Shown: positions 1 through 60,452 of the stretch, piece after piece
Position numbering within the stretch: the stretch's first letter is position 1
How the letters are laid out: each line of letters opens with the position of its first letter
From: Candidatus Woesearchaeota archaeon
Lineage (GTDB): Archaea > Nanobdellota > Nanobdellia > SCGC-AAA011-G17 > GW2011-AR18
DNA length: 60,452 nt
Assembly: GCA_018302105.1 (NCBI GenBank)
Contig: JAGWAD010000038.1
Span: 1-60,452, forward strand
Reading direction: 5' to 3'
Translations under genes and position numbers: made by a program
The notes under the pieces: model-generated
Databases searched by the model: none
What the model was told of the DNA's origin: nothing
Seen by the model: the letters and a program-made list of their open reading frames with translations, nothing else

Positions 1-2
1 TT

Positions 3-191
3 TTAGATTGGTTTATAGAAGTAAGAAAAAAAGCAAAAGAAGTAACACATGGAAATTTAAAAAGAATTTCAGGAAAAGACATTGAAGAATTACAAAATAA
101 AGCTGAAAGCTTTGTATTAAAATTAAATGAATTAACTAAGAGTATAATCAAAAATGAGAAAATAATAAAAACAGAAATTAAACAATTATAA
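3..191 (+). CDS. C-terminal fragment of an unidentified protein (5' end outside the window)
   Basis: Frame 3 is open from the window edge to TAA at 189-191 (..LDWFIEVRKKAKEV..EIKQL*). K/E-rich; no family recognised. Confidence 0.35.
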   Translation, partial: LDWFIEVRKKAKEVTHGNLKRISGKDIEELQNKAESFVLKLNELTKSIIKNEKIIKTEIKQL

Positions 192-518
192 TTATCTCTT
201 TGGTTTGCTAGACTTTACCATATTTTTAACAATTTTAGCAAGTTTTTTTGGATTTCTAACTAAATTTTCTAATTTATCATTATTTTCATATTCGGGATTA
301 GAATTAATTATTATTGGATTAACAACAACATTCTCATTATCTTTATGATACATAGTCATTATTGTTGGATATTGAAGCTGTCCATTGCCTAGGCTTTCAC
401 CAACAAACATCTGAATGTAACAAGAATCTTGTGGAATTAATTTAACATCAAATCCGTCAGCTTGTTCATAATTCCTTTCTAATATAACTTCACTTTCCTT
501 AAGTTGTTTTCCTTTCAT
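192..518 (-). CDS. hypothetical protein
   Basis: 108-aa ORF with ATG start; no recognisable motif. Confidence 0.5.
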   Translation of the reverse strand: MKGKQLKESEVILERNYEQADGFDVKLIPQDSCYIQMFVGESLGNGQLQYPTIMTMYHKDNENVVVNPIIINSNPEYENNDKLENLVRNPKKLAKIVKNMVKSSKPKR

Positions 519-552
519 TTTAAAAAAAATAAAAAATTATTTCTTGCCAGCT

Positions 553-1284
553 TTACATTTCTGTTAAAGCTATAGCCTTACCATATTGAGTATTTTCAAT
601 TCCTTTTTCTATTAAACCATAAAGACTTGCTTCTTTAATTACTTTTGCAGCAGTCATTCTATGAGAATTTGCTATATCTTTTAGTATTTTAGCTTCACTT
701 TCTCTTGCAAGAGGCGCACCATACGCAGCAAGCCTTGATAATGAACTTAAATCAGATTCATCAAATATAGGCCTGCCAATTTTTTGGGAATATCTCATCA
801 TTGCCTCAATAGCTTCAGCAACATTGCCTTTATCAGCATACTTTTCAATAGTTTCAGCAACATCTACAGTTTGCTTTGCAAATAATAATTTCTTGTAAGC
901 TTCTTTTTCTTCAGGTTTTGCATCCTTCTCAGGAGCTTTAGGCATTATACCTTCCTTTAAAAGATTAATATAAAATCCTTCTTTTACATCAGTCATTCCT
1001 TTAATATAATGAGCTTTAGCACTTTTATAAGTACTTTCATCTAGATTTTCTTCTAATCCCTTAAATGATTTAGTTCTTTCATCATTTAATTGGTTAATAA
1101 AATCAGTAGGAACAAAATGTCCCATCATTTGATTCTGATAAGCATTAGTAGCAGCATTTCTTAATCTTACATTATCCAAATTAGGATTTTTTTCTGCTTG
1201 GTCTAGAAAATGGCGTCCGGTATTGCTATTCTGTATTAATTGTTCTAGATTTTCACTTAATTTGAATTCTTGTTTTTCTGCCAT
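553..1284 (-). CDS. hypothetical protein
   Basis: 243-aa ORF, ATG start, protein-like non-repetitive composition; no family recognised. Confidence 0.6.
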   Translation of the reverse strand: MAEKQEFKLSENLEQLIQNSNTGRHFLDQAEKNPNLDNVRLRNAATNAYQNQMMGHFVPTDFINQLNDERTKSFKGLEENLDESTYKSAKAHYIKGMTDVKEGFYINLLKEGIMPKAPEKDAKPEEKEAYKKLLFAKQTVDVAETIEKYADKGNVAEAIEAMMRYSQKIGRPIFDESDLSSLSRLAAYGAPLARESEAKILKDIANSHRMTAAKVIKEASLYGLIEKGIENTQYGKAIALTEM

Positions 1285-1409
1285 TTTGTTTTAACCTCTT
1301 GTTTGTTTTTTATCTAAATTTAGTAAGATGTCATTCTTTATAAAGGTTTCGTTTTATTCTTACTAGAAAGTAGTAACAATAGAAAAGCTTATAAATATTT
1401 GCTTATAAA

Positions 1410-1503
1410 GATTCTCTTTAATCTTCGGTTGATAGATTTTTACGATGTTATTTTCATGGTCTGGCTCTTCGATATATTTTTGTTAAAAAAATATTTTCTA
1501 CAT
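1410..1503. repeat. 94-bp intergenic repeat, copy A (identical to 20643-20736)
   Basis: Base-by-base comparison: gattctctttaatcttcggttgatagatttttacgatgttattttcatggtctggctcttcgatatatttttgttaaaaaaatattttctacat is present at both loci in the same orientation. Confidence 0.9.
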
Positions 1504-1610
1504 CATTAAGAAATTTAGGACTAACAGGAATACTATACTTATCTCTGACTTGTAGTCCAAAATATCAAGTTAAAGAAACACAAGAAAGCCCTCCTGAAAA
1601 TATTAAGGAA

Positions 1611-1964
1611 TTGAGTTTAAAAGATTTAGAAACAATAAGGGAAGATTACACACAAGGAGATAATTTAGTGGCAGTTAGATGCATAGATTATTTAGCAAAG
1701 TGGGTGCTTACTGTTCCTTTAAATGAAATAATGGAAGGAGAAAAATCCAGATCAATAGCTGCAATCTCGCTTAACTTATCACATTTGGAATACGAAGCAA
1801 TAGGCAGAAGAATAAATGAAAATGCTATAATATCAAAAAGCGGATTAGTAAATAGAAAATCAGATGGAAAAAAATTCATATGCGGAAAATCAACATTAGC
1901 ACTAACAGAATTATCACCACAATTAGAAGAATATGTTTTAACAAACTATGAAAGAAGGAATTAA
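1611..1964 (+). CDS. hypothetical protein (TTG start in ORF track; real start uncertain)
   Basis: 117-aa ORF. First in-frame ATG is about 40 codons in. No family recognised. Confidence 0.4.
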   Translation: MSLKDLETIREDYTQGDNLVAVRCIDYLAKWVLTVPLNEIMEGEKSRSIAAISLNLSHLEYEAIGRRINENAIISKSGLVNRKSDGKKFICGKSTLALTELSPQLEEYVLTNYERRN

Positions 1965-1988
1965 AATTATAAGAGAACTTTGAATATT

Positions 1989-2354
1989 TCATTTTTTAGC
2001 AATATAAAACACCAATAATGAGATTATTCCAATTGCTAAATGCAAATAACTATCAACAAAGCTATTATTTAAATATTCAATTAATATCTCCCTGAATCCT
2101 TTTACAAAACCAAATATACCAAATAAAACAAAAATATATCCAGTAAATGTATTATAACCAGAACCCTTTCCTCTTGATCCTGAATAAACACCCAATAATC
2201 CGAATATTAAATAAATAATATTATGAGGCGTATTTGTAGTTATACCATAAAAATTATTATTATAAAAACCAATTAAGCTTAAGGTTATTAGTACAAAACC
2301 TAAAACTAAAGCATAAATTCTTTGGAATTCCATATAAGTAATAATTTGAGACAT
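1989..2354 (-). CDS. small multi-pass membrane protein, DUF4383-like
   Basis: Four hydrophobic segments. The ..TPHNIIYLIFGLLGVY.. motif resembles the HN..H/Y..G..G signature of DUF4383 (recalled from memory). Confidence 0.55.
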   Translation of the reverse strand: MSQIITYMEFQRIYALVLGFVLITLSLIGFYNNNFYGITTNTPHNIIYLIFGLLGVYSGSRGKGSGYNTFTGYIFVLFGIFGFVKGFREILIEYLNNSFVDSYLHLAIGIISLLVFYIAKK

Positions 2355-2387
2355 TTAAAGAATATTGAATATATACTATATTTAGAA

Positions 2388-2864
2388 TTATTTCTTAGTA
2401 TTTTCTGGTTTAATTACAACATCATATAATTTCTCAAAAATAGACAGACATTCTTTCTGATCAGCTGAAAGGTGAGTACCTACAGGAGTTCCAAAAATAC
2501 AAGAGAAACGATCATTATTGTTTTTATAAAGACTAATAGAATCATCGCCATTAAATTTCATATCAGAATTTAAAGTTGGTCTATAATCTCCATAAGGTCT
2601 GTCATTAGCATCATTTATTTGCAAAGTAATAGTTTCTCCATCAAATAATACATTCTTTCTGTATACCACAAATTTTTTATTAGGTTGAACATTTCTTTCA
2701 CAATTTCTTTGAAATTCATCACAAGCTATATCTGAATTATTTAATACATAATTCCATAGAGTTCTTAGCTTATCATTTATATTTAGTTCTTTAGAGTCTA
2801 CATCAGATGAAACTACTAAACCAAATGTTAAAATTCCTGTTTGAATTAATTTTGTTAATAACAT
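2388..2864 (-). CDS. secreted or membrane-anchored hypothetical protein
   Basis: 158 aa with an N-terminal hydrophobic signal/anchor (MLLTKLIQTGILTFGLVVS). Confidence 0.5.
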   Translation of the reverse strand: MLLTKLIQTGILTFGLVVSSDVDSKELNINDKLRTLWNYVLNNSDIACDEFQRNCERNVQPNKKFVVYRKNVLFDGETITLQINDANDRPYGDYRPTLNSDMKFNGDDSISLYKNNNDRFSCIFGTPVGTHLSADQKECLSIFEKLYDVVIKPENTKK

Positions 2865-2935
2865 TTTTTTTCTATAGTTATTGTTGATAATAAAAGTTTA
2901 TAAATCTTTCTAACTGTAACTACTAATTAATAATA

Positions 2936-5329
2936 TTAAAATCCTCTAATTTTGCCAAGTAAAATATTTCTTTCAATAGAAGCTACTAATTTTCTGGTTT
3001 TATTTACAACATCAGGATTTACTGAAATGCTTGTTATTCCTTCTTTAATTAAAAATTCGACTATTTCAGGATATTCGCTAGGAGCCTGACCACAAATTCC
3101 AATTGTCTTACCATGTTTTCTAAAACCTTTAATTATATTACTTATAGCTTTTAATACAGCAGGATTTCTTTCATCAAAATATCCCATTCTCCCAAGTTTA
3201 GCACTATCACGGTCAATCCCTAAAACACCCATAGTTAAGTCATTACTTCCAATTGAAGCCCCGGTAATAGGAAGCTCAGCAAATTCTTCAGCTATGAATG
3301 CAATTGCAGGAACTTCAGCCATTAAATAAATTCCAAAGTCATTTGATTTAACTAAACCTTCACTTTTTAAAATATCAAGACATTTTATAACTTCTAAAGT
3401 AGTTCTTACAAAAGGCAACATTACATAAACATTTTTTAATCCTTGATCTCTACATTTTTTTATAGCTTTTAATTCTAATTTAAATGCCTCAATAAAATCT
3501 GGTGATACATATCTTGAAACTCCACGCCAACCAATTAAAGGATTTTCTTCATGAGGTTCAAATTGTTCTCCACCCTGCAAATTTTTATATTCATTTGTTT
3601 TAAAATCTGAAAATCTTACAATTATTGGCCTGGGAGAAATATCTCTTGCAACTTTTTCTATTCCATTAGATAATTTATCAATATATTCTTGTTGTTGTCC
3701 TGTTTGTATCATATACAAAGGATGTTTTCCTACACTCTCTGTAATAATAAATTCTATTCTCATTAATCCAATACCATCAAAAGGTAGTTTACCATAATCA
3801 TCAATTTTATCAGGTTCTCCTAAATTCATGTAAATTTTGGTACCAGTAACAAGATTATTATCGCTTACATCGTCATTTAAACTAGAACTATTCTGAGCTT
3901 GGGTTTGTACTATACTATTTTGTTGTATATTAATATTATTTTGACCTTTGTAAACAATACCGCTTGTTCCATCCACAGTTATCAAGTCACCATCGTGCAA
4001 TATTTTTGTTGCCTTTTCAGTTCCGACAATACATGGGATTCCCATTTCTCTACTTACAATCGATGCATGGGAAGTCAGACCCCCTTCATCAGTGACAATA
4101 GCAGAAGCTTTTCTCATAACAGAAACAAAATCTGGTGTTGTCATTCTTGTTACTAAAACATCTCCAAGTTCTATTTTATTTAGTTCATCCATATTTAACA
4201 CAATTTTTACTTTACCAATTCCAACGCCAGGACTTGCACCCATTCCTTCCAGTAATTTTTCAGAATTATTTTCTATAGTTTGTACATTCTCATCTTTCTT
4301 ATTATGTTTTAGTGTCGTAACAGGTCTTGTCTGTACTAGGTAAATTTTTCCATTTTCAGTTGCCCATTCAGAATCCATTGGTTTTCCATAATAATCCTCT
4401 AACGCCTTACCGTATTTCGCAAGTCCGATAATCTCTTCTTCACTTAATTTCTGTCTGCTTCCTTCATTTTCACTTAAATTATTTCTGATATTTTTTCCAG
4501 TAAATTTATCTCTAAATAAACCATATTCCTGTCTTGCAACTTTCTTAGACTTTATTCCCATTGTCAGTTTATCAACGATGTAAGTATCAGGTGTTATCTC
4601 CCCGCCAACAACAGTTTCTCCCAAACCAAATGCACCTTCTATCATAATTTCACTTTCATTATTTGTTGCAGGATTAATAGAAAACATTACTCCACTTTTT
4701 TCACTGTTTACCATTTTTTGCACAACAACAGCAATGTATACTTTATCATGCGGATAATTATTTTTAACCCTATAATAAATTGCTCTTGCAGTAAATAAAG
4801 AAGCCCAGCATTTTTGTACAGCCAAAACTAATTCATCTTTTCCTTTTACATTTAAATAAGTTGCTTGCTGGCCCGCAAAAGATGCGCTTGGTAAATCTTC
4901 TGCAGTAGCTGAACTTCTAACAGCAACAAAAGGTAATTCTCTTCCAGTTTTGATAAAACTATTTAAAACATCATGACCAATTACTTTATTTATTGCCTGA
5001 TCAACATTCATATCTTCATAAGCTTCTACTATAGCCTTTTTTATCTCAATAGGCATTTGTGCATCCAGAATTATTTCCTGTATTTGTTCAGAAGCCTGCT
5101 GCAATTTAGCAGTATCTTCAACATCTAAATTCTTTACAACATTTAAAATTTTATTTTGAATTCCAGTAGTCTCAACAAAATATTTGTAAGCTGGCGCTGT
5201 TACAACAAATCCAGGAGGCACTGGCAATTTCAAATTATACATAATTCCTAAGTTTTCTCCTTTACCTCCAACTAAAGGAAGATTATTCTTTGTAATCTCA
5301 GAAAACCATACAATGGGGGAATCTCTCAT
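2936..5329 (-). CDS. ppsA: phosphoenolpyruvate synthase (pyruvate, water dikinase)
   Basis: 797 aa. N-terminal ATP-grasp motif LVGGKGENLG, phospho-His swivel motif GGLTSHASIVSREMGIPCIVG, and a C-terminal PEP-utilising TIM-barrel region (..GSNDLTMG..). Confidence 0.95.
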   Translation of the reverse strand: MRDSPIVWFSEITKNNLPLVGGKGENLGIMYNLKLPVPPGFVVTAPAYKYFVETTGIQNKILNVVKNLDVEDTAKLQQASEQIQEIILDAQMPIEIKKAIVEAYEDMNVDQAINKVIGHDVLNSFIKTGRELPFVAVRSSATAEDLPSASFAGQQATYLNVKGKDELVLAVQKCWASLFTARAIYYRVKNNYPHDKVYIAVVVQKMVNSEKSGVMFSINPATNNESEIMIEGAFGLGETVVGGEITPDTYIVDKLTMGIKSKKVARQEYGLFRDKFTGKNIRNNLSENEGSRQKLSEEEIIGLAKYGKALEDYYGKPMDSEWATENGKIYLVQTRPVTTLKHNKKDENVQTIENNSEKLLEGMGASPGVGIGKVKIVLNMDELNKIELGDVLVTRMTTPDFVSVMRKASAIVTDEGGLTSHASIVSREMGIPCIVGTEKATKILHDGDLITVDGTSGIVYKGQNNINIQQNSIVQTQAQNSSSLNDDVSDNNLVTGTKIYMNLGEPDKIDDYGKLPFDGIGLMRIEFIITESVGKHPLYMIQTGQQQEYIDKLSNGIEKVARDISPRPIIVRFSDFKTNEYKNLQGGEQFEPHEENPLIGWRGVSRYVSPDFIEAFKLELKAIKKCRDQGLKNVYVMLPFVRTTLEVIKCLDILKSEGLVKSNDFGIYLMAEVPAIAFIAEEFAELPITGASIGSNDLTMGVLGIDRDSAKLGRMGYFDERNPAVLKAISNIIKGFRKHGKTIGICGQAPSEYPEIVEFLIKEGITSISVNPDVVNKTRKLVASIERNILLGKIRGF

Positions 5330-5415
5330 TAAATTTTACACCTCTTTATTTAAACTAATAACTAAGATATTATTAAATCTTTCTTAAAATAATAGAATAA
5401 AAAGCAATTAGAGAT

Positions 5416-5952
5416 TTATTTCAAAGATTTAGTATTAGTCTCAATTTCAATAAGACATTTATTTCCAGGTAATCTTGGATTAGCAGTTTGTAAAGCTTCT
5501 TTAGCCTTGTCAATATTTTCTTTATCTACCCAAACTGTAAAAATAGGATTTCCTACCATAACTTGTGCAGCAGTTCCAGAAACTTTACCAAATGAATGTG
5601 CCATACCACTTTGCAACCTATCTGCATGAGCTCCACCAAGCATCTTATTTTCTCTTAATGCATGATGGGGGTAAACATTTAATCTTAAAAAATAATTATT
5701 GCCTAGAACTTCTTGTAAATTCCTATTAATAACCATTCTTGCTGATTCCAGTGCATTATGTCTTATCTGATAAGAACCGTTGGAAACTAACTTGACTTTA
5801 TAACCATATAATTTAGTCTTGTCACCCATTTCAAAACCACTAATTTTATGATGTGGAAAAGCCTTGATATATCCTTTCTTCTTATATTTTGATTTTCTAG
5901 TATAAGGCCTTTCTAATCTTCTATAACATCTTGCTACTCTTAGATTTACCAT
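5416..5952 (-). CDS. rpl10e: 50S ribosomal protein L10e (uL16)
   Basis: The N-terminus ..ARCYRRLERPYTRKSKYKKKGYI.. is the typical archaeal/eukaryal L10e signature; 178 aa. Confidence 0.92.
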   Translation of the reverse strand: MVNLRVARCYRRLERPYTRKSKYKKKGYIKAFPHHKISGFEMGDKTKLYGYKVKLVSNGSYQIRHNALESARMVINRNLQEVLGNNYFLRLNVYPHHALRENKMLGGAHADRLQSGMAHSFGKVSGTAAQVMVGNPIFTVWVDKENIDKAKEALQTANPRLPGNKCLIEIETNTKSLK

Positions 5953-6041
5953 AAAAATATGAGAAAATATAAGGTATATAAACTTTTCTTAAGGGATTTT
6001 CAATAAGGAAATAATATTAATTAGTTAGATATTAAGGGATT

Positions 6042-6776
6042 ATGGTAAATGTAATTTGGCCTATAATTTGGGGAATAACAGGTTTATTTATTACATATAC
6101 AGGATTTTATCAACTTAAAATTAAAAGATTGATTGAAAATACCCCCACATCAAAAATAAGATCAATTGCAATGGGTTTAGTTGAAATATTTGGAGAAGTA
6201 ATTCCTTTTAATAAAGAAATAATAAAGAGTCCATTTACAAATACAAATTGTGTTTTCTATTCCTACACAATTGAAGAATATCGAAGTTCTGGAAAAAACA
6301 GGAAATGGATATTAATTAAAAAAGATACAAGCAACAATAAATTCTATCTAAAAGATGAAACAGGTCAGGTTCTTATAGACCCAAATAAAGCACATATTGA
6401 TTTAAATAAAACATATCAAACTGAATCTGAAAAAGATACTTCAGAAAATATTAAACAATTTTTAAAAGAAAAAAATATTTCCTTAGAAAATTTTCTTGGA
6501 GTAAATAAAAGATTAAAGTTTACAGAATATATATTAAAACAAAAAGATAAATTATACATTTTAGGAACTGCAGCAGACAATCCCCTAGTAGAAGAGGAAA
6601 GTTCTGTAGAAAACTCAAATGACATAATGATACAAAGAGGTGATTTCAATAGTGTTTATTATATCTCTTCCAAACATGAAACTGAAGTCATAAAGAAATA
6701 CAAGCGTGAAGCAATAATACTTTTATGTATAGGAATAATTTTAACCTTCATTTCATTATTCTTTTTCTCTAGATAA
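6042..6776 (+). CDS. membrane protein, GIDE-like (tentative)
   Basis: N-terminal and C-terminal TM segments flank a soluble domain, and a LemA gene lies immediately downstream. The LemA/GIDE pairing is recalled from the literature; the family call is tentative. Confidence 0.5.
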   Translation: MVNVIWPIIWGITGLFITYTGFYQLKIKRLIENTPTSKIRSIAMGLVEIFGEVIPFNKEIIKSPFTNTNCVFYSYTIEEYRSSGKNRKWILIKKDTSNNKFYLKDETGQVLIDPNKAHIDLNKTYQTESEKDTSENIKQFLKEKNISLENFLGVNKRLKFTEYILKQKDKLYILGTAADNPLVEEESSVENSNDIMIQRGDFNSVYYISSKHETEVIKKYKREAIILLCIGIILTFISLFFFSR

Positions 6777-6806
6777 GCTTAAATATTTACTTAAACTTTT
6801 TCATAC

Positions 6807-7364
6807 ATGGCTTCAGTATTATTAACTATTTTCCTGATATTATTGACTATCTTAATTATTTATATTATTATAATATTTAACAGTTTAATTAGCTTAAAAA
6901 ATAACATTTCAAAATCTTGGTCAAATATTGATGTTTTATTAAAACAAAGATCAGAGGAAATACCAAATTTAGTGGAAACTGTAAAAGGCTATATGAAACA
7001 TGAAAAATCTCTGCTTTTAGAAATAACAAAAGAAAGAACCTCATTAATTAATTCCAGTTCTTTATCAGAAAAAGCAAAAGTAGACAATGCAATTTCTTCT
7101 TCATTAAAAACAATATTTGCAGTATCAGAAAAATATCCAAAGTTAAGAGCAAATGAGAATTTTTTAAAATTGCAGAATAGGATTACAGGATTAGAAAATG
7201 AATTATCAGATAGAAGAGAATTCTATAATGATTCTGTAACAATTTATAATACAAGAATTCAATCATTTCCAGATTTATTCATAGCAAAAGTCTTTAATTT
7301 TAATGCTAAAGAATTATTCAGAGTTTTAGAAGAAGAAAGGAAAGTTGTTAAAACAAACATATAA
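6807..7364 (+). CDS. lemA: LemA family protein
   Basis: An N-terminal TM, then ..FNSLISLKNNISKSWSNIDVLLKQRSEEIPNLVETVKGYMKHEK..YPKLRANENFLKLQ..REFYNDSVTIYNTRIQSFP.., matching the LemA consensus. Confidence 0.9.
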   Translation: MASVLLTIFLILLTILIIYIIIIFNSLISLKNNISKSWSNIDVLLKQRSEEIPNLVETVKGYMKHEKSLLLEITKERTSLINSSSLSEKAKVDNAISSSLKTIFAVSEKYPKLRANENFLKLQNRITGLENELSDRREFYNDSVTIYNTRIQSFPDLFIAKVFNFNAKELFRVLEEERKVVKTNI

Positions 7365-7395
7365 CTTAGATTTCATTAATTCTCACAGCATATTG

Positions 7396-7896
7396 TTATA
7401 TAGTGCTGCTCTGATTCAAAACCTGCTGTAATCCAGAAGCTAATGTTCCTATATTCTTAATGACTAACTCATATAATTTTTGTAAAGTTATATCTAAAAA
7501 TGCTTCTTTTAAAGAACCAGTACAATAATCATAGATATTGCTTATTGAATTAATATTTTTTTCTCTTATCAAATTCATAGGAATGCTGCAATCCATATTT
7601 TTGCCTTCTAAAGCTTGTTTTAACTCTATTTGTTGGGCTTCAGAAACCTTTTTCATAGTAACCCTTACAACACAATTATCATTTTTTTCTCCAAGAATAT
7701 TATAATATAATTGATTACCTTCCCTATTAAGTGTTGCCTTTACTTTATCACATTGGGAAGATTTTGTATTAAAACAACTTTCATCAGTTCCACAATTTTT
7801 CGGAGCACCCAGAATAATTAAGAATATTAAAATTATAATAAGAACCAATGCAAGCACTATAATCTCTTTTCTTCCTAAATTAAGTTTATATTTCAT
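7396..7896 (-). CDS. membrane-anchored hypothetical protein (Cys-containing ectodomain)
   Basis: 166 aa with an N-terminal TM (IIVLALVLIIILIFLIILG); no family recognised. Confidence 0.5.
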   Translation of the reverse strand: MKYKLNLGRKEIIVLALVLIIILIFLIILGAPKNCGTDESCFNTKSSQCDKVKATLNREGNQLYYNILGEKNDNCVVRVTMKKVSEAQQIELKQALEGKNMDCSIPMNLIREKNINSISNIYDYCTGSLKEAFLDITLQKLYELVIKNIGTLASGLQQVLNQSSTI

Positions 7897-7941
7897 ACCT
7901 GTATTTTTTCAATATTAAGTAACTTAAAAAGATTTCTAAAT

Positions 7942-8334
7942 TTAAGGGAAATATGAATTTCTTTGTATTATTCTTAGATATTCTTTAAATTCTTTTGAAA
8001 CTTTAAAAGGATCTTGCTTGTCAGCAACTATATCTGCAAATCCGCGAATTGTAAAAATATGAGCACCATCTCTTCTCTTCGGCCACAAATCCCAAAAATC
8101 AATTTGATAGTAATCCAACAATAATCTAATCGCAGCTTCTATAGTTGGGTTTACATAATTTTCTCCTCTTTTACAAGAAGCATTAAGCTCTAAACTATTT
8201 ATAACATAATTTCTCAATGCAAAGATTTCAGATAATGTGCATTCTAAACCAAAGACTCGATTCATAAAATAGACAACATCAGATAATTCATTTTTTACTC
8301 GTTCTTCATCTACCATTTCATTATTTAATATCAA
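7942..8334 (-). CDS. hypothetical protein (TTG start; alternative ATG at 8316)
   Basis: 130-aa ORF; no family recognised. Confidence 0.45.
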   Translation of the reverse strand: MILNNEMVDEERVKNELSDVVYFMNRVFGLECTLSEIFALRNYVINSLELNASCKRGENYVNPTIEAAIRLLLDYYQIDFWDLWPKRRDGAHIFTIRGFADIVADKQDPFKVSKEFKEYLRIIQRNSYFP

Positions 8335-8354
8335 CTCTAAATTTATCCTCTAAT

Positions 8355-8663
8355 TTACTCTATAATTTCTTCTAATTTATTTTGTTTATTTCGTTGTTCA
8401 GCGTCTAAAAATACAGCTGATGTCATTCCTACTGCAGTTCCAAGTGTAATAGAATAGACATTTAAAGGAAAAGCCAATGCAGTTGTAACAGTTGAAATTA
8501 CCCATGCATTGATTTCTTGATAAGGCTCACCATTTAAATTATTAAATATTGCATACCTGGCATAAACAACAGGGGCTACTGCACCCAAAAACATTCCACC
8601 AAATATATTAAACATTTGTCTATTTGATAATCCATTACCAAGTCTACGAATTTCATTTATCAT
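8355..8663 (-). CDS. small membrane protein (start trimmed to the first ATG)
   Basis: The ORF track extends to a TTG at 8708 that lies inside a GC-rich hairpin element. The first ATG (8663) gives MINEIRRLGNGL.. with three hydrophobic segments. Confidence 0.5.
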   Translation of the reverse strand: MINEIRRLGNGLSNRQMFNIFGGMFLGAVAPVVYARYAIFNNLNGEPYQEINAWVISTVTTALAFPLNVYSITLGTAVGMTSAVFLDAEQRNKQNKLEEIIE

Positions 8664-8679
8664 TAAAAAAAGTGAACCT

Positions 8680-8731
8680 CCCCACCCCAAGGGTTTGCCT
8701 GCTGGCAAATCCGTCTGCTGACGGAGTGGGG
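8680..8731. ncRNA. GC-rich twin-hairpin structured element (function unknown)
   Basis: CCCCAC(8680-85)/GTGGGG(8726-31) encloses TTTGCC-TGCT-GGCAAA (8694-8709) and CCGTC-TGCT-GACGG (8711-8724). The two stem-loops have identical tetraloops and sit in the 90-bp dnaG-downstream spacer of an AT-rich genome. Confidence 0.35.
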
Positions 8732-8753
8732 CATCAAAAGAAATTGACTAACT

Positions 8754-9935
8754 TCAACTGATTACTTTTACGCTTCCATCAAATATAACAGCAAATGCTC
8801 CTGAAATTCCTTTTAATGTTGCTTCCAATTCCATTGTAGGGACTTTTCCAAGAATATTAAAATCCTTGTCTATAATATAAGCCCCTCTTGTTCCAACAAG
8901 GTCATCAAGTAAATTCTTGAAGCTTGCCTTGTTTTTAGGATCAACTTCAGTTTTAGTCTGCGATGGTCTATATTGACGATTGTCTCTATTCCCTTCCTGC
9001 GGCCTATACTCTCTTGTATCTTGTCTGTCTTGTTGTTTATACTCTCTGTCTTCCAAAGGCCTTCTCATATTATTTGCTCTTATTTGTTGTGGTCTTCTGC
9101 TTCCATCAACATCAAACCTAAATTGTTCAGCAGCAACTCTTGCCCTTAAAGCAATATGGATTTCTTTCTTAGTTAATTCTTCAACTTCTTTTCCAGGAGC
9201 AGCTTTGGTAATATAATCGATTTCTGTAGAGTCAAGTAGAGATTTCAAAATCACATCCCCACCTCTGTCTCCATCAACAAAAGCAGTTACAGTTTTTTGC
9301 CTGCATAAGTCTTTTATGCTTTCAGGAATGTTTGTTCCATTTAATCCAACTACATTTTTAAACCCATTTTTTAGCAAGTTTAGTACATCTGCTCTTCCTT
9401 CAACAACAAATATTTCATCAGAAGTATCTACATCAGGACCAGCTGGAAATTTATCTATGCCCCATTCACCTATTTCAGACATTCTAACAGCCTGCATTAC
9501 TTCATTAGTTATTTCTTGACTGTCTGGAAGAACACTTGATTGAAGTTCATTTAACAATTCCTTTGCTCTTGTTATTACAAAGTTTCTTTTACTAACTCTT
9601 AAGTCTTGAATTTTAAGAATTTTAACTTTTGCATTACAAGGTCCAATTCTTTCAATAGTTTCTAAAGAAGCACCAATAATAGCAGTTTCAGCTTTGTCAA
9701 GACTGCAAGGTATGATTATATGACCTGCACTTTTGCCATTAGAAACATCTAAATTAACTTCTATTCTGCCTACTTTTCCAGATCTCTGAAGTTCTCTTAG
9801 TTCTAAGTCTTGGCCTAAAAATCCTTCTGTCTGACCAAATATAGCACCTATGACATCAGGTTTTTCAACCACTCCTTCGATATGAATTTCAGCATCTATT
9901 ACATATTTTGTTGATACAGGACTTACCTTTCCCAT
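8754..9935 (-). CDS. dnaG: archaeal DnaG-type primase (Toprim)
   Basis: N-terminus MGKVSPVSTKYVIDAEIHIEGVVEKPDVIGAIFGQTEGFLG is the archaeal DnaG signature. Toprim region ..IFVVEGRADVLNLLKNG..FVDGDRGGD.. is present. There is an R/Q/D-rich low-complexity insert near the C-terminus. Confidence 0.92.
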   Translation of the reverse strand: MGKVSPVSTKYVIDAEIHIEGVVEKPDVIGAIFGQTEGFLGQDLELRELQRSGKVGRIEVNLDVSNGKSAGHIIIPCSLDKAETAIIGASLETIERIGPCNAKVKILKIQDLRVSKRNFVITRAKELLNELQSSVLPDSQEITNEVMQAVRMSEIGEWGIDKFPAGPDVDTSDEIFVVEGRADVLNLLKNGFKNVVGLNGTNIPESIKDLCRQKTVTAFVDGDRGGDVILKSLLDSTEIDYITKAAPGKEVEELTKKEIHIALRARVAAEQFRFDVDGSRRPQQIRANNMRRPLEDREYKQQDRQDTREYRPQEGNRDNRQYRPSQTKTEVDPKNKASFKNLLDDLVGTRGAYIIDKDFNILGKVPTMELEATLKGISGAFAVIFDGSVKVIS

Positions 9936-10255
9936 TTTTCTTCACCATTAATTCCCTAAGAACAAAGCTTTACACTTTAAAACAGATTTCACATAAACTA
10001 ACTAAATTAGCCTAAATAATACCTGCCAATATATTTATTCCCCCTTTATGGAAAATACCATAATAAATGAAAGTGATCAATAACTTTGTCCTTATTTTTT
10101 GATTTTGATTGTTGCCTGACACTAACTCTCAAGTATCCTCGCCTTGATAGTTGTATCGTAAGCTCTGTTGAGTATTTCTCTATGCCAGGCTCTTAAAATA
10201 GTTAGATGTAATAATTTATATAGTTTTCGAAACATTAATTCATAGAATTTAGTTA

Positions 10256-10633
10256 TTAGACATCAGAAAAACTAGAAAGAAATCTTTCTAATGAAGCTTC
10301 AATATTTTTATCTCCTATTCCCTTTGATCTTAATTCTTGCAGTCTCATTTGTACACTAAACCTGCACCCGATTAAAGAATCGTTAACTAAACGAGACATA
10401 TAACCTTTTCCACCATCAAGTACCCTCACCCCTTTTATACTTAAATAAGGTACGATATTATCAGTTTCAGCAATTTGTAGATATGAAATTAACCCTGCGT
10501 CATAAGACATTATAGAAGGATTTAATACTGCAACATCTAAATCTATCCTAATCAATAAACCAGTTTGAAACCCACTGTCAGTTCTTAAAATTACATATTT
10601 TTCTTTAAATCCGTCGTAAGGTGTTTTTGGCAT
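10256..10633 (-). CDS. hypothetical protein
   Basis: 125-aa ORF, ATG start; no family recognised. Confidence 0.5.
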   Translation of the reverse strand: MPKTPYDGFKEKYVILRTDSGFQTGLLIRIDLDVAVLNPSIMSYDAGLISYLQIAETDNIVPYLSIKGVRVLDGGKGYMSRLVNDSLIGCRFSVQMRLQELRSKGIGDKNIEASLERFLSSFSDV

Positions 10634-10787
10634 AAGATTACTAAAAACTAAACAAATATAAATCTTACTTTTTATTACCCTACAGAAGTTATAGATTATA
10701 TTTTATAGTTAAGAAAAGCTTTTATTCTAATTAATGTTTAAATTTAATATATAGAAAGCTTTATATAATAATAAATGCTACTAAATA

Positions 10788-11666
10788 GTGGTAAAAATGG
10801 TAGAAGAAAATATTTATACATTAAGTCCAAGGAATTTAATTGAAACTGCAACCCTATCAGATTTACTCCATAGAAAACAAAATCATGATATTAACGGCAC
10901 TCGCAATCATTTAGAAAGCGCACTTGAAAATATAAGAGCTAATGTAAGTAATACTAGTTTAGTTGAACAATATGCAGAAAGAGCAATAGTATTGAATAAA
11001 TATGCAGAACTTGTTGCAGATGGAATAAATAGATTAATTGTAAACTCAACTGTACATGAAAAAATGCCATTACTCAATACTCTAGAGATTTTAGCAAAAA
11101 ATGCAAATTTGGATCCAGTAATAGACTTGAGATTTGAAGATTTTACAGATAGTATAGAAATAGCAAATGCAGATGAATTAATATTTCTAGAATTAGCTAA
11201 TTACATAAAAAATGCAGGAGAAAGTTATTATAAAGCAGGAGATAAGAAAGTTGAAGGAAGATTACCTGTTACTCTAAAATCAAAAATTGTAAGTCTTGAA
11301 GATCCAAAAAAATTAGGAGAAAATGCAATCTTATATAGAATTGGAACTCCTTTTATAAGAGTCTCAGTTACAGATCAAGGATATGGCATAAGTAAAGAAA
11401 ATTTACCTCAAATATTCAGAAAAGGTTTTTCAACAAAATCAGATGCAGATGAATCATTCAGAGGAATAGGTTTATCATTAACAGAGCATACACTAATGAA
11501 TATTCATGGTTATCTTGAAGTTAAAAGTAAAGAAGGAAAAGGGACCACTTTCAGTTTATATTTCCCAGTAGAACATAACGATTATAAAGAAATGCAGAAA
11601 AGAATACATAACAAAAAATTGTCCATGCAAAAACCAATTTATGGCAGTTCTGAAAATACGGATTAA
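10788..11666 (+). CDS. GHKL/HATPase_c-domain protein (histidine-kinase-like; no partner receiver in the window)
   Basis: C-terminal ..ISVTDQGYGISKENLPQIFRKGFSTK..FRGIGLSLTEHTLMNIHGYLEVKSKEGKGTTFSLYFP.. corresponds to N/G1/G2 boxes. GTG start at 10788; ATG at 10797 is more likely. Confidence 0.75.
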   Translation: MVKMVEENIYTLSPRNLIETATLSDLLHRKQNHDINGTRNHLESALENIRANVSNTSLVEQYAERAIVLNKYAELVADGINRLIVNSTVHEKMPLLNTLEILAKNANLDPVIDLRFEDFTDSIEIANADELIFLELANYIKNAGESYYKAGDKKVEGRLPVTLKSKIVSLEDPKKLGENAILYRIGTPFIRVSVTDQGYGISKENLPQIFRKGFSTKSDADESFRGIGLSLTEHTLMNIHGYLEVKSKEGKGTTFSLYFPVEHNDYKEMQKRIHNKKLSMQKPIYGSSENTD

Positions 11667-11702
11667 CCAAAACTTTATAAATAATTCAGATTTTCTAATT
11701 TT

Positions 11703-11960
11703 ATGGAAGGATTAATAACAAGCTTCAGAAGAGGCGTAAGAACACAGAAAAAATACCAGATGATAGCAAGAGTAAACGGTATTGAAAATGCAGAAAAAGC
11801 TAGATCTTTAATAAATAAAAAAGTAACTTGGAAATCTACAGCAGGAAAGGAAATAAAAGGAGAAATAACAAATCTTCATGGAAATAAAGGAAAAGTAAGA
11901 ATCCAGTTTGAAACAGGTTTGCCAGGCCAAAGTTTAGGAACAAAAATACAAATTGTTTAG
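11703..11960 (+). CDS. rpl35ae: 50S ribosomal protein L35Ae (eL33)
   Basis: 85 aa; ..FRRGVRTQKKYQMIARV..KVTWKS..GKEIKGEITNLHGNKGKVRIQFETGLPGQSLG.. matches the L35Ae pattern. Confidence 0.88.
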   Translation: MEGLITSFRRGVRTQKKYQMIARVNGIENAEKARSLINKKVTWKSTAGKEIKGEITNLHGNKGKVRIQFETGLPGQSLGTKIQIV

Positions 11961-12020
11961 ATTATACACTTTCTTAATTAATAATTTTAGTTATATAATT
12001 TTTTTGTATACAGAAACTAA

Positions 12021-12782
12021 TCATTTTTTAATAACATAAAAAATTTCATTTACAAATTCCAGTTTATTAAACTTGTATCCTAATCTTTTAAGCATCTGCT
12101 CAAACCATCCCCTTCTAGGATAATTCATTCCTCTATTTTTAGTTGTTACACTTGCAAAACTTACAATTAAATAATTAGCTTTTATTTTATTAATTAAATT
12201 CTCACTGGTTTTATGGTCTCTTAGATCCAAAGAATCCAATATTTTAAATAAAAAACATACATCAACTTCAGGAAATTCTTTTATTTCAAGAACATCACCT
12301 TGTAAGATCTCAAATTTAAATTTATTTTTTTTTAAATATTCCTCAATTAAATTACAATCTTCTTTTGTCAGTTCATTAACATAATAAAAAACATCATTTC
12401 CAATTAAACCATAACTTAGAGGATTTAATCCAGCACCAATATCTAATACTGTTTTAGGTTTTCCAGTTATACTAAACAATTTTTCATATAATGCATGATA
12501 AAATTCCTTTCTTTCAAATGTAGATTGGTGAATATCATAATTTAAATTTAATTTCACTTTCTTTACTTTCCAGAATTGCCCATATATTTTATTAAGTTCA
12601 TTTCTTACTTCTTTAACAATTTTCTTTATTTCTCTCTCTTTTAATGTTTCATTTTCACATTTAATTTTTAAAGTATTGCTTCTTTTAAAAAATTCATTTA
12701 TAAAATGCAGGACAAAACCATTATCCAGTCTATCTAATGGCGGCTTGTCTTTAATTTTTTCTATTAAAATTTGGTGCATCAT
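12021..12782 (-). CDS. FmrO-family methyltransferase, homologue of 16S rRNA (guanine1405-N7) methyltransferases (RmtB/ArmA/Sgm type)
   Basis: Motif series recalled from RmtB/ArmA: ..IHQSTFERKEF.. (cf. LHASTKERL), TVLDIGAGLNPLSY (cf. VLDIACGLNPLAL), DVCFLFKILDSLD (cf. DLALIFKLLPLLE), LIVSFASVTTKNRGMNY (cf. MAVSFPTRSLGGRGKGM), EIFYVIKK C-terminus (cf. ELIYLIKK). Confidence 0.65.
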   Translation of the reverse strand: MMHQILIEKIKDKPPLDRLDNGFVLHFINEFFKRSNTLKIKCENETLKEREIKKIVKEVRNELNKIYGQFWKVKKVKLNLNYDIHQSTFERKEFYHALYEKLFSITGKPKTVLDIGAGLNPLSYGLIGNDVFYYVNELTKEDCNLIEEYLKKNKFKFEILQGDVLEIKEFPEVDVCFLFKILDSLDLRDHKTSENLINKIKANYLIVSFASVTTKNRGMNYPRRGWFEQMLKRLGYKFNKLEFVNEIFYVIKK

Positions 12783-12800
12783 TTTTAGTTAAAATTGAAC

Positions 12801-13068
12801 GTAGGCATGCCTGAAAGTGGACACAACTATCCTACTAAGTTTAACCCCGGCCATTCCTCAATCCCGCGCCCCTAAAAGCATTGACATAATTGCTTAGTGT
12901 TGCTCCATTCCTGGCCTCACACCCTTCGCAATCATGACAACCAATCAGGACAGAATATCCTTGTAGTTGCCAAGACTTAGCAAAATAATCATGCCGCCTT
13001 CCAAGCTTCAGCTCTGCTAAAGACCGTTTACAGTTACAGGTGCGGCCTAAACACCCAGCCTAGCCTAC
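12801..13068 (-). ncRNA. ffs: signal recognition particle RNA (archaeal 7S/SRP RNA)
   Basis: GC-rich island. Minus-strand read: 5' GUAGGCUAGGCUGGGUG..CCUGUAAC.. (Alu-domain motifs) .. GUGAGGCCAGGAAUGGAGCAACAC (helix-8 GGAA-loop/AGCA motif) .. GCCUAC 3', with the 5'/3' ends complementary. Confidence 0.85.
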
Positions 13069-13160
13069 AAATAAATAAGGTATTAAAACTTTAAAAGAGT
13101 TTTGGAATATTTTTTATAAGCTTTAAAAACATTTAAATAAAATAAAATACTAAATATTCT

Positions 13161-13352
13161 ATGATTAAAAAGATTTTAATTGCTGTTTTGTTAATATTAT
13201 TATTATTGTTCTTCATAGAGAATCCAGATACATTTAAAAAATTCTTGAATTTCAGTGAAGATAAAATAGAAAAAAGCATAGATACTCTTTCAAATAAATC
13301 GATTACAAATCAGACAATTGAAAATAAAACAATAAGTAATTTTACAGTATAG
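13161..13352 (+). CDS. small membrane-anchored protein with dense N-x-S/T sequons
   Basis: 63 aa; N-terminal TM (ILIAVLLILLLLFFI) and a C-terminal ..NKSITNQTIENKTISNFTV with four sequons. Confidence 0.4.
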   Translation: MIKKILIAVLLILLLLFFIENPDTFKKFLNFSEDKIEKSIDTLSNKSITNQTIENKTISNFTV

Positions 13353-13411
13353 TCAACCAATAAGGTATTTAGTTTTTCAAATTCAGTTTTTACATCTTCT
13401 AAAGTTAAATA

Positions 13412-14011
13412 CTACGATATATTTACTTGCCTAAAATTATCTTGATAAAATAAATATTCATAATTTCCTAAAGTTGCCAGATATTCAATTCCAGAACTAT
13501 CACTTACTATTCCATAAAAAATAGCACTATTTGTTTGGTGAAGTTCGCCTCTTAAACAATCTCCAAATCCATTAGGCAGCGGCTGATTACCCAAAGAAAA
13601 TAAATTTATAAGCTGTAATTTATCTAAATGCCCAAAATCTATTTTAAAAAACAACTTTTCAATACCGTCAATAAAAATAATTGGCAGTTTATTTATTTTA
13701 GGCAGACTTTCCTTTATGCATAAGCTTGCAATTCCAAAATCTCCTTGTTTAAACCAGTTCTCATTTATAATTTTTTGGTATTCTTTTTTATATATCTCTT
13801 TTAATATGGGTTTAAAAAAATCCATGGGCTCATTAATATTATCTGCATCATGCCAAGTGCATAGATATTCGTTATTAGTTTTTAATTTTTTATAAACCCC
13901 ATTCAGAATACTATTACTCATTTCAGGATCACCATAAATAAGAACACTATCTTTAGCACCATCCAAATCCTCGCAGAGATAATCTATATGAAATTTAACT
14001 GACTCATCCAT
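13412..14011 (-). CDS. hypothetical protein
   Basis: 199-aa ORF, ATG start. ..PIIFIDGIEKL.. is Walker-B-like but there is no P-loop. No family assigned. Confidence 0.5.
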   Translation of the reverse strand: MDESVKFHIDYLCEDLDGAKDSVLIYGDPEMSNSILNGVYKKLKTNNEYLCTWHDADNINEPMDFFKPILKEIYKKEYQKIINENWFKQGDFGIASLCIKESLPKINKLPIIFIDGIEKLFFKIDFGHLDKLQLINLFSLGNQPLPNGFGDCLRGELHQTNSAIFYGIVSDSSGIEYLATLGNYEYLFYQDNFRQVNIS

Positions 14012-14041
14012 AATTTTTAAAAGAGAAAAAAGAATTTAAAT

Positions 14042-14950
14042 CTATATACTTATCTTAAACCTATTTTCTAAATCAATCTTACTTATTTGTGAAGCAAATC
14101 CCCTTCCAAAATTATAAGAAACAAGTCCACCAAATAATTCAAAAAATCCAATTTCTCTTCTTACTTCAAATACATCTGCTTCAGTTATATTCAATTCTTT
14201 TTTCATTAATTCAACAGCAGTTTCCCTGTTTCCAAATTCATCAATTAATCCAAATTCTTTAGCTTCACTCCCAAGATAAAATTCTCCAGTAGCAATCTCA
14301 CGAATCTTCGATACGTCGATTTTGCGATTCTGAGCTACTTCTTTTATAAAATATTCATGAATAACATTAATTTTTTTCTGCAATAATTCTCTTTCCTCAT
14401 TTGTAGTTTCTTTATACGGCGATCCTAAGTCTTTATATTTTCCGCCAATAAATCTTTCATATTCTATTCCATATTTTTCAAACAATTGGTTAAATTGCAA
14501 ATAACTTCCTAAAACACCAATGCTTCCAGTTATACTCATTGGAGAAGCAATTATTTTGTCAGTCGAACTGGCAACCCAATATCCGCCAGAAGCTCCAACT
14601 TCCCTGATTACAGCATAATTTGGTTTATCTAATGATTTAACAGCATCAGCAATTTCTTGTGAAGCAACAACTGTACCTCCAGGACTATCAATTTCAAATA
14701 TAATTCCTTTAACATAAGGATCATCTTCAACATCTTTTATTTGTTGGACTATAATAGTAGAAGAAGCACCTAAATCCCCCATCAAAAAACTTTCACCATT
14801 TCCATTAGTAGATATTACACCACTTATAGATATAATTGCAATTCCATTTCCAATACCAACTTTTTTTCCGTCAAATAACAAAAGTGAAATTAGTCCAGCT
14901 AATATAAATAAACCAAATAATACCAGAATAATTAAAATCCATTTATTCAT
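14042..14950 (-). CDS. sppA: signal peptide peptidase SppA (36K type)
   Basis: N-terminal TM, then ..IIFEIDSPGGTV.. and ..GASGGYWVASSTDKIIASPMSITGSIGV.. (ClpP/crotonase-fold S49 motifs). Confidence 0.9.
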   Translation of the reverse strand: MNKWILIILVLFGLFILAGLISLLLFDGKKVGIGNGIAIISISGVISTNGNGESFLMGDLGASSTIIVQQIKDVEDDPYVKGIIFEIDSPGGTVVASQEIADAVKSLDKPNYAVIREVGASGGYWVASSTDKIIASPMSITGSIGVLGSYLQFNQLFEKYGIEYERFIGGKYKDLGSPYKETTNEERELLQKKINVIHEYFIKEVAQNRKIDVSKIREIATGEFYLGSEAKEFGLIDEFGNRETAVELMKKELNITEADVFEVRREIGFFELFGGLVSYNFGRGFASQISKIDLENRFKISI

Positions 14951-15140
14951 TCTAAACTATTTTATAAATCATTTAGTCTCTTAATATACTTTGCTGATTT
15001 TACATTTTTAAAAATTATCTAAATTTGTCATAAATTTTATTAAAGGCATATTAAAAATAATATAAGTTCGATAATATATTTTTAGCTATATTTCTAAATA
15101 AAACAAAAACTATTATAAATAAAGAGTACTTGGTAAAAAT

Positions 15141-16214
15141 ATGGCTAAAGTTAAATTAATACAGGTTTCAGGAAACTACTACGAAGTAGGGTTACAAATA
15201 GGCGCAGCTCTAAAAAATGGGATTAAAAAAGCCGTAAAAATACCACACAAGGAAAATTTGCTTTATAATTTAGATTTAGATACCAAATTCATGAAATGTT
15301 TACCATACGCAAATAAATATTCCCCTAATTTAATAAATGAAATGAAGGGCATGGCAGATGGTTCTAATCAGTCATTTGAAGACTTATTTTTATTAAATAT
15401 GGAAGAATTATGGGATAATCCTCCAGAAAAATGTACATCTATAATACATAAAACAAAAGATGAAGTAAATCTTTACCATAATGAAGATTTTAGAGAAGAA
15501 TATAAGAATGAAGTAGCAATACTAAAATGTAAATTAAAAAAAGTATCATTTCTAAGTGTAATATTTCCAGGATTGCTTGCAGGTTCCTCAGTTAGTCTAA
15601 ATTCATATGGTTTAGTACAAAGCATTAATTCATTAAATTATCATAAAGTAAAAATAGGAGTTCCAAAGAATTTTATTGCAAGAGAAATACTAGAATGCAG
15701 AAATATTAATGAAGTTTTGAAAGTAATTAAAACCAAGAATAGAGCTTCTGGATATAATCATATAATTATAGATAGAAATAAAGTATATAATATAGAAACA
15801 ACACCAACTAACTATGAAATTAGAGAAATAAAAAATGAAATTTTTGCTCATACAAACCATTATTTATCAAACAATCTTACAAAATGCGATTTAGCAAGTA
15901 AAAATTCATATCAAAGACTTAATCTTATTAAAGAAGCCACTGAAGGAAAAGAAATTAGCAAAGATTTAATATTATCTATTTTAAAATCTCATAAAGAAAA
16001 TAGCAGGATATGCAAACATAATCCAAAAATTGAAGATATTACATTAACTTCAGTTATAGCAAAGCCAGGTGAACTTAAGTTATATGCAACAAAGGGCAAT
16101 CCATGCAGAAATAAATATTTTGAATATGCATTAAATGGAAATCCAATTAAAAAAAAATTAATTAAAATTCCAATAATAAACAGACCAAAACAAAAAAATT
16201 TAATTCTCGACTGA
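15141..16214 (+). CDS. peptidase C45 family (acyl-CoA:6-APA acyltransferase-like Ntn hydrolase)
   Basis: ..GMADGSNQSFEDLFLLN..PEKCTSIIH.. has a candidate nucleophile Cys context typical of C45; 357 aa. Confidence 0.65.
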   Translation: MAKVKLIQVSGNYYEVGLQIGAALKNGIKKAVKIPHKENLLYNLDLDTKFMKCLPYANKYSPNLINEMKGMADGSNQSFEDLFLLNMEELWDNPPEKCTSIIHKTKDEVNLYHNEDFREEYKNEVAILKCKLKKVSFLSVIFPGLLAGSSVSLNSYGLVQSINSLNYHKVKIGVPKNFIAREILECRNINEVLKVIKTKNRASGYNHIIIDRNKVYNIETTPTNYEIREIKNEIFAHTNHYLSNNLTKCDLASKNSYQRLNLIKEATEGKEISKDLILSILKSHKENSRICKHNPKIEDITLTSVIAKPGELKLYATKGNPCRNKYFEYALNGNPIKKKLIKIPIINRPKQKNLILD

Positions 16215-16225
16215 TAGGTGGTTAA

Positions 16226-17908
16226 ATGAAATTTATTATTACTGTAATTATTTTTATAATCTCTATAAGTTCTGTTTTTGCTTTTAATACAAATGCACAG
16301 GAAGGAAATACTTGTAATTTTCAGTCAGAAGGAGATGAAAAATGCAATCCAGGTGCAAATTTATATTGTATTGAAGGAACTTGCAAAAGTTATCCTTCTA
16401 ACGAATTTATCTATTGTTTGGATTCAGATGGTAATGATATAACAAAAAAATCTTCTGTAAGTTTCAAATATAGAAGATGGGATTCAGGAGCAATAATACA
16501 GGGTGCAAAAGAAGATGCATGTTATAAACTTGGAACAGATGCTTCTTCAGGATGTTCTGGGACAGATTGTTATGTTGAAGAATTTACATGTAAATTAGAT
16601 TTCCAAAGCAATCCAACAGATGCTCCTTGGCAAAGCAATCAGGTAAAATGTAATTCATGCTCAAATGGCATTTGCCTCGATAGTTTGACTCCTGTAAAAG
16701 AATGCCAGGGTCCAATATCTACTAAATTAAATATTCAGGAAAAAGTAGAAATAACATCTAACAATAGCAATGAAAAAGAAAGATATATTGATACTTGTTA
16801 TAAAGACGGTTTTGGAGTAGCTTCATGTTCAGGCAATAATTGCGAAATAAAAGAATACTATTGCAGCCAAGGTTCTTATAATCAAGTTCACCAATCTAAA
16901 AATACTAAATGTAATTCTTGTTCAAATGGTGCATGTGTAGAAGAAAACAATACAAGAATATGTGCAGGACCAGAATCTCCAAATGCAAAAGTTCAGGAAA
17001 AAGTTGAAATGAACAATAATGGAGAAAGACAAATATATACTGATAACTGTTACAAGGATGGATTCGAAACAGAATCATGTTCAGGTACAAGATGCGAAAT
17101 AAAGGAATATTATTGTGATAATGAGAGAAAAAATTATTTAATATCTGCAAAGCCATGCATTTCTTGTTCTTTTGGTAGTTGTACTAATGCTACAAGAACT
17201 TGTACTGACAATGATGGCGATGGTTTTAGCATAGATTATGATTGCGGAACAAAAGATTGTGATGATACAAATCCAAATATACGTCCAGATAATTTAGGTC
17301 AGATAATTGGTGGTTGTGGTGCAGGCGGATGTGAAAATGTTCATATAAAGGAAATATGCAATGATAATAAAGATAATGATTGCGATGGTAAAATCGATAT
17401 GAGAGATGAAGAATGCAAAGATAGTGAGAATTGCACAACAACAAATGGCAATATACAATCAGACATTCCAATTACTTTATCTGCAAATCAGGCAAATACA
17501 AGATGTGCTAATAATGAATTCAAATGCAATATAGAAACAAAAGAACTTGTAATGTGTGAAAATAATCAGTGGATGCAGAATGATATGTATGAAATTTTTT
17601 GTAATATAAATAAAGAATGTAATCCTGGAGAACTTTCTTGCGATACAGAAAATGACCAATATAGGTTATGCAATGGCTTTGGAGTATTGGTTGGTCCATT
17701 TAGGGATGATTATACAGAAGTTTGCGAATCAATGGCATGTTCTGAAAATAAATTTCAGTGCAATAATGCAAATAAAAATATTAAGTTTTGCAATGATGGA
17801 ACTTGGTCTGATTACACTTCAGAAGGCTATGAAGAAAACTGCTTGCTTGAAGAAAAAGAAGATAAAAGAAAGAGTTTCTTGGATAAAATAAAAGACTGGC
17901 TCTTCTAA
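16226..17908 (+). CDS. secreted cysteine-rich repeat protein with MopE-like putative metal-binding motifs
   Basis: Signal peptide present. Two about 90-aa internal repeats (KCNSCSNG.C..VQEKVE..CYKDGF..SCSG..CEIKEYYC). Then CTDNDGDGFSIDYDCGTKDCDDTNPNIRP and EICNDNKDNDCDGKIDMRDEEC. Confidence 0.75.
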   Translation: MKFIITVIIFIISISSVFAFNTNAQEGNTCNFQSEGDEKCNPGANLYCIEGTCKSYPSNEFIYCLDSDGNDITKKSSVSFKYRRWDSGAIIQGAKEDACYKLGTDASSGCSGTDCYVEEFTCKLDFQSNPTDAPWQSNQVKCNSCSNGICLDSLTPVKECQGPISTKLNIQEKVEITSNNSNEKERYIDTCYKDGFGVASCSGNNCEIKEYYCSQGSYNQVHQSKNTKCNSCSNGACVEENNTRICAGPESPNAKVQEKVEMNNNGERQIYTDNCYKDGFETESCSGTRCEIKEYYCDNERKNYLISAKPCISCSFGSCTNATRTCTDNDGDGFSIDYDCGTKDCDDTNPNIRPDNLGQIIGGCGAGGCENVHIKEICNDNKDNDCDGKIDMRDEECKDSENCTTTNGNIQSDIPITLSANQANTRCANNEFKCNIETKELVMCENNQWMQNDMYEIFCNINKECNPGELSCDTENDQYRLCNGFGVLVGPFRDDYTEVCESMACSENKFQCNNANKNIKFCNDGTWSDYTSEGYEENCLLEEKEDKRKSFLDKIKDWLF

Positions 17909-17992
17909 TTTTTTGTTTTTTATAGTATAATGCTTTACGTTTTTTTTGGGCTGTAAACTAAACCAATAAATAATTAATAAAATTAGTTTAAT

Positions 17993-18775
17993 TCACTTAA
18001 TCTTTTCTTTCAGATTATTTAAATGATTAAGAATTTTATAACATAAAGCAGGATCAAGAGTTTCCAGACCAGATGCATGGATCATATCTTCTCGTCTAAA
18101 AAGTTCTAAATTATCTTGATAAGTAATCCCAATATTTTCTCTTGCTTGTACAACACCATAACTAAAATTGCCAGAATTTCTCCAATTAGAATATTTTTCC
18201 TTTAAGCAAGCATTATCTAATGCAAAAGGCATATCATTCTTTACAACATCAAAGGAAATAATATCAAAATTTGGATCAAGCATTAAATTCCAATGTTCTT
18301 CAATATTGCCCCTGATATGTATTCCATAAACTAATTCGTCTACAGAAGAAGGTTTATCTATTCTAGAAAGCAGATCTCTCCAAGAACCAGGAATTTTAGA
18401 ATTTAACTTTTTATATTTTAATGATTGTGAAACATCCAGAAAAAGATATATTTTTTCTAAATTAAGTCCATTTATTGAATTTTGTACATGCAATCTGACT
18501 TTATCTAAGGATTGATTCGCACTAAGTTTATAATTTTCTATTAAAGTAACAGGATCAGGAAAATAAATGGAAAGTGCAGATTTTTTCTTTTCACTCATTT
18601 CTTTTTTAAAATTATTTAAGCAAGCCATATTTCCAGGTCTTTCTAATACAATTTCTATAAGATTTTCACCTTTGATTAGAGGAATCGTAGGAATATCATG
18701 TAAGATAGAATAAACTAAAGAATCTTGAATATTATCAAAGGGAAGATAGGGCAGTGTTGTAGTGATATTTGTCAT
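17993..18775 (-). CDS. hypothetical protein
   Basis: 260-aa ORF, ATG start; no confident family. Confidence 0.5.
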   Translation of the reverse strand: MTNITTTLPYLPFDNIQDSLVYSILHDIPTIPLIKGENLIEIVLERPGNMACLNNFKKEMSEKKKSALSIYFPDPVTLIENYKLSANQSLDKVRLHVQNSINGLNLEKIYLFLDVSQSLKYKKLNSKIPGSWRDLLSRIDKPSSVDELVYGIHIRGNIEEHWNLMLDPNFDIISFDVVKNDMPFALDNACLKEKYSNWRNSGNFSYGVVQARENIGITYQDNLELFRREDMIHASGLETLDPALCYKILNHLNNLKEKIK

Positions 18776-18829
18776 TTTGAAGTAAAATTAAGCAATAAAA
18801 GTGAAAAGGTATATAAAATTTTCCAATAA

Positions 18830-20509
18830 ATGAAATATATGAAAGAAAGGATACAAGAACTAATAGCAAAAATAAAACCTGGGATTGACTTAGAAAAATT
18901 AAAGAAAGACTTAGCAAAAAAATACAAGCTTTCTAAAATGCCTACAAATATAGAAATATTAGAAGAATTAAATGAAAAACAAAAAGAATTTTACAAATCT
19001 TATTTAATAACAAAGCCAGTAAGAACTCTTTCAGGTGTAGCACCATTAGCAGTAATGACAAAACCAATCTCTTGCAAACATGGAAAATGCACTTTTTGTC
19101 CTGGCGGTCCAAGTTCAATATTTGGTGAAGTTCCTCAAAGCTATACTGGAAATGAGCCATCAACTATGCGGGCTATAAGGTCAAATTACGATTCTTATTT
19201 AATAGTTTTCAATAGATTAGAACAATATACATTACTAAATCAAATTCCAGATAAAACAGAAGTTATAATCCAGGGCGGGACTTTCTGTAGCTTTCCAAAA
19301 GAATATCAGGAAGAAGTTATTATTTATACATTAAAAGCAATGAATGATTTCTCAGAAATGTTTTTTGAAAATAATAAATTTAATTTCACAAAGTTTAAGG
19401 AATTTTACGAATTGCCAGGATCAATAAAAGATAAAGAAAGAACTAAAAGAATACATGAAAAATTATTGAAATTAAAAAAAGAATCTAATTTAGAAAAAGA
19501 GCAATTAAGAAATGAAACAGCACGTATACGCTCTACAGCTTTAGTTATAGAAACTAAGCCTGATTGGTGCAAAGAAGATGAAATAAATGAAATTTTAAAA
19601 CTAGGAACTACAAGAGTTGAATTAGGAATACAAACTTTAAAAGAAAATGTATTAAAAATTACTAATCGTGGACATACTTTAGATGATACAAAAGAAGCAA
19701 TACAATTATTGAAAGATTCTTTTTTAAAAATTACATTACATATTATGCCTGGTTTACCAAACACAACAAAAGAAGAAGACATAGAAATGTTTAGTGTCCT
19801 CTTTACAAATGACGATTATAAACCTGATTCTTTAAAGATTTATCCATGTTTAGTAATGCCAGGAACACCTTTATATTTACAATATCAAAAAGGCGAATTT
19901 AAACCATTAAATACAGAAGAAGCAGCAGAAATAATTGCAGAAGGAAAAAGATTTGTTCCTGAATATTGTAGAGTAATGCGTGTAAATAGAGACATTCCAA
20001 GTACAGTAATTCATGATGGAGTTATGAATACAAATCTAAGGCAAATAGTAGCTGAAAAAGTTAAAGAAAAAAATATAAAATGTATATGTATAAGGTGCAA
20101 AGAATCTATGGGAAGAAAAATTGATTATAATTCTATTGAAATTAAAAAACAATATTATGATTCAAGCAATGGAAAAGAAGTTTTCATTAGTGTTGTTGAT
20201 GCTAAAAATAATATATTAATTGGTTTCTGCAGATTAAGAAAACCTTACAAGCCATTTAGGCCAGAAATAACTAACAGTTCTGCAGGTGTTCGTGAATTGC
20301 ATGTTTACGGACAAGCAACACCTATAGGAGAAGCTGGATTAATACAACACAAAGGTTATGGCAAATTATTAATGGAAGAAGCTGAAAAAATTGCAAAAGA
20401 AGAATGGCATTGTGATAAATTATTGGTTATATCTGGAATTGGTGTACGTCAATATTATACAAAACTTGGTTATTCTAAAGATGGGTCTTATATGAGTAAG
20501 ATGTTATAA
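18830..20509 (+). CDS. elp3: Elp3-type radical SAM/GNAT tRNA uridine(34) modification enzyme
   Basis: Radical-SAM cluster region ..CKHGKCTFCPGGP.., TIM-barrel motifs (..RVELGIQTL..GHT..), and a C-terminal GNAT (..RELHVYG..HKGYGKLLMEEAE..). Confidence 0.92.
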   Translation: MKYMKERIQELIAKIKPGIDLEKLKKDLAKKYKLSKMPTNIEILEELNEKQKEFYKSYLITKPVRTLSGVAPLAVMTKPISCKHGKCTFCPGGPSSIFGEVPQSYTGNEPSTMRAIRSNYDSYLIVFNRLEQYTLLNQIPDKTEVIIQGGTFCSFPKEYQEEVIIYTLKAMNDFSEMFFENNKFNFTKFKEFYELPGSIKDKERTKRIHEKLLKLKKESNLEKEQLRNETARIRSTALVIETKPDWCKEDEINEILKLGTTRVELGIQTLKENVLKITNRGHTLDDTKEAIQLLKDSFLKITLHIMPGLPNTTKEEDIEMFSVLFTNDDYKPDSLKIYPCLVMPGTPLYLQYQKGEFKPLNTEEAAEIIAEGKRFVPEYCRVMRVNRDIPSTVIHDGVMNTNLRQIVAEKVKEKNIKCICIRCKESMGRKIDYNSIEIKKQYYDSSNGKEVFISVVDAKNNILIGFCRLRKPYKPFRPEITNSSAGVRELHVYGQATPIGEAGLIQHKGYGKLLMEEAEKIAKEEWHCDKLLVISGIGVRQYYTKLGYSKDGSYMSKML

Positions 20510-20642
20510 TTATTTTTTTGTTTTATATCCAATAAATAAGCATTCTATCTTCTTATTATTTTATAGATTAAATAAACAAAGGAAAATATTTTCTTCCCTT
20601 ATCCAAAAATTCTTGTGCCTTTTTTAAATCTTCTCTTCTTAG

Positions 20643-20736
20643 GATTCTCTTTAATCTTCGGTTGATAGATTTTTACGATGTTATTTTCATGGTCTGGCTC
20701 TTCGATATATTTTTGTTAAAAAAATATTTTCTACAT
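20643..20736. repeat. 94-bp intergenic repeat, copy B (identical to 1410-1503)
   Basis: See copy A: 94/94 identity, same orientation, within the 495-bp elp3/PLP-enzyme spacer. Confidence 0.9.
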
Positions 20737-21004
20737 ATTATTATTTAATAAAAATTGAATGAAATCTGTCTTATATTTTTCCATTTAATAATCAAAATTC
20801 CAGTAATTAATCTATTTTTATACTTTTAGTTAATTAAAACACTATATTAAAGTAGCTAAGTCAAATTTAAATAATAAGTTAATTTCATGAATATTGTAAA
20901 AAATACATCCTGATAATTGGTTAATAAGAGAGGGTATATTTCATATTTAAAATAAAAATAATAATATTAAAAACTTTTATAAATAATTTAAACATCAATA
21001 ATGT

Positions 21005-22027
21005 ATGGGTTTGACAAAAAGAGAAGAAAAAATTCTAAACTCAATAATAATACCATCAGAAAATGATCCAAATAAGCCGGAATTTCCACCAGATAATCCA
21101 AAATTTCCGGCAACTCCAACTTATCAGATAAAAATCCCTGATTTTTCTAATGTATGGTTAAAAGATGAATCAGTTAATCCAACAGGCACTCATAAAGATA
21201 GAATGGCGTGGGAAATGGTTGTTACTTACAAACAATTTTTATTAGCAAAAAAAGGAGGAGCAATCAAAAAACTTCCAAAATTATCAATATTAAGTTCTGG
21301 TTCAGCAGCATTAGCAATACAAAATCAGTTAAAAAAATATAATCTTCCAGATTTAAATGTATTAATGGATATATCAACAAAAAAAGAAAAAATAGATTAT
21401 TTAAGAAAAATTGGATGTAAAATATTCTTAATAAAATTAGGAAATAAAATATTAAACTGGGAAGATATTTTAAATTTTACAAAAAATAAAGATGGTTTTG
21501 ATGTAACTTCAAATGAAGCTTATGATCTTACAGTAAGATTTTATGATTGGATGAGTTATGAAATAATAAATAGTGATGCAGATTATATTTTTGTTCCATT
21601 TGGTACAGGCCAATTATATGAAAATATTTTAAATATTATAAAAAAAGAATTAAATTATAAATCAAAAGATCCAAGATTTAAAGGAAATTATGAAATACTT
21701 AAAAAAACCTCTGTCTTGGGGGCTACAACAATTAATCCAAAGAGTAAAGCAGAAAAATTATATGCACCGTTCTTGCCATTTGCAAACTACTCAAAACAAT
21801 GGATTAAATATTATAGATTTACTGGCATTACTGGTAAAATGAGTTCTGTGTACAACCTAAAAGAGGAATTCTTAGAAAAAGCTATGGATATAGCAAGAAA
21901 GCAAAGTATAAATTGTGAACCATCCGGTATAAGTGGCTTAGCTTTATTATTACAAATGAAAAATAAGATTCCAAAAAATTCTAAAATTTTAATTGTGAAT
22001 ACAGGAAAAACTATAATGGATATTTAA
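21005..22027 (+). CDS. PLP-dependent enzyme, tryptophan-synthase-beta superfamily (threonine/cysteine synthase-like)
   Basis: ..VWLKDESVNPTGTHKDRMAWE.. is a PLP-lysine motif of the NPTGSFKDR type; 340 aa. Confidence 0.7.
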   Translation: MGLTKREEKILNSIIIPSENDPNKPEFPPDNPKFPATPTYQIKIPDFSNVWLKDESVNPTGTHKDRMAWEMVVTYKQFLLAKKGGAIKKLPKLSILSSGSAALAIQNQLKKYNLPDLNVLMDISTKKEKIDYLRKIGCKIFLIKLGNKILNWEDILNFTKNKDGFDVTSNEAYDLTVRFYDWMSYEIINSDADYIFVPFGTGQLYENILNIIKKELNYKSKDPRFKGNYEILKKTSVLGATTINPKSKAEKLYAPFLPFANYSKQWIKYYRFTGITGKMSSVYNLKEEFLEKAMDIARKQSINCEPSGISGLALLLQMKNKIPKNSKILIVNTGKTIMDI

Positions 22028-22594
22028 ATGAAAAAAGGAAATATATTTTTTGTAATAGGTCCTACAGCTTCAGGCAAAACTGTAATAATTAATTATATTT
22101 TAAAAAATAAAAAAAATATTTTAAGAGCTATTTCATATACAACAAGGGAAAAAAGGCCTAGAGAAATAAATGGCATAGATTATTTCTTTGTTTCTGAAGA
22201 AGAATTTAAAAATTTAATAAAACAAAATAAATTTATTGAATATTCAAAAGTCTATGGCAATTATTACGGGACAGGAAAAGATTCATTTTCAAAAATAGAA
22301 GAAGGTTATGATGTAATAAAAATAATAGACTATAAAGGAGCTAAAAAGTTCAAGAACTCAGGAATAAAAGCAAAATATTTTTTCTTCGCTCCAGAAGATA
22401 TAGAAACATTAATTGAAAGATTAAAACAAAGAGGCGACAAAGATATAGAAGAAAGAATTAAAGTTTACAAAGAAGAAATGAAATTTAAAAAAGAATGTGA
22501 TTATTATATAGACACTTCTGGAAGTTCAGATTCAGATATAGCAAAACGCTCAAATGAATTAATTAAGATAATTGATAATATTGATACAACTTAA
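22028..22594 (+). CDS. gmk: guanylate kinase
   Basis: P-loop GPTASGKT, then ..ISYTTREKRPREINGIDYFFVSEEEF..FIEYSKVYGNYYGT.. (classical Gmk motifs). The ATG directly abuts the upstream stop (22025-27 / 22028). Confidence 0.88.
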   Translation: MKKGNIFFVIGPTASGKTVIINYILKNKKNILRAISYTTREKRPREINGIDYFFVSEEEFKNLIKQNKFIEYSKVYGNYYGTGKDSFSKIEEGYDVIKIIDYKGAKKFKNSGIKAKYFFFAPEDIETLIERLKQRGDKDIEERIKVYKEEMKFKKECDYYIDTSGSSDSDIAKRSNELIKIIDNIDTT

Positions 22595-22644
22595 AAGTAG
22601 TTATATATAGAAAAGCTTAAAAATCCTGCTAATTTATTAAAACT

Positions 22645-23400
22645 ATGAAAATAAGAACAGCATTATTATTAGGACTATTGTCATTAATGCCTATTAAAGC
22701 AGCAGCCGAAACAAAAACATCACTAGGTTATAACAGGACAAATTATAAACTAAAAAATGCAGATAATATAAAAACCAATTCTTTTGGTATTAAACTGGAA
22801 CATTCAGAAAGGGATTTAGCATTAGAGGCATATGCAGACTTATCTAAATTAAATACAAACAGTGAAAATTCAAATTTTTATAATATAGGAGGTAATCTTG
22901 CAATACCAATAGAAGCATTAACCTTGAGTATTGGCTATAATTTCAATACAAAAGATCCAGTTACAAAAGCTTTGACTAATGAAAATAAAGAAGCACAGAA
23001 TATAGGAATTGCTTTAGGTTATAATTTAATTAATAACATATATTTTTTAGGAAAATTTTCAGCAGAAAAAGCAGGAGAAAAAGAAAATTTTCATGCTTAT
23101 TTGGGCGGAGGCATTTACAAGTTACTTCAAGATGGATTAAGGCTGGGTGCAGGTTTAGGTTTAGATAGATTAAGCCTTCCGGAAAAATCAATGATAAGAT
23201 ATATGGATTTTATAGCTGCAATTAGTCTTGCACCATCAACAACTATTGATCTAAGTGCTACTTTAGGCGATAGACTAGGATTAAGAGGAAATTTAAGGCA
23301 AAACTTTAATACACTTTATTTTTCTTTAGAAGGTTCTGTAAGTGAAGACTCAACAGGAATAGAAAGAAGATCCTCAGTAAATTTAGGATTAAATCTTTAA
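22645..23400 (+). CDS. secreted protein with bacterial outer-membrane beta-barrel-like sequence pattern
   Basis: Sec signal peptide MKIRTALLLGLLSLMPIKAAA/E. Repeated 8-12-residue alternating hydrophobic/polar stretches (IGIALGYNL, FHAYLGGGIYKL, LRLGAGLGLDRL, IDLSATLGDRLGLRGNL, LYFSLEGSVSE, SSVNLGLNL-COOH). Confidence 0.5.
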   Translation: MKIRTALLLGLLSLMPIKAAAETKTSLGYNRTNYKLKNADNIKTNSFGIKLEHSERDLALEAYADLSKLNTNSENSNFYNIGGNLAIPIEALTLSIGYNFNTKDPVTKALTNENKEAQNIGIALGYNLINNIYFLGKFSAEKAGEKENFHAYLGGGIYKLLQDGLRLGAGLGLDRLSLPEKSMIRYMDFIAAISLAPSTTIDLSATLGDRLGLRGNLRQNFNTLYFSLEGSVSEDSTGIERRSSVNLGLNL

Positions 23401-23402
23401 TT

Positions 23403-24287
23403 TTATTCTTGTGTTCGGATTGGCACTTTTATTGAACCGCTATGTATTTCTCCTTGTGTTCGGATTGGCACTTTAACTGTTTCTAAACAACCATTCACAT
23501 CCTCTTTAGAATCAAACATATCTTGAATATAATTAATATTATTCCTGTAAATTCTAAAAGCTTCATCCTTAAATTGGTATAAGTACGCAGATAATCCCAA
23601 GCTTAAAGCTAAAAATGAAAACAACAATAAACCCTTTACAGCATTTTGATTATTAAATGATGGAAAACTTATATTATTGCTTGAAATTCTGGCAATAGAA
23701 GAATCATATTGAGAAAACAGATCCCAGTTTGCTTGATTAAAATTTATACAATAATTATTATAAAATTCTATGGATTTATAATCATCAAATAATAAAAAAT
23801 CTTTGTGCGGAATATCAAAGCCTGAACCTATTGAAGGATCGACCAAAATATAAGTATTGTCATGTTCAATCCAGGCACACATATGATTAACTTTCCCATT
23901 TTTATAAGCATGTCTTCTAATATCAGCTAATCCTGATCTAAAGCCTGCAATTTTAGCCATTGTTGCGTATAATATTGCAGTATCAACACAAAGTCCGCAA
24001 GTTAGTTCAAATGTCTCTCTTGCATTTTTGTATCTATAATCAACCCTCCACAAACCTCTAGCACCGTCATCAGTCCTTAATCCCAATCCCTCAGTGCCAA
24101 TATTATCATAAATCCATTGATAAATGTCAACAGCTGCATTAATTTCACATTTTCTGTATTTTGAAATTATATCATAAGTAGTATCAATCATTTGGGGTGT
24201 TGTAGTGAAAGGTTCAACATCAAGATAATGATAAGATTTTCTCCTTTCAAAGTTTTGTAAAAATTCCAATTTATTTTCCAAAGACAT
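23403..24287 (-). CDS. transglutaminase-like cysteine protease-fold protein with TM segment and C-terminal tandem repeat
   Basis: Candidate Cys-His-Asp core: ..CGLCVDTAILYA.. , ..VNHMCAWIEHDNTYILVDPS... One TM (LLLFSFLALSLGLSAYL). C-terminus has KVPIRTQ x2, from exact 22-nt repeats at 23408-29 and 23453-74. Confidence 0.65.
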   Translation of the reverse strand: MSLENKLEFLQNFERRKSYHYLDVEPFTTTPQMIDTTYDIISKYRKCEINAAVDIYQWIYDNIGTEGLGLRTDDGARGLWRVDYRYKNARETFELTCGLCVDTAILYATMAKIAGFRSGLADIRRHAYKNGKVNHMCAWIEHDNTYILVDPSIGSGFDIPHKDFLLFDDYKSIEFYNNYCINFNQANWDLFSQYDSSIARISSNNISFPSFNNQNAVKGLLLFSFLALSLGLSAYLYQFKDEAFRIYRNNINYIQDMFDSKEDVNGCLETVKVPIRTQGEIHSGSIKVPIRTQE

Positions 24288-24496
24288 GGATTAATATTAA
24301 AGTTTAAAATTAAAAAGGATTATTAAAATTTTATAGAAAAAATAAATGATTAGTATAAAAATAATTCCAATTAAAAGAATATTTTATCAAAATTATGTAA
24401 AATTTACAAATATAAATAAAGATTATTCAAAAATAATGAAAATAAGAATAAAAAATCAACATTTGATTATTTAAACTCTAAGATTTAAATAAAACT

Positions 24497-24916
24497 ATGA
24501 ATTTACAAAGGTTTCCAATGTTGCAATTTAAATTTTCAACAAAGCATTTAGTATTTAGCTTAGCATTAAGCTATGGAATGTACAATGTTTATTCAGATAT
24601 TGAAAGATTTCTAAATGAAACATTATTTTATTTTACAGAAACTGAAGATGGGTTTGTTAAAAAGAAAAATGCTTTTAATTTGTCTTTTATTTATGAAAAA
24701 AATAATAAAGGCAATTTAGAAACTTACCTTAGAGATTATACAAACAGAATCCCGGTATTTGAAAGAGAAAACGGATTAATGGTTGGGACAGCAAAATATA
24801 ATTATTCAAATTTTACTAAAGAAGAAAGAAAATTAGTTTGTTCTAATATTTCACCATTATATAATTTTACAGGACGTATTCCAATGTTTAAACTTGAAAC
24901 AACACATTTAGAGTAA
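24497..24916 (+). CDS. hypothetical protein (signal-anchor-like N-terminus)
   Basis: 139-aa ORF, ATG start. Its 3' end overlaps the convergent 24802-25689 ORF by 115 bp. Confidence 0.4.
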   Translation: MNLQRFPMLQFKFSTKHLVFSLALSYGMYNVYSDIERFLNETLFYFTETEDGFVKKKNAFNLSFIYEKNNKGNLETYLRDYTNRIPVFERENGLMVGTAKYNYSNFTKEERKLVCSNISPLYNFTGRIPMFKLETTHLE

Positions 24917-25689
24917 CTACAATTAATTATATTTGTCGTTCCACCTAAACGATTAGAAGATCCTGTAGAAAATAAGGTAGCAGTTCCATTATTGGGATCA
25001 ATTACATATGTTCCATTTATAATGCCAGAATCTTCTTCTTTGGTAGGAAAACCATATACATCCGCACTAAACATATCAAAAAATTTTGTACCCCTTGAAA
25101 AATTAAATTTCAGTTTATAGGTTTTTTCTGTAGAAAAATTTCCTTTGTAAAGGTAATGTTCAGCAATAACCAAATTATGATAATCTTCCGGATCGTGACA
25201 ATAACTTGCATCAATATATTCTCCTCTAATACGTTTTTCACCCCTTCCAGCTATCTCATTATATATTGACCAAATTTCTTCTCTTCTAAGTTGCCAGCCA
25301 GTAGGATCATAAACTTTTTCTTTTCCTTCAGATCCTTTATATAACAAATGTAGAAAATCTACAAATCTCCTTAAATTTAAATTAATATTACCTAAATTTA
25401 GATTTAAAGTCAAAGCATCTCTCCAATTAAGTGTATTTATATAATTTTTTCCATCAAATTCCATTGCAAAATCTTCCAAAGAGAATTTAAGCTCACTTCC
25501 AACAGCTTTAACTTTTTCACTTAATCCCAGCCTATGTTTAGAAACCATTAAATCTGGATAATTTCTAGAACCATGTTTTTTACTCGGAAGTATAATATAA
25601 TCATGGGGATTTTCAGATTTATCTAAACCAAAAATAGGAAGAACCTCGACACAAATTTCGTTTGATACCACAATTAAAATATAACCCAA
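24802..25689 (-). CDS. hypothetical protein (TTG start in ORF track; start uncertain)
   Basis: 295-aa ORF with protein-like composition; no family recognised. Confidence 0.5.
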   Translation of the reverse strand: MGYILIVVSNEICVEVLPIFGLDKSENPHDYIILPSKKHGSRNYPDLMVSKHRLGLSEKVKAVGSELKFSLEDFAMEFDGKNYINTLNWRDALTLNLNLGNINLNLRRFVDFLHLLYKGSEGKEKVYDPTGWQLRREEIWSIYNEIAGRGEKRIRGEYIDASYCHDPEDYHNLVIAEHYLYKGNFSTEKTYKLKFNFSRGTKFFDMFSADVYGFPTKEEDSGIINGTYVIDPNNGTATLFSTGSSNRLGGTTNIINCSYSKCVVSSLNIGIRPVKLYNGEILEQTNFLSSLVKFE

Positions 25690-25734
25690 AAGAATTTAAA
25701 GCTTTCACCCGAACAATTACACTATTTCACAATT

Positions 25735-25742
25735 TTTATAAA
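25735..25742 (+). promoter_or_regulatory. candidate TATA box for a leaderless gatC transcript
   Basis: TTTATAAA is centred about 26 nt upstream of the ATG at 25764, which is the usual archaeal TATA-to-TSS spacing. Confidence 0.35.
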
Positions 25743-25788
25743 CATAGAGCCCATTACAATTTCATGGAAATTAATAGAGAATTAATAA

Positions 25789-26049
25789 ATTAAAGTTGCC
25801 AAGAATGCAAGATTAAGTCTTTCAGAAGAGGAAATAACCCAATTTACAGATGATTTTAAAAATATATTATCAGCATTTTCAGAATTAGATGAACTAAATA
25901 CAAGCAAAGTTAAGCCAAGTTTTCATCCAATAGAATTAAAAAATGTATTAAGAGAAGATAATGCAAAAGAATCAGTTCCAGTTGAGGAAATATTAAAAAA
26001 TAGCAAGCATAAAAAAAATAATTATTTTTTAGGACCAAAAGCACTATGA
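25789..26049 (+). CDS. gatC: Asp/Glu-tRNA amidotransferase subunit C, body of gene (N-terminal 9 codons at 25764-25790 are in another frame)
   Basis: The open frame with no canonical start encodes IKVAKNARLSLSEEEITQFTDDFKNILSAFSELDELNTSKVKPSFHPIELKNVLREDNAKESVPVEEILKNSKHKKNNYFLGPKAL*. ATG 25764 gives MEINRELIN then TAA. The joined sequence matches the GatC consensus M.I.RE.V..VAKLARL.LSEEE. Its stop overlaps the next ATG (ATGA). Confidence 0.75.
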   Translation: MKVAKNARLSLSEEEITQFTDDFKNILSAFSELDELNTSKVKPSFHPIELKNVLREDNAKESVPVEEILKNSKHKKNNYFLGPKAL

Positions 26050-26438
26050 AAGCACTATCAATGAAACAGCCAGTACCAGAATTAATATTAAATAAAAAGA
26101 AAACAATAGAAACAAGGACATGGAAATCTGATTTCAGGGGAGAATTTCTAATACATGCATCAAATAATTTTATGGATTCTATGATTGAAAAATTTAAATT
26201 AGAAAAAGAAAGATTGGTAACAGGTGCAATTGTTGGAAAAGCAGAAATTACAGGACTAAAAGTTTATAACACATTAGAAGAATTTAACAAAGATTTAGAC
26301 AAACATCTTTTGGCAGAGCCTAAGAAATTACCAACTTATGGTTATATTCTAGAAAATATAGAAAAGTTACAGAACCCAATTAAAATAAAAGGAAAATTAA
26401 ATTTCTTTGAGGTAAATTTAGATGAAAAAAAAGAATAA
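26046..26438 (+). CDS. ASCH (PUA-like) domain protein
   Basis: The MKALSMKQPVPELILNKKKTIETRTW.. N-terminus is typical of ASCH domains; 130 aa. Confidence 0.7.
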   Translation: MKALSMKQPVPELILNKKKTIETRTWKSDFRGEFLIHASNNFMDSMIEKFKLEKERLVTGAIVGKAEITGLKVYNTLEEFNKDLDKHLLAEPKKLPTYGYILENIEKLQNPIKIKGKLNFFEVNLDEKKE

Positions 26439-26685
26439 AATTATTTTATTAATTTCTAGTTTAATATTAATTTTATTAGCCTGGGCTCCTTGGATTAGTA
26501 ATAATTATGCAATAAATAAAGTTATAGAGGATTTTGGTGGATCAGATAAAGCATTTACTGACTTTCACGGAGCTAAAACTATAGGTGAAGCAAAGTTTGT
26601 GGTTAGTTTGTTTCCATTCGGTAGGTCTGTAAGTGTTCCTAGTGAAGCTATCTGGTTTGTAACTTTCTATGGAGATGTAATATGA
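26422..26685 (+). CDS. small membrane-anchored protein
   Basis: 87 aa with an N-terminal TM. Overlaps the upstream gene by 17 nt and shares ATGA with the gatA start. Confidence 0.5.
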   Translation: MKKKNKIILLISSLILILLAWAPWISNNYAINKVIEDFGGSDKAFTDFHGAKTIGEAKFVVSLFPFGRSVSVPSEAIWFVTFYGDVI

Positions 26686-28091
26686 AAGCAATAGACTTTA
26701 TAAAAAAAGTGCAAAATAAAGAAATAGATATAATAGAACATACACATAAAGTTTTAGAAGAATGTAAAAAAATAAACAAAGAATATAATTACTTAAATAC
26801 AGTATCAGAAGATTTGGCAATAAAACAAGCAGAAACAGTTAAAAAAAATCCGAATGGTCGTTTATCTGGACTTCCAATTTCAATTAAAGATAGTATTTGT
26901 GTAAAAGATGTTGAATCTACTGCTGGTTCAAAGATATTAAAGGATTACAAACCATTATTCAATGCTACTGCAGTTCAAAAGGCAATAGATGAAGGAGCAA
27001 TAATAATTGGAAAAACTGCCCAGGATGAATTTGGTTTTGGTGGATTTTCTACAAACGTCGGTTTAGGCTTCAAAATACCTTTAAATCCATTTGACAAAGA
27101 AAGATCAACAGGAGGTTCTTCTGGAGGAGGAGCAGGTTTAACACAAAAAGCTTCATTTCCACATCTATCATTTGGAGAATCAACAGGAGGTTCAATTGTA
27201 AATCCTGCATCTTTTTGTGGAGTATTTGGTTTATGTCCGACATATGGGAGAATTTCACGTTACGGTTTAATAGATTATGGAAACTCATTAGATAAAATAG
27301 GTCCAATGTCTAAAAATGTTTATGACTCAGCACTTTTACTTAGTGTTATATCAGGTCACGATATTAAAGATAGCACAAGTTTAAATCAAAAAACAGAAGA
27401 TTATACTCAATATTTAAAAAAAGATATTAAAAATTTAAAAATTGGAATAATAAAAGAAGCTTTTGGAGAAGGAGTAGATAAGAAAGTAAACAAAAAAATT
27501 CAGGAAGCAATTAATAAGTTAGAAAAATTTGGAGCAAAAACAGAAGAAATTTCTCTTAAGATTCCAATAAAATATGGTATACCAACTTATTATTTAACTG
27601 CAACAGCAGAAGCATCTTCAAATCTGGCAAAATTCTGTGGAATGAGATATGGTGCATATGAAGAATTAAAAGGAAACTTTGATGAATATTTTACTAATGT
27701 AAGATCTAATAATTTTGGCAAAGAAGCAAAAAGAAGAATAATGCTTGGGACTTTTGCAAGAATGTCTGGATTTAGAGATGCATATTATATAAAAGCGGCA
27801 AAAGTAAGAACTTTGATCATAGAAGAATATAAAAAAGTTTTCAAAAAAGTTGACACATTATTATCTCCAACAGTGCCAATATTACCAATAAAATTTAATG
27901 ATATTTCTAAATTATCAATTATGGAAAATTATATGATAGATATTATGACAGTTGGCCCTAATTTAGCAGGCTTGCCACACATAAATATCCCTGTTGGATT
28001 TGAAAATAGTTTACCAATAGGAATGATGCTTGTATCAGATCATTTAAAAGAAGGAGTTTTATTACAGGTAGCAAAAGAATTTGATAATTAA
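26682..28091 (+). CDS. gatA: Asp/Glu-tRNA amidotransferase subunit A (amidase signature family)
   Basis: Amidase signature ..GGSSGGGAG.. and ..PISIKDSICVKDVESTAGSKIL..; 469 aa. Confidence 0.92.
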   Translation: MKAIDFIKKVQNKEIDIIEHTHKVLEECKKINKEYNYLNTVSEDLAIKQAETVKKNPNGRLSGLPISIKDSICVKDVESTAGSKILKDYKPLFNATAVQKAIDEGAIIIGKTAQDEFGFGGFSTNVGLGFKIPLNPFDKERSTGGSSGGGAGLTQKASFPHLSFGESTGGSIVNPASFCGVFGLCPTYGRISRYGLIDYGNSLDKIGPMSKNVYDSALLLSVISGHDIKDSTSLNQKTEDYTQYLKKDIKNLKIGIIKEAFGEGVDKKVNKKIQEAINKLEKFGAKTEEISLKIPIKYGIPTYYLTATAEASSNLAKFCGMRYGAYEELKGNFDEYFTNVRSNNFGKEAKRRIMLGTFARMSGFRDAYYIKAAKVRTLIIEEYKKVFKKVDTLLSPTVPILPIKFNDISKLSIMENYMIDIMTVGPNLAGLPHINIPVGFENSLPIGMMLVSDHLKEGVLLQVAKEFDN

Positions 28092-28158
28092 TCATAAGCA
28101 TATATCTTATTCATTCTATATTTTATAATTATTTAAAATTAAAACAATTAATAATTCT

Positions 28159-28386
28159 ATGAGAAAGGAAGTATTAAATCAGATGTTTATATTCATAATT
28201 GGCGCATTTAGTTTAGTAGCCGCTCTTGCCTGGAATTCCACAATAGAGTCAATATTTAAACAAATTTTTGGAACCCCAGATAAAATAAGTGCTAAATTAA
28301 TATACTCAATTTTTATAACAATTATAGTTGTCATAGTAATAACAACATTTTCAAAATTAAATAATAAGTATTTCAGTAAAGAATAA
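28159..28386 (+). CDS. small two-TM membrane protein (DUF5654-like, tentative)
   Basis: 75 aa; ..GAFSLVAALAWNSTIESIF.. plus a second TM. Confidence 0.5.
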   Translation: MRKEVLNQMFIFIIGAFSLVAALAWNSTIESIFKQIFGTPDKISAKLIYSIFITIIVVIVITTFSKLNNKYFSKE

Positions 28387-28429
28387 AAAATAACAATTCT
28401 TTTAAATAAAACAAATAATTTAATTTATT

Positions 28430-29182
28430 ATGGAATTTTCTAAAATTAGTAAATCATGGCTATTATTTTTAATAATATCAATATTATCGATATTATCTTT
28501 TGTATTTATTTCAATACCTACATTAATAACATTTTTAATATTATTCTTACCAATATTAATCTATATTTTATTGTATAAATGGATAAAATTAAAATTTGTT
28601 TCATCTGTATTTACATTTTCAGTATGGCTCAATATAATCCTGTTATTAATGCCTGTTACATTGGGTTTTCTCGCAATGGATATTATGGATTTTTCAGAAC
28701 AGTTGCAAGAGGAAGAAAAGTATATAATCATAGGAGAAGAAGCATTATTTGGAATAAAAATTAGCTCGTATAATTCAGATTATAACATAATAAAAAAAGA
28801 GGATTTATTGAAAATAGACAAAAATTCAAAAGATAAAATCACAATTGTTATACGAAAAGAAACATTCAGAAATGTAAAAAACATCAAAATAGGAGACAAT
28901 TTAGAAATCTCACAAGATGAAGTCTTTTCAATATTATCAAATAATCAGATAAGTAGCATAATAAGCAATTTATTAACTTCAAAAGAAGATAAAGAAGATG
29001 CACAAACAAAAATATTTTTTCTATTAATAGGAGAAACTTTAGAAAATACTAATCCAGAATTTTTAGCTGAAGAAATTAAAAATGGAAATATAAAGATTTA
29101 CCCGGAAAGATTCTCTATAAATTTTTTAATAAAAGTAATGCCTGAAGAAATTATTGCAAAAATAATAGAAAATTTAATTTAA
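28430..29182 (+). CDS. membrane protein, hypothetical
   Basis: 250 aa with three N-terminal TM segments and a soluble C-terminal half. Confidence 0.55.
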   Translation: MEFSKISKSWLLFLIISILSILSFVFISIPTLITFLILFLPILIYILLYKWIKLKFVSSVFTFSVWLNIILLLMPVTLGFLAMDIMDFSEQLQEEEKYIIIGEEALFGIKISSYNSDYNIIKKEDLLKIDKNSKDKITIVIRKETFRNVKNIKIGDNLEISQDEVFSILSNNQISSIISNLLTSKEDKEDAQTKIFFLLIGETLENTNPEFLAEEIKNGNIKIYPERFSINFLIKVMPEEIIAKIIENLI

Positions 29183-29199
29183 AAAAAATAATTAGGGAA

Positions 29200-29418
29200 T
29201 TATTCTCCCTCATCAACTCCGCTTTCATCTCCATCATCAACTTCAGTTTCATCTTCCTCTTCTTCATCTTCATCAACGTCAAGGTCTTCATCTTCCTCTT
29301 CATCTTCCTCTTCGCCTTCATTCTCAAGCCATGATTTAGGTTTAGCAAATAATGAAAAATCTTCTTGAACTCCACCTAAAACACTTATATCTTTTAAATA
29401 TTCATTTATTGCAATCAC
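29200..29418 (-). CDS. small protein with extremely acidic C-terminal tail
   Basis: GTG start preceded by GGAGGT (reverse complement of 29424-29429). 72 aa; the last about 40 residues are almost all D/E. Confidence 0.55.
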   Translation of the reverse strand: MIAINEYLKDISVLGGVQEDFSLFAKPKSWLENEGEEEDEEEDEDLDVDEDEEEEDETEVDDGDESGVDEGE

Positions 29419-29492
29419 TTTTTACCTCCAAATGAGTTAATATCAAAAATTTGCCCCTCAGTAGTTTATATATTTTTCGGTAACCCAATTTA

Positions 29493-30272
29493 TCAAATTT
29501 TTTTATTAATCCTCTCCAAAATTTGTTGTGCACAATTTAATTCTGGGGATATGACAAATATAGCACCTGCTTTTTTAAGCATTTTATTATATTCCTCACT
29601 ATCGCTTCTGGCATAAATCAAAAGATCTGGATTCATCTCTTTTGCAGTTAAAGTTAAAAGGACATTTCTTTCAGTCTCTCCAAAAACAACAATTAAAGAT
29701 TTAGCTTTTTTAATTCCTGCTTCTTCCAATATCTCTTCATGCATTGCATCTGCTTCTATTACACTATAGCCTTTATTTTCTAAATGATTTATAATACCAT
29801 GGTTCTTATCTATAATTACAAATTTTTCTTTTAATCTTTTTAAGCCATCTGCAATGGATTCACCAACTCTTCCGCCTCCACAGATTATTATATGATTATT
29901 TAATTTTTTTAAAGTATCCATATGTTTTGCCTCCTTAAAATATCTTTTAAACTTTCCCTCAACTACAAAACCAACTAATTCAGCTAAGGCTGTTGAAAAA
30001 GTAACTAAACCAATAATAATTAATAAAGTTTGGACAACAAATGCAGGACCTTGTTGCCTGTCACTTAAAAAAGAAACACTCTCAATTGTAAGTACAAATG
30101 CATCTGTTAACGAAACATTTTTAGTAACTGCATACCCAATAGTGCCCAATATAAATGGTATGACCAATAACGCAGTAATCTTATAGAACATTACTTTAAG
30201 CTCTTTTTCATACCTTGCAAGATTAGATCTCATGAAAAATTTAATTTTAAAGGATTTAATAAGTTTAGTCAA
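29493..30272 (-). CDS. ion-channel-like membrane protein with RCK/TrkA-N domain
   Basis: Two TM segments plus a pore-like segment (..LTIESVSFLS.., no TVGYG), followed by the Rossmann motif IIICGGGRVGESIADGL. TTG start; alternative ATG at 30233. Confidence 0.7.
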   Translation of the reverse strand: MTKLIKSFKIKFFMRSNLARYEKELKVMFYKITALLVIPFILGTIGYAVTKNVSLTDAFVLTIESVSFLSDRQQGPAFVVQTLLIIIGLVTFSTALAELVGFVVEGKFKRYFKEAKHMDTLKKLNNHIIICGGGRVGESIADGLKRLKEKFVIIDKNHGIINHLENKGYSVIEADAMHEEILEEAGIKKAKSLIVVFGETERNVLLTLTAKEMNPDLLIYARSDSEEYNKMLKKAGAIFVISPELNCAQQILERINKKI

Positions 30273-30358
30273 TTTTGTTCAGTAGTAACAATGCTGGAAA
30301 GATTATAGAAAAATATTTAAATTAACAATCTAAAACAGAAATAAGTGAGGCCAGATAA

Positions 30359-30832
30359 ATGAATAAAAAATATCTCATAATTATATCTATGTTTCTAATT
30401 AGTGTACTTTTAGTATCTTGTGGAAATAAACAAGAACCTATTAAAAATAATAATGAAATACAAAAAAACACACAAGATAAAGAAACAGAAGAAAATGTAA
30501 GCCCTGTAACAAGTACAGAAGAAACAAAGATATACAACTGGTGCAACCCTGGTTCTAATGATTATGGAGAAATAAAATTTGAAATAATTGGGATAATAGA
30601 AAATTATCAAATAGAAGGAAAGACATATACTGTATGCGAAGAGAAAGTTTCAAATAAAGAAGGCGTATTGACCAGCCACAAATGGTATACTGAAAATAGG
30701 AAAATATTGAAAGAAATAATGCTTGATGTTGATAATAAATATGCTACAATAACAAATTGGATAAATGACAATAATCAAAAATGTAAACGTATCCAAAAGG
30801 AAGGAGTAGAAGAATTCCTGCAATGCAGATAA
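30359..30832 (+). CDS. putative lipoprotein
   Basis: Signal peptide with a lipobox-like LLVSCGN; 157 aa. Confidence 0.55.
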   Translation: MNKKYLIIISMFLISVLLVSCGNKQEPIKNNNEIQKNTQDKETEENVSPVTSTEETKIYNWCNPGSNDYGEIKFEIIGIIENYQIEGKTYTVCEEKVSNKEGVLTSHKWYTENRKILKEIMLDVDNKYATITNWINDNNQKCKRIQKEGVEEFLQCR

Positions 30833-31438
30833 TCATTTATGTATTTGTTTAAAAAATTCCATATTTTGCAACTCTTCCAGCCATTTTTTAAGTGATTTAT
30901 ATTTAGATAAATCAATTTTGGAACTTTCTGCATATTCTAGAATAGAAAGTAAGTTTATATCAGCCAAAGTCAATTCATCAGATGCAAGATACCTGTTCTT
31001 TTCTAATTGGCTGTTTAATATCGGCAAGAACCTATCTAAAGCCTTTAAACCTTCATTTATTGCATTTTCACTTATTTCAACATTCATAGATTTGGCCAAA
31101 AGCCTGTAGAAAGCAATATCTGAGGTTGCATTATCTAAATGTATAGAGGCAATATCAATCCATTGGTCTATTATGGCTCTTTCTTGTAAATTTGCAGGAT
31201 AAAGTTCACTTTCCACTTTATTGCATAGGTATTTGGATATTGCATTGCTTTCAAAAAGAATAAAACCTTCATCATCAATAACCGGAATTTTTCCTGCAGG
31301 ATGCAGTTTTAAATAATCTCGGCTTTTCAAGTCTTTAAAATCCATCTTCTTATATTCATAATCCAAACCAAGCAGTTTCAGCACATATTCTACCTTATTT
31401 GTATGGTTTGAAATTTTATTTCTGTATAAGATTAACAT
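30833..31438 (-). CDS. glutathione S-transferase family protein
   Basis: N-terminal thioredoxin-like GST motif ..HPAGKIPVIDDEGFILFESNAISKYL.. and a C-terminal helical domain; 201 aa. Confidence 0.85.
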   Translation of the reverse strand: MLILYRNKISNHTNKVEYVLKLLGLDYEYKKMDFKDLKSRDYLKLHPAGKIPVIDDEGFILFESNAISKYLCNKVESELYPANLQERAIIDQWIDIASIHLDNATSDIAFYRLLAKSMNVEISENAINEGLKALDRFLPILNSQLEKNRYLASDELTLADINLLSILEYAESSKIDLSKYKSLKKWLEELQNMEFFKQIHK

Positions 31439-31526
31439 AAAAGAAATATGCCTAAAATTACTTAAAAGCTTAACTTATATAGAGTATAGTAAGTTTTAGT
31501 AATTGTCAGCAAAAATCTAATTATTT

Positions 31527-31628
31527 CTAAAATAGGTCTTTATTTGTAGGCAGTTCACCATATCTTTGCCAATATTCAATTCTCTTCATTTTCATAAGCA
31601 ATTGTTTCTGTCTTTCTTCTTTTCTCAT
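31527..31628 (-). CDS. possible 33-aa basic mini-protein (not in ORF track)
   Basis: ATG preceded by TATGGGGGCGGAAA; MRKEERQKQLLMKMKRIEYWQRYGELPTNKDLF*. Support comes from sequence only. Confidence 0.25.
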   Translation of the reverse strand: MRKEERQKQLLMKMKRIEYWQRYGELPTNKDLF

Positions 31629-31901
31629 TTTCCGCCCCCATATATTTTTAAGATATAATAAACCACATAAATTCTTAGGTTAAAAGTGGTTTAATGTCCA
31701 GTCAACAACAACTTTCAAAAAATCTAATTATCTTGTTGGTTGACTATAATTAAAAAGAAGAGATAATAACCAGAGAACTATTTAAAAATTGTTTATTTCT
31801 TTTTTAATCATTATTTATACTCTATATAATATATTAAAGTAAATATTTTTGGTAAATTTTAAAATAGGAAAACTTTTATAGCTTAGAAAAAAGAAGATTA
31901 T

Positions 31902-32783
31902 ATGAAAAAATTAAATTTATTCCTAATTACAATAGCAATAATCATTTTACTTGGAATTATCTTTTTAATTTCAAGCATTAGTTTATACAATCCTCCTGCT
32001 GAAGTTAAGAATTTAGAGTATGAAGAAAAAATTCCTGAAAATTTCACATTTTTAAAAGAAGCAATAGGACAAGATTTGCCTAAAGAATTATCCACAATAT
32101 TAGAAAATGAAAAAATTAATTTTTATATGCCCTCTGACAATGAAAAAGGTTCAGTATTTAGCATAGTCACAGAAGAGAATAAAGTAAAAAATATAGATGA
32201 AAGAAAAAATGAAAATCCATCAATTGAAGTTTATGCTTCAGAAGAAATAATAAATGAAATGATTAATTCTGAAAATATAGCAGAAGATTTTCAAAATGCA
32301 TTAAACACAAAAAAAATATCAATTAGTGGAATAGGTTTAAAAAATAAAATAAAGTTTTCATCTATATTTATGTTAGGCAGGCTATTGAAATTAACTGATT
32401 TGCTGCCAAAAGGAAATATTCCTGTTCAAATAGGAGGAAACAGAAATATAATTGAAGTTCCAAGAGACAATATACCAGAAGAACCTCAGACCTGGGCAGG
32501 GATAAGAGAAAGTGGAAATGTATTGAAGTCTGGAGAAAAAAGATATCAAACTCCAGCACTTTCTTCAGGAAGTTATATTTTCACATTGTCAGGAAGTGGA
32601 GATTCAGACTTATATATAAGAAAGTTAAGCCCTCCAACTTTAAGTGAATATGATTGCCGCCCAAATTTGCCAACCAGTAATGAAGAATGTATCATAGATT
32701 TAGAAAATTCTGGAATAATTCATATAATGATTAAAGGTTATGATACAAATTCTGATTACGTGCTTGTTGGAAGACCAATATAA
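31902..32783 (+). CDS. secreted protein with C-terminal pre-peptidase C-terminal (PPC)-like domain
   Basis: N-terminal TM/signal. C-terminus ..SSGSYIFTLSGSGDSDLYIRK..IHIMIKGYDTNSDYVLVG.. resembles PPC domains. Confidence 0.55.
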   Translation: MKKLNLFLITIAIIILLGIIFLISSISLYNPPAEVKNLEYEEKIPENFTFLKEAIGQDLPKELSTILENEKINFYMPSDNEKGSVFSIVTEENKVKNIDERKNENPSIEVYASEEIINEMINSENIAEDFQNALNTKKISISGIGLKNKIKFSSIFMLGRLLKLTDLLPKGNIPVQIGGNRNIIEVPRDNIPEEPQTWAGIRESGNVLKSGEKRYQTPALSSGSYIFTLSGSGDSDLYIRKLSPPTLSEYDCRPNLPTSNEECIIDLENSGIIHIMIKGYDTNSDYVLVGRPI

Positions 32784-33062
32784 TAGATACTAATTAAATT
32801 CCTATTTTTTTTATAATTTTCAAAATTAGGTAACTTAGTTGGAAAACTGGAATAATGTCGGTCTTAAAATCTTTTATCTAACTTAAATCACATTAAAGAC
32901 TTTAGTATCATCACTTGTTCAGTTTTTCTTTTTAGTTCTTCATACAGTTTTTGGCATTGCGTTAATTCTTCATAAATATTCTTGCTATGTGATTAAAAAT
33001 TATAAACAATATATAGAAAGGTATGTATATTAATTTAGTTCAAAGCAATATTGAGAAAAGAA

Positions 33063-33167
33063 TGCGCGAGCCGGGAAAATCATAAACTAAGCAATAAACT
33101 TAATCTAATTTGAACCCGGGTCTCAACGTTGGCAACGTCGAATACTAGGCCACTATACTACTCGCGC
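33063..33167 (-). tRNA. tRNA-Gly (anticodon GCC) with an about 32-nt intron in or after the T-loop
   Basis: Minus-strand fold: GCGCGAG-TA-GTAT-AGTGGCCTA-GTAT-T-CGACG-TTGCCAA-CGTTG-AGAC-CCGGG-TTCAAAT-[TAGATTAAGTTTATTGCTTAGTTTATGATTTT]-CCCGG-CTCGCGC-A. All four stems pair. CCA is not encoded. Confidence 0.85.
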
Positions 33168-33267
33168 AATTATAAAAAAGCACACAAACTTGATTATTTA
33201 AAGGTTTTTGTAATGAAATTTAAGAAAAATATTAAAACAGCTAATATTCAACAAGAATAATCAATAA

Positions 33268-33651
33268 CTATCCATAATACATATCATTATCTTCTTTTTT
33301 AGCATTTTTTTCTTTAGTCTCTATTTTCTTCTGTTCTTTCTTAATCATGTCCTCAGCTTTTTTTAATTCAGTTGGTTTTTTAATCTCTCCAAATTTATCT
33401 TCATAATCTTTTACTGCTTTATTTAAGACATCAGCAAAACTTTTGGCATGAAATGGAGTAAGAATAATAACATTATGGTTCATTGTAATAGCCCTCAAAT
33501 TTGATGCATCCTGTACATGTGTTGCACATCTAAAATCTAAAACAAATTCTAATGGCCCAAAATTTATTGTTGTTTCATTTGCATAAAATTGGTCATTATC
33601 TTTAATTCTAAGATTAACTTGTGTGATCTTTGCATCTTCATCTTTTGTCAT
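33268..33651 (-). CDS. DUF3467-like protein
   Basis: ..QFYANETTINFGPLEFVLDF.. resembles the DUF3467 core (from memory); K/E-rich C-terminus. Confidence 0.55.
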   Translation of the reverse strand: MTKDEDAKITQVNLRIKDNDQFYANETTINFGPLEFVLDFRCATHVQDASNLRAITMNHNVIILTPFHAKSFADVLNKAVKDYEDKFGEIKKPTELKKAEDMIKKEQKKIETKEKNAKKEDNDMYYG

Positions 33652-33971
33652 TAAGTTCTAACATAATCTAAAGTATAAAAAGCTTTAGTAAATTTTATTC
33701 AGGCCTTAAAAAATCTATATCTAACATTAATAATTATTGTTCAGGACAATTAAAGGAAACTATCCTTGAGATTACTATACCAAAACTTTATAATGTTGTT
33801 GCAGAGCATATTGGTCCTATTGCTACTGAATTAAAGGATAGTACTAGAATTTAATTATATCACTATGATTATACTTTTTTACTTTATCTGAAGTAATATG
33901 TGTAACACCATCATTTCCTATTACATGTATTCCATATTTATCTAGTAAAAGACCAGAACCTTCAGGTATTG

Positions 33972-34514
33972 CTATAATATTTCTTTTATTTTTTTTACAT
34001 AATTAATATGTTCATTCAACTGATTCTCTTCAAAATGGCATTGTAGATCATTATTAAAAATTAAATCTAAGCCATTAAGATCTTTGAGGTTGACTTCATT
34101 ATTATCAGGAAATTTGCATAATCTTGATGTTGATATATTTTTACCTAAGATAATAGCTCCAGCAGAGCCTCCATATACTATACCCCCATTTTTATTGAAT
34201 GATATTAATTTTTTATCAAAACCAGAAGATCTGAATAATTTAAGAAGCTTAAAAGAATTCCCGCCGCCAATGTATATTGCTGAAAACTTATTTAAATCGA
34301 TCTTTTTATTCAAATCAGTAAGCATGGTAATATTTGAGAATTTATGTTGGGCCATACATTTTTTGAACCATTTTAAACAGTTTTTATATTCATTATCAGA
34401 AGTCCAAGCCAGAGGAATATAAAGTATATTTTTTACTGAATGAGTAAATAATTCATCTATAAAAAAAGATTTCTTTTCATCACCACCACCAGATAAGAAT
34501 ATTTTGCCTTGCAT
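33972..34514 (-). CDS. peptidase S51 (dipeptidase E / cyanophycinase-like) family protein
   Basis: ..IFLSGGGD.., ..IYIGGGNSFKLLK.., ..GIVYGGSAGAIILG.. (S51 nucleophile region). Confidence 0.72.
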   Translation of the reverse strand: MQGKIFLSGGGDEKKSFFIDELFTHSVKNILYIPLAWTSDNEYKNCLKWFKKCMAQHKFSNITMLTDLNKKIDLNKFSAIYIGGGNSFKLLKLFRSSGFDKKLISFNKNGGIVYGGSAGAIILGKNISTSRLCKFPDNNEVNLKDLNGLDLIFNNDLQCHFEENQLNEHINYVKKIKEIL

Positions 34515-34611
34515 AATCTTAATATATTTTAAGGATATATAAAACTAATTACGACATAAGACACCACCATTAAATAATAAAATTTATATAAAGCACAAAT
34601 TTTATGAAAAT

Positions 34612-34857
34612 ATGGTATCAACCACACAAATTGAAGCAGAAAGATTTTTAGAGAAAAGAAAGTGGATTAAAACAAAAACTGATGATAATATCTCAATCTA
34701 TAAAAGAAAAGATATTGAATATAAAAGAGGTGATTTTCTAAATGGTAAAAAAAGATTAGTTAAAATAACAGAATTAAGCAGAACTTTTAAAGAAGAATTA
34801 GATAAAACACCAGAAATAACTAGAGATTTTTTGAATAAAAAACTAAAATTATTTTAA
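34612..34857 (+). CDS. hypothetical protein
   Basis: 81-aa ORF, basic; no family recognised. Confidence 0.4.
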   Translation: MVSTTQIEAERFLEKRKWIKTKTDDNISIYKRKDIEYKRGDFLNGKKRLVKITELSRTFKEELDKTPEITRDFLNKKLKLF

Positions 34858-34951
34858 AATGATAGAAAATAATATAAACTTTCTAAAATTATTCATTCCT
34901 ATGAACAAAAAGGGGTAGGTTTTCTTGATTGCAGCTATTTTTTTAAATGAA

Positions 34952-35098
34952 TGGTGGGCCCACCCAGAATCGAACTGGGGACTTACACCTAACTTATAAC
35001 CAAATAACGATTTCGTCACCTAGCCTATTGTAAGGGTGTCGTCATTAGCAGAATATCCTAGAACTTTCTAAGATATTTAGCCGCTAGACCATGGGCCC
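34952..35098 (-). tRNA. tRNA-Val (anticodon UAC) with two introns (D-loop about 32 nt; canonical 37/38 about 38 nt), CCA encoded
   Basis: Minus-strand fold: GGGCCCA-TG-GTCT-AGCGGCTAA-[ATATCTTAGAAAGTTCTAGGATATTCTGCTAA]-TGAC-G-ACACC-CTTACA-[ATAGGCTAGGTGACGAAATCGTTATTTGGTTATAAGTT]-A-GGTGT-AAGTC-CCCAG-TTCGATT-CTGGG-TGGGCCC-A-CCA. Confidence 0.85.
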
Positions 35099-35186
35099 AT
35101 AAGAAAATTGCAACAAATAAGCTCTTAAAAATGTTTCCATTACCAAAATTAAAAAGAGTTTATTGTAAAGATAGTAATTATATCTC

Positions 35187-36131
35187 TTAAAGCCATTTTT
35201 TTCTTCTAAAATAAATAATCATACTAAATCCAATAACAGCCATTAATCCTAAAGAAAAGAAATAACCATATTTCCAGTTAATCTCAGGCATATATTTAAA
35301 ATTCATTCCATAAATACCTGATATTAAAGTCAATGGTAAAATAATAGTTGCAATTATAGTTAAAACTTTCATAACTTCATTTAGCTTATTTGAAATTGAA
35401 GATAAATACATCTCTAAAATATTAGATGCAGTTTCTTTAGATTCTTCAAGTAAATCAATAGTAATTAATATATGGTCATAAACATCCCTAAAATAAGTGT
35501 GTGTATCTTTCCTGATAAATTGGTCTGCATTGCTTATTAAATTATTCAAAACTTCTCTTTGATAAGAAATTACATTCTTAACATTTAATAAAGATCTTCT
35601 GATTACAAATAATTTTTTTATTTCTGGTTGGTCTGGTCTTTTAAGTATTATTTCTTCAATCTCATTTAGTTCCTGAAATGCTTTTTCAATTTCTTTTATA
35701 TAATTATCAACTTCTGTATCTAATAATGTATGTAAAAGATGGTCAAGTCCGCCATTCATTGCATTTACAATCCTATTTTTTTCTTTTTTCAAATTTTGGA
35801 AAGTTTCAATAGGTTCTTTATGGATTGTTATTAAATGTTTTTTATCAAAAATAAAATTAATATCATAATGTTTAAGCTTATTGTCATGGTATCTTAATCC
35901 ATAAGCAACTAGGAACAGGAATTTGTCATAAATCCTTAAATTTGGCCTTTTTCTTAAAGACTTGCTTTCTTCTATTACATTTGATGGAATATTAAAATTT
36001 TCTTCAAGATGAATCAGTTCTTCTTTTGTAGGATTAACAACATCAATCCAGATTTTATTTACATTATCAAATTTCTCAGAGAAATTTCTGAATTTTAAAT
36101 CAGAACCTTCAGGAAATATCACCTCTATCAT
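35187..36131 (-). CDS. corA: magnesium/cobalt transporter CorA
   Basis: C-terminal two TM segments with the signature YGMNF (..GIYGMNFKYMPE..); 314 aa. Confidence 0.9.
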   Translation of the reverse strand: MIEVIFPEGSDLKFRNFSEKFDNVNKIWIDVVNPTKEELIHLEENFNIPSNVIEESKSLRKRPNLRIYDKFLFLVAYGLRYHDNKLKHYDINFIFDKKHLITIHKEPIETFQNLKKEKNRIVNAMNGGLDHLLHTLLDTEVDNYIKEIEKAFQELNEIEEIILKRPDQPEIKKLFVIRRSLLNVKNVISYQREVLNNLISNADQFIRKDTHTYFRDVYDHILITIDLLEESKETASNILEMYLSSISNKLNEVMKVLTIIATIILPLTLISGIYGMNFKYMPEINWKYGYFFSLGLMAVIGFSMIIYFRRKKWL

Positions 36132-36167
36132 TCATTTTTAAATAGAATCTTTATTATATAAGCTTTT

Positions 36168-36965
36168 TTAATTCCCCAAATTTATACTTGAACTGAAAGT
36201 ATTGTCATTATAACTTCTTTCGCTTAGTAATCTATCCGGGTTCGCAATCACATGGATATTTAATATTTTATTTTTAGAAATGGCAAATTCTGCTAATTTT
36301 GGAGAAGATACAATTAAACAATCATGAGATTTTATGCTTTCATTAACAACTACTGTTCTTTTAACTCCATTTATAGTAAAATCAACATTGATAGACGTCT
36401 TTGTATCAACCTTTGCATTTCCTGGAATATTGCATACTTCAGCATTTACTTTCATATTATAAAAATCATAACCGCTTACATCAAAACCTTTTGTTTTAAG
36501 GTTTGGTGCAAAATCAACAAGACTAAATAAACCATAATTAATATTATCATTTTCATTCATTTCATCTATTCTGTTTTCATTATCTGCGATTAATTTTAAA
36601 TTTATATTCTTTTTATTATATAAATCCAAATCCTCGAATTTAACTAAAAAAGTTTTACATAATCCAATATTTATTGGTTTTCCATCTACAATAGCAAATC
36701 TTCTTGGATTATTCACATCAATCAGTTTTAATTTATAATCTGAAACAAGATCTGAAATTCCTGAATTGCATATTCTCAAATTAAATAAATTATTTTCAAA
36801 AATATCATCCTTTGCAGCTTTTGTAATCCATATTGAGTTTGCTTGTAAATCCGGTTTCCCAGTTTGAAGCCCAGTATATTCAAACCCATTATAAACTTCA
36901 ATTGAACCAAAAACCCCTAAAATTAAAGCAACAACTAAAATTAAAGAAATGTTCTCTTTTTTCAT
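36168..36965 (-). CDS. secreted protein with two CARDB-like domains
   Basis: Signal/anchor present. Two repeats start P(D/N)L.. and end ..RIDEMNENDN / ..LSERSYNDN, which is the CARDB-type D..N.v.E.nE.NN ending. Confidence 0.55.
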   Translation of the reverse strand: MKKENISLILVVALILGVFGSIEVYNGFEYTGLQTGKPDLQANSIWITKAAKDDIFENNLFNLRICNSGISDLVSDYKLKLIDVNNPRRFAIVDGKPINIGLCKTFLVKFEDLDLYNKKNINLKLIADNENRIDEMNENDNINYGLFSLVDFAPNLKTKGFDVSGYDFYNMKVNAEVCNIPGNAKVDTKTSINVDFTINGVKRTVVVNESIKSHDCLIVSSPKLAEFAISKNKILNIHVIANPDRLLSERSYNDNTFSSSINLGN

Positions 36966-37054
36966 TATTTATTCTAAAATTTAGGAATATATAAAACTTA
37001 TCAAATAATTATAAATTCAAAAAGTTTTAAAAGTAAGGTTAATAATCCAAATTT

Positions 37055-38443
37055 ATGGAAGAAATGATAGGTTTGGAAATTCACGTAGGTCTCAACACTG
37101 AGAGTAAATTATTTTGCTCATGTAAAATATCAGAAGATGCAAGTCCAAACAGTCATACTTGCGATATTTGTGTTGGTTTACCAGGATCAAAACCAGTTTT
37201 AAATAAAAAAGCATTTGAGTATGCATTAAAACTATGCTTGGCATTAAACTGTGAAATATCTCCAGAACTTATATTTTCAAGAAAAATTTATTTTTATCCA
37301 GATATGTCTAAAAATTATCAGATAACCCAATATGAAATACCTTTGGGAAACAATGGAAAATTAAGTTTAACAAATAAGGAAATAAAAATAAGTAGAATCC
37401 ATATAGAAGAAGATCCGGCAGCATTAATCCATCAGGGATCAACTGTATTAGTAGATTATAATAGATCTGGCACTCCATTATGTGAAATAGTTACAGAACC
37501 AGACATGAGTTCTCCAGAAGAAGCAAGAGAATTTCTAAAAAAATTATTGACAATATTAAATTATCTAAAAATATTTAACATTAAAACAGGAATTATAAAA
37601 GCAGATGCAAATGTAAGTATTAAGCCATATGAAAGAGTTGAAATAAAAAATATTAATGGATTTAAAGAAATTGAAAGAGCAATAAATTATGAAATACAAA
37701 GACATAAAGAATTAATTAAAGAAAATAAGCCAGTAACTAAAAGAGAAACAAGAGGCTGGGATTCAGAAAAAGGAATAACTTTATTTCAGAGATCAAAAGA
37801 AGAAGAAGCAGATTATGGTTATATTATTGATCCAGATTTAGTTCCAGTTGATGTCACAAAAGAATTAATTGAAAAAACAAAAAATGAACTTCCAGAATTG
37901 CCAAAAGAAAAATCATTAAGATATCAAGAAGAATACAAAATAAAAAAAGAAGACGCAGAAGTAATAAGCAATGATTTTGAACTTGCATCCTTATTAGAAT
38001 CATCTGTCTCCAATAAAATAAATCCAGTTTTTGCTTCTGAATGGATAAGAAGAGAAGTTACAAGAGTTTTAAATTATAATAAAAAAGAATTAGATGAAAC
38101 TTTTATCTCAAAGCATTTAATTGAAGTAATGGAATTAATAAAAGACAACAAAATAACAAGACAGACAGGACAAAAATTAATGGAACTCCTTATTGAAAAA
38201 GATTTAGGTGTAAAAAAATATGTTTTAGATAACAATCTATCTTCTCTTTCAGATACAAAAGAATTGGGAAAAATTTCTTTAGAAGTTATTAAAAATAACC
38301 AGAAAGCAGTAAAAGAATATTTAGAAGGCAATGAAAAATCTTTTAATTTCTTAGTTGGTCAGATTATGAAATCTACAAAAGGAAAAGGAGATCCTAAAAT
38401 AATAAATGAATTATTAAAAAAATTAATACAGAATCAAAAATAA
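37055..38443 (+). CDS. gatB: Asp/Glu-tRNA amidotransferase subunit B
   Basis: MIGLEIHVGLNTESKLFCSC.. N-terminus, ..GLPGSKPVLN.., ..DYNRSGTPLCEIVTEPD.., and a C-terminal YqeY-like tail. Confidence 0.92.
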   Translation: MEEMIGLEIHVGLNTESKLFCSCKISEDASPNSHTCDICVGLPGSKPVLNKKAFEYALKLCLALNCEISPELIFSRKIYFYPDMSKNYQITQYEIPLGNNGKLSLTNKEIKISRIHIEEDPAALIHQGSTVLVDYNRSGTPLCEIVTEPDMSSPEEAREFLKKLLTILNYLKIFNIKTGIIKADANVSIKPYERVEIKNINGFKEIERAINYEIQRHKELIKENKPVTKRETRGWDSEKGITLFQRSKEEEADYGYIIDPDLVPVDVTKELIEKTKNELPELPKEKSLRYQEEYKIKKEDAEVISNDFELASLLESSVSNKINPVFASEWIRREVTRVLNYNKKELDETFISKHLIEVMELIKDNKITRQTGQKLMELLIEKDLGVKKYVLDNNLSSLSDTKELGKISLEVIKNNQKAVKEYLEGNEKSFNFLVGQIMKSTKGKGDPKIINELLKKLIQNQK

Positions 38444-39549
38444 CCAATTAATACATATATTATCCCAATCAGAATTAAAATATAAATTAATCCTTTAATA
38501 AATAAATTATCTTTTAGTTCATACTCTGGTTTTCTGTCACCTTTTTTCTTGCTTCTGGAATGCATAAGCAAAATTAAAAATAGCATAATACCAATAGCAA
38601 CTGCACCACTTATTTCTAAAAAGAAAATAAAATTCCCTAAATTAAAAATAAATAAAAAAAATGGAATAGAAATTACTAATAACCAGGACAACCAGTTTGG
38701 CAACCTATAATCTAATTTAAAATTATCCTTTAAAGCAAATCCCAAACCAACAAAAGCAGTAGTCATTGCAAGCAAAGCAAATAAATTAGCAAATAAAGAA
38801 GCATTTTTTCCAATAATATTAAAAGATGTTGTACTAACTTCTTGAACATTTCCATCCAAAGAACCAACAACAGCAAAAACAAATAAAAGATATAATAAAA
38901 TAGTTAAAATCCCCCCAATAATTATAGCTTTCTTAAGGTTTATTTTATTTTTAATCTCTTGATTCATCTCAGGTATAGCACTAAAAGAAGTAAATGCAAA
39001 CATAACAACACCATAAGGGATTAATAATTTATAAAAATCAAAATTAGCTAAATAAGAAAAATTAATTGTTTTAACTAAACTAAAAACAAGTACAAGAAGA
39101 AAGATTATCTTTAATGGATTTAATATAAATTCCACTTTTGCAAAGAAATTAATTCCAAAAAATATTACTATTGATAATAATATAAAAAATATTATTGAAA
39201 AAATTAATTCATTACCACCAAATATTCCATGTAATGATGCACCAGCACCAATAATATAAGCAACTAATGCACCATAAAGGCTTAATGCATTAAATATCAT
39301 CATAAAGGGTTTTCCAATTTTTCCTAAATAAATTTCTGCCAGTCCGGAAATTTGGTGTCTTATCCTTGTTCTTAATAAAATCTCTCCCAAATATAAATTA
39401 ACCAAAATCATCAATAAACCTAAAACAATTATAACTAAAACACCAGTTAAAAAACCAGCTTTAGCAACAACAAAAGGCAAAGCAATTACACCAGCTCCTA
39501 TAGTAATACTAAGTATTGTCCAGATACCTTCCAACAGCTCTTTTTGCAT
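38434..39549 (-). CDS. amino acid permease (HAAAP / Trp-Tyr permease-like)
   Basis: About 11 TM segments; N-terminal ..TIGAGVIALPFVVAKAGFLTG.. motif. Confidence 0.72.
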   Translation of the reverse strand: MQKELLEGIWTILSITIGAGVIALPFVVAKAGFLTGVLVIIVLGLLMILVNLYLGEILLRTRIRHQISGLAEIYLGKIGKPFMMIFNALSLYGALVAYIIGAGASLHGIFGGNELIFSIIFFILLSIVIFFGINFFAKVEFILNPLKIIFLLVLVFSLVKTINFSYLANFDFYKLLIPYGVVMFAFTSFSAIPEMNQEIKNKINLKKAIIIGGILTILLYLLFVFAVVGSLDGNVQEVSTTSFNIIGKNASLFANLFALLAMTTAFVGLGFALKDNFKLDYRLPNWLSWLLVISIPFFLFIFNLGNFIFFLEISGAVAIGIMLFLILLMHSRSKKKGDRKPEYELKDNLFIKGLIYILILIGIIYVLIGYF

Positions 39550-39612
39550 AAGAATTTAAAATTATTTCAATATAAATATGTTTTGATGTTTAATTATTTT
39601 TAAGAAACTCAA

Positions 39613-41634
39613 TTAATGGCTGCAAGTCATCCTGGTACAATTTTCCATCCTGAAATCACCATCTTCTAAATGTAAAACTTGCTTTCCTTTGCTGCCGTAT
39701 CTAAAAACAGTTATTCCTTTACATTTTAATCTATAAGCTAATAAATATGATTTTCTTACAGCTTCTTTATTTGCATTTTCAGGAAGGTTTACAGTTTTAG
39801 AAACACCATTATCCACATATTTTTGAAAAGCTGCTTGCATTCTAATATGCCATTCAGGGTGAATATCAAAAGCAGTCACAAAAATTTTTTTTACATTATT
39901 CGGTATTGAATTAATTCCTTGTAAACTTCCTTGTTTTGCAGTTTCATCCATTAATTCTTTTGAATAAAATTTTCTTTGCATTGCAATTTCCTCAAAATTT
40001 TTGTTTATTTCAATAAGATGAGAACCTGCTAAAGCTTCTCTTATATAACTTACTGCAAACAAAGGTTCAATTCCGGAAGAACAGTCATTTGCAATTATAC
40101 TTATTGTTCCTGTTGGAGCTATAGTTGTCACAGTTAAATTTCTCATAGAATCATATTTACTTTTTAATTCACTCTTGTAAAAATTTGGAAAATTTCCTCT
40201 TTTTAATCCCAATTCAGAAGATTTTTCCCTTGCTTTATTTTGTATAAATTGCATTATTTTTTCTGCAAATTTTAAAGCCTCATTGCTGTCATACTTAACA
40301 TTTAATTTAATTAAAAAATCTGCCCAGCCCATGATTCCCAATCCAATTTTTCTATTTGAAAATGTTGCTTCTTTTATCTTTTCATCAATATAATAATTAG
40401 CATCAATAATATTGTCTAAAAAATGGACAGCTATCCGAACGACGATTTTAAGTCTTTCCCAATCTATTTTTCCACTATTAACAAATTTGCTTAAATTAAT
40501 ACTCCCAAGCACGCATGACTCATAGTCGAGTAATGGTTGTTCTCCACAAGGATTTGTAGCTTCAATTTTTTTATTTATTCCATGTTTTCTATTAATTTCA
40601 TCAATAAAAATCAACCCAGGATCTCCGTTTTCCCATGCTTCTTCCACAATAGTCTCAAATAATTTTCTTGCATTTAATTTAGCAAATAATTTATTATTAA
40701 ATTTTAAATAGTGATCTTTATTTTTTAACACTGCCTGCATAAATTTATCTGTAACAGCAACTGAAATATTAAAATTAGAATTATTACATTTATCTTTACA
40801 TTTAATAAACTGGATTATATCAGGATGTTCTACATCTAAAATTCCCATATTTGCTCCTCTTCTTCTTCCACCAGCTTTTATTACTTCAGTCATTTTATCA
40901 AATAATTCTAAAAACGATAAAGGCCCTGACGCAGTACCTTTCGTCGTCCCTACAATATTACCTTCAGGTCTTAATTTCGAAAAAGAAAATCCAGTTCCTC
41001 CCCCAGTTTTTTGAATTAGTGCAGCTAATTTTAAACTGTCAAAAATACTATCCAGACTGTCTGGTATTGGCAAAGTAAAACAAGCACTCATTTGTTGTAC
41101 AGAAGTTCCTGCATTCATCAAACAAGGACTATTAGGTAAAAACTCAAAATTTTTCATAATTTCAAAAAATTCTTCTCTGCTTTTTTCTGCATTATCACCA
41201 TATTTTAAATCAACTACAGAAACAGCATTGCTAACCCTACTTAACATTTGTAACGGAGTTTCTACTACATTCCCTTTTTCATCTCTTAACAAATATCTTT
41301 TCTGTAAGACCTTAATTGCATTTAAATTTAATTTTAAATCATCTTGTTTTAATTCATTTATTCTATTTTGTTTATAATTTTTAACAATATCTAAATAATT
41401 TAAGTCACTTAAAACCTTCTCTATAATATTAACTGCATCAATTATATTAGGTATTTTCCCTTTAAATTTTTCAAATAAAACTTTTTCAATTTTATCAACA
41501 ATAAGATTAATATCTGTAATATGCTGATTTGCAGAAAAAGCAGCATGAGTAATTGAAGTCATAATCCTATTTCTATCAAATTTAACTATAGTTCCATCTC
41601 TTTTTCTTATATAGGAAATTTTTCTTTTAAACAT
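39613..41634 (-). CDS. nrdJ: class II (adenosylcobalamin-dependent) ribonucleotide reductase with N-terminal ATP-cone
   Basis: ATP-cone ..[16 protein letters not shown]... Catalytic region ..[23 protein letters not shown].. (radical Cys loop). ..TIAPTGTIS... C-terminal Cys pair ..CTRMTCSH. Confidence 0.9.
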
Positions 41635-41975
41635 AAAACCTCTTTTCTAATATATAGAATCAGTTATATAATTTAAATATCTTTCTAAGTCTAAATTAGA
41701 AAACTTAGACAAACTTGAAAGACTTTTTTATTGAATAAAATAGTTATAAACTTTCTTTACAAAAATTTTAGAGTTTCTTCACTGCCTCTATAAAAATCAG
41801 GGTTTGCTATTTTAAAATGATTACAAAAAAGGAGGTTATGACACTAGTTATTTTATGTTTATACAGCTCATAAACCCAATTTAACAATGACTTCGTATAT
41901 ATATAGTTATACGCAATCGTAAGAGATGCCTACACGAAAGGCTTTGTTTAATTAGTCCTTATTTTAGCTTACATT

Positions 41976-43235
41976 TTAAACACTCTCCTGACTTTTTAAA
42001 CAGAATTGAGGATTAATGTTTAATTCATAAACGGCTTCAATTAAGCAACAGATATTATGACATAACACTTTCAATAATAATTCATTTACTTGTGCAATTT
42101 TGGTTTTACTTCTTAGATAATCTCCCAATTTAGATTTTATCATATGGTTTGTTGTTTCTATATTGCTTCTTAGATGGTAATGTTCTAAGAATTCTTCTTT
42201 GTTAAACTGGAAGTAATGAAACATTTTATTCCATGTGCTTGAACCTCTGCTTTTTCCAGTAGCGTTATCCTTGAATGGAATAAAAGCCGTTCCACCTAAC
42301 GAATTTACTAAATCGTGATTTTCTCTGCTTGAATAAGCCTTATCTCCAGTTACTTCATCTATTCTAAAGTTCTCTGCTGTTTTTTCTATTAATGGCTTGA
42401 ATTCTGGACAATCATTAGAATATTCTCCTGTTATTGATACTGCTGTAACTATATTGGTTTTTATTCCTACGCTTAAATGTGCTTTAACCCATTGCCTATA
42501 TCTCATGTCCTTTTGGTGCTTGTAACTAAAATATCTTGCAAATCTACAAGTAGAGAATCCACTACTATCTACTGCAAATTTAGTTTCTACACTTTTTAAT
42601 GGCAATGAACTTAATTGTATTAGGTTTTGGAGAATAGACGTTAGTTCAGGTTTATTCATTATGTTACTTATCGTTACATAATTACATGGCTTCTCTATGT
42701 ATTTCTTTTCTAATGCTATGTTTGTCATTCCAGTAAATCTTCTTAATGAAAAAGTTGAGTAAACCTTTAATGCCGATAAGTATATTCCGTCTTGCAAAGG
42801 GAATGATGGTCTACCAAACCCATATTCTTGCTGTTTGACATTCTTAACTAAGTCAGCCATTAGTTCCATAAATAAAGGCTGTTCATTGCACTTAGCCTTA
42901 TTATAACTCTTCCAGTCTTGAGGATAGCTTACTTTAATGGTCTTAGTTTGTGTTATTACAGTGTTTCCTTCATTATCAATTTTTACTTCTTGATTTAATA
43001 TGTATTCAACTGCGTAGATATGTTTACATTTTCCTTTTCTTGTTTGATAATCTGGGCAGTCGCATTCTTCTTTCATACTAGACATTTTTACAATATAATT
43101 TCCCATTCCAAACTGGCTAGGAACTTTAAAGTCTCCTTTGTCAGTTCTAGTAATATTATATTTTTGGGCAATTATCTGTCCTCGTTCTTCTCTTGTCAGG
43201 TTCTTGTAGTTTGTTTCGTTTAGGTTGGTTTTCAT
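41976..43235 (-). CDS. DDE transposase (IS5/IS4-like) with N-terminal SWIM zinc finger
   Basis: SWIM: CDCPDYQTRKGKCKHIYAVEY. DDE candidates ..FAVDSSGFST.., ..VTGDKAYSS.., ..IETTNHMIKSKLG..; 419 aa. Confidence 0.85.
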   Translation of the reverse strand: MKTNLNETNYKNLTREERGQIIAQKYNITRTDKGDFKVPSQFGMGNYIVKMSSMKEECDCPDYQTRKGKCKHIYAVEYILNQEVKIDNEGNTVITQTKTIKVSYPQDWKSYNKAKCNEQPLFMELMADLVKNVKQQEYGFGRPSFPLQDGIYLSALKVYSTFSLRRFTGMTNIALEKKYIEKPCNYVTISNIMNKPELTSILQNLIQLSSLPLKSVETKFAVDSSGFSTCRFARYFSYKHQKDMRYRQWVKAHLSVGIKTNIVTAVSITGEYSNDCPEFKPLIEKTAENFRIDEVTGDKAYSSRENHDLVNSLGGTAFIPFKDNATGKSRGSSTWNKMFHYFQFNKEEFLEHYHLRSNIETTNHMIKSKLGDYLRSKTKIAQVNELLLKVLCHNICCLIEAVYELNINPQFCLKSQESV

Positions 43236-43255
43236 TGTTTATTATCCTTTACTTA

Positions 43256-43272
43256 TATACCTAATAGGTATA
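43256..43272. promoter_or_regulatory. perfect 17-bp palindrome TATACCTA-A-TAGGTATA (extends imperfectly over about 43250-43279); third TAGGTATA at 43311-43318
   Basis: Read directly from the sequence. It lies in the divergent spacer between the transposase start (43235) and the Zn-ribbon/MTase operon (43393). Confidence 0.35.
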
Positions 43273-43392
43273 GTAAGTATATAAAGATTATTGTGGTGTA
43301 GTATATCAATTAGGTATATAACATTAAACATAACTTAATCTTATATATATTATAACACATATCTTTAAATATAAAAAGAAACTATTAAATAC

Positions 43393-43587
43393 GTGAAAAA
43401 CATCATTAATAGCACGAAAGAGGGTTTTGGTGTAGGCGTTCTTATAAAAGGTAATCGTTGTTATCGTTGTGAGCATTTTTGGGTTCCTAGAGATGAAAAT
43501 AAAGTTGCCACCATATGCCCTTCTTGTAAAAGCCCTTATTGGAAAACTCCTAAAACAAGATTTAAAAAGGGAGAGAAGAAAAGATGA
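43393..43587 (+). CDS. small zinc-ribbon protein (GTG start), translationally coupled to the MTase
   Basis: CYRC..(17)..CPSC forms a CxxC/CxxC pair with a basic C-terminus. Its stop overlaps the MTase ATG (ATGA at 43584-87). Confidence 0.55.
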   Translation: MKNIINSTKEGFGVGVLIKGNRCYRCEHFWVPRDENKVATICPSCKSPYWKTPKTRFKKGEKKR

Positions 43588-44975
43588 AAAGTTTACAAAA
43601 AAACGGAAAACTTTTCAGAAAAAAAGGCACAAGCAATATTAATTCTAAATACTATAATAAAAGGATGTCAAATAATTTAAGCATACAAATTCAAAAAAAT
43701 AAGCCTACAGTTGTTAGTTTATTTTCTGGATGTGGGGGTTTAGATTTAGGATTCAAGAATGCTGGATTTGAAATAATCTGGGCTAATGATTTTGATAAAG
43801 ATTCTGTAGAAACATATAAAAGAAATATTGATAATAGAATAGTTCATGGGGACATAACAAAAATATCTAGTTCTGAAATACCTAAAAATGCAGACGTTTT
43901 ATTGGGTGGTTTTCCATGCCAGAGTTTTTCTGTTGCAAATAATAAAAGAGATGTGAAAGATAAAAGAAATTTTTTATATAAAGAGATGTTAAGAATAATA
44001 AAAGATACTCAACCTAAATTCTTTATAGCAGAAAATGTTAAAGGGATATTATCCCTTGGAAATGGAAAAGTGATAGATATGATAATAAAAGATTTTAATT
44101 CAATAGGATATAAAGTAGAAAAACCATTTATTATTAATTGTGCATATTATGGAGTTCCACAATTTAGAGAAAGAGTAATAATTATGGGAAATAGAATTAA
44201 TGCACCAAATACATTTCCGAAAATAACTCATAAGAATGGATATAAGACTCCGATTCCAGATTTTATAAAACCTGAAGATTATCATAATTTACCATATGTA
44301 ATATCGGTAAAAGAAGCGATAGAACATTTACCAGAACCAAATACACCAGAAGGTAAAAATATTCCCAATCACATTGGTTCTAATAAAGTAAGTGGAAAAT
44401 ATGTTGCAAGAAAAAATGAAATAGACCAAGCAGAAATATGCGATTATCTTAAAACATGGAGAACTAAAGCAAAGATAACAACGCATAAAATAGATGAAAT
44501 TTTAGGTTATAGACATACAGCAGGACACTGGTTTAGAAAAGATATATCTGGTTCTATACCCTCACCTAAAGACTGGGCTAAACTAAAAAACATTTTAGGT
44601 TTCGATAATAAATATGATAGATTAGTTACAGAAGTTGAGATAAGAAGAATAAAGTTTGAACAATCATTAAGAGTTACTAACTGGGATAGACCAAGCGATA
44701 CTATAACTGCAAGTGTTCCAGAGATTCATATAAACAAGAAAAGAAGATTAACAGCAAGAGAATGTGCTATACTTCAAAGTTTCCCAAATAACTTTGTATT
44801 TTATGGAAGCCTATCAAGTCAACATAGACAGATAGGAAACGCAGTACCACCATTAATAGGTGAGCATTTAGCTAGAGAAATTAAAAAATATATTGAAAAT
44901 ACTAATCCAGAAAAACATTGGAAAGAGTTAAAAATGGTTAATACTACGTTAATTGGTGGAACTTACCAATACTGA
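43584..44975 (+). CDS. dcm: DNA (cytosine-5)-methyltransferase
   Basis: Motif I VVSLFSGCGGLDLGF, motif IV GGFPCQSFS, motif VI FIAENVKG, motif VIII QFRERV, motif X QIGNAVPP. The N-terminal about 27-aa basic extension may not be translated. Confidence 0.92.
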   Translation: MKSLQKNGKLFRKKGTSNINSKYYNKRMSNNLSIQIQKNKPTVVSLFSGCGGLDLGFKNAGFEIIWANDFDKDSVETYKRNIDNRIVHGDITKISSSEIPKNADVLLGGFPCQSFSVANNKRDVKDKRNFLYKEMLRIIKDTQPKFFIAENVKGILSLGNGKVIDMIIKDFNSIGYKVEKPFIINCAYYGVPQFRERVIIMGNRINAPNTFPKITHKNGYKTPIPDFIKPEDYHNLPYVISVKEAIEHLPEPNTPEGKNIPNHIGSNKVSGKYVARKNEIDQAEICDYLKTWRTKAKITTHKIDEILGYRHTAGHWFRKDISGSIPSPKDWAKLKNILGFDNKYDRLVTEVEIRRIKFEQSLRVTNWDRPSDTITASVPEIHINKKRRLTARECAILQSFPNNFVFYGSLSSQHRQIGNAVPPLIGEHLAREIKKYIENTNPEKHWKELKMVNTTLIGGTYQY

Positions 44976-45654
44976 ACTAGTACAATTAGAAAAAAAGTAT
45001 ATGGATATTGTATGCAATATTCTTTCTAATAATATTGGAAGATTCGTTAATGAAATCAATAGCCAAAAACATATGCCTGAATACTTACCTACAAATAAGG
45101 TAAACCCTATTGAGACCGCTTCTGAAAATATCATGAACGCAATGATTGCAAGACGTTTAGATTGGGGAGTAGCTTCAATGCAAGGAGCATCTGATTCTTG
45201 TTACGAATGTGGCGATGCAATAATTCACATAGACGCCAAAACAATTTTAGATACTGATGGAGATGCTAGAAAAAAGAGCAATAGAATAGATATAAGACAA
45301 AATCAAACTTCTTTTGATTTTGATTATGCTCATAAAGTAAAACACTCAAAAACTCATAAAGAATATACTTGGAAACCAAAATTACATAGATATGAAAACC
45401 ACGCACTTTTTGGAAAAGTACCTAACCTTAGTTATATATTAAGAGTGACTTGGTCACAAAAGAATCTTGTAGAAGAAATATCTTTTATCTGTATTCCTAA
45501 TGGACAATTCTTTAATACCCATCAAACTATTCTGGCTGGTGTAAAATCATATCCTAATGAAGGTACAGATTTGGAACACATAAGATTTGATATTAAAAGG
45601 CTAATAGAAATAGACAACTGGAGAGAAAAGGTAATTTACAAAAGAATTAACTAA
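44953..45654 (+). CDS. candidate type II restriction endonuclease (family not recognised)
   Basis: Sits immediately downstream of, and overlapping, the MTase. Possible PD-(D/E)xK: ..CGDAIIHIDAKT... TTG start in the track; ATG at 45001 is more likely. Confidence 0.5.
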   Translation: MVELTNTELVQLEKKYMDIVCNILSNNIGRFVNEINSQKHMPEYLPTNKVNPIETASENIMNAMIARRLDWGVASMQGASDSCYECGDAIIHIDAKTILDTDGDARKKSNRIDIRQNQTSFDFDYAHKVKHSKTHKEYTWKPKLHRYENHALFGKVPNLSYILRVTWSQKNLVEEISFICIPNGQFFNTHQTILAGVKSYPNEGTDLEHIRFDIKRLIEIDNWREKVIYKRIN

Positions 45655-45664
45655 AATAGACTTA

Positions 45665-45710
45665 TTAAACAAGATTAGCACTTTTTAAACAAACATTACT
45701 TATTAAACAA
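45665..45710 (+). promoter_or_regulatory. three TTAAACAA repeats (45665, 45685, 45703) upstream of the DUF5680-like gene; the outer two are part of a 13-bp direct repeat ACTTATTAAACAA
   Basis: Read directly. Spacing is 20 and 18 bp, 37-82 nt upstream of ATG 45747. Confidence 0.3.
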
Positions 45711-45746
45711 AGCCAGCTTTATTAATTCACCAATTTTACTAATTTT

Positions 45747-46229
45747 ATGGAGAAAAAAACACTTTTAGATTTCATAGCAAAGGCACACAGGCATACTTAT
45801 GCCGCACCAAAAGAAGTCAGAAAACAACATAGGTGTGAGGTGCCCATTCAAGAAGGTCATAAAGATTATGAATTTGTAGAAGAAGATTTAAGATATCACG
45901 ATTCTTATGCAGGAAGCCAATGGGCACCCGGAAGAGAAGTTGTTTTCTTCCAAGAAAATCCTATTTGGTGCATGGCATATCAAGGACAACATAATCCAAA
46001 ATTCGATGACGCTTTTTTCCAAGAACAAGCATTTCCCTTTCTGAAAAAAGCTCTAATGAATTTTGATGATAGTGTGCCTTTTAGAGGACCTAAAGAATTC
46101 TCTGATGGAGATTTTAAATATACTTTTGAAATGGAAGGCGATTATGATTATTTCAAAGGACAAGAGAGAATTCTTTATAGAGGAGAAAGTGTTTTTTTCC
46201 AAGATGTGATGGGTTCATTAATAAAATAG
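45747..46229 (+). CDS. conserved hypothetical protein, DUF5680-like (tentative)
   Basis: 160 aa; ..AKAHRHTYAAPKE..YHDSYAGSQWAPGREVVFFQENPIWCMAYQG... Resembles DUF5680-type proteins known mainly from bacteria (from memory). Visibly GC-richer than the surrounding genes. Confidence 0.55.
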   Translation: MEKKTLLDFIAKAHRHTYAAPKEVRKQHRCEVPIQEGHKDYEFVEEDLRYHDSYAGSQWAPGREVVFFQENPIWCMAYQGQHNPKFDDAFFQEQAFPFLKKALMNFDDSVPFRGPKEFSDGDFKYTFEMEGDYDYFKGQERILYRGESVFFQDVMGSLIK

Positions 46230-46485
46230 GACGGCATCTCTTACGACTTCTTCGGAATTTTTTCAAAATTCCTCGACCATGTTGCACTCTCGCCTTCGGC
46301 TCGGGGCGTATAACAGGTATTATGTTCAATAAGCTCTCCGAGAAATAGATTAAAATAATAAAATAAGCATCTTCATTATTAAATTAAGAGGAGTAATTCA
46401 ACTCGTATTGAGAGCTTACTCTTCGTCGCTTCGCTCCTAGTCCTCATTTCATTCGGAGAACTTAACAAGGGAAGCCATCCCACAA

Positions 46486-46761
46486 TTATATCGAAGAAGT
46501 GAAGAAATTTCTCAAGAACACAAAAGAGACATAGCTCTCTCTATTAATCCTCTTATTTTCCCTTATCATTCGATGAATTTTTCCTAAATTATGTGCAATT
46601 GAAATTAAATTCATTTCAATTTTAACTTTCTCGAGACCTCGCAAGAGAAATTCTCTAAATCCGAGGTTCTGTTTTATGTGGCCATACACAGGTTCCACAG
46701 TAACTTTTCGTAAGGAATAAAAGCCATATTTTCCAGAGAAATAAGGCAAACAGAAAATCAA
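46486..46761 (-). pseudogene. C-terminal remnant of an IS1182/IS5-type transposase
   Basis: ..VTVEPVYGHIKQNLGFREFLLRGLEKVKIEMNLISIAHNLGKIHR.. matches the conserved extreme C-terminus of these transposases. There is no N-terminal catalytic part and only a pseudo TTG start. Confidence 0.7.
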
Positions 46762-46802
46762 AACCTAATAAAGATTATAAATAGCAAAATTTTCTTAAGT
46801 GG

Positions 46803-48683
46803 ATGCAATTATTATTTTCACATGAATCAATAAGAGAATCACAAAAAGAGTTAATAGATGAAATATTAAATACTATAAAAAATAAATCAAGTTTATTAGT
46901 ACATGCCCCAACTGGATTAGGCAAAACAAGTGCTGCAATCTGTCCAGCATTATCTTATGCTTTAGAAAATAAATTAACAGTAATTTTTGTAACTCCAAAA
47001 CATACGCAGCATAAAATAGCAATAGAAACAATAAGGACAATAAAAGAAAAATACAATTTAGATTTTGCAGCAATTGATTTGATAGGAAAAAGAAGCATGT
47101 GCGCCCAGCCAGGCGTTATTTCAATGTCACAAAATGAATTTACAGATTATTGCAAAGATATGATAGGTAACAAAGCCTGCCATTATTATAACAATATTAA
47201 AAATAAAGAAAAGTTAAGTTTACAGACAGAAGCTTTACTAAAAGAAATAAAAACAAAAGCCTTGCATGTTGAAGAATTAAAAGAATTATCATCAAAAAAT
47301 AAACTATGTCCATATGAAGTTTCAATTATTTTAGGAGCAGCTTCAAAAGTGATTGTTGCAGATTATCACCACATCTTAAACACTTCAATAAGAGAAAATT
47401 TGTTGACTAAAATAAATAAAGACTTATCAGAAGTAATAATCATATTTGATGAAGCCCATAGTATCCCAGAAAGATGCAGAGAATTATTAAGTTCACAAAT
47501 ATCAACATTAACAATTGATTTGGCAGCAAAAGAAGCAAGAAATTTAAAATATGAGGAAATTGGTTTCAATATACTAAAATTAAGAAATATTCTGGAAAAG
47601 TTAGTAAGTGAAAAAACAAGTTTTGAATCAAAAGAAGGACTTGTAAAAAAAGAAGAATTCATTAATTTAGTAAACAATGATTTAAATTATGAAGAATTAG
47701 TTAAAAATGTAGCATTTATAGCAGAAGAATCTGAAGATACAAAGAAACGTAGTTTTGCTAAATCTTTATATTCATTTTTGCTAAATTGGCAAGGCCCGGA
47801 TAATTCATTTACAAGAATAATTAAAAAAGGATTTACAGAAAAAGGACATGGAATAATAACTTTAAGTTACAAATGTTTAGACCCTTCATTAATAATAAAA
47901 CCCATAGTAGAAGATAGTTATTCAACAATTTTTATGTCAGGAACACTAAATCCAATTGAAATGTATAAAGATTTATTTAACACAAATTCAAAAGGAGTAG
48001 AATATAAAAATCCATTTCCAAAACAAAATAAATTAAATATTATAGTTCCAGACACTACTACAAAATTTACAGCAAGATCTCCTGAAATGTATAAGAAAAT
48101 AGCAGAGTATTGTGCCTCTATTTCAAATTCAGTCCCTGGAAATACAGCAATATTTTTTCCAAGTTATAAAATAAGAGATGAAATAAACAATTATTTCAAA
48201 ATACTATGTAATAAAACTACATTTTTAGAATCTTCTGGTTTATCGAAACAGGAAAGAACAGAATTAATAGAAAGATTCAAGCAATACGAAAAATCAGGAG
48301 CAGTTTTGCTTGCAGCATCAGCAGGTTCTTTTGGAGAAGGAGTAGACTTTCCTAAAAATATTTTAAAATGTGTCATTGTAGTTGGGATCCCATTAGACAA
48401 ACCAGATTTAGAAACACAGGAATTAATAAATTTTTATGATAAAAGATTCAAAAAAGGTTGGGATTATGGTTATGTTATGCCTGCATTGATAAAATGTTTT
48501 CAGAATGCTGGCCGTTGTATAAGATCAGAAAACGATAAAGGGGTAATTATTTATTTAGATCAAAGATATTTATGGGAAAGTTATTTTAAATGTTTTCCAA
48601 AAGATATTAATTTAAGAATTACAAAAGAGCCCTTGCCTAAAATAAAAGAATTTTTTGATGAGCATAATATCACTCAATCATGA
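46803..48683 (+). CDS. xpd: XPD/Rad3-type Fe-S DNA helicase
   Basis: Walker A VHAPTGLGKT, DEAH box IIFDEAHSI, four Fe-S cysteines (RSMCAQPG, DYCKD, NKACHYY, KLCPYE), and C-terminal helicase motifs (..GSFGEGVDFP.., ..QNAGRCIRS..). Confidence 0.9.
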   Translation: MQLLFSHESIRESQKELIDEILNTIKNKSSLLVHAPTGLGKTSAAICPALSYALENKLTVIFVTPKHTQHKIAIETIRTIKEKYNLDFAAIDLIGKRSMCAQPGVISMSQNEFTDYCKDMIGNKACHYYNNIKNKEKLSLQTEALLKEIKTKALHVEELKELSSKNKLCPYEVSIILGAASKVIVADYHHILNTSIRENLLTKINKDLSEVIIIFDEAHSIPERCRELLSSQISTLTIDLAAKEARNLKYEEIGFNILKLRNILEKLVSEKTSFESKEGLVKKEEFINLVNNDLNYEELVKNVAFIAEESEDTKKRSFAKSLYSFLLNWQGPDNSFTRIIKKGFTEKGHGIITLSYKCLDPSLIIKPIVEDSYSTIFMSGTLNPIEMYKDLFNTNSKGVEYKNPFPKQNKLNIIVPDTTTKFTARSPEMYKKIAEYCASISNSVPGNTAIFFPSYKIRDEINNYFKILCNKTTFLESSGLSKQERTELIERFKQYEKSGAVLLAASAGSFGEGVDFPKNILKCVIVVGIPLDKPDLETQELINFYDKRFKKGWDYGYVMPALIKCFQNAGRCIRSENDKGVIIYLDQRYLWESYFKCFPKDINLRITKEPLPKIKEFFDEHNITQS

Positions 48684-48919
48684 ATTATTTTATCAATTAA
48701 ATCACATATTGCCTGTTTAAATTTTTCTTCATCTTTTCTTGCATATGCTAATTCTACTTGAGTATATGATAAGCCCCAATATTGGCCATGTGCAGGAAAT
48801 TGTTCTCTTGGATGAATATATTCCTCCCAATTTCTAAATTTAGTAAAAAATTCATAAATATTATTGATTGGTAAATCTTTAATATTAAAATTAAACTTAG
48901 ATTTTCCAAATACTTCCAT
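48674..48919 (-). CDS. hypothetical protein, paralogue of 50541-51002 (possibly the 3' part of a frameshifted longer gene reaching 49046)
   Basis: C-terminus ..ELAYARKDEEKFKQAICDLIDKI.. parallels ..ESAYKRNDKDSFNNSLSDLINQI.. of the other ORF. The upstream frame is open to 48990s, and an out-of-frame ATG lies at 49046. Confidence 0.4.
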   Translation of the reverse strand: MEVFGKSKFNFNIKDLPINNIYEFFTKFRNWEEYIHPREQFPAHGQYWGLSYTQVELAYARKDEEKFKQAICDLIDKIIHD

Positions 48920-49089
48920 TTTTTCAGTAATATCATTCCCAGTAAAATCTAAAACTTTGATACATAAATTAATTAATTCTTTATCAGTTGCTCCTGTAAT
49001 TGCCTTACAAAATGGGTTTTATAAAATAATTCTGGTTCAATCATAAAAAAAGAATATTAAAAAAGAATAAAAAAACTATCTTCTTGCAG

Positions 49090-49113
49090 TTTTCCATAAA
49101 AACCAAAAATATT
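49090..49113. repeat. 24-bp direct repeat TTTTCCATAAAAACCAAAAATATT, copy 1 (copy 2 at 50422-50445)
   Basis: Exact match read from the sequence. The two copies flank the AbiE-like cassette. Confidence 0.9.
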
Positions 49114-49144
49114 CTAGAGAAATTGTTATATAAATTTACTAATT

Positions 49145-49735
49145 TCATAAATCTAAAAGTCTTCTAATTTTATTTCTAAACCTTTCAGGATATCTTTCAA
49201 GATATTTATTTAATTTTTTCTCATTAATTATTTTTTTTATCTTCATTAAGATTTTTCTGTCAAGCTTACTGTTAAAGATTATAAGATCAATAAATGTTTT
49301 CTCTACATCGGAATATGGCAAATAAAAATCTCCTTCTTTTACAAATTCAAATCCAAAAAAATATTTCTTATCAATATTTCTTATAAGTATATTTCTTCCA
49401 AGTACTTTTCTAATACCTCTTCTTACTTTTTTTGTTGTTAATATTATAGGTACCGTCTCTTGTTCCCATATACCAAAATGGCTTAAAGAACTTTGTAGCC
49501 CTAAATAAGCAGGTTTAAAAACAAAAACAGCCAGAGATATATCCTCATGAATTGTATAAACACCCTTTCCAATCTTTTTTATTTTTTCTTTATCCAATAA
49601 ATTATGGATTAATAATTTAGTATAACTGCTGTGTTTATTTTTACTTTTTATTATTCTTTTTATAGAATTAAACTCTACTACTGGACTTTTCCTAAATAAT
49701 TCTTCTATTTTTTTTAAATGTATTTGTTTTCCCAT
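49145..49735 (-). CDS. AbiEi-like (COG5340-type) wHTH antitoxin/transcriptional regulator
   Basis: N-terminal wHTH-like ..FNSIKRIIKSKNKHSSYTKLLIHNLLDKEKIKKIGKGVYTI... Paired with, and overlapping by 22 nt, an AbiEii-type NTase gene. Confidence 0.6.
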   Translation of the reverse strand: MGKQIHLKKIEELFRKSPVVEFNSIKRIIKSKNKHSSYTKLLIHNLLDKEKIKKIGKGVYTIHEDISLAVFVFKPAYLGLQSSLSHFGIWEQETVPIILTTKKVRRGIRKVLGRNILIRNIDKKYFFGFEFVKEGDFYLPYSDVEKTFIDLIIFNSKLDRKILMKIKKIINEKKLNKYLERYPERFRNKIRRLLDL

Positions 49736-50367
49736 TTTCTTTTAATATATTCTATCATTTCATTTGCTGTAGGTACAATGCCCTCAAGTAATATAATCTT
49801 CAAGTCTCCTTCATCAATTGGATCCTTATAATTTTTAATTAATTTTTCAATTTCCTTTATCTTTTGTGGGTTTTCTATATTTTTTAACAAAAAGAAAACA
49901 TCCCATAAATCCCTAACTTTAAATCTCTTAAGATATGTATTCAATTTCTCTACTAAAAAAATTTCTGGAGTTAAACTATAAATAACTGTTATAGTACCAT
50001 CAGACATTTCATAATCACAAATAATTCCTGCTACTTTCTGGAATGTTGCTTCTAATCTAACTGGTGTCCTGTCAAGCTCTAATTCTGAATAAACACTATT
50101 TTCTGATATTTTTTTCTTCTTGATTTTGAACCCTAATTTTTTTAAATTATCAAACAACAAATTTATTTTTTCATTTTCTTTAGACAGATAAAAATCTAGA
50201 TCTTCAGAAAACCTTTTTCCATGATAACATCGCCATATGCCTGTTCCACCGTGCAGGACAGCAGTATTAAAGACTGTATAAACCTCTTTTATTATCAAAT
50301 CCTGAGCATAGGCTATTTTTCTATGTGATTCTCTCTTCAATCTTACTTGTAAAGGTATTTTTTCCAT
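49714..50367 (-). CDS. AbiEii/AbiGii-family nucleotidyltransferase toxin
   Basis: ..AVLHGGTGIWRCYHGKRFSEDLDFYL.. matches the GGT.L...R.S.D(I/L)DF signature of AbiEii NTases; 217 aa. Confidence 0.78.
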   Translation of the reverse strand: MEKIPLQVRLKRESHRKIAYAQDLIIKEVYTVFNTAVLHGGTGIWRCYHGKRFSEDLDFYLSKENEKINLLFDNLKKLGFKIKKKKISENSVYSELELDRTPVRLEATFQKVAGIICDYEMSDGTITVIYSLTPEIFLVEKLNTYLKRFKVRDLWDVFFLLKNIENPQKIKEIEKLIKNYKDPIDEGDLKIILLEGIVPTANEMIEYIKRKWENKYI

Positions 50368-50421
50368 ATTATCTACATAAGTTATATATTTATATATCTT
50401 TCGTTAATATTAACTTTTAGA

Positions 50422-50445
50422 TTTTCCATAAAAACCAAAAATATT
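50422..50445. repeat. 24-bp direct repeat, copy 2
   Basis: Identical to 49090-49113. Confidence 0.9.
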
Positions 50446-50540
50446 TCCATATCTGCATAAGTTATACATTAGTATATCTTTCGCTAACATTATATTTAGT
50501 AGTTTTTCACATTTGAAATAAGTAATTATAAATAATCTAA

Positions 50541-51002
50541 TCAAAAATTTTTCACTAAATCTCTAAATTCTACAAATAAAATTTGGTTTATTAAATCAGA
50601 TAATGAATTATTAAATGAATCTTTGTCATTTCTTTTATAAGCACTTTCAATTCTAGAATAATTAGTATCATAAAAGAACCTGTAAATTACAAAAGATTTT
50701 CCAGAATGTAAATTTTCTTCTCCATGTCTGAATTTCTGGTAATTATTGTATAAATATTCCATGCTTTGATTAAAAACAAAATTATTTCTGGGATCCATTC
50801 CATATGGAATACTTCTAAATTTTTTTAAATTCTCCAAAATATAGAAATATAACATATTACTGCAATTATTTCTTATCCCAAAAATAGACTCAAAAAAATC
50901 ATTCGCATTATTAGAAGTAACTTTTTCTAGGAAATCCTCTAAATCTTCTGTAAACATAGATAATGAAAAAATAACAAACAATAAAAATCTTTTTAAACCC
51001 AA
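50541..51002 (-). CDS. hypothetical protein, paralogue of 48674-48919 (TTG start; alternative ATG at 50957)
   Basis: 153-aa ORF with C-terminal similarity to the 81-aa ORF; no family recognised. Confidence 0.5.
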   Translation of the reverse strand: MGLKRFLLFVIFSLSMFTEDLEDFLEKVTSNNANDFFESIFGIRNNCSNMLYFYILENLKKFRSIPYGMDPRNNFVFNQSMEYLYNNYQKFRHGEENLHSGKSFVIYRFFYDTNYSRIESAYKRNDKDSFNNSLSDLINQILFVEFRDLVKNF

Positions 51003-51020
51003 TATCTACCTCAATTACTA

Positions 51021-51899
51021 ATGTTAAAAGACAAAATCAATTCATTTTATTCAAAGAATTATAAAATATTAATGTTTATACCAATAATTATTACAATAAT
51101 AGCTTTAATTATAGTAGGAATTCATTACAAGAACACAGGAGATTTTTTCCAAAAAGATGTAAGTTTAAAAGGTGGAATTACAGCCACATTATATACAAAT
51201 CAGGAGATATCAGAAGAACAAGTTAAAAATGCATTAAATACAGAAATTGTTTTAAGAAAAATATCAAATTTAGGTTCTAGCAAAAATTCAGGAATAATAA
51301 TAGAAGTTTCTGATTTAACATCAGCTGAATTAAAACAAAGACTGGAAAATAACTTAAATATAAAATTAACATCAGAAAATTTTAGCATTGAAGAAACAGG
51401 TCCAAGATTAGGAGAAGCTTTTTACAGGCAATTAATAACAGCAGTTATATTTGCATTTATTTTAATGGGAATAACAGTTTTTATAACATTCAGAACACTT
51501 GCTCCAAGCCTTGCAGTAATTTCAGCAGCATTCATGGATATAATAATTACATTAGCAGTAGTAAATCTATTTAATATTAGTTTATCAACAGCAGGAATAG
51601 TTGGAATACTATCAGTAATTGGTTATAGTGTAGACACAGACATCCTATTAACAACATGGGCAATAAGAAAAAAAGAAGGAATGTTATTTGATAGAATGTA
51701 TCATTCAATGAAAACAGGATTGACAATGACAATATGTGCTGCTGTTGTAATGCTTATAGGAATTTTATTTTCAAATTCAGAAGTAATAAAAGAAATGTTT
51801 ACAATTATTTTTATAGCATTGATAGTAGATATATTTTCAACATACTTCACAAATACAGGAATATTATGGATATATTGTAAAAGGAAAAATATAACATGA
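51021..51899 (+). CDS. secF: protein-export membrane protein SecF
   Basis: N-terminal TM, periplasmic-type loop, and a C-terminal 5-TM block (..GYSVDTDILL..). Overlaps secD (ATGA). Confidence 0.88.
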   Translation: MLKDKINSFYSKNYKILMFIPIIITIIALIIVGIHYKNTGDFFQKDVSLKGGITATLYTNQEISEEQVKNALNTEIVLRKISNLGSSKNSGIIIEVSDLTSAELKQRLENNLNIKLTSENFSIEETGPRLGEAFYRQLITAVIFAFILMGITVFITFRTLAPSLAVISAAFMDIIITLAVVNLFNISLSTAGIVGILSVIGYSVDTDILLTTWAIRKKEGMLFDRMYHSMKTGLTMTICAAVVMLIGILFSNSEVIKEMFTIIFIALIVDIFSTYFTNTGILWIYCKRKNIT

Positions 51900-53455
51900 G
51901 TAGATTAAAAAAGATAATCAGACAGCCAAGAGTAATTATTCTAATAATAGCTTTAGTTATAGCTTTTCTATCAATAAATTATCAGTTTTCAGATCAGGGA
52001 TTAATAATAAATTCAGTTGAGACAAATAGCTCTGCATTCAATGCAGGAATAAGATCTCCTACCCAGGATATTAGTTTAACAAACAGGGAAAAAATAATTT
52101 CTGTAAATAATCAGGAAATAAAAGAACTAAAAGAATATAATGAAATAATCAATTCTATTTCTATAGACTCAAATATAAGATTAAAAACAGATAAGACAAG
52201 CTACGTGATAACAAAAGATTCTTCAGATGTCGGCTTAACGATTTCTAAAGCCCCATCATCTAATTTAAGAAAAGGAATTGATTTGCAGGGTGGAACAAGA
52301 GTAATTCTAGAACCTGCTGAAGAAATATCAGAAGAACAAATCAAAGACATTATGGCAACTATGGAGAAACGTCTTAATGTTTATGGATTATCAGATTTAG
52401 TTATAAAATCAGCATCAGATTTAGAAGGAAATAAATTCATAATTGTAGAATTAGCAGGAGTTTCAAAAGAAGAGCTTAGAGAAACAATAACAAAGCAGGG
52501 AAGTTTTGAAGCAAGAATTGGAAATAAAACAGCATTTACAGGAAAAGAAGTTAAATTTGTATGCAGGGCGGGAGGAAGTACTTGTTTAAATCAGATAAAT
52601 CCTGTATGCCCAAAACAAGATGATCAGTCAGTTTGCAGATTTGAATTTGAAATTCATTTAAATGAAGACGCAGCAGAAAGACATAAAAAAATAACAGATG
52701 AACTAAAGATAATAGTAAGTCCAGATGGCCAGAGGATGTTGGATCAAAAGATAGATTTCTATTTAGATGGCCAGTTAGTAGACAGTCTTAATATAGATGC
52801 TGATCTTAAGGGCATTTCTGCCTCAAGAATAACAATAACTGGTTCTGGTTCTGGCTCAAACCAGCAGGAAGCAGTAAAAGATGCATTAAAAAACAAAGAA
52901 GAATTACAGACTTTTTTAATTACAGGTTCACTGCCAACTAAATTAAATATAGTTAAAATAGACACATTATCTCCTTCATTAGGTGAAGTATTTGTAAAAA
53001 ATGCATTATTAATTGGATTAATTTCAATTTTTGCAGTAGCTTCTATTATAATAATTAGATATAAAAAATTAAAAATTTCTATTCCAATAATAATCACAAT
53101 GATAAGTGAAGTCCTATTAACTCTAGGTATTGCTTCAATATTTAAATATAATTTGGATTTAGCTGCTATAGCAGGAATAATTGCTGCAGTTGGTACAGGA
53201 GTTAATGATCAGATTGTTATTATAGATGAAGTTTTATTTGGAAATAAATCAGCAGCAAAACAAAGTATAAAAAATGCATTCTTCGTAATTTTGGCTGCCT
53301 TTGCTACAATTGTTGCAGCTATGCTTCCGTTACTTAGAGCAGGTGCAGGCTTATTAACAGGTTTCGCTATTACTACTATTATCGGTGTTACTGTTGGAGT
53401 ATTAATAACAAGACCCTTCTTTGGTGTAGTAATAAGAATTTTATTTGAAGACTAA
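51896..53455 (+). CDS. secD: protein-export membrane protein SecD
   Basis: N-terminal TM, a large external domain (..GIDLQGGTRVILE..), and a C-terminal TM block (..GTGVNDQIVIIDE..). Confidence 0.88.
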   Translation: MSRLKKIIRQPRVIILIIALVIAFLSINYQFSDQGLIINSVETNSSAFNAGIRSPTQDISLTNREKIISVNNQEIKELKEYNEIINSISIDSNIRLKTDKTSYVITKDSSDVGLTISKAPSSNLRKGIDLQGGTRVILEPAEEISEEQIKDIMATMEKRLNVYGLSDLVIKSASDLEGNKFIIVELAGVSKEELRETITKQGSFEARIGNKTAFTGKEVKFVCRAGGSTCLNQINPVCPKQDDQSVCRFEFEIHLNEDAAERHKKITDELKIIVSPDGQRMLDQKIDFYLDGQLVDSLNIDADLKGISASRITITGSGSGSNQQEAVKDALKNKEELQTFLITGSLPTKLNIVKIDTLSPSLGEVFVKNALLIGLISIFAVASIIIIRYKKLKISIPIIITMISEVLLTLGIASIFKYNLDLAAIAGIIAAVGTGVNDQIVIIDEVLFGNKSAAKQSIKNAFFVILAAFATIVAAMLPLLRAGAGLLTGFAITTIIGVTVGVLITRPFFGVVIRILFED

Positions 53456-53540
53456 TTTAAAAAATAGATCATTAAAACAAATAAAAGAAATTCCAAAAAT
53501 AATTAAATCTCTAAATAAATTATAAAAAGAGGTAACAAAT

Positions 53541-53693
53541 ATGGGAATAGAAACAGTAATTCTGGGTGTTGTTGTAGCTTTAATTTTAGCAATATTGTAT
53601 AGTTTAAGAAGAATTTATGTATTAGAATACAAAATAGTGGCTTTGGATATAAAAATAGAAAAATTATTAGAGCATATAAAAAAGAAAAAGTGA
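53541..53693 (+). CDS. possible 50-aa single-TM mini-protein (not in ORF track)
   Basis: AAAGAGGT sits 7 nt upstream of the ATG. MGIETVILGVVVALILAILYSLRRIYVLEYKIVALDIKIEKLLEHIKKKK*. Same strand as secD and rpl7ae. Confidence 0.4.
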   Translation: MGIETVILGVVVALILAILYSLRRIYVLEYKIVALDIKIEKLLEHIKKKK

Positions 53694-53774
53694 ATTTAAT
53701 CATTCCAATAGAGAAAACTATATAAATAGTTCTGTAACCCAAATCTTAACCAATGATATAACTTGGAGGTTAAA

Positions 53775-54131
53775 ATGGACATAAACACCGAAATTCCTAA
53801 AGAAATTCAAGAAAAGGCTTTGGAGGCTTTAGAAATAGCCAAAAAAACTGGAAAATTAAAAAGAGGAACAAATGAAGTTGTTAAAGCAATAGAAAGAGGC
53901 ACTGCAAAACTGGTTTTAGTTGCTAAAGATGTTAATCCTAAGGAAATAATTATGCATTTCCCTTCTTTATGCCAGGAAAAAGACATCCCATTAATTATTG
54001 TACCTACAAGAGAAGAATTAGGCAATGCAGCAGGTTTAAATGTTCCAACAGCAGCAGTAGCTATAATACAAGAAGGAGAAGCTAAACAGATTATTAAAGA
54101 GCTTAATTCTAAAATAAAAGCAACAGCTTAA
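53775..54131 (+). CDS. rpl7ae: 50S ribosomal protein L7Ae (start moved to the ATG preceded by GGAGGT)
   Basis: ..[41 protein letters not shown].. is the canonical L7Ae/K-turn-binding motif. SD GGAGGT at 53765-70. Confidence 0.92.
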
Positions 54132-54132
54132 A

Positions 54133-54432
54133 ATGGCAGATAAAAAAGAACAACATCAGGAAGACCAGAAAAAACAAGAAGTAGAACAAAAACCTACAAA
54201 AAAAGAAGGTAAACAACTTTTCACAAATGCAGTTCCGGCAGTAGTTGAAGAAATTGTTGGAAGAACTGGAACAAGAGGAGAAGCAATCCAGGTTAGATGT
54301 AAAATTTTAGAAGGTCCGGATTCAAAACGTATTTTAAGAAGAAATGTTAAAGGACCAATAAGAATTGGCGATGTTTTAATGTTAAGAGAAACTGAAATAG
54401 AAGCTAGAAAATTAACACAAGGCAGGAAATAA
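54133..54432 (+). CDS. rps28e: 30S ribosomal protein S28e with an about 30-aa K/E/Q-rich N-terminal extension
   Basis: ..[59 protein letters not shown].. is the S28e core. Confidence 0.88.
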
Positions 54433-54618
54433 ATGGCAAAATGCAGTTTTTGTGGAATAAATATTGAACGTGGAACTGGAAAAACATTAGCTAAAAATGA
54501 TGCTTCAATGCTTTATTTTTGTTCAAATAAATGTTCAAAAAATTTATTGAAATTAAAAAGAAATCCTAGAAAAATAAAATGGACAGAAGCTCATAGAAAA
54601 CTAAAAGGAAAAGCTTAA
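54433..54618 (+). CDS. rpl24e: 50S ribosomal protein L24e
   Basis: MAKCSFCGINIERGTGKTLAKNDASMLYFCSNKCSKN.. is a zinc-ribbon L24e. Confidence 0.9.
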   Translation: MAKCSFCGINIERGTGKTLAKNDASMLYFCSNKCSKNLLKLKRNPRKIKWTEAHRKLKGKA

Positions 54619-54862
54619 TTTTATAATGAATATATATCATTTCAACTGTTCTTACAATTTTAATTGGATTATTTGCTATATTCTATCCATTATTTTTTAT
54701 TATCAATAATTGAAATATCCTTAAGAAATCCTTTTAGCATTAAAAAATGATATTGATACTTTGGTTAATTTAGGGTTTGTAAAAGAAAGTATTTTGTTAT
54801 CAAAAAATTATAATTCTACACAATAATTAAATTTATATACTATTCAATTTTTCAATAAAAAT

Positions 54863-55375
54863 ATGGAAAGAACCTTGGTTTTATTAAAGCCTGATGCTGT
54901 TAAAAGAGGATTAACAGGAAATATTATTTCTAGATTTGAAAACGTCGGTTTAAAGATTATAGGTATGAAAATGGTTTGGGCAGACGAGGAATTTGCAAGA
55001 AAACATTATAGAGAAGAATTAGATGAAAGATATAAAGAAGTAGAAAAAAAATTTGGCAGAAATGTAAGAAATGAATTAGTCAAATATTTAAAAGAAGGAC
55101 CAATAGTTGCTTTTGTTTTAGAAGGCATTGATGCAATAAAAGTAACAAGAAAAATTATTGGCTCTACTTACCCTAACGAATCTGCTGTTGGCACTATTAG
55201 GGGAGATTTTGCACATATTTCTAAAGACTTTGCAAATACTAAAAATATAATGGTAAAAAACCTTATCCATGCTTCTGAAGACAAAGCAAATGCAGACATT
55301 GAGATTCCACTTTGGTTTGCAAACAAGGAATTACATTCATATAAGACTGTTCATGATATTATATGTTTCGAATAA
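54863..55375 (+). CDS. ndk: nucleoside diphosphate kinase (with a short insertion relative to typical NDKs)
   Basis: MERTLVLLKPDAV.RGL.G.IISRFE..GLKI, ..GPIVAFVLEG.., ..TIRGDFA.., ..NLIHASED.. (active-site His). Confidence 0.9.
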   Translation: MERTLVLLKPDAVKRGLTGNIISRFENVGLKIIGMKMVWADEEFARKHYREELDERYKEVEKKFGRNVRNELVKYLKEGPIVAFVLEGIDAIKVTRKIIGSTYPNESAVGTIRGDFAHISKDFANTKNIMVKNLIHASEDKANADIEIPLWFANKELHSYKTVHDIICFE

Positions 55376-55377
55376 TA

Positions 55378-55749
55378 TTAAATAATTATTCCATCCCAAG
55401 CAGTAATGTAAACATACATTTCTAAATTATCTTTATTTAAATAATTCAATTTCAAAGTAATGTCTGTTTCTTCTTCAATTTTTACTTCTCTTTCAGCATT
55501 ATCACTTAATTCAATATCATTATATAACTGAACATAATTCAAAATTACTTCTTCCATGCCAGTATTAACATAAATAAAAAATGAATTATCTTGTGAATAA
55601 TCAAAAATTAAAACAATATTATTATATACATTTTTCCAATTTTCATCACATTTAAATTTTATAGGCAATTCTCTAACTAAATTTTCTAGTTCCTTAAGTT
55701 CATCAGCACTTTTTACAATATATGTTACATCTTTATTCTCTAGATCCAT
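55378..55749 (-). CDS. hypothetical protein
   Basis: 123-aa ORF, ATG start, acidic; no family recognised. Confidence 0.5.
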   Translation of the reverse strand: MDLENKDVTYIVKSADELKELENLVRELPIKFKCDENWKNVYNNIVLIFDYSQDNSFFIYVNTGMEEVILNYVQLYNDIELSDNAEREVKIEEETDITLKLNYLNKDNLEMYVYITAWDGIII

Positions 55750-55795
55750 AAAAATATGAAAATAAGAAAATTTTTAAAGGTTACTAGTTGGATAT

Positions 55796-55912
55796 TTAAT
55801 TTTCTAAGCACCCATAATAACCCATCTCAAACCCCCATTCCCCAGAACCAATCTGGTCTTCATCAAGTTCCCCATCTAACTCCAAAGTCATTTCTTCAAA
55901 CTCATTTTCCAT
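55796..55912 (-). CDS. possible 38-aa acidic Gly/aromatic mini-protein (not in ORF track)
   Basis: ATG preceded by TATGGGGGTTGATAACT. MENEFEEMTLELDGELDEDQIGSGEWGFEMGYYGCLEN*. Lies in a locally GC-richer patch. Confidence 0.25.
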   Translation of the reverse strand: MENEFEEMTLELDGELDEDQIGSGEWGFEMGYYGCLEN

Positions 55913-56077
55913 AGTTATCAACCCCCATAATAAAACAAAGTTAAGTTTTTATTTATAAATATCCCATATAAAAAATATAAACCTAATACTACAATGAAAC
56001 GCAATTATACATATTGAAAAGATTATTTTATAACATATACCAAAAACCTTTTAAGAGTAAAAAAATCACAATAAATT

Positions 56078-57784
56078 ATGCTAAGACAAGTAATAGTAAC
56101 AATATTAGGAAATGTAGATAGTGGTAAGTCTTCAGTTATTGATGTAATTAAAAAAACCTCAATAGTGAAATCAGAGCCAGGTAAAATTACACAATCAATA
56201 AAAGCATATTCAGTATCATTAGAGTCTATCAAAACTCTTTGTCAAGATGCATTAGACATTACGAAAATCAAAGTACCAGGATTACTATTAATAGATACTC
56301 CAGGACATGAAGCTTTTTCAAATTTAAGAAAAAGAGGCGGTTCATTAGCAGACATAGCAATTTTAGTAATAGATATAAATGAAGGACTTAAACCACAAAC
56401 AATAGAGTCTATAGAAATATTAAAACAAAATAAAACCCCATTCGTAGTTGCATTAAATAAAATTGATTTAATTGGTGGATGGCAGTCAAATCCGGATTTA
56501 CCATTAATAAAAAATATAGATTCACAAAACAAATCCACAAAAACATTATTAGACTCTCGTTTATATACAATAGTAGGGAATTTATTTAATCATGGTTTTA
56601 ATGCAGAAAGATTTGACAAGATTTCAGATTTCACAAAAAATTTAGTTTTAATCCCAATATCAGCAAAAACATCAGAAGGATTACCAGAACTATTAATGAT
56701 GATAACAGGATTAGCACAAAAATTCTTAGAACTAAAACTAGAACACAATATAGATGCTCCTGGAGAAGGCACAATTTTAGAAATAAGTGAAGAAAAAGGA
56801 ATTGGAACATGTTTAGACACAATTATTTACAAAGGAAAATTAAAAACAAATGATACTATTGTTGTAGGAACATTATCAGAACCAATAGTTACAAAAGTAA
56901 AAGCAATTTACATACCAGAAAAAAATAAATTAGTAACTATAAAAGAAGCCTATGCATCTATTGGAATAAAAATATCAGCACAAAATATTAAGGAAGCAAT
57001 ATCAGGAATGCCTGTAAAAGTAGCAAATAGAGATTTAGAAAAAATAAAAATATCAGTTAAAGAAGAAATTGAAGAAATAACATTTGAACTAGACCATGAA
57101 GGCTTAGTTATAAAAGCAGATTCAGTTGGAAGCCTGGAAGCTTTAATCAAATTATTAAAAAATAAAAAAATAAAAATAAAAAGAGCTTCTATTGGTACAA
57201 TAACAAAAAAAGATATTGCAGAAGCAGAGTCAAATAATAATGAATTACAAAAAGTTATTCTTGGATTCAACACAGAACCAATTGTTTCAGACAATATAAA
57301 AATAATTATAGATCCGGTAATTTATTCCTTAATAGAAAAATATGAATCCTGGTTTAAAGAAACAAAAGAAAATTTAGAAGGAAAACAACTTAAAAATTTA
57401 ATCAGACCATGTAAAATTAGAATTCTCCCGGGCTACATATTTAGACAATCTAATCCCGCTGTTGTAGGAGTCGATATTCTGGCTGGCACATTAAAATCAG
57501 GAACACCATTAATGAAAGAAGTAAAGATAACTGAAGCAAAAAGCTTGCAGGAAAATGGAAAAAATATAAATGAAGCAGAAGCTGGAAAGTCTATTGCTTT
57601 AGCAATGCCAAATGTTACAATGAATAGGCAAGTAAAAGAAGGAGACATATTATATTCAGATGTTCCAGAACCACATTTTAAAATTTATAAAAAATTAAAA
57701 GATACATTAAAGCCAGAAGAAATACAAGTTCTAAAAGAAATAGCTGAAATAAAAAGAAAAACAAATCCTGCTTGGGGCATGTGA
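56078..57784 (+). CDS. infB: translation initiation factor aIF5B (IF-2)
   Basis: G-domain: GNVDSGKSS (G1 variant), DTPGHEAF (G3), NKID (G4), then beta-barrel and C-terminal domains. Sits in the conserved position after ndk. Confidence 0.9.
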   Translation: MLRQVIVTILGNVDSGKSSVIDVIKKTSIVKSEPGKITQSIKAYSVSLESIKTLCQDALDITKIKVPGLLLIDTPGHEAFSNLRKRGGSLADIAILVIDINEGLKPQTIESIEILKQNKTPFVVALNKIDLIGGWQSNPDLPLIKNIDSQNKSTKTLLDSRLYTIVGNLFNHGFNAERFDKISDFTKNLVLIPISAKTSEGLPELLMMITGLAQKFLELKLEHNIDAPGEGTILEISEEKGIGTCLDTIIYKGKLKTNDTIVVGTLSEPIVTKVKAIYIPEKNKLVTIKEAYASIGIKISAQNIKEAISGMPVKVANRDLEKIKISVKEEIEEITFELDHEGLVIKADSVGSLEALIKLLKNKKIKIKRASIGTITKKDIAEAESNNNELQKVILGFNTEPIVSDNIKIIIDPVIYSLIEKYESWFKETKENLEGKQLKNLIRPCKIRILPGYIFRQSNPAVVGVDILAGTLKSGTPLMKEVKITEAKSLQENGKNINEAEAGKSIALAMPNVTMNRQVKEGDILYSDVPEPHFKIYKKLKDTLKPEEIQVLKEIAEIKRKTNPAWGM

Positions 57785-57785
57785 T

Positions 57786-58409
57786 TTAATTAGCATTATT
57801 TAATAATAAGTAACCATTAGGTTTTAATAACTTCCTTTCATAATCTAAGCATTGACGATAATTTGTCATATAATGAGTAGCACCAAAGTTATCAATTACA
57901 ATATCAGCAATGTTATGGATGTCTAAATGAGATTTTATTGCAGTCACCAGATCTTCATTAATTAACCTGACTTTATTTTGGTCACGAATTATTTTACAGC
58001 GTTCAAAAAGTTTTAATAAATTTTTATTTACCCTATCTGAAAATTTTAAATTTAATGCATATCCAAGCATGTTCCCCATTAGTTCATAATCAACAGGATC
58101 AATAATAATAGGAAGATGTTTGATTTTATAATTATCAACGAGATTTGGAATAAATTCACCAAGCCCAGCTCCAACTTCAGCATATTGAAAAAAAGGATTA
58201 ATCATTAATTCTCTTATATTATTTTCATATTCTGAAACATTCCTTGCTGTTACACATGAATATATACCCCTTGCAGTATAAACAAATGAATATTCATCAA
58301 AATTAGGTGCACTCTGTGATAAACCAATATTAAGACAATATTTCGTTTTTCTATCCAAAATTTTAACAAATCTTCTGCTATCATAAGTCCATTTAACTCT
58401 GTAGTCCAT
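57786..58409 (-). CDS. hypothetical protein, possible class I SAM-dependent methyltransferase
   Basis: ..YAEVGAGLGEFIPNL.. resembles SAM motif I; otherwise unrecognised. Confidence 0.4.
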   Translation of the reverse strand: MDYRVKWTYDSRRFVKILDRKTKYCLNIGLSQSAPNFDEYSFVYTARGIYSCVTARNVSEYENNIRELMINPFFQYAEVGAGLGEFIPNLVDNYKIKHLPIIIDPVDYELMGNMLGYALNLKFSDRVNKNLLKLFERCKIIRDQNKVRLINEDLVTAIKSHLDIHNIADIVIDNFGATHYMTNYRQCLDYERKLLKPNGYLLLNNAN

Positions 58410-58497
58410 AAAAAAATGAAATTAGAGATAAATAAAAGAATAACTAAATTTTAGAGTCTCAGTAATCTTTATAAATAGTCTGGATTTTCAAATTACA

Positions 58498-58893
58498 ATG
58501 GTAGAAACTAAATTTGTAATAAATGATACAAAAACAGGAAAAAGTTATCAAAAAGTTTTAGAAGACAATCCTTTTGTAAATAATAAAGTAGGAGATAAAG
58601 TCTCGGGACATTTAGTAGGTTTAGATGATTATGAATTAGAAATTAGAGGCGGATCAGATAAATCTGGATGCCCAATAAGATATGACATGCCTGGAATAGG
58701 GAAAAAAAGAGCATTATTAACTTCTGGACCATGTATAAAAATAGTTATAAAAGGAAATAGAATAAGAAAAACAGTAGTAAGCAACACAATTACTCAGGAC
58801 ATAGTTCAAATAAATTTAAAAGTAATAAAACAAGGTTCTAAATCTTTAGAAGAAATGTTCCCTAAAGAAGAAGAAGCTAAAGCTGCTGTATAA
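58498..58893 (+). CDS. rps6e: 30S ribosomal protein S6e
   Basis: ..FVINDTKTGKSYQ..GYELEIRGGSDKSGCPIRYDMPGIGKKRALLTSGP.. is the S6e signature. Confidence 0.9.
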   Translation: MVETKFVINDTKTGKSYQKVLEDNPFVNNKVGDKVSGHLVGLDDYELEIRGGSDKSGCPIRYDMPGIGKKRALLTSGPCIKIVIKGNRIRKTVVSNTITQDIVQINLKVIKQGSKSLEEMFPKEEEAKAAV

Positions 58894-58915
58894 ATTTTTA
58901 GATTGTAAAAAATGT

Positions 58916-59413
58916 ATGGACAATATAATAAAATTTCCAACAGACTACAAGGGATCTGAGATAATTAATTCTAGAAAGAATATTGAAGAAATAACAAAAT
59001 TATCAGACCATCAAACCTTAGTGTACCAAGCAAAGGAAGAAGGGATTAATTATAGAGACTTAAGAGCCAAATTAAGATTGCACAACATTTCTTTAGAACA
59101 GGCAATTGAAAATTGTAAATTGGGAATATCAACAAGTGAATATTTAAGACAAAGAGAAGAAAAAAGAAAATATGAAGAACTAACTCTTAGGAAAACACAA
59201 AGAATGTTAAAAACCTATTTCGCTACAGCAATAACTGCATCATTTTTAATATTGGGATTTTCTATATATCAAGAATTAACAGAACTTATAGAAAAAGAAA
59301 CTAATTGCTATGAATTTACAACAAAACCAATAACAATAACTGATCCAGAAATGAAAGAAAAACTTGAAGAATATAAAACAAATTGTTATCCAAAAATTAT
59401 TCCAGGAACTTAA
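58916..59413 (+). CDS. hypothetical protein with one TM segment
   Basis: 165 aa; TM ..YFATAITASFLILGFSIY..; no family recognised. Confidence 0.45.
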   Translation: MDNIIKFPTDYKGSEIINSRKNIEEITKLSDHQTLVYQAKEEGINYRDLRAKLRLHNISLEQAIENCKLGISTSEYLRQREEKRKYEELTLRKTQRMLKTYFATAITASFLILGFSIYQELTELIEKETNCYEFTTKPITITDPEMKEKLEEYKTNCYPKIIPGT

Positions 59414-59437
59414 TCCTCAGTTTAATAAAAAAAATTC

Positions 59438-60205
59438 TCAATAATGGCTAACCATTACTATTGCTCTATTAACTTCATCTTGGCTCAGTTTTTTGCTAAA
59501 TAATCCTTTAACTTTAGTCGTCAATCTGCTATCTCTGTATCTCTCACCAATCAAAGCAGCAGCTAATTTTTTATACTCAATTACAGTATTATTCTCTTTC
59601 AGCGCTGCCAAAGGTTTTGTTTTAGCTAAAGCTTCTAATAAACCCTCATCATCATGCAATACACTCACCACAGGAACTTTAGTAGTATTTTGTATTTCAT
59701 CCAATAAATATGTTTTCTTTTGTTTTGCAACTTTAACAGCATGCAATGTACTTGCCAAAGTTACATAATCAGGAGTTGTTAGTACAAATAATTCATCAGA
59801 AGCACCAACAGTTGCTAACATTTCTTCACTAAAACTAGGACTTGAATCAATTAATATTACATCATAAAAACTTCTTAGACCTGCTAAATGCTTTCCGAAT
59901 TTCGTGTAGTCAACTTTTTTAGATATTAAAGATGAAGGCAATAAATGCATACCACTTGAATGCTCATAAATTGCTTTTCTAATATTCACTTTTCCATCTA
60001 AAACATCATGCAAAGTATATTGTGGCTTAACAAATCCAAAATGTAATGCTAAATTAGGAGCAGAAAAATTTCCATCAACAACTAACACTTTCTTTTTAAA
60101 ATTATTAGCTAAAATAAAACCTAAATTTGCAACACTCGTAGTTTTACCTACACCGCCTTTAACAGAAATAAATCCAATTATCCTAGCATGTTTCATTTGA
60201 ACCAT
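59438..60205 (-). CDS. MinD/ParA-family P-loop ATPase
   Basis: Deviant Walker A ..ISVKGGVGKTTSVANLG.., ..VLVVDGNFSAPN.., ..ILIDSSPS... Confidence 0.88.
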   Translation of the reverse strand: MVQMKHARIIGFISVKGGVGKTTSVANLGFILANNFKKKVLVVDGNFSAPNLALHFGFVKPQYTLHDVLDGKVNIRKAIYEHSSGMHLLPSSLISKKVDYTKFGKHLAGLRSFYDVILIDSSPSFSEEMLATVGASDELFVLTTPDYVTLASTLHAVKVAKQKKTYLLDEIQNTTKVPVVSVLHDDEGLLEALAKTKPLAALKENNTVIEYKKLAAALIGERYRDSRLTTKVKGLFSKKLSQDEVNRAIVMVSHY

Positions 60206-60234
60206 TTTTTAATTTAATAAAAAAATAAAAAAGA

Positions 60235-60452
60235 CTATTTCTTTTTTCTTCCAACCAAGTACCATACAACTGCACCAATTACAATTAGCACCAATATAAT
60301 TACCAGTACAGGCATTAAGCTTGTTTTCTCAACATTCTTATCAGTAGTTGGTGTATTTGTATTGTCGCTAGTTGATGTACCATCGTCTGTTGTCGCATCA
60401 GTAGTAGTTTGACTGGCTTGTTTGTCTACACCAATTGCAAATGTACTAAATC
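60235..60452 (-). CDS. C-terminal end of a surface protein (Thr-rich linker + C-terminal TM anchor + RKKK); 5' part outside the window
   Basis: The minus frame is open from the window edge: ..QASQTTTDATTDDGTSTSDNTNTPTTDKNVEKTSLMPVLVIILVLIVIGAVVWYLVGRKKK*. Confidence 0.5.
   Translation of the reverse strand, partial: FSTFAIGVDKQASQTTTDATTDDGTSTSDNTNTPTTDKNVEKTSLMPVLVIILVLIVIGAVVWYLVGRKKK

Follow-up and report, generated by a model that had tools for sequence, protein, structure and literature searches.

Does the stretch of DNA at 34952-35098 encode a usable tRNA, and if so, where do the two sequences that interrupt it begin and end? The window, by which we mean the whole stretch of 60,452 nt that was analysed, belongs to a Woesearchaeota genome of 1.15 Mb in 42 contigs (27.7% GC, 98% complete). 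Woesearchaeota are members of the DPANN archaea. An earlier note, made from the letters alone, had read the locus as a 147-nt tRNA-Val(UAC) gene carrying one intron in the D-loop and a second one in the anticodon loop. Elsewhere in the window, the one Rfam match is an archaeal SRP RNA at 12799-13070 on the minus strand (RF01857, 126.7 bits), and the GatB encoded nearby shares 70-73% identity with proteins from genomes of groundwater Candidatus Woesearchaeota.

Structure of the tRNA-Val(UAC) gene

The tRNA-Val(UAC) gene occupies 147 nt of the minus strand, 34952-35098, and contains two BHB introns. The earlier reading thus holds, with the ends, the stems, the invariant bases and the ARAGORN call of the spliced product all in agreement. 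In the best parse of a BHB-aware scanner the gene scored 25 and every arm was paired. Read from 35098 to 34952, the minus strand starts with GGGCCCA-UG-GUCU-AGCGGCU and ends with CCCAG-UUCGAUU-CUGGG-UGGGCCC-A-CCA. The parts of the gene and its surroundings are the following.

34952..35098, minus strand: whole tRNA-Val(UAC) gene, from the sequence; ARAGORN with introns allowed gives the same ends, and this is the best parse of the BHB-aware scanner
35123..35130, minus strand: putative TATA-like box TTTTAAGA at -32 to -25, read from the sequence and inferred only
35079..35098, minus strand: exon 1, RNA positions 1-20, with the acceptor 5' strand, U8, G9, the D-stem 5' strand and D-loop AGCGGCU
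35046..35078, minus strand: intron 1, 33 nt, inserted after the 7th of the 8 D-loop nucleotides (about 20a/21)
35029..35045, minus strand: exon 2, RNA positions 54-70, with A21, the D-stem 3' strand UGAC, G26 and the anticodon-stem 5' strand, and with the loop CUUACA that holds the anticodon UAC
34991..35028, minus strand: intron 2, 38 nt, at the canonical 37/38 site, strict hBHBh'
34952..34990, minus strand: exon 3, RNA positions 109-147, with A38, the anticodon-stem 3' strand, variable loop AAGUC and then the T-arm, the acceptor 3' strand, A73 and CCA
34952-34954, minus strand: genome-encoded 3' CCA, from the sequence

The purine-rich GGAAACA upstream of the TATA-like TTTTAAGA is a possible BRE, and the two together make up a putative archaeal promoter. 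Once 35046-35078 and 34991-35028 are removed, the cloverleaf pairs in 7/7 positions of the acceptor stem, 3/4 of the D-stem, 5/5 of the anticodon stem and 5/5 of the T-stem. The D-stem mismatch, U13-U22, is common to all orthologues. U8, A14, GG, A21, U33 and UUCGA are all present in the spliced sequence, and ARAGORN calls this 76-nt product tRNA-Val(tac). The unspliced 147-nt pre-tRNA has a minimum free energy of -60.4 kcal/mol against a shuffle mean of -38.1 (z = -5.9), with 0/200 shuffles as good.

BHB modelling, which the earlier note had put forward as a check, was run on both inserts and yielded a BHB motif at each, strict for intron 2 and relaxed for intron 1. The claim that the second insert follows anticodon-loop position 37 and covers 34991-35028 proved exact to the nucleotide. 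Its central helix is complete (4/4), with C32-U33-U34-A35 facing a UAAG (34993-34996) located just 5' of the last two intron bases. Both bulges, CA|A and UU|A, are 3 nt long, the outer helix is the 5-bp anticodon stem, and the inner helix consists of 3 bp followed by an internal hairpin. The canonical archaeal 37/38 tRNA intron with its hBHBh' motif was reportedly laid out by Marck and Grosjean in 2003. Intron 2 is such an intron in every respect, and no difference was seen in the 32-35 helix, the 3-nt bulges or the anticodon-stem outer helix.

The three exons are collinear within 147 nt, unlike those of a split or permuted tRNA gene. Group I and group II introns have a ribozyme core and run to hundreds of nucleotides, in contrast to Val inserts of 33 and 38 nt, and Rfam intron families gave no match to these inserts even at E <= 10. 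A box C/D guide RNA would carry a C box (RUGAUGA) and a D box (CUGA), yet neither intron has CUGA or UGAUGA, the nearest C-box-like word in intron 2 being GUGACGA only. The arrangement found is that of a multiple-intron tRNA, a collinear gene with at least two BHB introns of which one lies outside 37/38.

The D-loop intron and the length of the mature tRNA

The D-loop insert had been placed by the earlier note at 35045-35076 (32 nt), with a 77-nt tRNA and an encoded CCA as the outcome. A D-loop intron with a BHB is indeed present, the CCA is encoded, GCTAA does flank the insert on both sides (35077-35081 and 35045-35049) and the insert does form its own hairpin ATATCTTAGAA/TTCTAGGATAT, with one G-U pair. 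However, the intron most likely comes to 33 nt (35046-35078) rather than 32, and the mature tRNA to 76 nt with the 8-nt D-loop AGCGGCUA, not 77 nt, as judged from both the BHB and the orthologues. ARAGORN accepts the 76-nt and the 77-nt product alike.

Excisions from the D-arm were listed exhaustively under the rule that the cuts fall between the second and third base of two 3-nt bulges that are 4 bp apart. This list held one outstanding BHB (BHB1), at RNA positions 21-53, that is 35046-35078, with a central helix of 4/4 and an inner helix of 11 bp. Cutting at 35045-35077 is equivalent and leaves an identical spliced product. The elements of the motif are as follows, together with its two 3-nt bulges, CU|A (35078-35080) and UA|A (35045-35047).

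35081..35084, minus strand: exon strand G15-C16-G-G of the BHB1 central helix, paired with intron bases 35048-35051 (CUGC)
35052..35077, minus strand: BHB1 inner helix h', an 11-bp hairpin in the fold with a 4-nt loop; 12 bp are possible on paper

The unconstrained minimum free energy fold already holds the central helix, the 3-nt 5' bulge and the hairpin of BHB1, and it lengthens the central helix in a way that abolishes the 3' bulge. When both BHBs and the D stem are enforced, the energy is -56.3 kcal/mol versus the optimum of -60.4, a cost of only 4, while shuffles average -38. The 3' bulge is closed by an outer helix of just 2 bp, A14-U55 and U13-G56, whose register and that of the D stem compete; if the D stem is formed, the 3' cut falls within a 2x4 internal loop. 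Because the 3' bulge is closed by these two competing pairs, BHB1 is best described as relaxed (HBh'-like). Motif quality is also partly circular as evidence, since the scanner picks BHBs by design, and the exhaustive excision list, shuffled introns and intronless orthologues serve as the controls. With shuffled introns, an equivalent BHB arose in only 0.6-10% of trials per gene.

A different placement of the same two introns would have a 32-nt D-loop intron somewhere within 35045-35081 and a 77-nt tRNA with the 9-nt D-loop AGCGGCUAA. ARAGORN also calls that product tRNA-Val(tac), 9-nt D-loops are present in other tRNAs of the host genome, and a one-base shift is conceivable at BHB1 because its 3' cut sits in a poorly closed bulge. 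Yet six equivalent 32-nt excisions lead to the 77-nt product and none of them is a BHB, the central helix reaching at most 3/4 and the inner helix 0-1 bp, compared with 4/4 and 11 bp for the 33-nt excision. As the 33-nt excision alone has a good BHB, 76 nt is preferred over 77. Additionally, no Val(UAC) orthologue was found with a 9-nt D-loop, and we regard the 77-nt product as improbable.

The orthologues come from a search of 40 relatives with the Val(UAC) gene, in which matches were parsed by the BHB-aware scanner and Val(UAC) was located in nine. Two genomes from other genera of the same family (G002 and G023) have both introns at identical sites. The D-loop intron only is present in G021, which belongs to the same family but to another genus than the host, and in G032, from another family of the order. 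Four genomes of the host family (G005, G012, G024 and G016) have no introns in Val(UAC). The remaining genome, G015, is of the same family and carries a 24-nt D-arm intron plus an insert after position 37, the latter read by eye (L004, G015:C13, about 7152-7297, minus strand). Parsed by eye, the G015 D-arm intron lies at 23/24, 3 nt further 3' than the common D-loop site, with GGUA/UACC as its central helix. Such a shifted position could reflect sliding or an independent gain.

Apart from G015, the D-loop intron sits at an identical site in Val(UAC) of four genera of the host family and of one other family. It measures 31-35 nt in G002, G023, G021 and G032, where its bulges are YU|A and NA|A or AU|A, and the cuts in all five genomes, the host included, follow the pattern ...GG(Y)U|A ... 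NA|A-UGAC. Across these five genomes the central helix is paired in 19/20 cells, and exon position 16 covaries with its intron partner, C16-G becoming U16-A or U16-G in the orthologues. No sequence kinship is seen among the inner hairpins of the five introns; of their first five pairs, 23/25 nevertheless form. All five spliced products have an 8-nt D-loop, AG(C/U)GG(C/U)UA. Intronless Val(UAC) genes have D-loops of 8 nt in G005, G012 and G024, the three nearest to the host gene, and of 7 nt in G016, and the D-loop of host Val(GAC) is also 8 nt. The orthologues and the intronless products therefore support a 33-nt intron and, probably, a mature tRNA of 76 nt.

The D-loop intron of G021 is missing from the congeneric G012 and G024, and the mature sequences of the three are nearly identical. 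This presence and absence within one genus points to a recent gain or loss. Taken alone, Val(UAC) is one more multi-intron archaeal tRNA. With zero, one or two introns in this gene, placed at a fixed D-loop site or, in one case, 3 nt beyond it, the close relatives nevertheless provide clean natural material for the study of intron gain, loss and sliding. The encoded CCA varies as well; it is present in Val(UAC) of the host (G000), G015 (L004) and G021 (L022), absent from the seven other orthologues examined, and absent from 17 other host genes with an intact T-arm.

The processing that we propose would run as follows. The locus would be the genome's sole tRNA-Val(UAC) gene and would give rise to a pre-tRNA of about 147 nt, made up of exons of 20, 17 and 39 nt with two protein-spliced BHB introns between them. 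The 3' part of each intron would pair with four exon bases that lie shortly before the 5' splice site, namely G15-C16-G-G of the D-loop in the case of intron 1 and positions 32-35 of the loop in that of intron 2, and this intron-exon pairing would result in a 4-bp central helix between two 3-nt bulges. EndA would then cleave between the second and third base of each bulge, and RtcB would ligate the exons, yielding a tRNA of 76 nt that has the D-loop AGCGGCUA and its genome-encoded CCA. Taken as a whole, this model of EndA/RtcB splicing of 35046-35078 and 34991-35028 is very probably correct. We infer transcription, cleavage and ligation from observed features, namely the motifs, their conservation and covariation in relatives, the match to orthologues that lack introns, and the enzyme genes encoded in the genome.

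tRNA introns across the genome

The earlier note had surmised that introns of this kind pervade the genome, and a census bears it out, with introns in at least 17 of the 23 tRNA genes that could be modelled and two or three introns in 12 of them. By intron number, six genes have none, five have one, eleven have two and one (tRNA-Phe) has three. ARAGORN accepted 23/23 after in-silico splicing. Thirteen introns are located at 37/38, seven at 59/60, three at 53/54, and one each at 56/57 and 22/23. Four introns lie in the D-loop, three at the position seen in Val, after the 7th loop base, and a single intron at 30/31 is doubtful. With the central helix required to be perfect (4/4), only about 16 genes were recovered; T-arm introns were modelled with a 3/4 central helix and a long inner helix. 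As several long tRNA-like loci resisted parsing, including a 157-nt gene on contig C28 and an Arg(UCU)-like gene on contig C22, the census covers about 23 of the 35-45 genes expected and gives minimum figures. GC-rich islands were tried as a tRNA locator and rejected as useless (666 islands).

The other tRNA of the window for which a non-canonical intron had been claimed, tRNA-Gly(GCC) at 33064-33167 on the minus strand, does have a T-loop intron at 59/60. This intron is 32 nt long (33077-33108), with a boundary that is ambiguous by one U. Its BHB is relaxed, combining a central helix of 3/4 with an inner helix of 10 bp and the T stem as outer helix, and the gene has no encoded CCA.

Several side observations were made in the course of the census. 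tRNA-Trp(CCA) (G000:C26:12135-12288, plus strand) has two introns, and the one at 37/38 is 58 nt long and contains the C/D-box-like words GAUGA, CUGA, AUGAUU and CUGAUGA, which recalls the guide-RNA intron of euryarchaeal tRNA-Trp. tRNA-Ile(UAU) (G000:C22:25854-26008, minus strand), with introns at 37/38 and 59/60, adjoins a two-intron tRNA-Glu(UUC) at 25527-25698. An orphan tRNA-Pro(UGG)-like 3' part was found on contig C40 (about 2560-2684, plus strand), in which an insert-bearing anticodon arm is accompanied by an intact T-arm and the acceptor 3' strand UAGCCCC. No 5' acceptor partner for it occurs within 330 nt, and none that is convincing elsewhere in the genome. An intron in the acceptor or D region of this gene, or a split tRNA, may be the explanation.

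Could the Val introns be mobile copies, recently transposed from other tRNA genes of the same genome? In the Thermoproteales, related introns have reportedly been seen in different tRNAs, and this speaks for transposition there. Recurring sites in the host (three D-loop introns after the 7th loop base, seven introns at 59/60, three at 53/54) would suit this idea, as would the central helices, which are built on the conserved tRNA bases GG and UUCRA so that one intron would fit many tRNAs. The presence of the intron in G021 and its absence from G012 and G024, inside one genus, speaks for mobility too. Among 18 introns from the first 16 genes modelled, however, the best local alignment score was 19, equal to the median of shuffled-set maxima (19) and below the 95th percentile of 24. 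The introns are no more alike than shuffled ones, which gives no support to the relatedness between tRNAs that had been raised as a mobile-intron hypothesis. Nor is the Val gene flanked by a homing-endonuclease-like gene; its flanks hold CorA and an 81-aa ORF without a family. Recent transposition within this genome is accordingly held to be unlikely.

Ordinary tRNA finders miss most tRNA genes of the host. Default ARAGORN reported zero tRNAs across the whole window, and Rfam gave no tRNA match at the Val locus, either at its gathering threshold or at E <= 10. Genome-wide, the Rfam tRNA model detects only 12 tRNAs and only 18 intact T-arms are present; across relatives, Rfam-detected tRNAs number from 14 to 31. 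With introns allowed, ARAGORN finds the correct ends of the Val gene, c[34952,35098], and models it as tRNA-Tyr(ata) with a single 68-nt intron. Given that multi-intron genes are missed or mislabelled to the extent that Rfam sees 12 tRNAs in a 98%-complete genome, claims of missing tRNAs in DPANN archaea need BHB-aware annotation.

That standard finders reject the Val locus would also be expected of a decaying or unprocessed tRNA pseudogene whose inserts are junk left in place. This is very hard to reconcile with the remaining evidence. No second Val(UAC) gene was found in a search of the host genome, and the locus is the sole gene able to read GUA and GUG. These two account for 42% of the valine codons across 280 long open frames, and the gene must therefore be expressed and spliced, if this codon count is a guide. 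Stems and invariant bases are all intact after excision, the BHB pairing is held by compensatory change across genera, and the same construction recurs in most other tRNA genes of the genome, which is 98% complete. The reading as tRNA-Tyr(AUA) with one 68-nt intron, although it is what ARAGORN outputs when introns are allowed, is refuted by the comparison with orthologues, which are plainly Val(UAC) with or without introns, and was rejected with near certainty, the anticodon AUA being implausible, the D-loop insert ignored and a separate tRNA-Tyr(GUA) gene present in the host genome.

The splicing endonuclease and known systems

The two-intron structure of Val(UAC) is already known in kind, from the multi-intron tRNAs of Thermoproteales and of DPANN archaea. 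In the Thermoproteales (Pyrobaculum, Thermofilum, Caldivirga), multi-intron tRNAs were reportedly described by Sugahara et al. in 2008 and Fujishima et al. in 2010. The host resembles them in having genes with two or three BHB introns, placed at 37/38 and at D-arm or T-arm sites, in its mixture of strict and relaxed motifs, and in its recurring insertion sites. It differs in phylum and in enzyme type, and no intron-to-intron similarity was seen among 18 host introns.

The only EndA gene of the host (G000:C23:22500-23132; L026:1474-2109:-) encodes an alpha-type protein of 211 aa with PF02778 and PF01974. Among proteins of solved structure it comes closest to the N. equitans alpha subunit (1e-34) and the M. 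jannaschii alpha4 enzyme (1e-31), and a second EndA-like gene or beta subunit was not found in the host genome at E <= 10. Five relatives likewise have one EndA copy each. Pairwise sequence alignment places a 9-residue gap of the host enzyme opposite the Crenarchaea-specific loop (CSL) of A. pernix and a 6-residue gap opposite the lysine-rich insertion of N. equitans, and shows a core that is co-linear with the M. jannaschii alpha4 enzyme save for a single-residue gap. Features associated with broad specificity (L1/CSL, L2/ASL or L3 insertion; alpha-beta or epsilon architecture) are absent from the host EndA and from those of the five relatives. In all six proteins of the family the catalytic C-terminal half is essentially indel-free. 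The N-terminus of the host enzyme is extended by about 45 aa rich in Lys and Glu, a feature partly conserved in the five relatives.

Cleavage of non-canonical and D-loop introns has been tied to loop insertions of EndA (PMC3241643, PMC3239211). The Aeropyrum pernix enzyme is an (alpha-beta)2 heterotetramer that cuts the D-loop BHB intron of pre-tRNA-Thr2(UGU) alone, without guide RNA or other proteins, and needs its Crenarchaea-specific loop for efficient D-loop cleavage (Hirata et al. 2011, PMC3241643). Val(UAC) is comparable to this pre-tRNA in possessing a D-loop BHB intron whose removal is required for tRNA function. It differs in tRNA identity, in organism (DPANN) and in its second intron, and the host EndA, unlike that of A. 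pernix, is a single alpha-type protein without the CSL.

Disrupted tRNA genes in DPANN archaea with alpha4-type EndA were surveyed by Kaneta et al. 2018, with one Woesearchaeota genome included (PMC5829648). In that work, an L3 insertion was reported in diverse DPANN alpha4 EndAs, and tRNA disruption was linked to this lysine-rich 'L3' insertion, which is shared with N. equitans and ARMAN-2 (PMC5829648). The present genome agrees with that survey in lineage, in its many non-canonical or multiple introns, in its single alpha-type EndA and in the incomplete tRNA sets given by standard predictors (PMC5829648). It departs from it in that neither the host EndA nor those of the five relatives have an insertion at the L3 place.

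The host family looks like an exception to the rule that links loops with broad specificity, and this would be the sole potentially new point. We suggest only tentatively, and with more doubt than confidence, that this Woesearchaeota family cuts relaxed D-loop and T-loop BHB introns with a single, minimal alpha4-like EndA devoid of a beta subunit and of all three insertions (CSL/L1, ASL/L2 and the N. equitans/ARMAN-2 L3), the features to which the current co-evolution model ascribes broad specificity. If this were true, broad specificity would have an origin not yet described, such as the Lys/Glu-rich N-terminal extension (about 45 residues), or alpha4 enzymes would be intrinsically more permissive than thought. 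Non-canonical introns combined with a loop-less, single-subunit EndA would offer a cheap and direct biochemical test of the notion that a specific loop means broad specificity.

Two further enzymes of tRNA maturation are encoded in the host genome, the RtcB ligase (PF01139, 474.6 bits) and an archaeal CCA-adding enzyme. The RtcB frame (G000:C8:7572-10394, minus strand) is 1005 aa long, and its Pfam match falls into two parts (positions 1-50 and 48-426), with an insertion the size of an intein, about 1.5 kb of in-frame sequence, between them.

Follow-up and report, generated by a model that had tools for sequence, protein, structure and literature searches.

The locus between nrdJ and XPD raises the question of whether the restriction-modification (R-M) genes found there move together with the adjacent transposase gene, and where such a mobile unit would begin and end. 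The DNA comes from a Candidatus Woesearchaeota archaeon, a groundwater member of the DPANN (GCA_018302105.1, contig JAGWAD010000038.1), and the 60,452-nt stretch that we analyzed is referred to below as the window. An earlier note had proposed a 4.3-kb transposon with a terminal inverted repeat (IR) of about 36 nt, one copy of which would be interrupted by a single-gene cassette (the DUF5680 gene, on the right). The four oligomers on which this proposal was built are exactly where it had placed them: a 14-mer, TCGTAAGAGATGCC (41917-30), followed after a 9-nt spacer by a 13-mer, GGCTTTGTTTAAT (41940-52), on the transposase side, and their exact reverse complements in mirrored order, ATTAAACAAAGCC (45702-14) on the cargo side and GGCATCTCTTACGA (46233-46). 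As described, 24 nt separate the end of the left repeat from the transposase stop (41976). The view that such a match is very unlikely by chance did not hold, given that the window contains 98 pairs of exact inverted 13-mers no more than 6 kb apart, among which the 13-mer pair ranks 11th by information content, and that the 14-mer pair, which ranks 1st among the inverted pairs, was matched or exceeded in 48 of 200 order-2 Markov shuffles. Sequence comparisons show that both pairs are real, yet that they are not halves of a single 36-nt repeat.

Boundaries, empty sites, and target duplications

Comparison with near-identical metagenome contigs places the transposon at 41940-45714 (3,775 bp), since all related contigs that part from the window do so exactly at one of these two positions, the outer edges of the inner 13-mers. 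Homology with L003 and L006-L008 breaks exactly at 41940, and that with L001 stops precisely at 45714, which is also where contigs L002 and L005 end. The terminal IR beside the 3' end of the transposase gene (IRR in IS nomenclature; 41940..41957, plus strand) reads GGCTTTGTTTAATTAGTC, in which the first 13 nt match perfectly and 17 of the 18 nt complement the opposite end; the IR at the cargo end (IRL; 45697..45714, plus strand) terminates in TACTTATTAAACAAAGCC. A repeat search also found two direct copies of ACTTATTAAACAA at 45660-72 and 45698-710 (span 45660..45710, plus strand), the outer of which is part of the terminal IR. The same duplicated end motif is present in L039 and L036, and we consider these copies candidate subterminal transposase-binding sites.

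Five contigs (L011, L014, L015, L018, and L020) provide the empty site that the earlier note had recommended looking for and establish that the unit between nrdJ and XPD is mobile. Each reads nrdJ...TCGTAAGAGATGCC-TACACGAAA-GAAAGCTTT...DUF5680, without the element and with one copy of TACACGAAA. The supposed 9-nt spacer is thus the left copy of the target-site duplication (41931..41939). The empty-site contigs hold both 14-mers, 544 nt apart and flanking DUF5680. Because the empty site has it, the DUF5680 gene is resident host DNA rather than cargo, and the outer 14-mers are likewise host DNA, forming a separate inverted repeat around this gene. Homologues of DUF5680 in viral contigs amounted to a single weak partial match, which sheds no light on that repeat. 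An IS1182-like fragment (46486-46761) lies outside the transposon, and the empty-site contigs have it too.

The report that no target duplication accompanies the unit is correct for the window itself, in which none was found around the element: the right copy of TACACGAAA and 3 further nt (tacacgaaagaa) are deleted after 45714, a loss of 12 nt. It does not extend to L012 and L009, where the element lies between two copies of TACACGAAA, a perfect 9-bp duplication. Searching for other copies, as had also been advised, revealed the element next to flanking sequence from a second site, with CAAAGTTGG preceding it on the left in L003 and L006-L008 and following it on the right in L001. The element is identical at 3775/3775 positions across contigs with site-1 and site-2 flanks, and the copies with site-2 flanks have nothing in common with the window outside 41940-45714. 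Genomes that are otherwise ~100% identical include both empty and occupied versions of the site.

Genes of the element

The terminal IRs enclose, as had been foreseen, a SWIM-DDE transposase, a Zn-ribbon open reading frame (ORF), a C5 methyltransferase, and a genuine restriction endonuclease, the last with a BglI/SfiI fold. The transposase (419 aa; 41976..43235, minus strand; Pfam DDE_Tnp_1 2.4e-23, SWIM 4.8e-6) combines an N-terminal SWIM zinc finger (residues 53-79) with an IS5-family DDE core containing the catalytic residues D223, D298, and E360 and a Y-2-R-3-E-6-K motif; D223, D298, E360, and Y353/R356/E360/K367 are invariant in a 42-sequence alignment of homologues. NCBIfam transpos_IS5_2 (NF033579) is the best model both for this protein, which scores a borderline 140.9 bits against a cut-off of 140, and for the IS903B transposase (356 bits), and three related transposases fall below the cut-off (118-140 bits). 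Pairwise identity to the IS903B transposase is 22% (E 2e-9). The match to a curated model together with the DDE triad and Y(2)R(3)E(6)K signature places the protein in the IS5 family; since the score is only at the cut-off and identity is only 22%, we regard it as a distant relative of the IS903B enzyme.

Divergent from the transposase gene, a 64-aa Zn-ribbon protein (CxRCxHxWxPR...CPxCKSPYW) is encoded at 43393..43587 on the plus strand; Pfam gave only weak zinc-ribbon matches. The intergenic region between the two genes contains a palindrome with 23-nt arms, 87% complementary (43253..43321; repeat search), a candidate operator/promoter region. In 24 loci with differing cargo, a homologue of the Zn-ribbon gene sits immediately upstream of the transposase gene, in divergent orientation (tblastn), and a motif scan found the motif in 24 of 75 loci. 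The gene is a recurrent accessory of the transposon family that goes with the transposase lineage rather than with the R-M module. We considered whether it encodes an R-M controller (C protein) and rejected this, because it adjoins related transposases regardless of their cargo. Rfam contained nothing in or near the element (the whole window at gathering thresholds; 41600-46850 at E<=1), and no tRNA genes were found.

The C5 cytosine DNA methyltransferase is encoded by a 463-aa ORF (43584..44975, plus strand; Pfam DNA_methylase 8e-79; TIGR00675 dcm 1.9e-73), with M.HaeIII as the nearest solved relative (1.4e-51). Its true start is likely M28 at 43665, yielding a 436-aa form that appears in a cluster listing. 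The type II restriction endonuclease (232 aa; 44956..45654, plus strand) overlaps the methyltransferase 3' end by 20 nt. Searching its sequence against the PDB gave no match, and a Pfam scan of a 233-aa form (44953-45654) returned only Endonuc_BglI (E 5.6e-4), whose 19.7 bits fall short of the cut-off of 25 bits; precomputed annotation assigns PF27366 (MwoI_N), marked weak, to the endonuclease, and PF27366 is also found on its homologues. Only fold comparison succeeded: a confident AlphaFold2 model (pLDDT 89.3, pTM 0.87) matched BglI (1dmu; E 2.6e-12, TM 0.73) and SfiI (2ezv; E 6e-9) in Foldseek, which identifies a BglI/SfiI/MwoI-type fold. The PD-(D/E)XK motif, D80 ... D93-A-K95, is conserved in a 33-sequence alignment. 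Adjacent but separate M and R genes, both with intact catalytic motifs, correspond to a type II R-M system. Counts of possible recognition sites in the window, examined for avoidance, were 51 observed versus 40±6 expected for GCN7GC, 1 versus 1.3 for GCCN5GGC, and 33 versus 49±6.5 for GGCC.

A family of cargo-carrying elements

At least 31 elements are built similarly. They were delimited as complete elements of 2.5-8.4 kb in 80 related metagenome loci, by a search that was agnostic to the terminal repeat and required an exact 9-bp duplication and at least 12 of 16 complementary positions at the ends. The exact 9-bp duplications of all 31 are thus a search criterion, and they directly abut GGCTTTG-type ends, although no end sequence was imposed. 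Both ends begin GGCTTTG in 27 of the 31; the others (L063, L074, L076, and L085) vary at the first or fourth base of one or both ends (AGCTTTG, TGCTTTG, AGCCTTG/GGCATTG), such that all ends are GGCTTTG or a one- or two-base variant. Transposase-only members were absent from the 31 delimited elements and the 80 related loci. DNA methyltransferases are carried by 17 of the 31, several of them as single-chain nuclease-methyltransferase enzymes; BglII-family endonucleases are present in two elements and an NgoFVII-type endonuclease in one. L091 and L102 hold the same 4,154-bp element at sites unrelated to each other, and at each it is flanked by a separate 9-bp duplication. The same R-M pair (85-88% amino acid identity) is found in another element with a transposase of only 50% identity.

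The transposase homologues detected number about 4,600, most of them in DPANN and other uncultivated archaea and some in predicted viral contigs; a scan of one genome per GTDB species yielded a single relative, partial and distant, from a Thermoplasmatota MAG. On balance, we lean towards placing the element in a large family of archaeal cargo transposons, undescribed so far, that never occur as a naked IS, whose main role is to transport R-M systems and further modules of defence or addiction, and whose cassettes are swapped between lineages. We similarly incline to define this family by the SWIM-IS5 transposase, ends of IS903 type, 9-bp duplications, and, in many cases, a Zn-ribbon gene in divergent orientation. 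If this is true, R-M systems would have a transposon route of their own by which to spread among genome-reduced archaea.

Alternative readings

That the unit spans 4.3 kb (41917-46246), with a 36-nt terminal IR interrupted by DUF5680 as cargo, has next to no chance of being correct. Both half-repeats are indeed exact and in mirrored order, but the empty sites retain the 14-mers, the spacer, and DUF5680 and lack only 41940-45714, where homology also ends in the second-site copies, and the corresponding repeats of the 31 relatives abut their 9-bp duplications with nothing in between. We find it very improbable that the R-M genes are resident and that only a transposase-alone IS of ~1.4 kb is mobile, with a decayed inner end near 43320-43336. 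Classical IS903-group elements are of this kind, ~1.05 kb with a transposase only (PMC3281130), and ATTAAACATAACT, which lies ~90 nt upstream of where the transposase gene starts, shares 10 of 13 positions with the IR. However, the R-M genes are also absent from the empty site, all 3,775 bp are identical with two flank sets, the putative inner end would exclude the Zn-ribbon gene, which is conserved in the family, and none of the 80 related loci has IR-like ends close to the transposase on both sides. The 10/13 match near 43323-43335 was accordingly rejected as the trace of an ancestral 1.4-kb IS. An element that is a dead relic, moved in the past or in trans and with an inactive R-M module, is improbable as well. 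In its favour are the lost right duplication of the window copy and, among population variants, an 87-nt deletion at the methyltransferase start in L010 and a 3.8-kb deletion that leaves a 30-nt end remnant in L019; against this, all four ORFs are intact with conserved catalytic residues, and the 100% identical copies with two flank sets, together with the coexisting empty and occupied sites, indicate very recent movement.

The flank combinations invite a further question. L001 joins the left flank of site 1 to the right flank of site 2, and L003, L006, L007, and L008 join the left flank of site 2 to the right flank of site 1. This reciprocal exchange could have arisen by intramolecular replicative transposition (duplicative inversion); for IS903B, intramolecular replicative transposition has been reported, in trans giving an inversion with swapped duplications (PMC4471558). 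Homologous recombination between two inverted copies might have had the same outcome. All contexts come from short-read metagenome assemblies, in which flanks cannot be phased across a 3.8-kb exact repeat, so the combinations in L001 and L003 could be assembly paths. It is possible, albeit unlikely, that they are assembler paths through a repeat common to two strains, or to two simple insertions that would each carry both flanks of their own site, rather than an inversion. The repeat is longer than short-read inserts, and L002 and L005 stop exactly at the element end, as expected at a graph branch. Nevertheless, the combination seen in L003 recurs in four samples and two assembly pipelines, and the element with both site-2 flanks is absent among 16-20 contigs examined, as is a site-2 empty site among the metagenome contigs; searching for site 2 through a UbiE-like neighbour found only a 92%-identical relative whose intergenic DNA was too diverged at the junction. 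Two genotypes, a single site-1 copy and its one-step duplicative-inversion derivative, would explain all contigs.

We hold with high confidence that a single autonomous transposon occupies 41940-45714 and that it is a transporter IS, belonging to the IS5 family and bearing ends of IS903 type. Our working model is that the encoded SWIM-DDE transposase is the enzyme that moves the element: it would bind the 17-18-bp terminal IRs (GGCTTTGTTTAAT...) and insert the whole unit through staggered 9-bp cuts, creating the 9-bp target duplication. The R-M module may be active and benefit the element, through host defence and through post-segregational killing that would penalise its loss.

Significance and comparison with known systems

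Movement of R-M systems between genomes is usually only inferred. Here, the empty site, the target duplication, and the second flanks are all visible in one natural population, which demonstrates R-M mobility. DPANN genomes are tiny, and these archaea rely on hosts; a transposon able to introduce or eliminate a restriction barrier could therefore influence both gene flow and resistance to viruses in them. A mobile R-M transposon does exist at this locus and represents a passenger-carrying IS of IS5/IS903 type in archaea. The members of its family are compact and well delimited, have short ends and one transposase each, and are possible genetic tools for archaea; the family is also a source of many uncharacterised restriction enzymes. 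According to a 2019 survey of archaeal integrated elements, cargo-carrying DNA transposons had not been detected in archaea (PMC6563490); the present element is a clear example of one.

The likeness to IS903 and IS903B lies in ends beginning GGCTTTGTT.AAT.A, terminal IRs of 17-18 bp, a 9-bp target duplication, and a DDE core best matched by the same NCBIfam model. The IS903B IR is GGCTTTGTTGAATAAATC, with a 9-bp direct repeat (PMC10569121), and 9-bp direct repeats characterize the IS903 group (PMC3281130), in keeping with TACACGAAA and CAAAGTTGG here; the end pair GGCTTTGTTTAATTAGTC / GGCTTTGTTTAATAAGTA fits IRs of ~15-27 bp that begin GGC. Replicative transposition of the IS903B type could also explain the flank exchange. 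In contrast to the compact ~1.05-kb members with only a ~300-aa transposase, our element has 3,775 bp and four ORFs, three of them additional, and its 419-aa transposase bears a 106-aa N-terminal SWIM zinc-finger extension and shares only the 22% identity mentioned above. The host is a DPANN archaeon instead of a proteobacterium. We found no description in the literature of an IS903 with passenger genes, and the words passenger, SWIM, and IS903 are absent from the text of a 2026 archaeal IS survey.

With transporter IS (tIS; ISfinder/TnCentral), the element shares a single transposase, one terminal IR pair, and passengers unrelated to transposition, and the empty site and the identical unit with two flank sets document that it moves as a unit with passengers M and R. 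It differs in being archaeal, in belonging to the IS5 family, and in having relatives whose cargo is often R-M. A 2021 database description limited tIS to the IS1595 and IS66 families; our results extend them to the IS5/IS903 lineage. One transposase gene and one IR pair set the element apart from composite transposons, in which a complete IS copy stands on either side of the cargo. Tn7-like transposons also carry defence-rich cargo, R-M included, but their machinery is unrelated (heteromeric TnsABC(D/E) with site-specific targeting), and they are much larger and mostly bacterial (PMC8649781). Also comparable are the transposon-like R-M units of Furuta, Abe & Kobayashi (2010), with imperfect terminal IRs, an 8-bp duplication, and empty-site proof, from a screen in which no archaeal cases survived (PMC2853133). 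Both systems have IR-bracketed R-M genes, a short duplication, and an empty-site comparison; whereas the bacterial units, from Xanthomonas and Neisseria, lack an intact cognate transposase and their authors were unable to tell what had mobilised them (PMC2853133), the present element has its transposase on board, and its design recurs in a large family.

Boundaries of the mobile unit

Domain searches of the gene block flanked by nrdJ and XPD identified a SWIM and DDE_Tnp_1 transposase (41976-43235, minus strand) and, on the plus strand, a small Zn-ribbon ORF (43393-43587), a C5 methyltransferase (43584-44975; 8e-79), an ORF with a weak BglI/MwoI_N signal (44953/44956-45654) and a DUF5680 protein (45747-46229), followed on the minus strand by a 91-aa ORF matching the C-terminal part of an IS1182-type transposase (46486-46761). 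An earlier note had proposed that a 4.3-kb transposon in this block, DUF5680 included, ends in a split inverted repeat. The four oligomers that it described are exactly where it placed them: the outer left 14-mer TCGTAAGAGATGCC (41917-30), separated by the 9-nt spacer TACACGAAA from the inner left 13-mer GGCTTTGTTTAAT (41940-52), the inner right 13-mer ATTAAACAAAGCC (45702-14) and the outer right 14-mer GGCATCTCTTACGA (46233-46). Their pairing had been called very unlikely by chance, a statement that our statistics do not sustain. Exact inverted 13-mers are common in the window, which has a G+C content of 28% (98 pairs within 6 kb). Statistics alone are insufficient to establish the repeats, since by composition-corrected information the 13-mer pair ranks 11th among the inverted repeats of the window and the 14-mer pair ranks first, yet 48 of 200 order-2 Markov shuffles attain its value. 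It is the comparative evidence that carries the claim of real repeats.

A look-up of contigs in which the encoded transposase, DUF5680 protein and endonuclease are identical to those of the window yielded about 30 contigs, which their record names ("groundwater.metagenome", ANAN16 scaffolds) assign to aquifer metagenomes. In the alignment, divergence from the window always sets in at 41940 (L003, L006-L008) or at 45714 (L001), the outer edges of the 13-mers, and two others (L002 and L005) terminate at 45714. The earlier note had suggested looking for empty sites (nrdJ directly next to XPD). An empty site is present in five contigs (L011, L014, L015, L018 and L020), in which the element is absent and DUF5680 directly follows nrdJ across the junction ...TCGTAAGAGATGCC TACACGAAA GAAAGCTTTATT..., with a single TACACGAAA. 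At the occupied site of two further contigs (L012 and L009), TACACGAAA stands at each side of the element, so that a 9-bp target-site duplication is present, with the supposed 9-nt spacer as its left copy. The note had seen no such duplication; it is not visible in the window because the 12 nt tacacgaaagaa, which hold the right copy and directly follow 45714 in all sister contigs, are missing at 45714/45715. The 12 nt may truly have been deleted, or they may have been lost in assembly or curation.

The mobile unit thus delimited is 41940-45714 (3,775 bp), with ends GGCTTTGTTTAATTAGTC and GGCTTTGTTTAATAAGTA that are perfect over the first 13 nt and match at 17 of 18 positions. We are highly confident that it is a transposon and moved in its entirety; the enzymatic steps of its transposition and the benefit of its restriction-modification (R-M) cargo are what we infer. 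The proposal of a mobile R-M element was therefore correct, and its limits were drawn wrongly: the inner 13-mers are the ends, and DUF5680 belongs, like the outer 14-mers, to the host DNA present in empty-site contigs. These contigs also have the IS1182-family fragment between DUF5680 and XPD, which is thus an older, decayed insertion.

Elsewhere in the window, an archaeal SRP RNA (12799-13070, minus strand; Rfam RF01857, 126.7 bits) confirms that the host is archaeal. Downstream of XPD, two overlapping ORFs (49145-50367, minus strand) are probably an AbiE-type toxin-antitoxin or abortive-infection pair, because the 217-aa ORF has an AbiEii domain (PF08843).

A separate inverted repeat around DUF5680

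In the empty-site contigs both 14-mers are present, 544 nt apart, on either side of DUF5680, and when the empty window is reconstructed, an exact inverted repeat as information-rich as theirs arises within 700 nt in only 3 of 400 shuffles. They are the outermost of three segments in an imperfect inverted repeat of ∼60 to 75 nt that brackets DUF5680 (L011:5930-6510 in the empty form): the outer 14-mer (41917-41930 with 46233-46246), the TTTATTAAT segment, and a second exact 14-mer that pairs GAAAAAAACACTTT (45752-65, codons 2 to 6) with AAAGTGTTTTTTTC (46186-99, the 3' coding end). The RNA fold of this 581-nt region is a terminal 5'/3' panhandle (z-score of -4.7). This repeat, within whose left arm the transposon inserted, is a feature separate from the transposon; mRNA end-pairing and a cassette are both conceivable roles.

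Two G+C-rich blocks (46246-46335 and 46400-46470), in surroundings of 28% G+C, adjoin the IS1182-type fragment. In the metagenome contig L001 (reverse strand), the flank to the right of a second insertion site carries the related CATAAYCCYTGTTATACG and then a G+C-rich stretch, about 20 nt from that site. No Rfam match was found; a small repeat element and the remnant of an IS end are both possible identities.

The R-M module

Among proteins of solved structure, M.HaeIII and M.HhaI are the nearest relatives of the methyltransferase. For the endonuclease that the earlier note had put forward as a candidate, we found 62 homologues of about 220 to 247 aa. In an alignment of 33 sequences, D80 and K95 are invariant and D93 is nearly so (at least 90% of sequences), and the GDAIIHIDAKT block constitutes a PD-(D/E)XK motif. 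The AlphaFold2 model is confident (pLDDT of 89.3, pTM of 0.87) and best matches BglI in the PDB (1dmu; E of 2.6e-12, TM of 0.73), followed by SfiI (2ezv; E of about 6e-9). By modeled fold and motif, the candidate is thus borne out as a predicted type II endonuclease from the class whose members cleave interrupted palindromes.

A second insertion site and population variants

The search for other copies, also suggested in the note, recovered the element in a second set of flanks (L001, L003 and L006-L008), identical at 3775 of 3775 positions among the contigs concerned. We designate the nrdJ and DUF5680 sides of the first site left1 and right1, and the flanks of the second site left2 and right2. 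The left2 flank (L003, L006-L008) ends in ...CAAAGTTGG directly before the element, and right2 (L001) begins with CAAAGTTGG... directly after it; accordingly, TACACGAAA joins left1 to right1 and CAAAGTTGG joins left2 to right2. Around the element, the combinations observed were left1 with right1, left1 with right2, and left2 with right1; left2 with right2 was never seen among the 16 to 20 contigs read. Intramolecular replicative transposition in trans, a model described in PMC4471558, which also cites this activity for IS903B, would duplicate the element, invert the intervening DNA and swap the duplications, giving the observed flank pattern. Homologous recombination between two inverted copies of the element would give the same pattern. 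The combinations might also be assembler chimeras, given that short-read assemblies are unable to phase flanks over an exact repeat of 3.8 kb, but two observations speak against this: left2 with right1 was found repeatedly, in four samples and with two pipelines, and left2 with right2 never appeared.

Two contigs carry deletion variants. In L019 (L019:2140-2265), a deletion of ∼3.8 kb, corresponding to about 41901-45684 of the window, removed 39 nt of the left flank and nearly the whole element, so that what remains is the right duplication and the final 30 nt of the right end. The lineage can thus lose the R-M-bearing element and survive. In L010, an 87-nt deletion (window 43572-43658) affects the 3' end of the Zn-ribbon gene and the 5' end of the methyltransferase gene. 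The long methyltransferase ORF thereby loses its first 25 codons, which would fit M28 (43665) as the real start.

From 38054 up to the element, L001 and the window are essentially identical. Over the first ∼1 kb of gatB (37054-38054) the mismatch rate between the two is about 58 per 250 nt, and farther upstream they differ in gene order; the region looks like a recombination tract or a strain breakpoint.

Family of the transposase and its ends

HMM classification, another check named in the note, assigned the transposase to the NCBIfam model transpos_IS5_2 (NF033579), its best, with 140.9 bits (cut-off, 140) over residues 107 to 395. The IS903B transposase of plasmid Rts1 scores 356 bits with this model and aligns to the window protein over the full IS903B length (22% identity, E of 2e-9). 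Since this alignment begins at residue 107, the first 106 residues, including the SWIM finger, are an extension. IS903B has the ends GGCTTTGTTGAATAAATC... and a 9-bp direct repeat (PMC10569121), and elements of the IS903 group are about 1.05 kb long, likewise with 9-bp repeats (PMC3281130). Judged by these comparisons, the ends and duplication length are IS903-like and the predicted catalytic core is a DDE domain distantly related to the IS903 type.

A family of cargo-bearing transposons

At an E value of ≤1e-10, 4,612 homologues of the transposase were found, nearly all of about 400 to 435 aa and, where the source is named, from Nanoarchaeota, Woesearchaeota, Aenigmarchaeota or an "archaeon." Cargo is already evident in the closest relatives. 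The element at locus L039 (L039:3039-8080; 5,042 bp, perfect 17-bp ends, duplication AACTTAGCC) sits in a ribosomal-protein gene cluster between L18e and L13/S9 and carries a BglII-type R-M system beside the transposase, a MazE-like ORF and other small genes; that at L036 carries two small passenger ORFs.

A metagenome scan with a 42-sequence alignment gave 80 loci, in which elements were delimited by an exact 9-bp direct repeat abutting ends complementary at 12 or more of 16 positions, with no end sequence imposed. Thirty-one complete elements of 2.5 to 8.4 kb resulted. Both ends start with GGCTTTG in 27 of them, and in the other four (L063, L074, L076 and L085) one end or both deviate from this sequence by one or two bases. 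None of the 80 loci is a "naked" IS, as none has IR-like ends close to the transposase on both sides. The 31 elements contain 126 cargo ORFs, and 17 encode a DNA methyltransferase (N6_Mtase, N6_N4, C5 or D12 class). A single chain combines HSDR_N_2 nuclease, N6_Mtase and Eco57I domains in L069 and L091, and L102 has an ORF of the same size and position as that of L091; HSDR_N, N6_Mtase and a type I S domain occur in L048, N6_Mtase with Eco57I in L049, L055 and L073, and N6_Mtase with HsdM_N in L053. Further cargo includes BglII-family and NgoFVII-type endonucleases, Vsr, PIN and ParE. L091 and L102 are one 4,154-bp element at two unrelated sites, each with its own duplication, and their homology stops exactly at the terminal repeats, an independent proof of movement as a unit.

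IMG/VR contigs provided ten more complete elements. Among IMG/VR contigs classified as viral or proviral, L124, L126-L129, L131, L135, L137 and L141 hold complete members of 3.7 to 6 kb with GGCTTTG-type ends and 9-bp duplications.

Homologues of the Zn-ribbon protein (CxRCxHxWxPR...CPxCKSPYW) are encoded immediately upstream of, and divergent from, the transposase in 24 of the 75 loci with enough upstream sequence. As this occurs whatever the cargo, we rejected the Zn-ribbon gene as R-M specific; by its distribution, it belongs to the transposon lineage.

The cargo seems to be modular. The element at L063 (L063:4604-8275) has the gene order of the window (R, M, Zn-ribbon, transposase), with amino acid identities of 88% for the methyltransferase and 85% for the endonuclease versus 50% for the transposase and 34% for the Zn-ribbon protein, and nucleotide identities of 82% for the R-M segment versus 65% for the transposase segment. 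This contrast suggests that the R-M cassette was exchanged between transposon lineages; unequal evolutionary rates are a possible alternative.

Comparison with known systems

The window element resembles IS903 in its ends and 9-bp duplication and differs from it in size, gene content and the SWIM extension. Furuta et al. (2010) described bacterial R-M units with terminal inverted repeats, 8-bp duplications and matching empty sites, without an identifiable active transposase and with no archaeal case through their screen (PMC2853133); the window element shares with these units the R-M genes, terminal inverted repeats, short duplication and empty site. Krupovic et al. (2019) stated that transposons with passenger genes were undetected in archaea (PMC6563490), and the words "passenger," "SWIM" and "IS903" are absent from a 2026 survey of IS in archaea. 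The window element is an archaeal transporter IS of the IS5/IS903 type, with relatives that often carry R-M genes.
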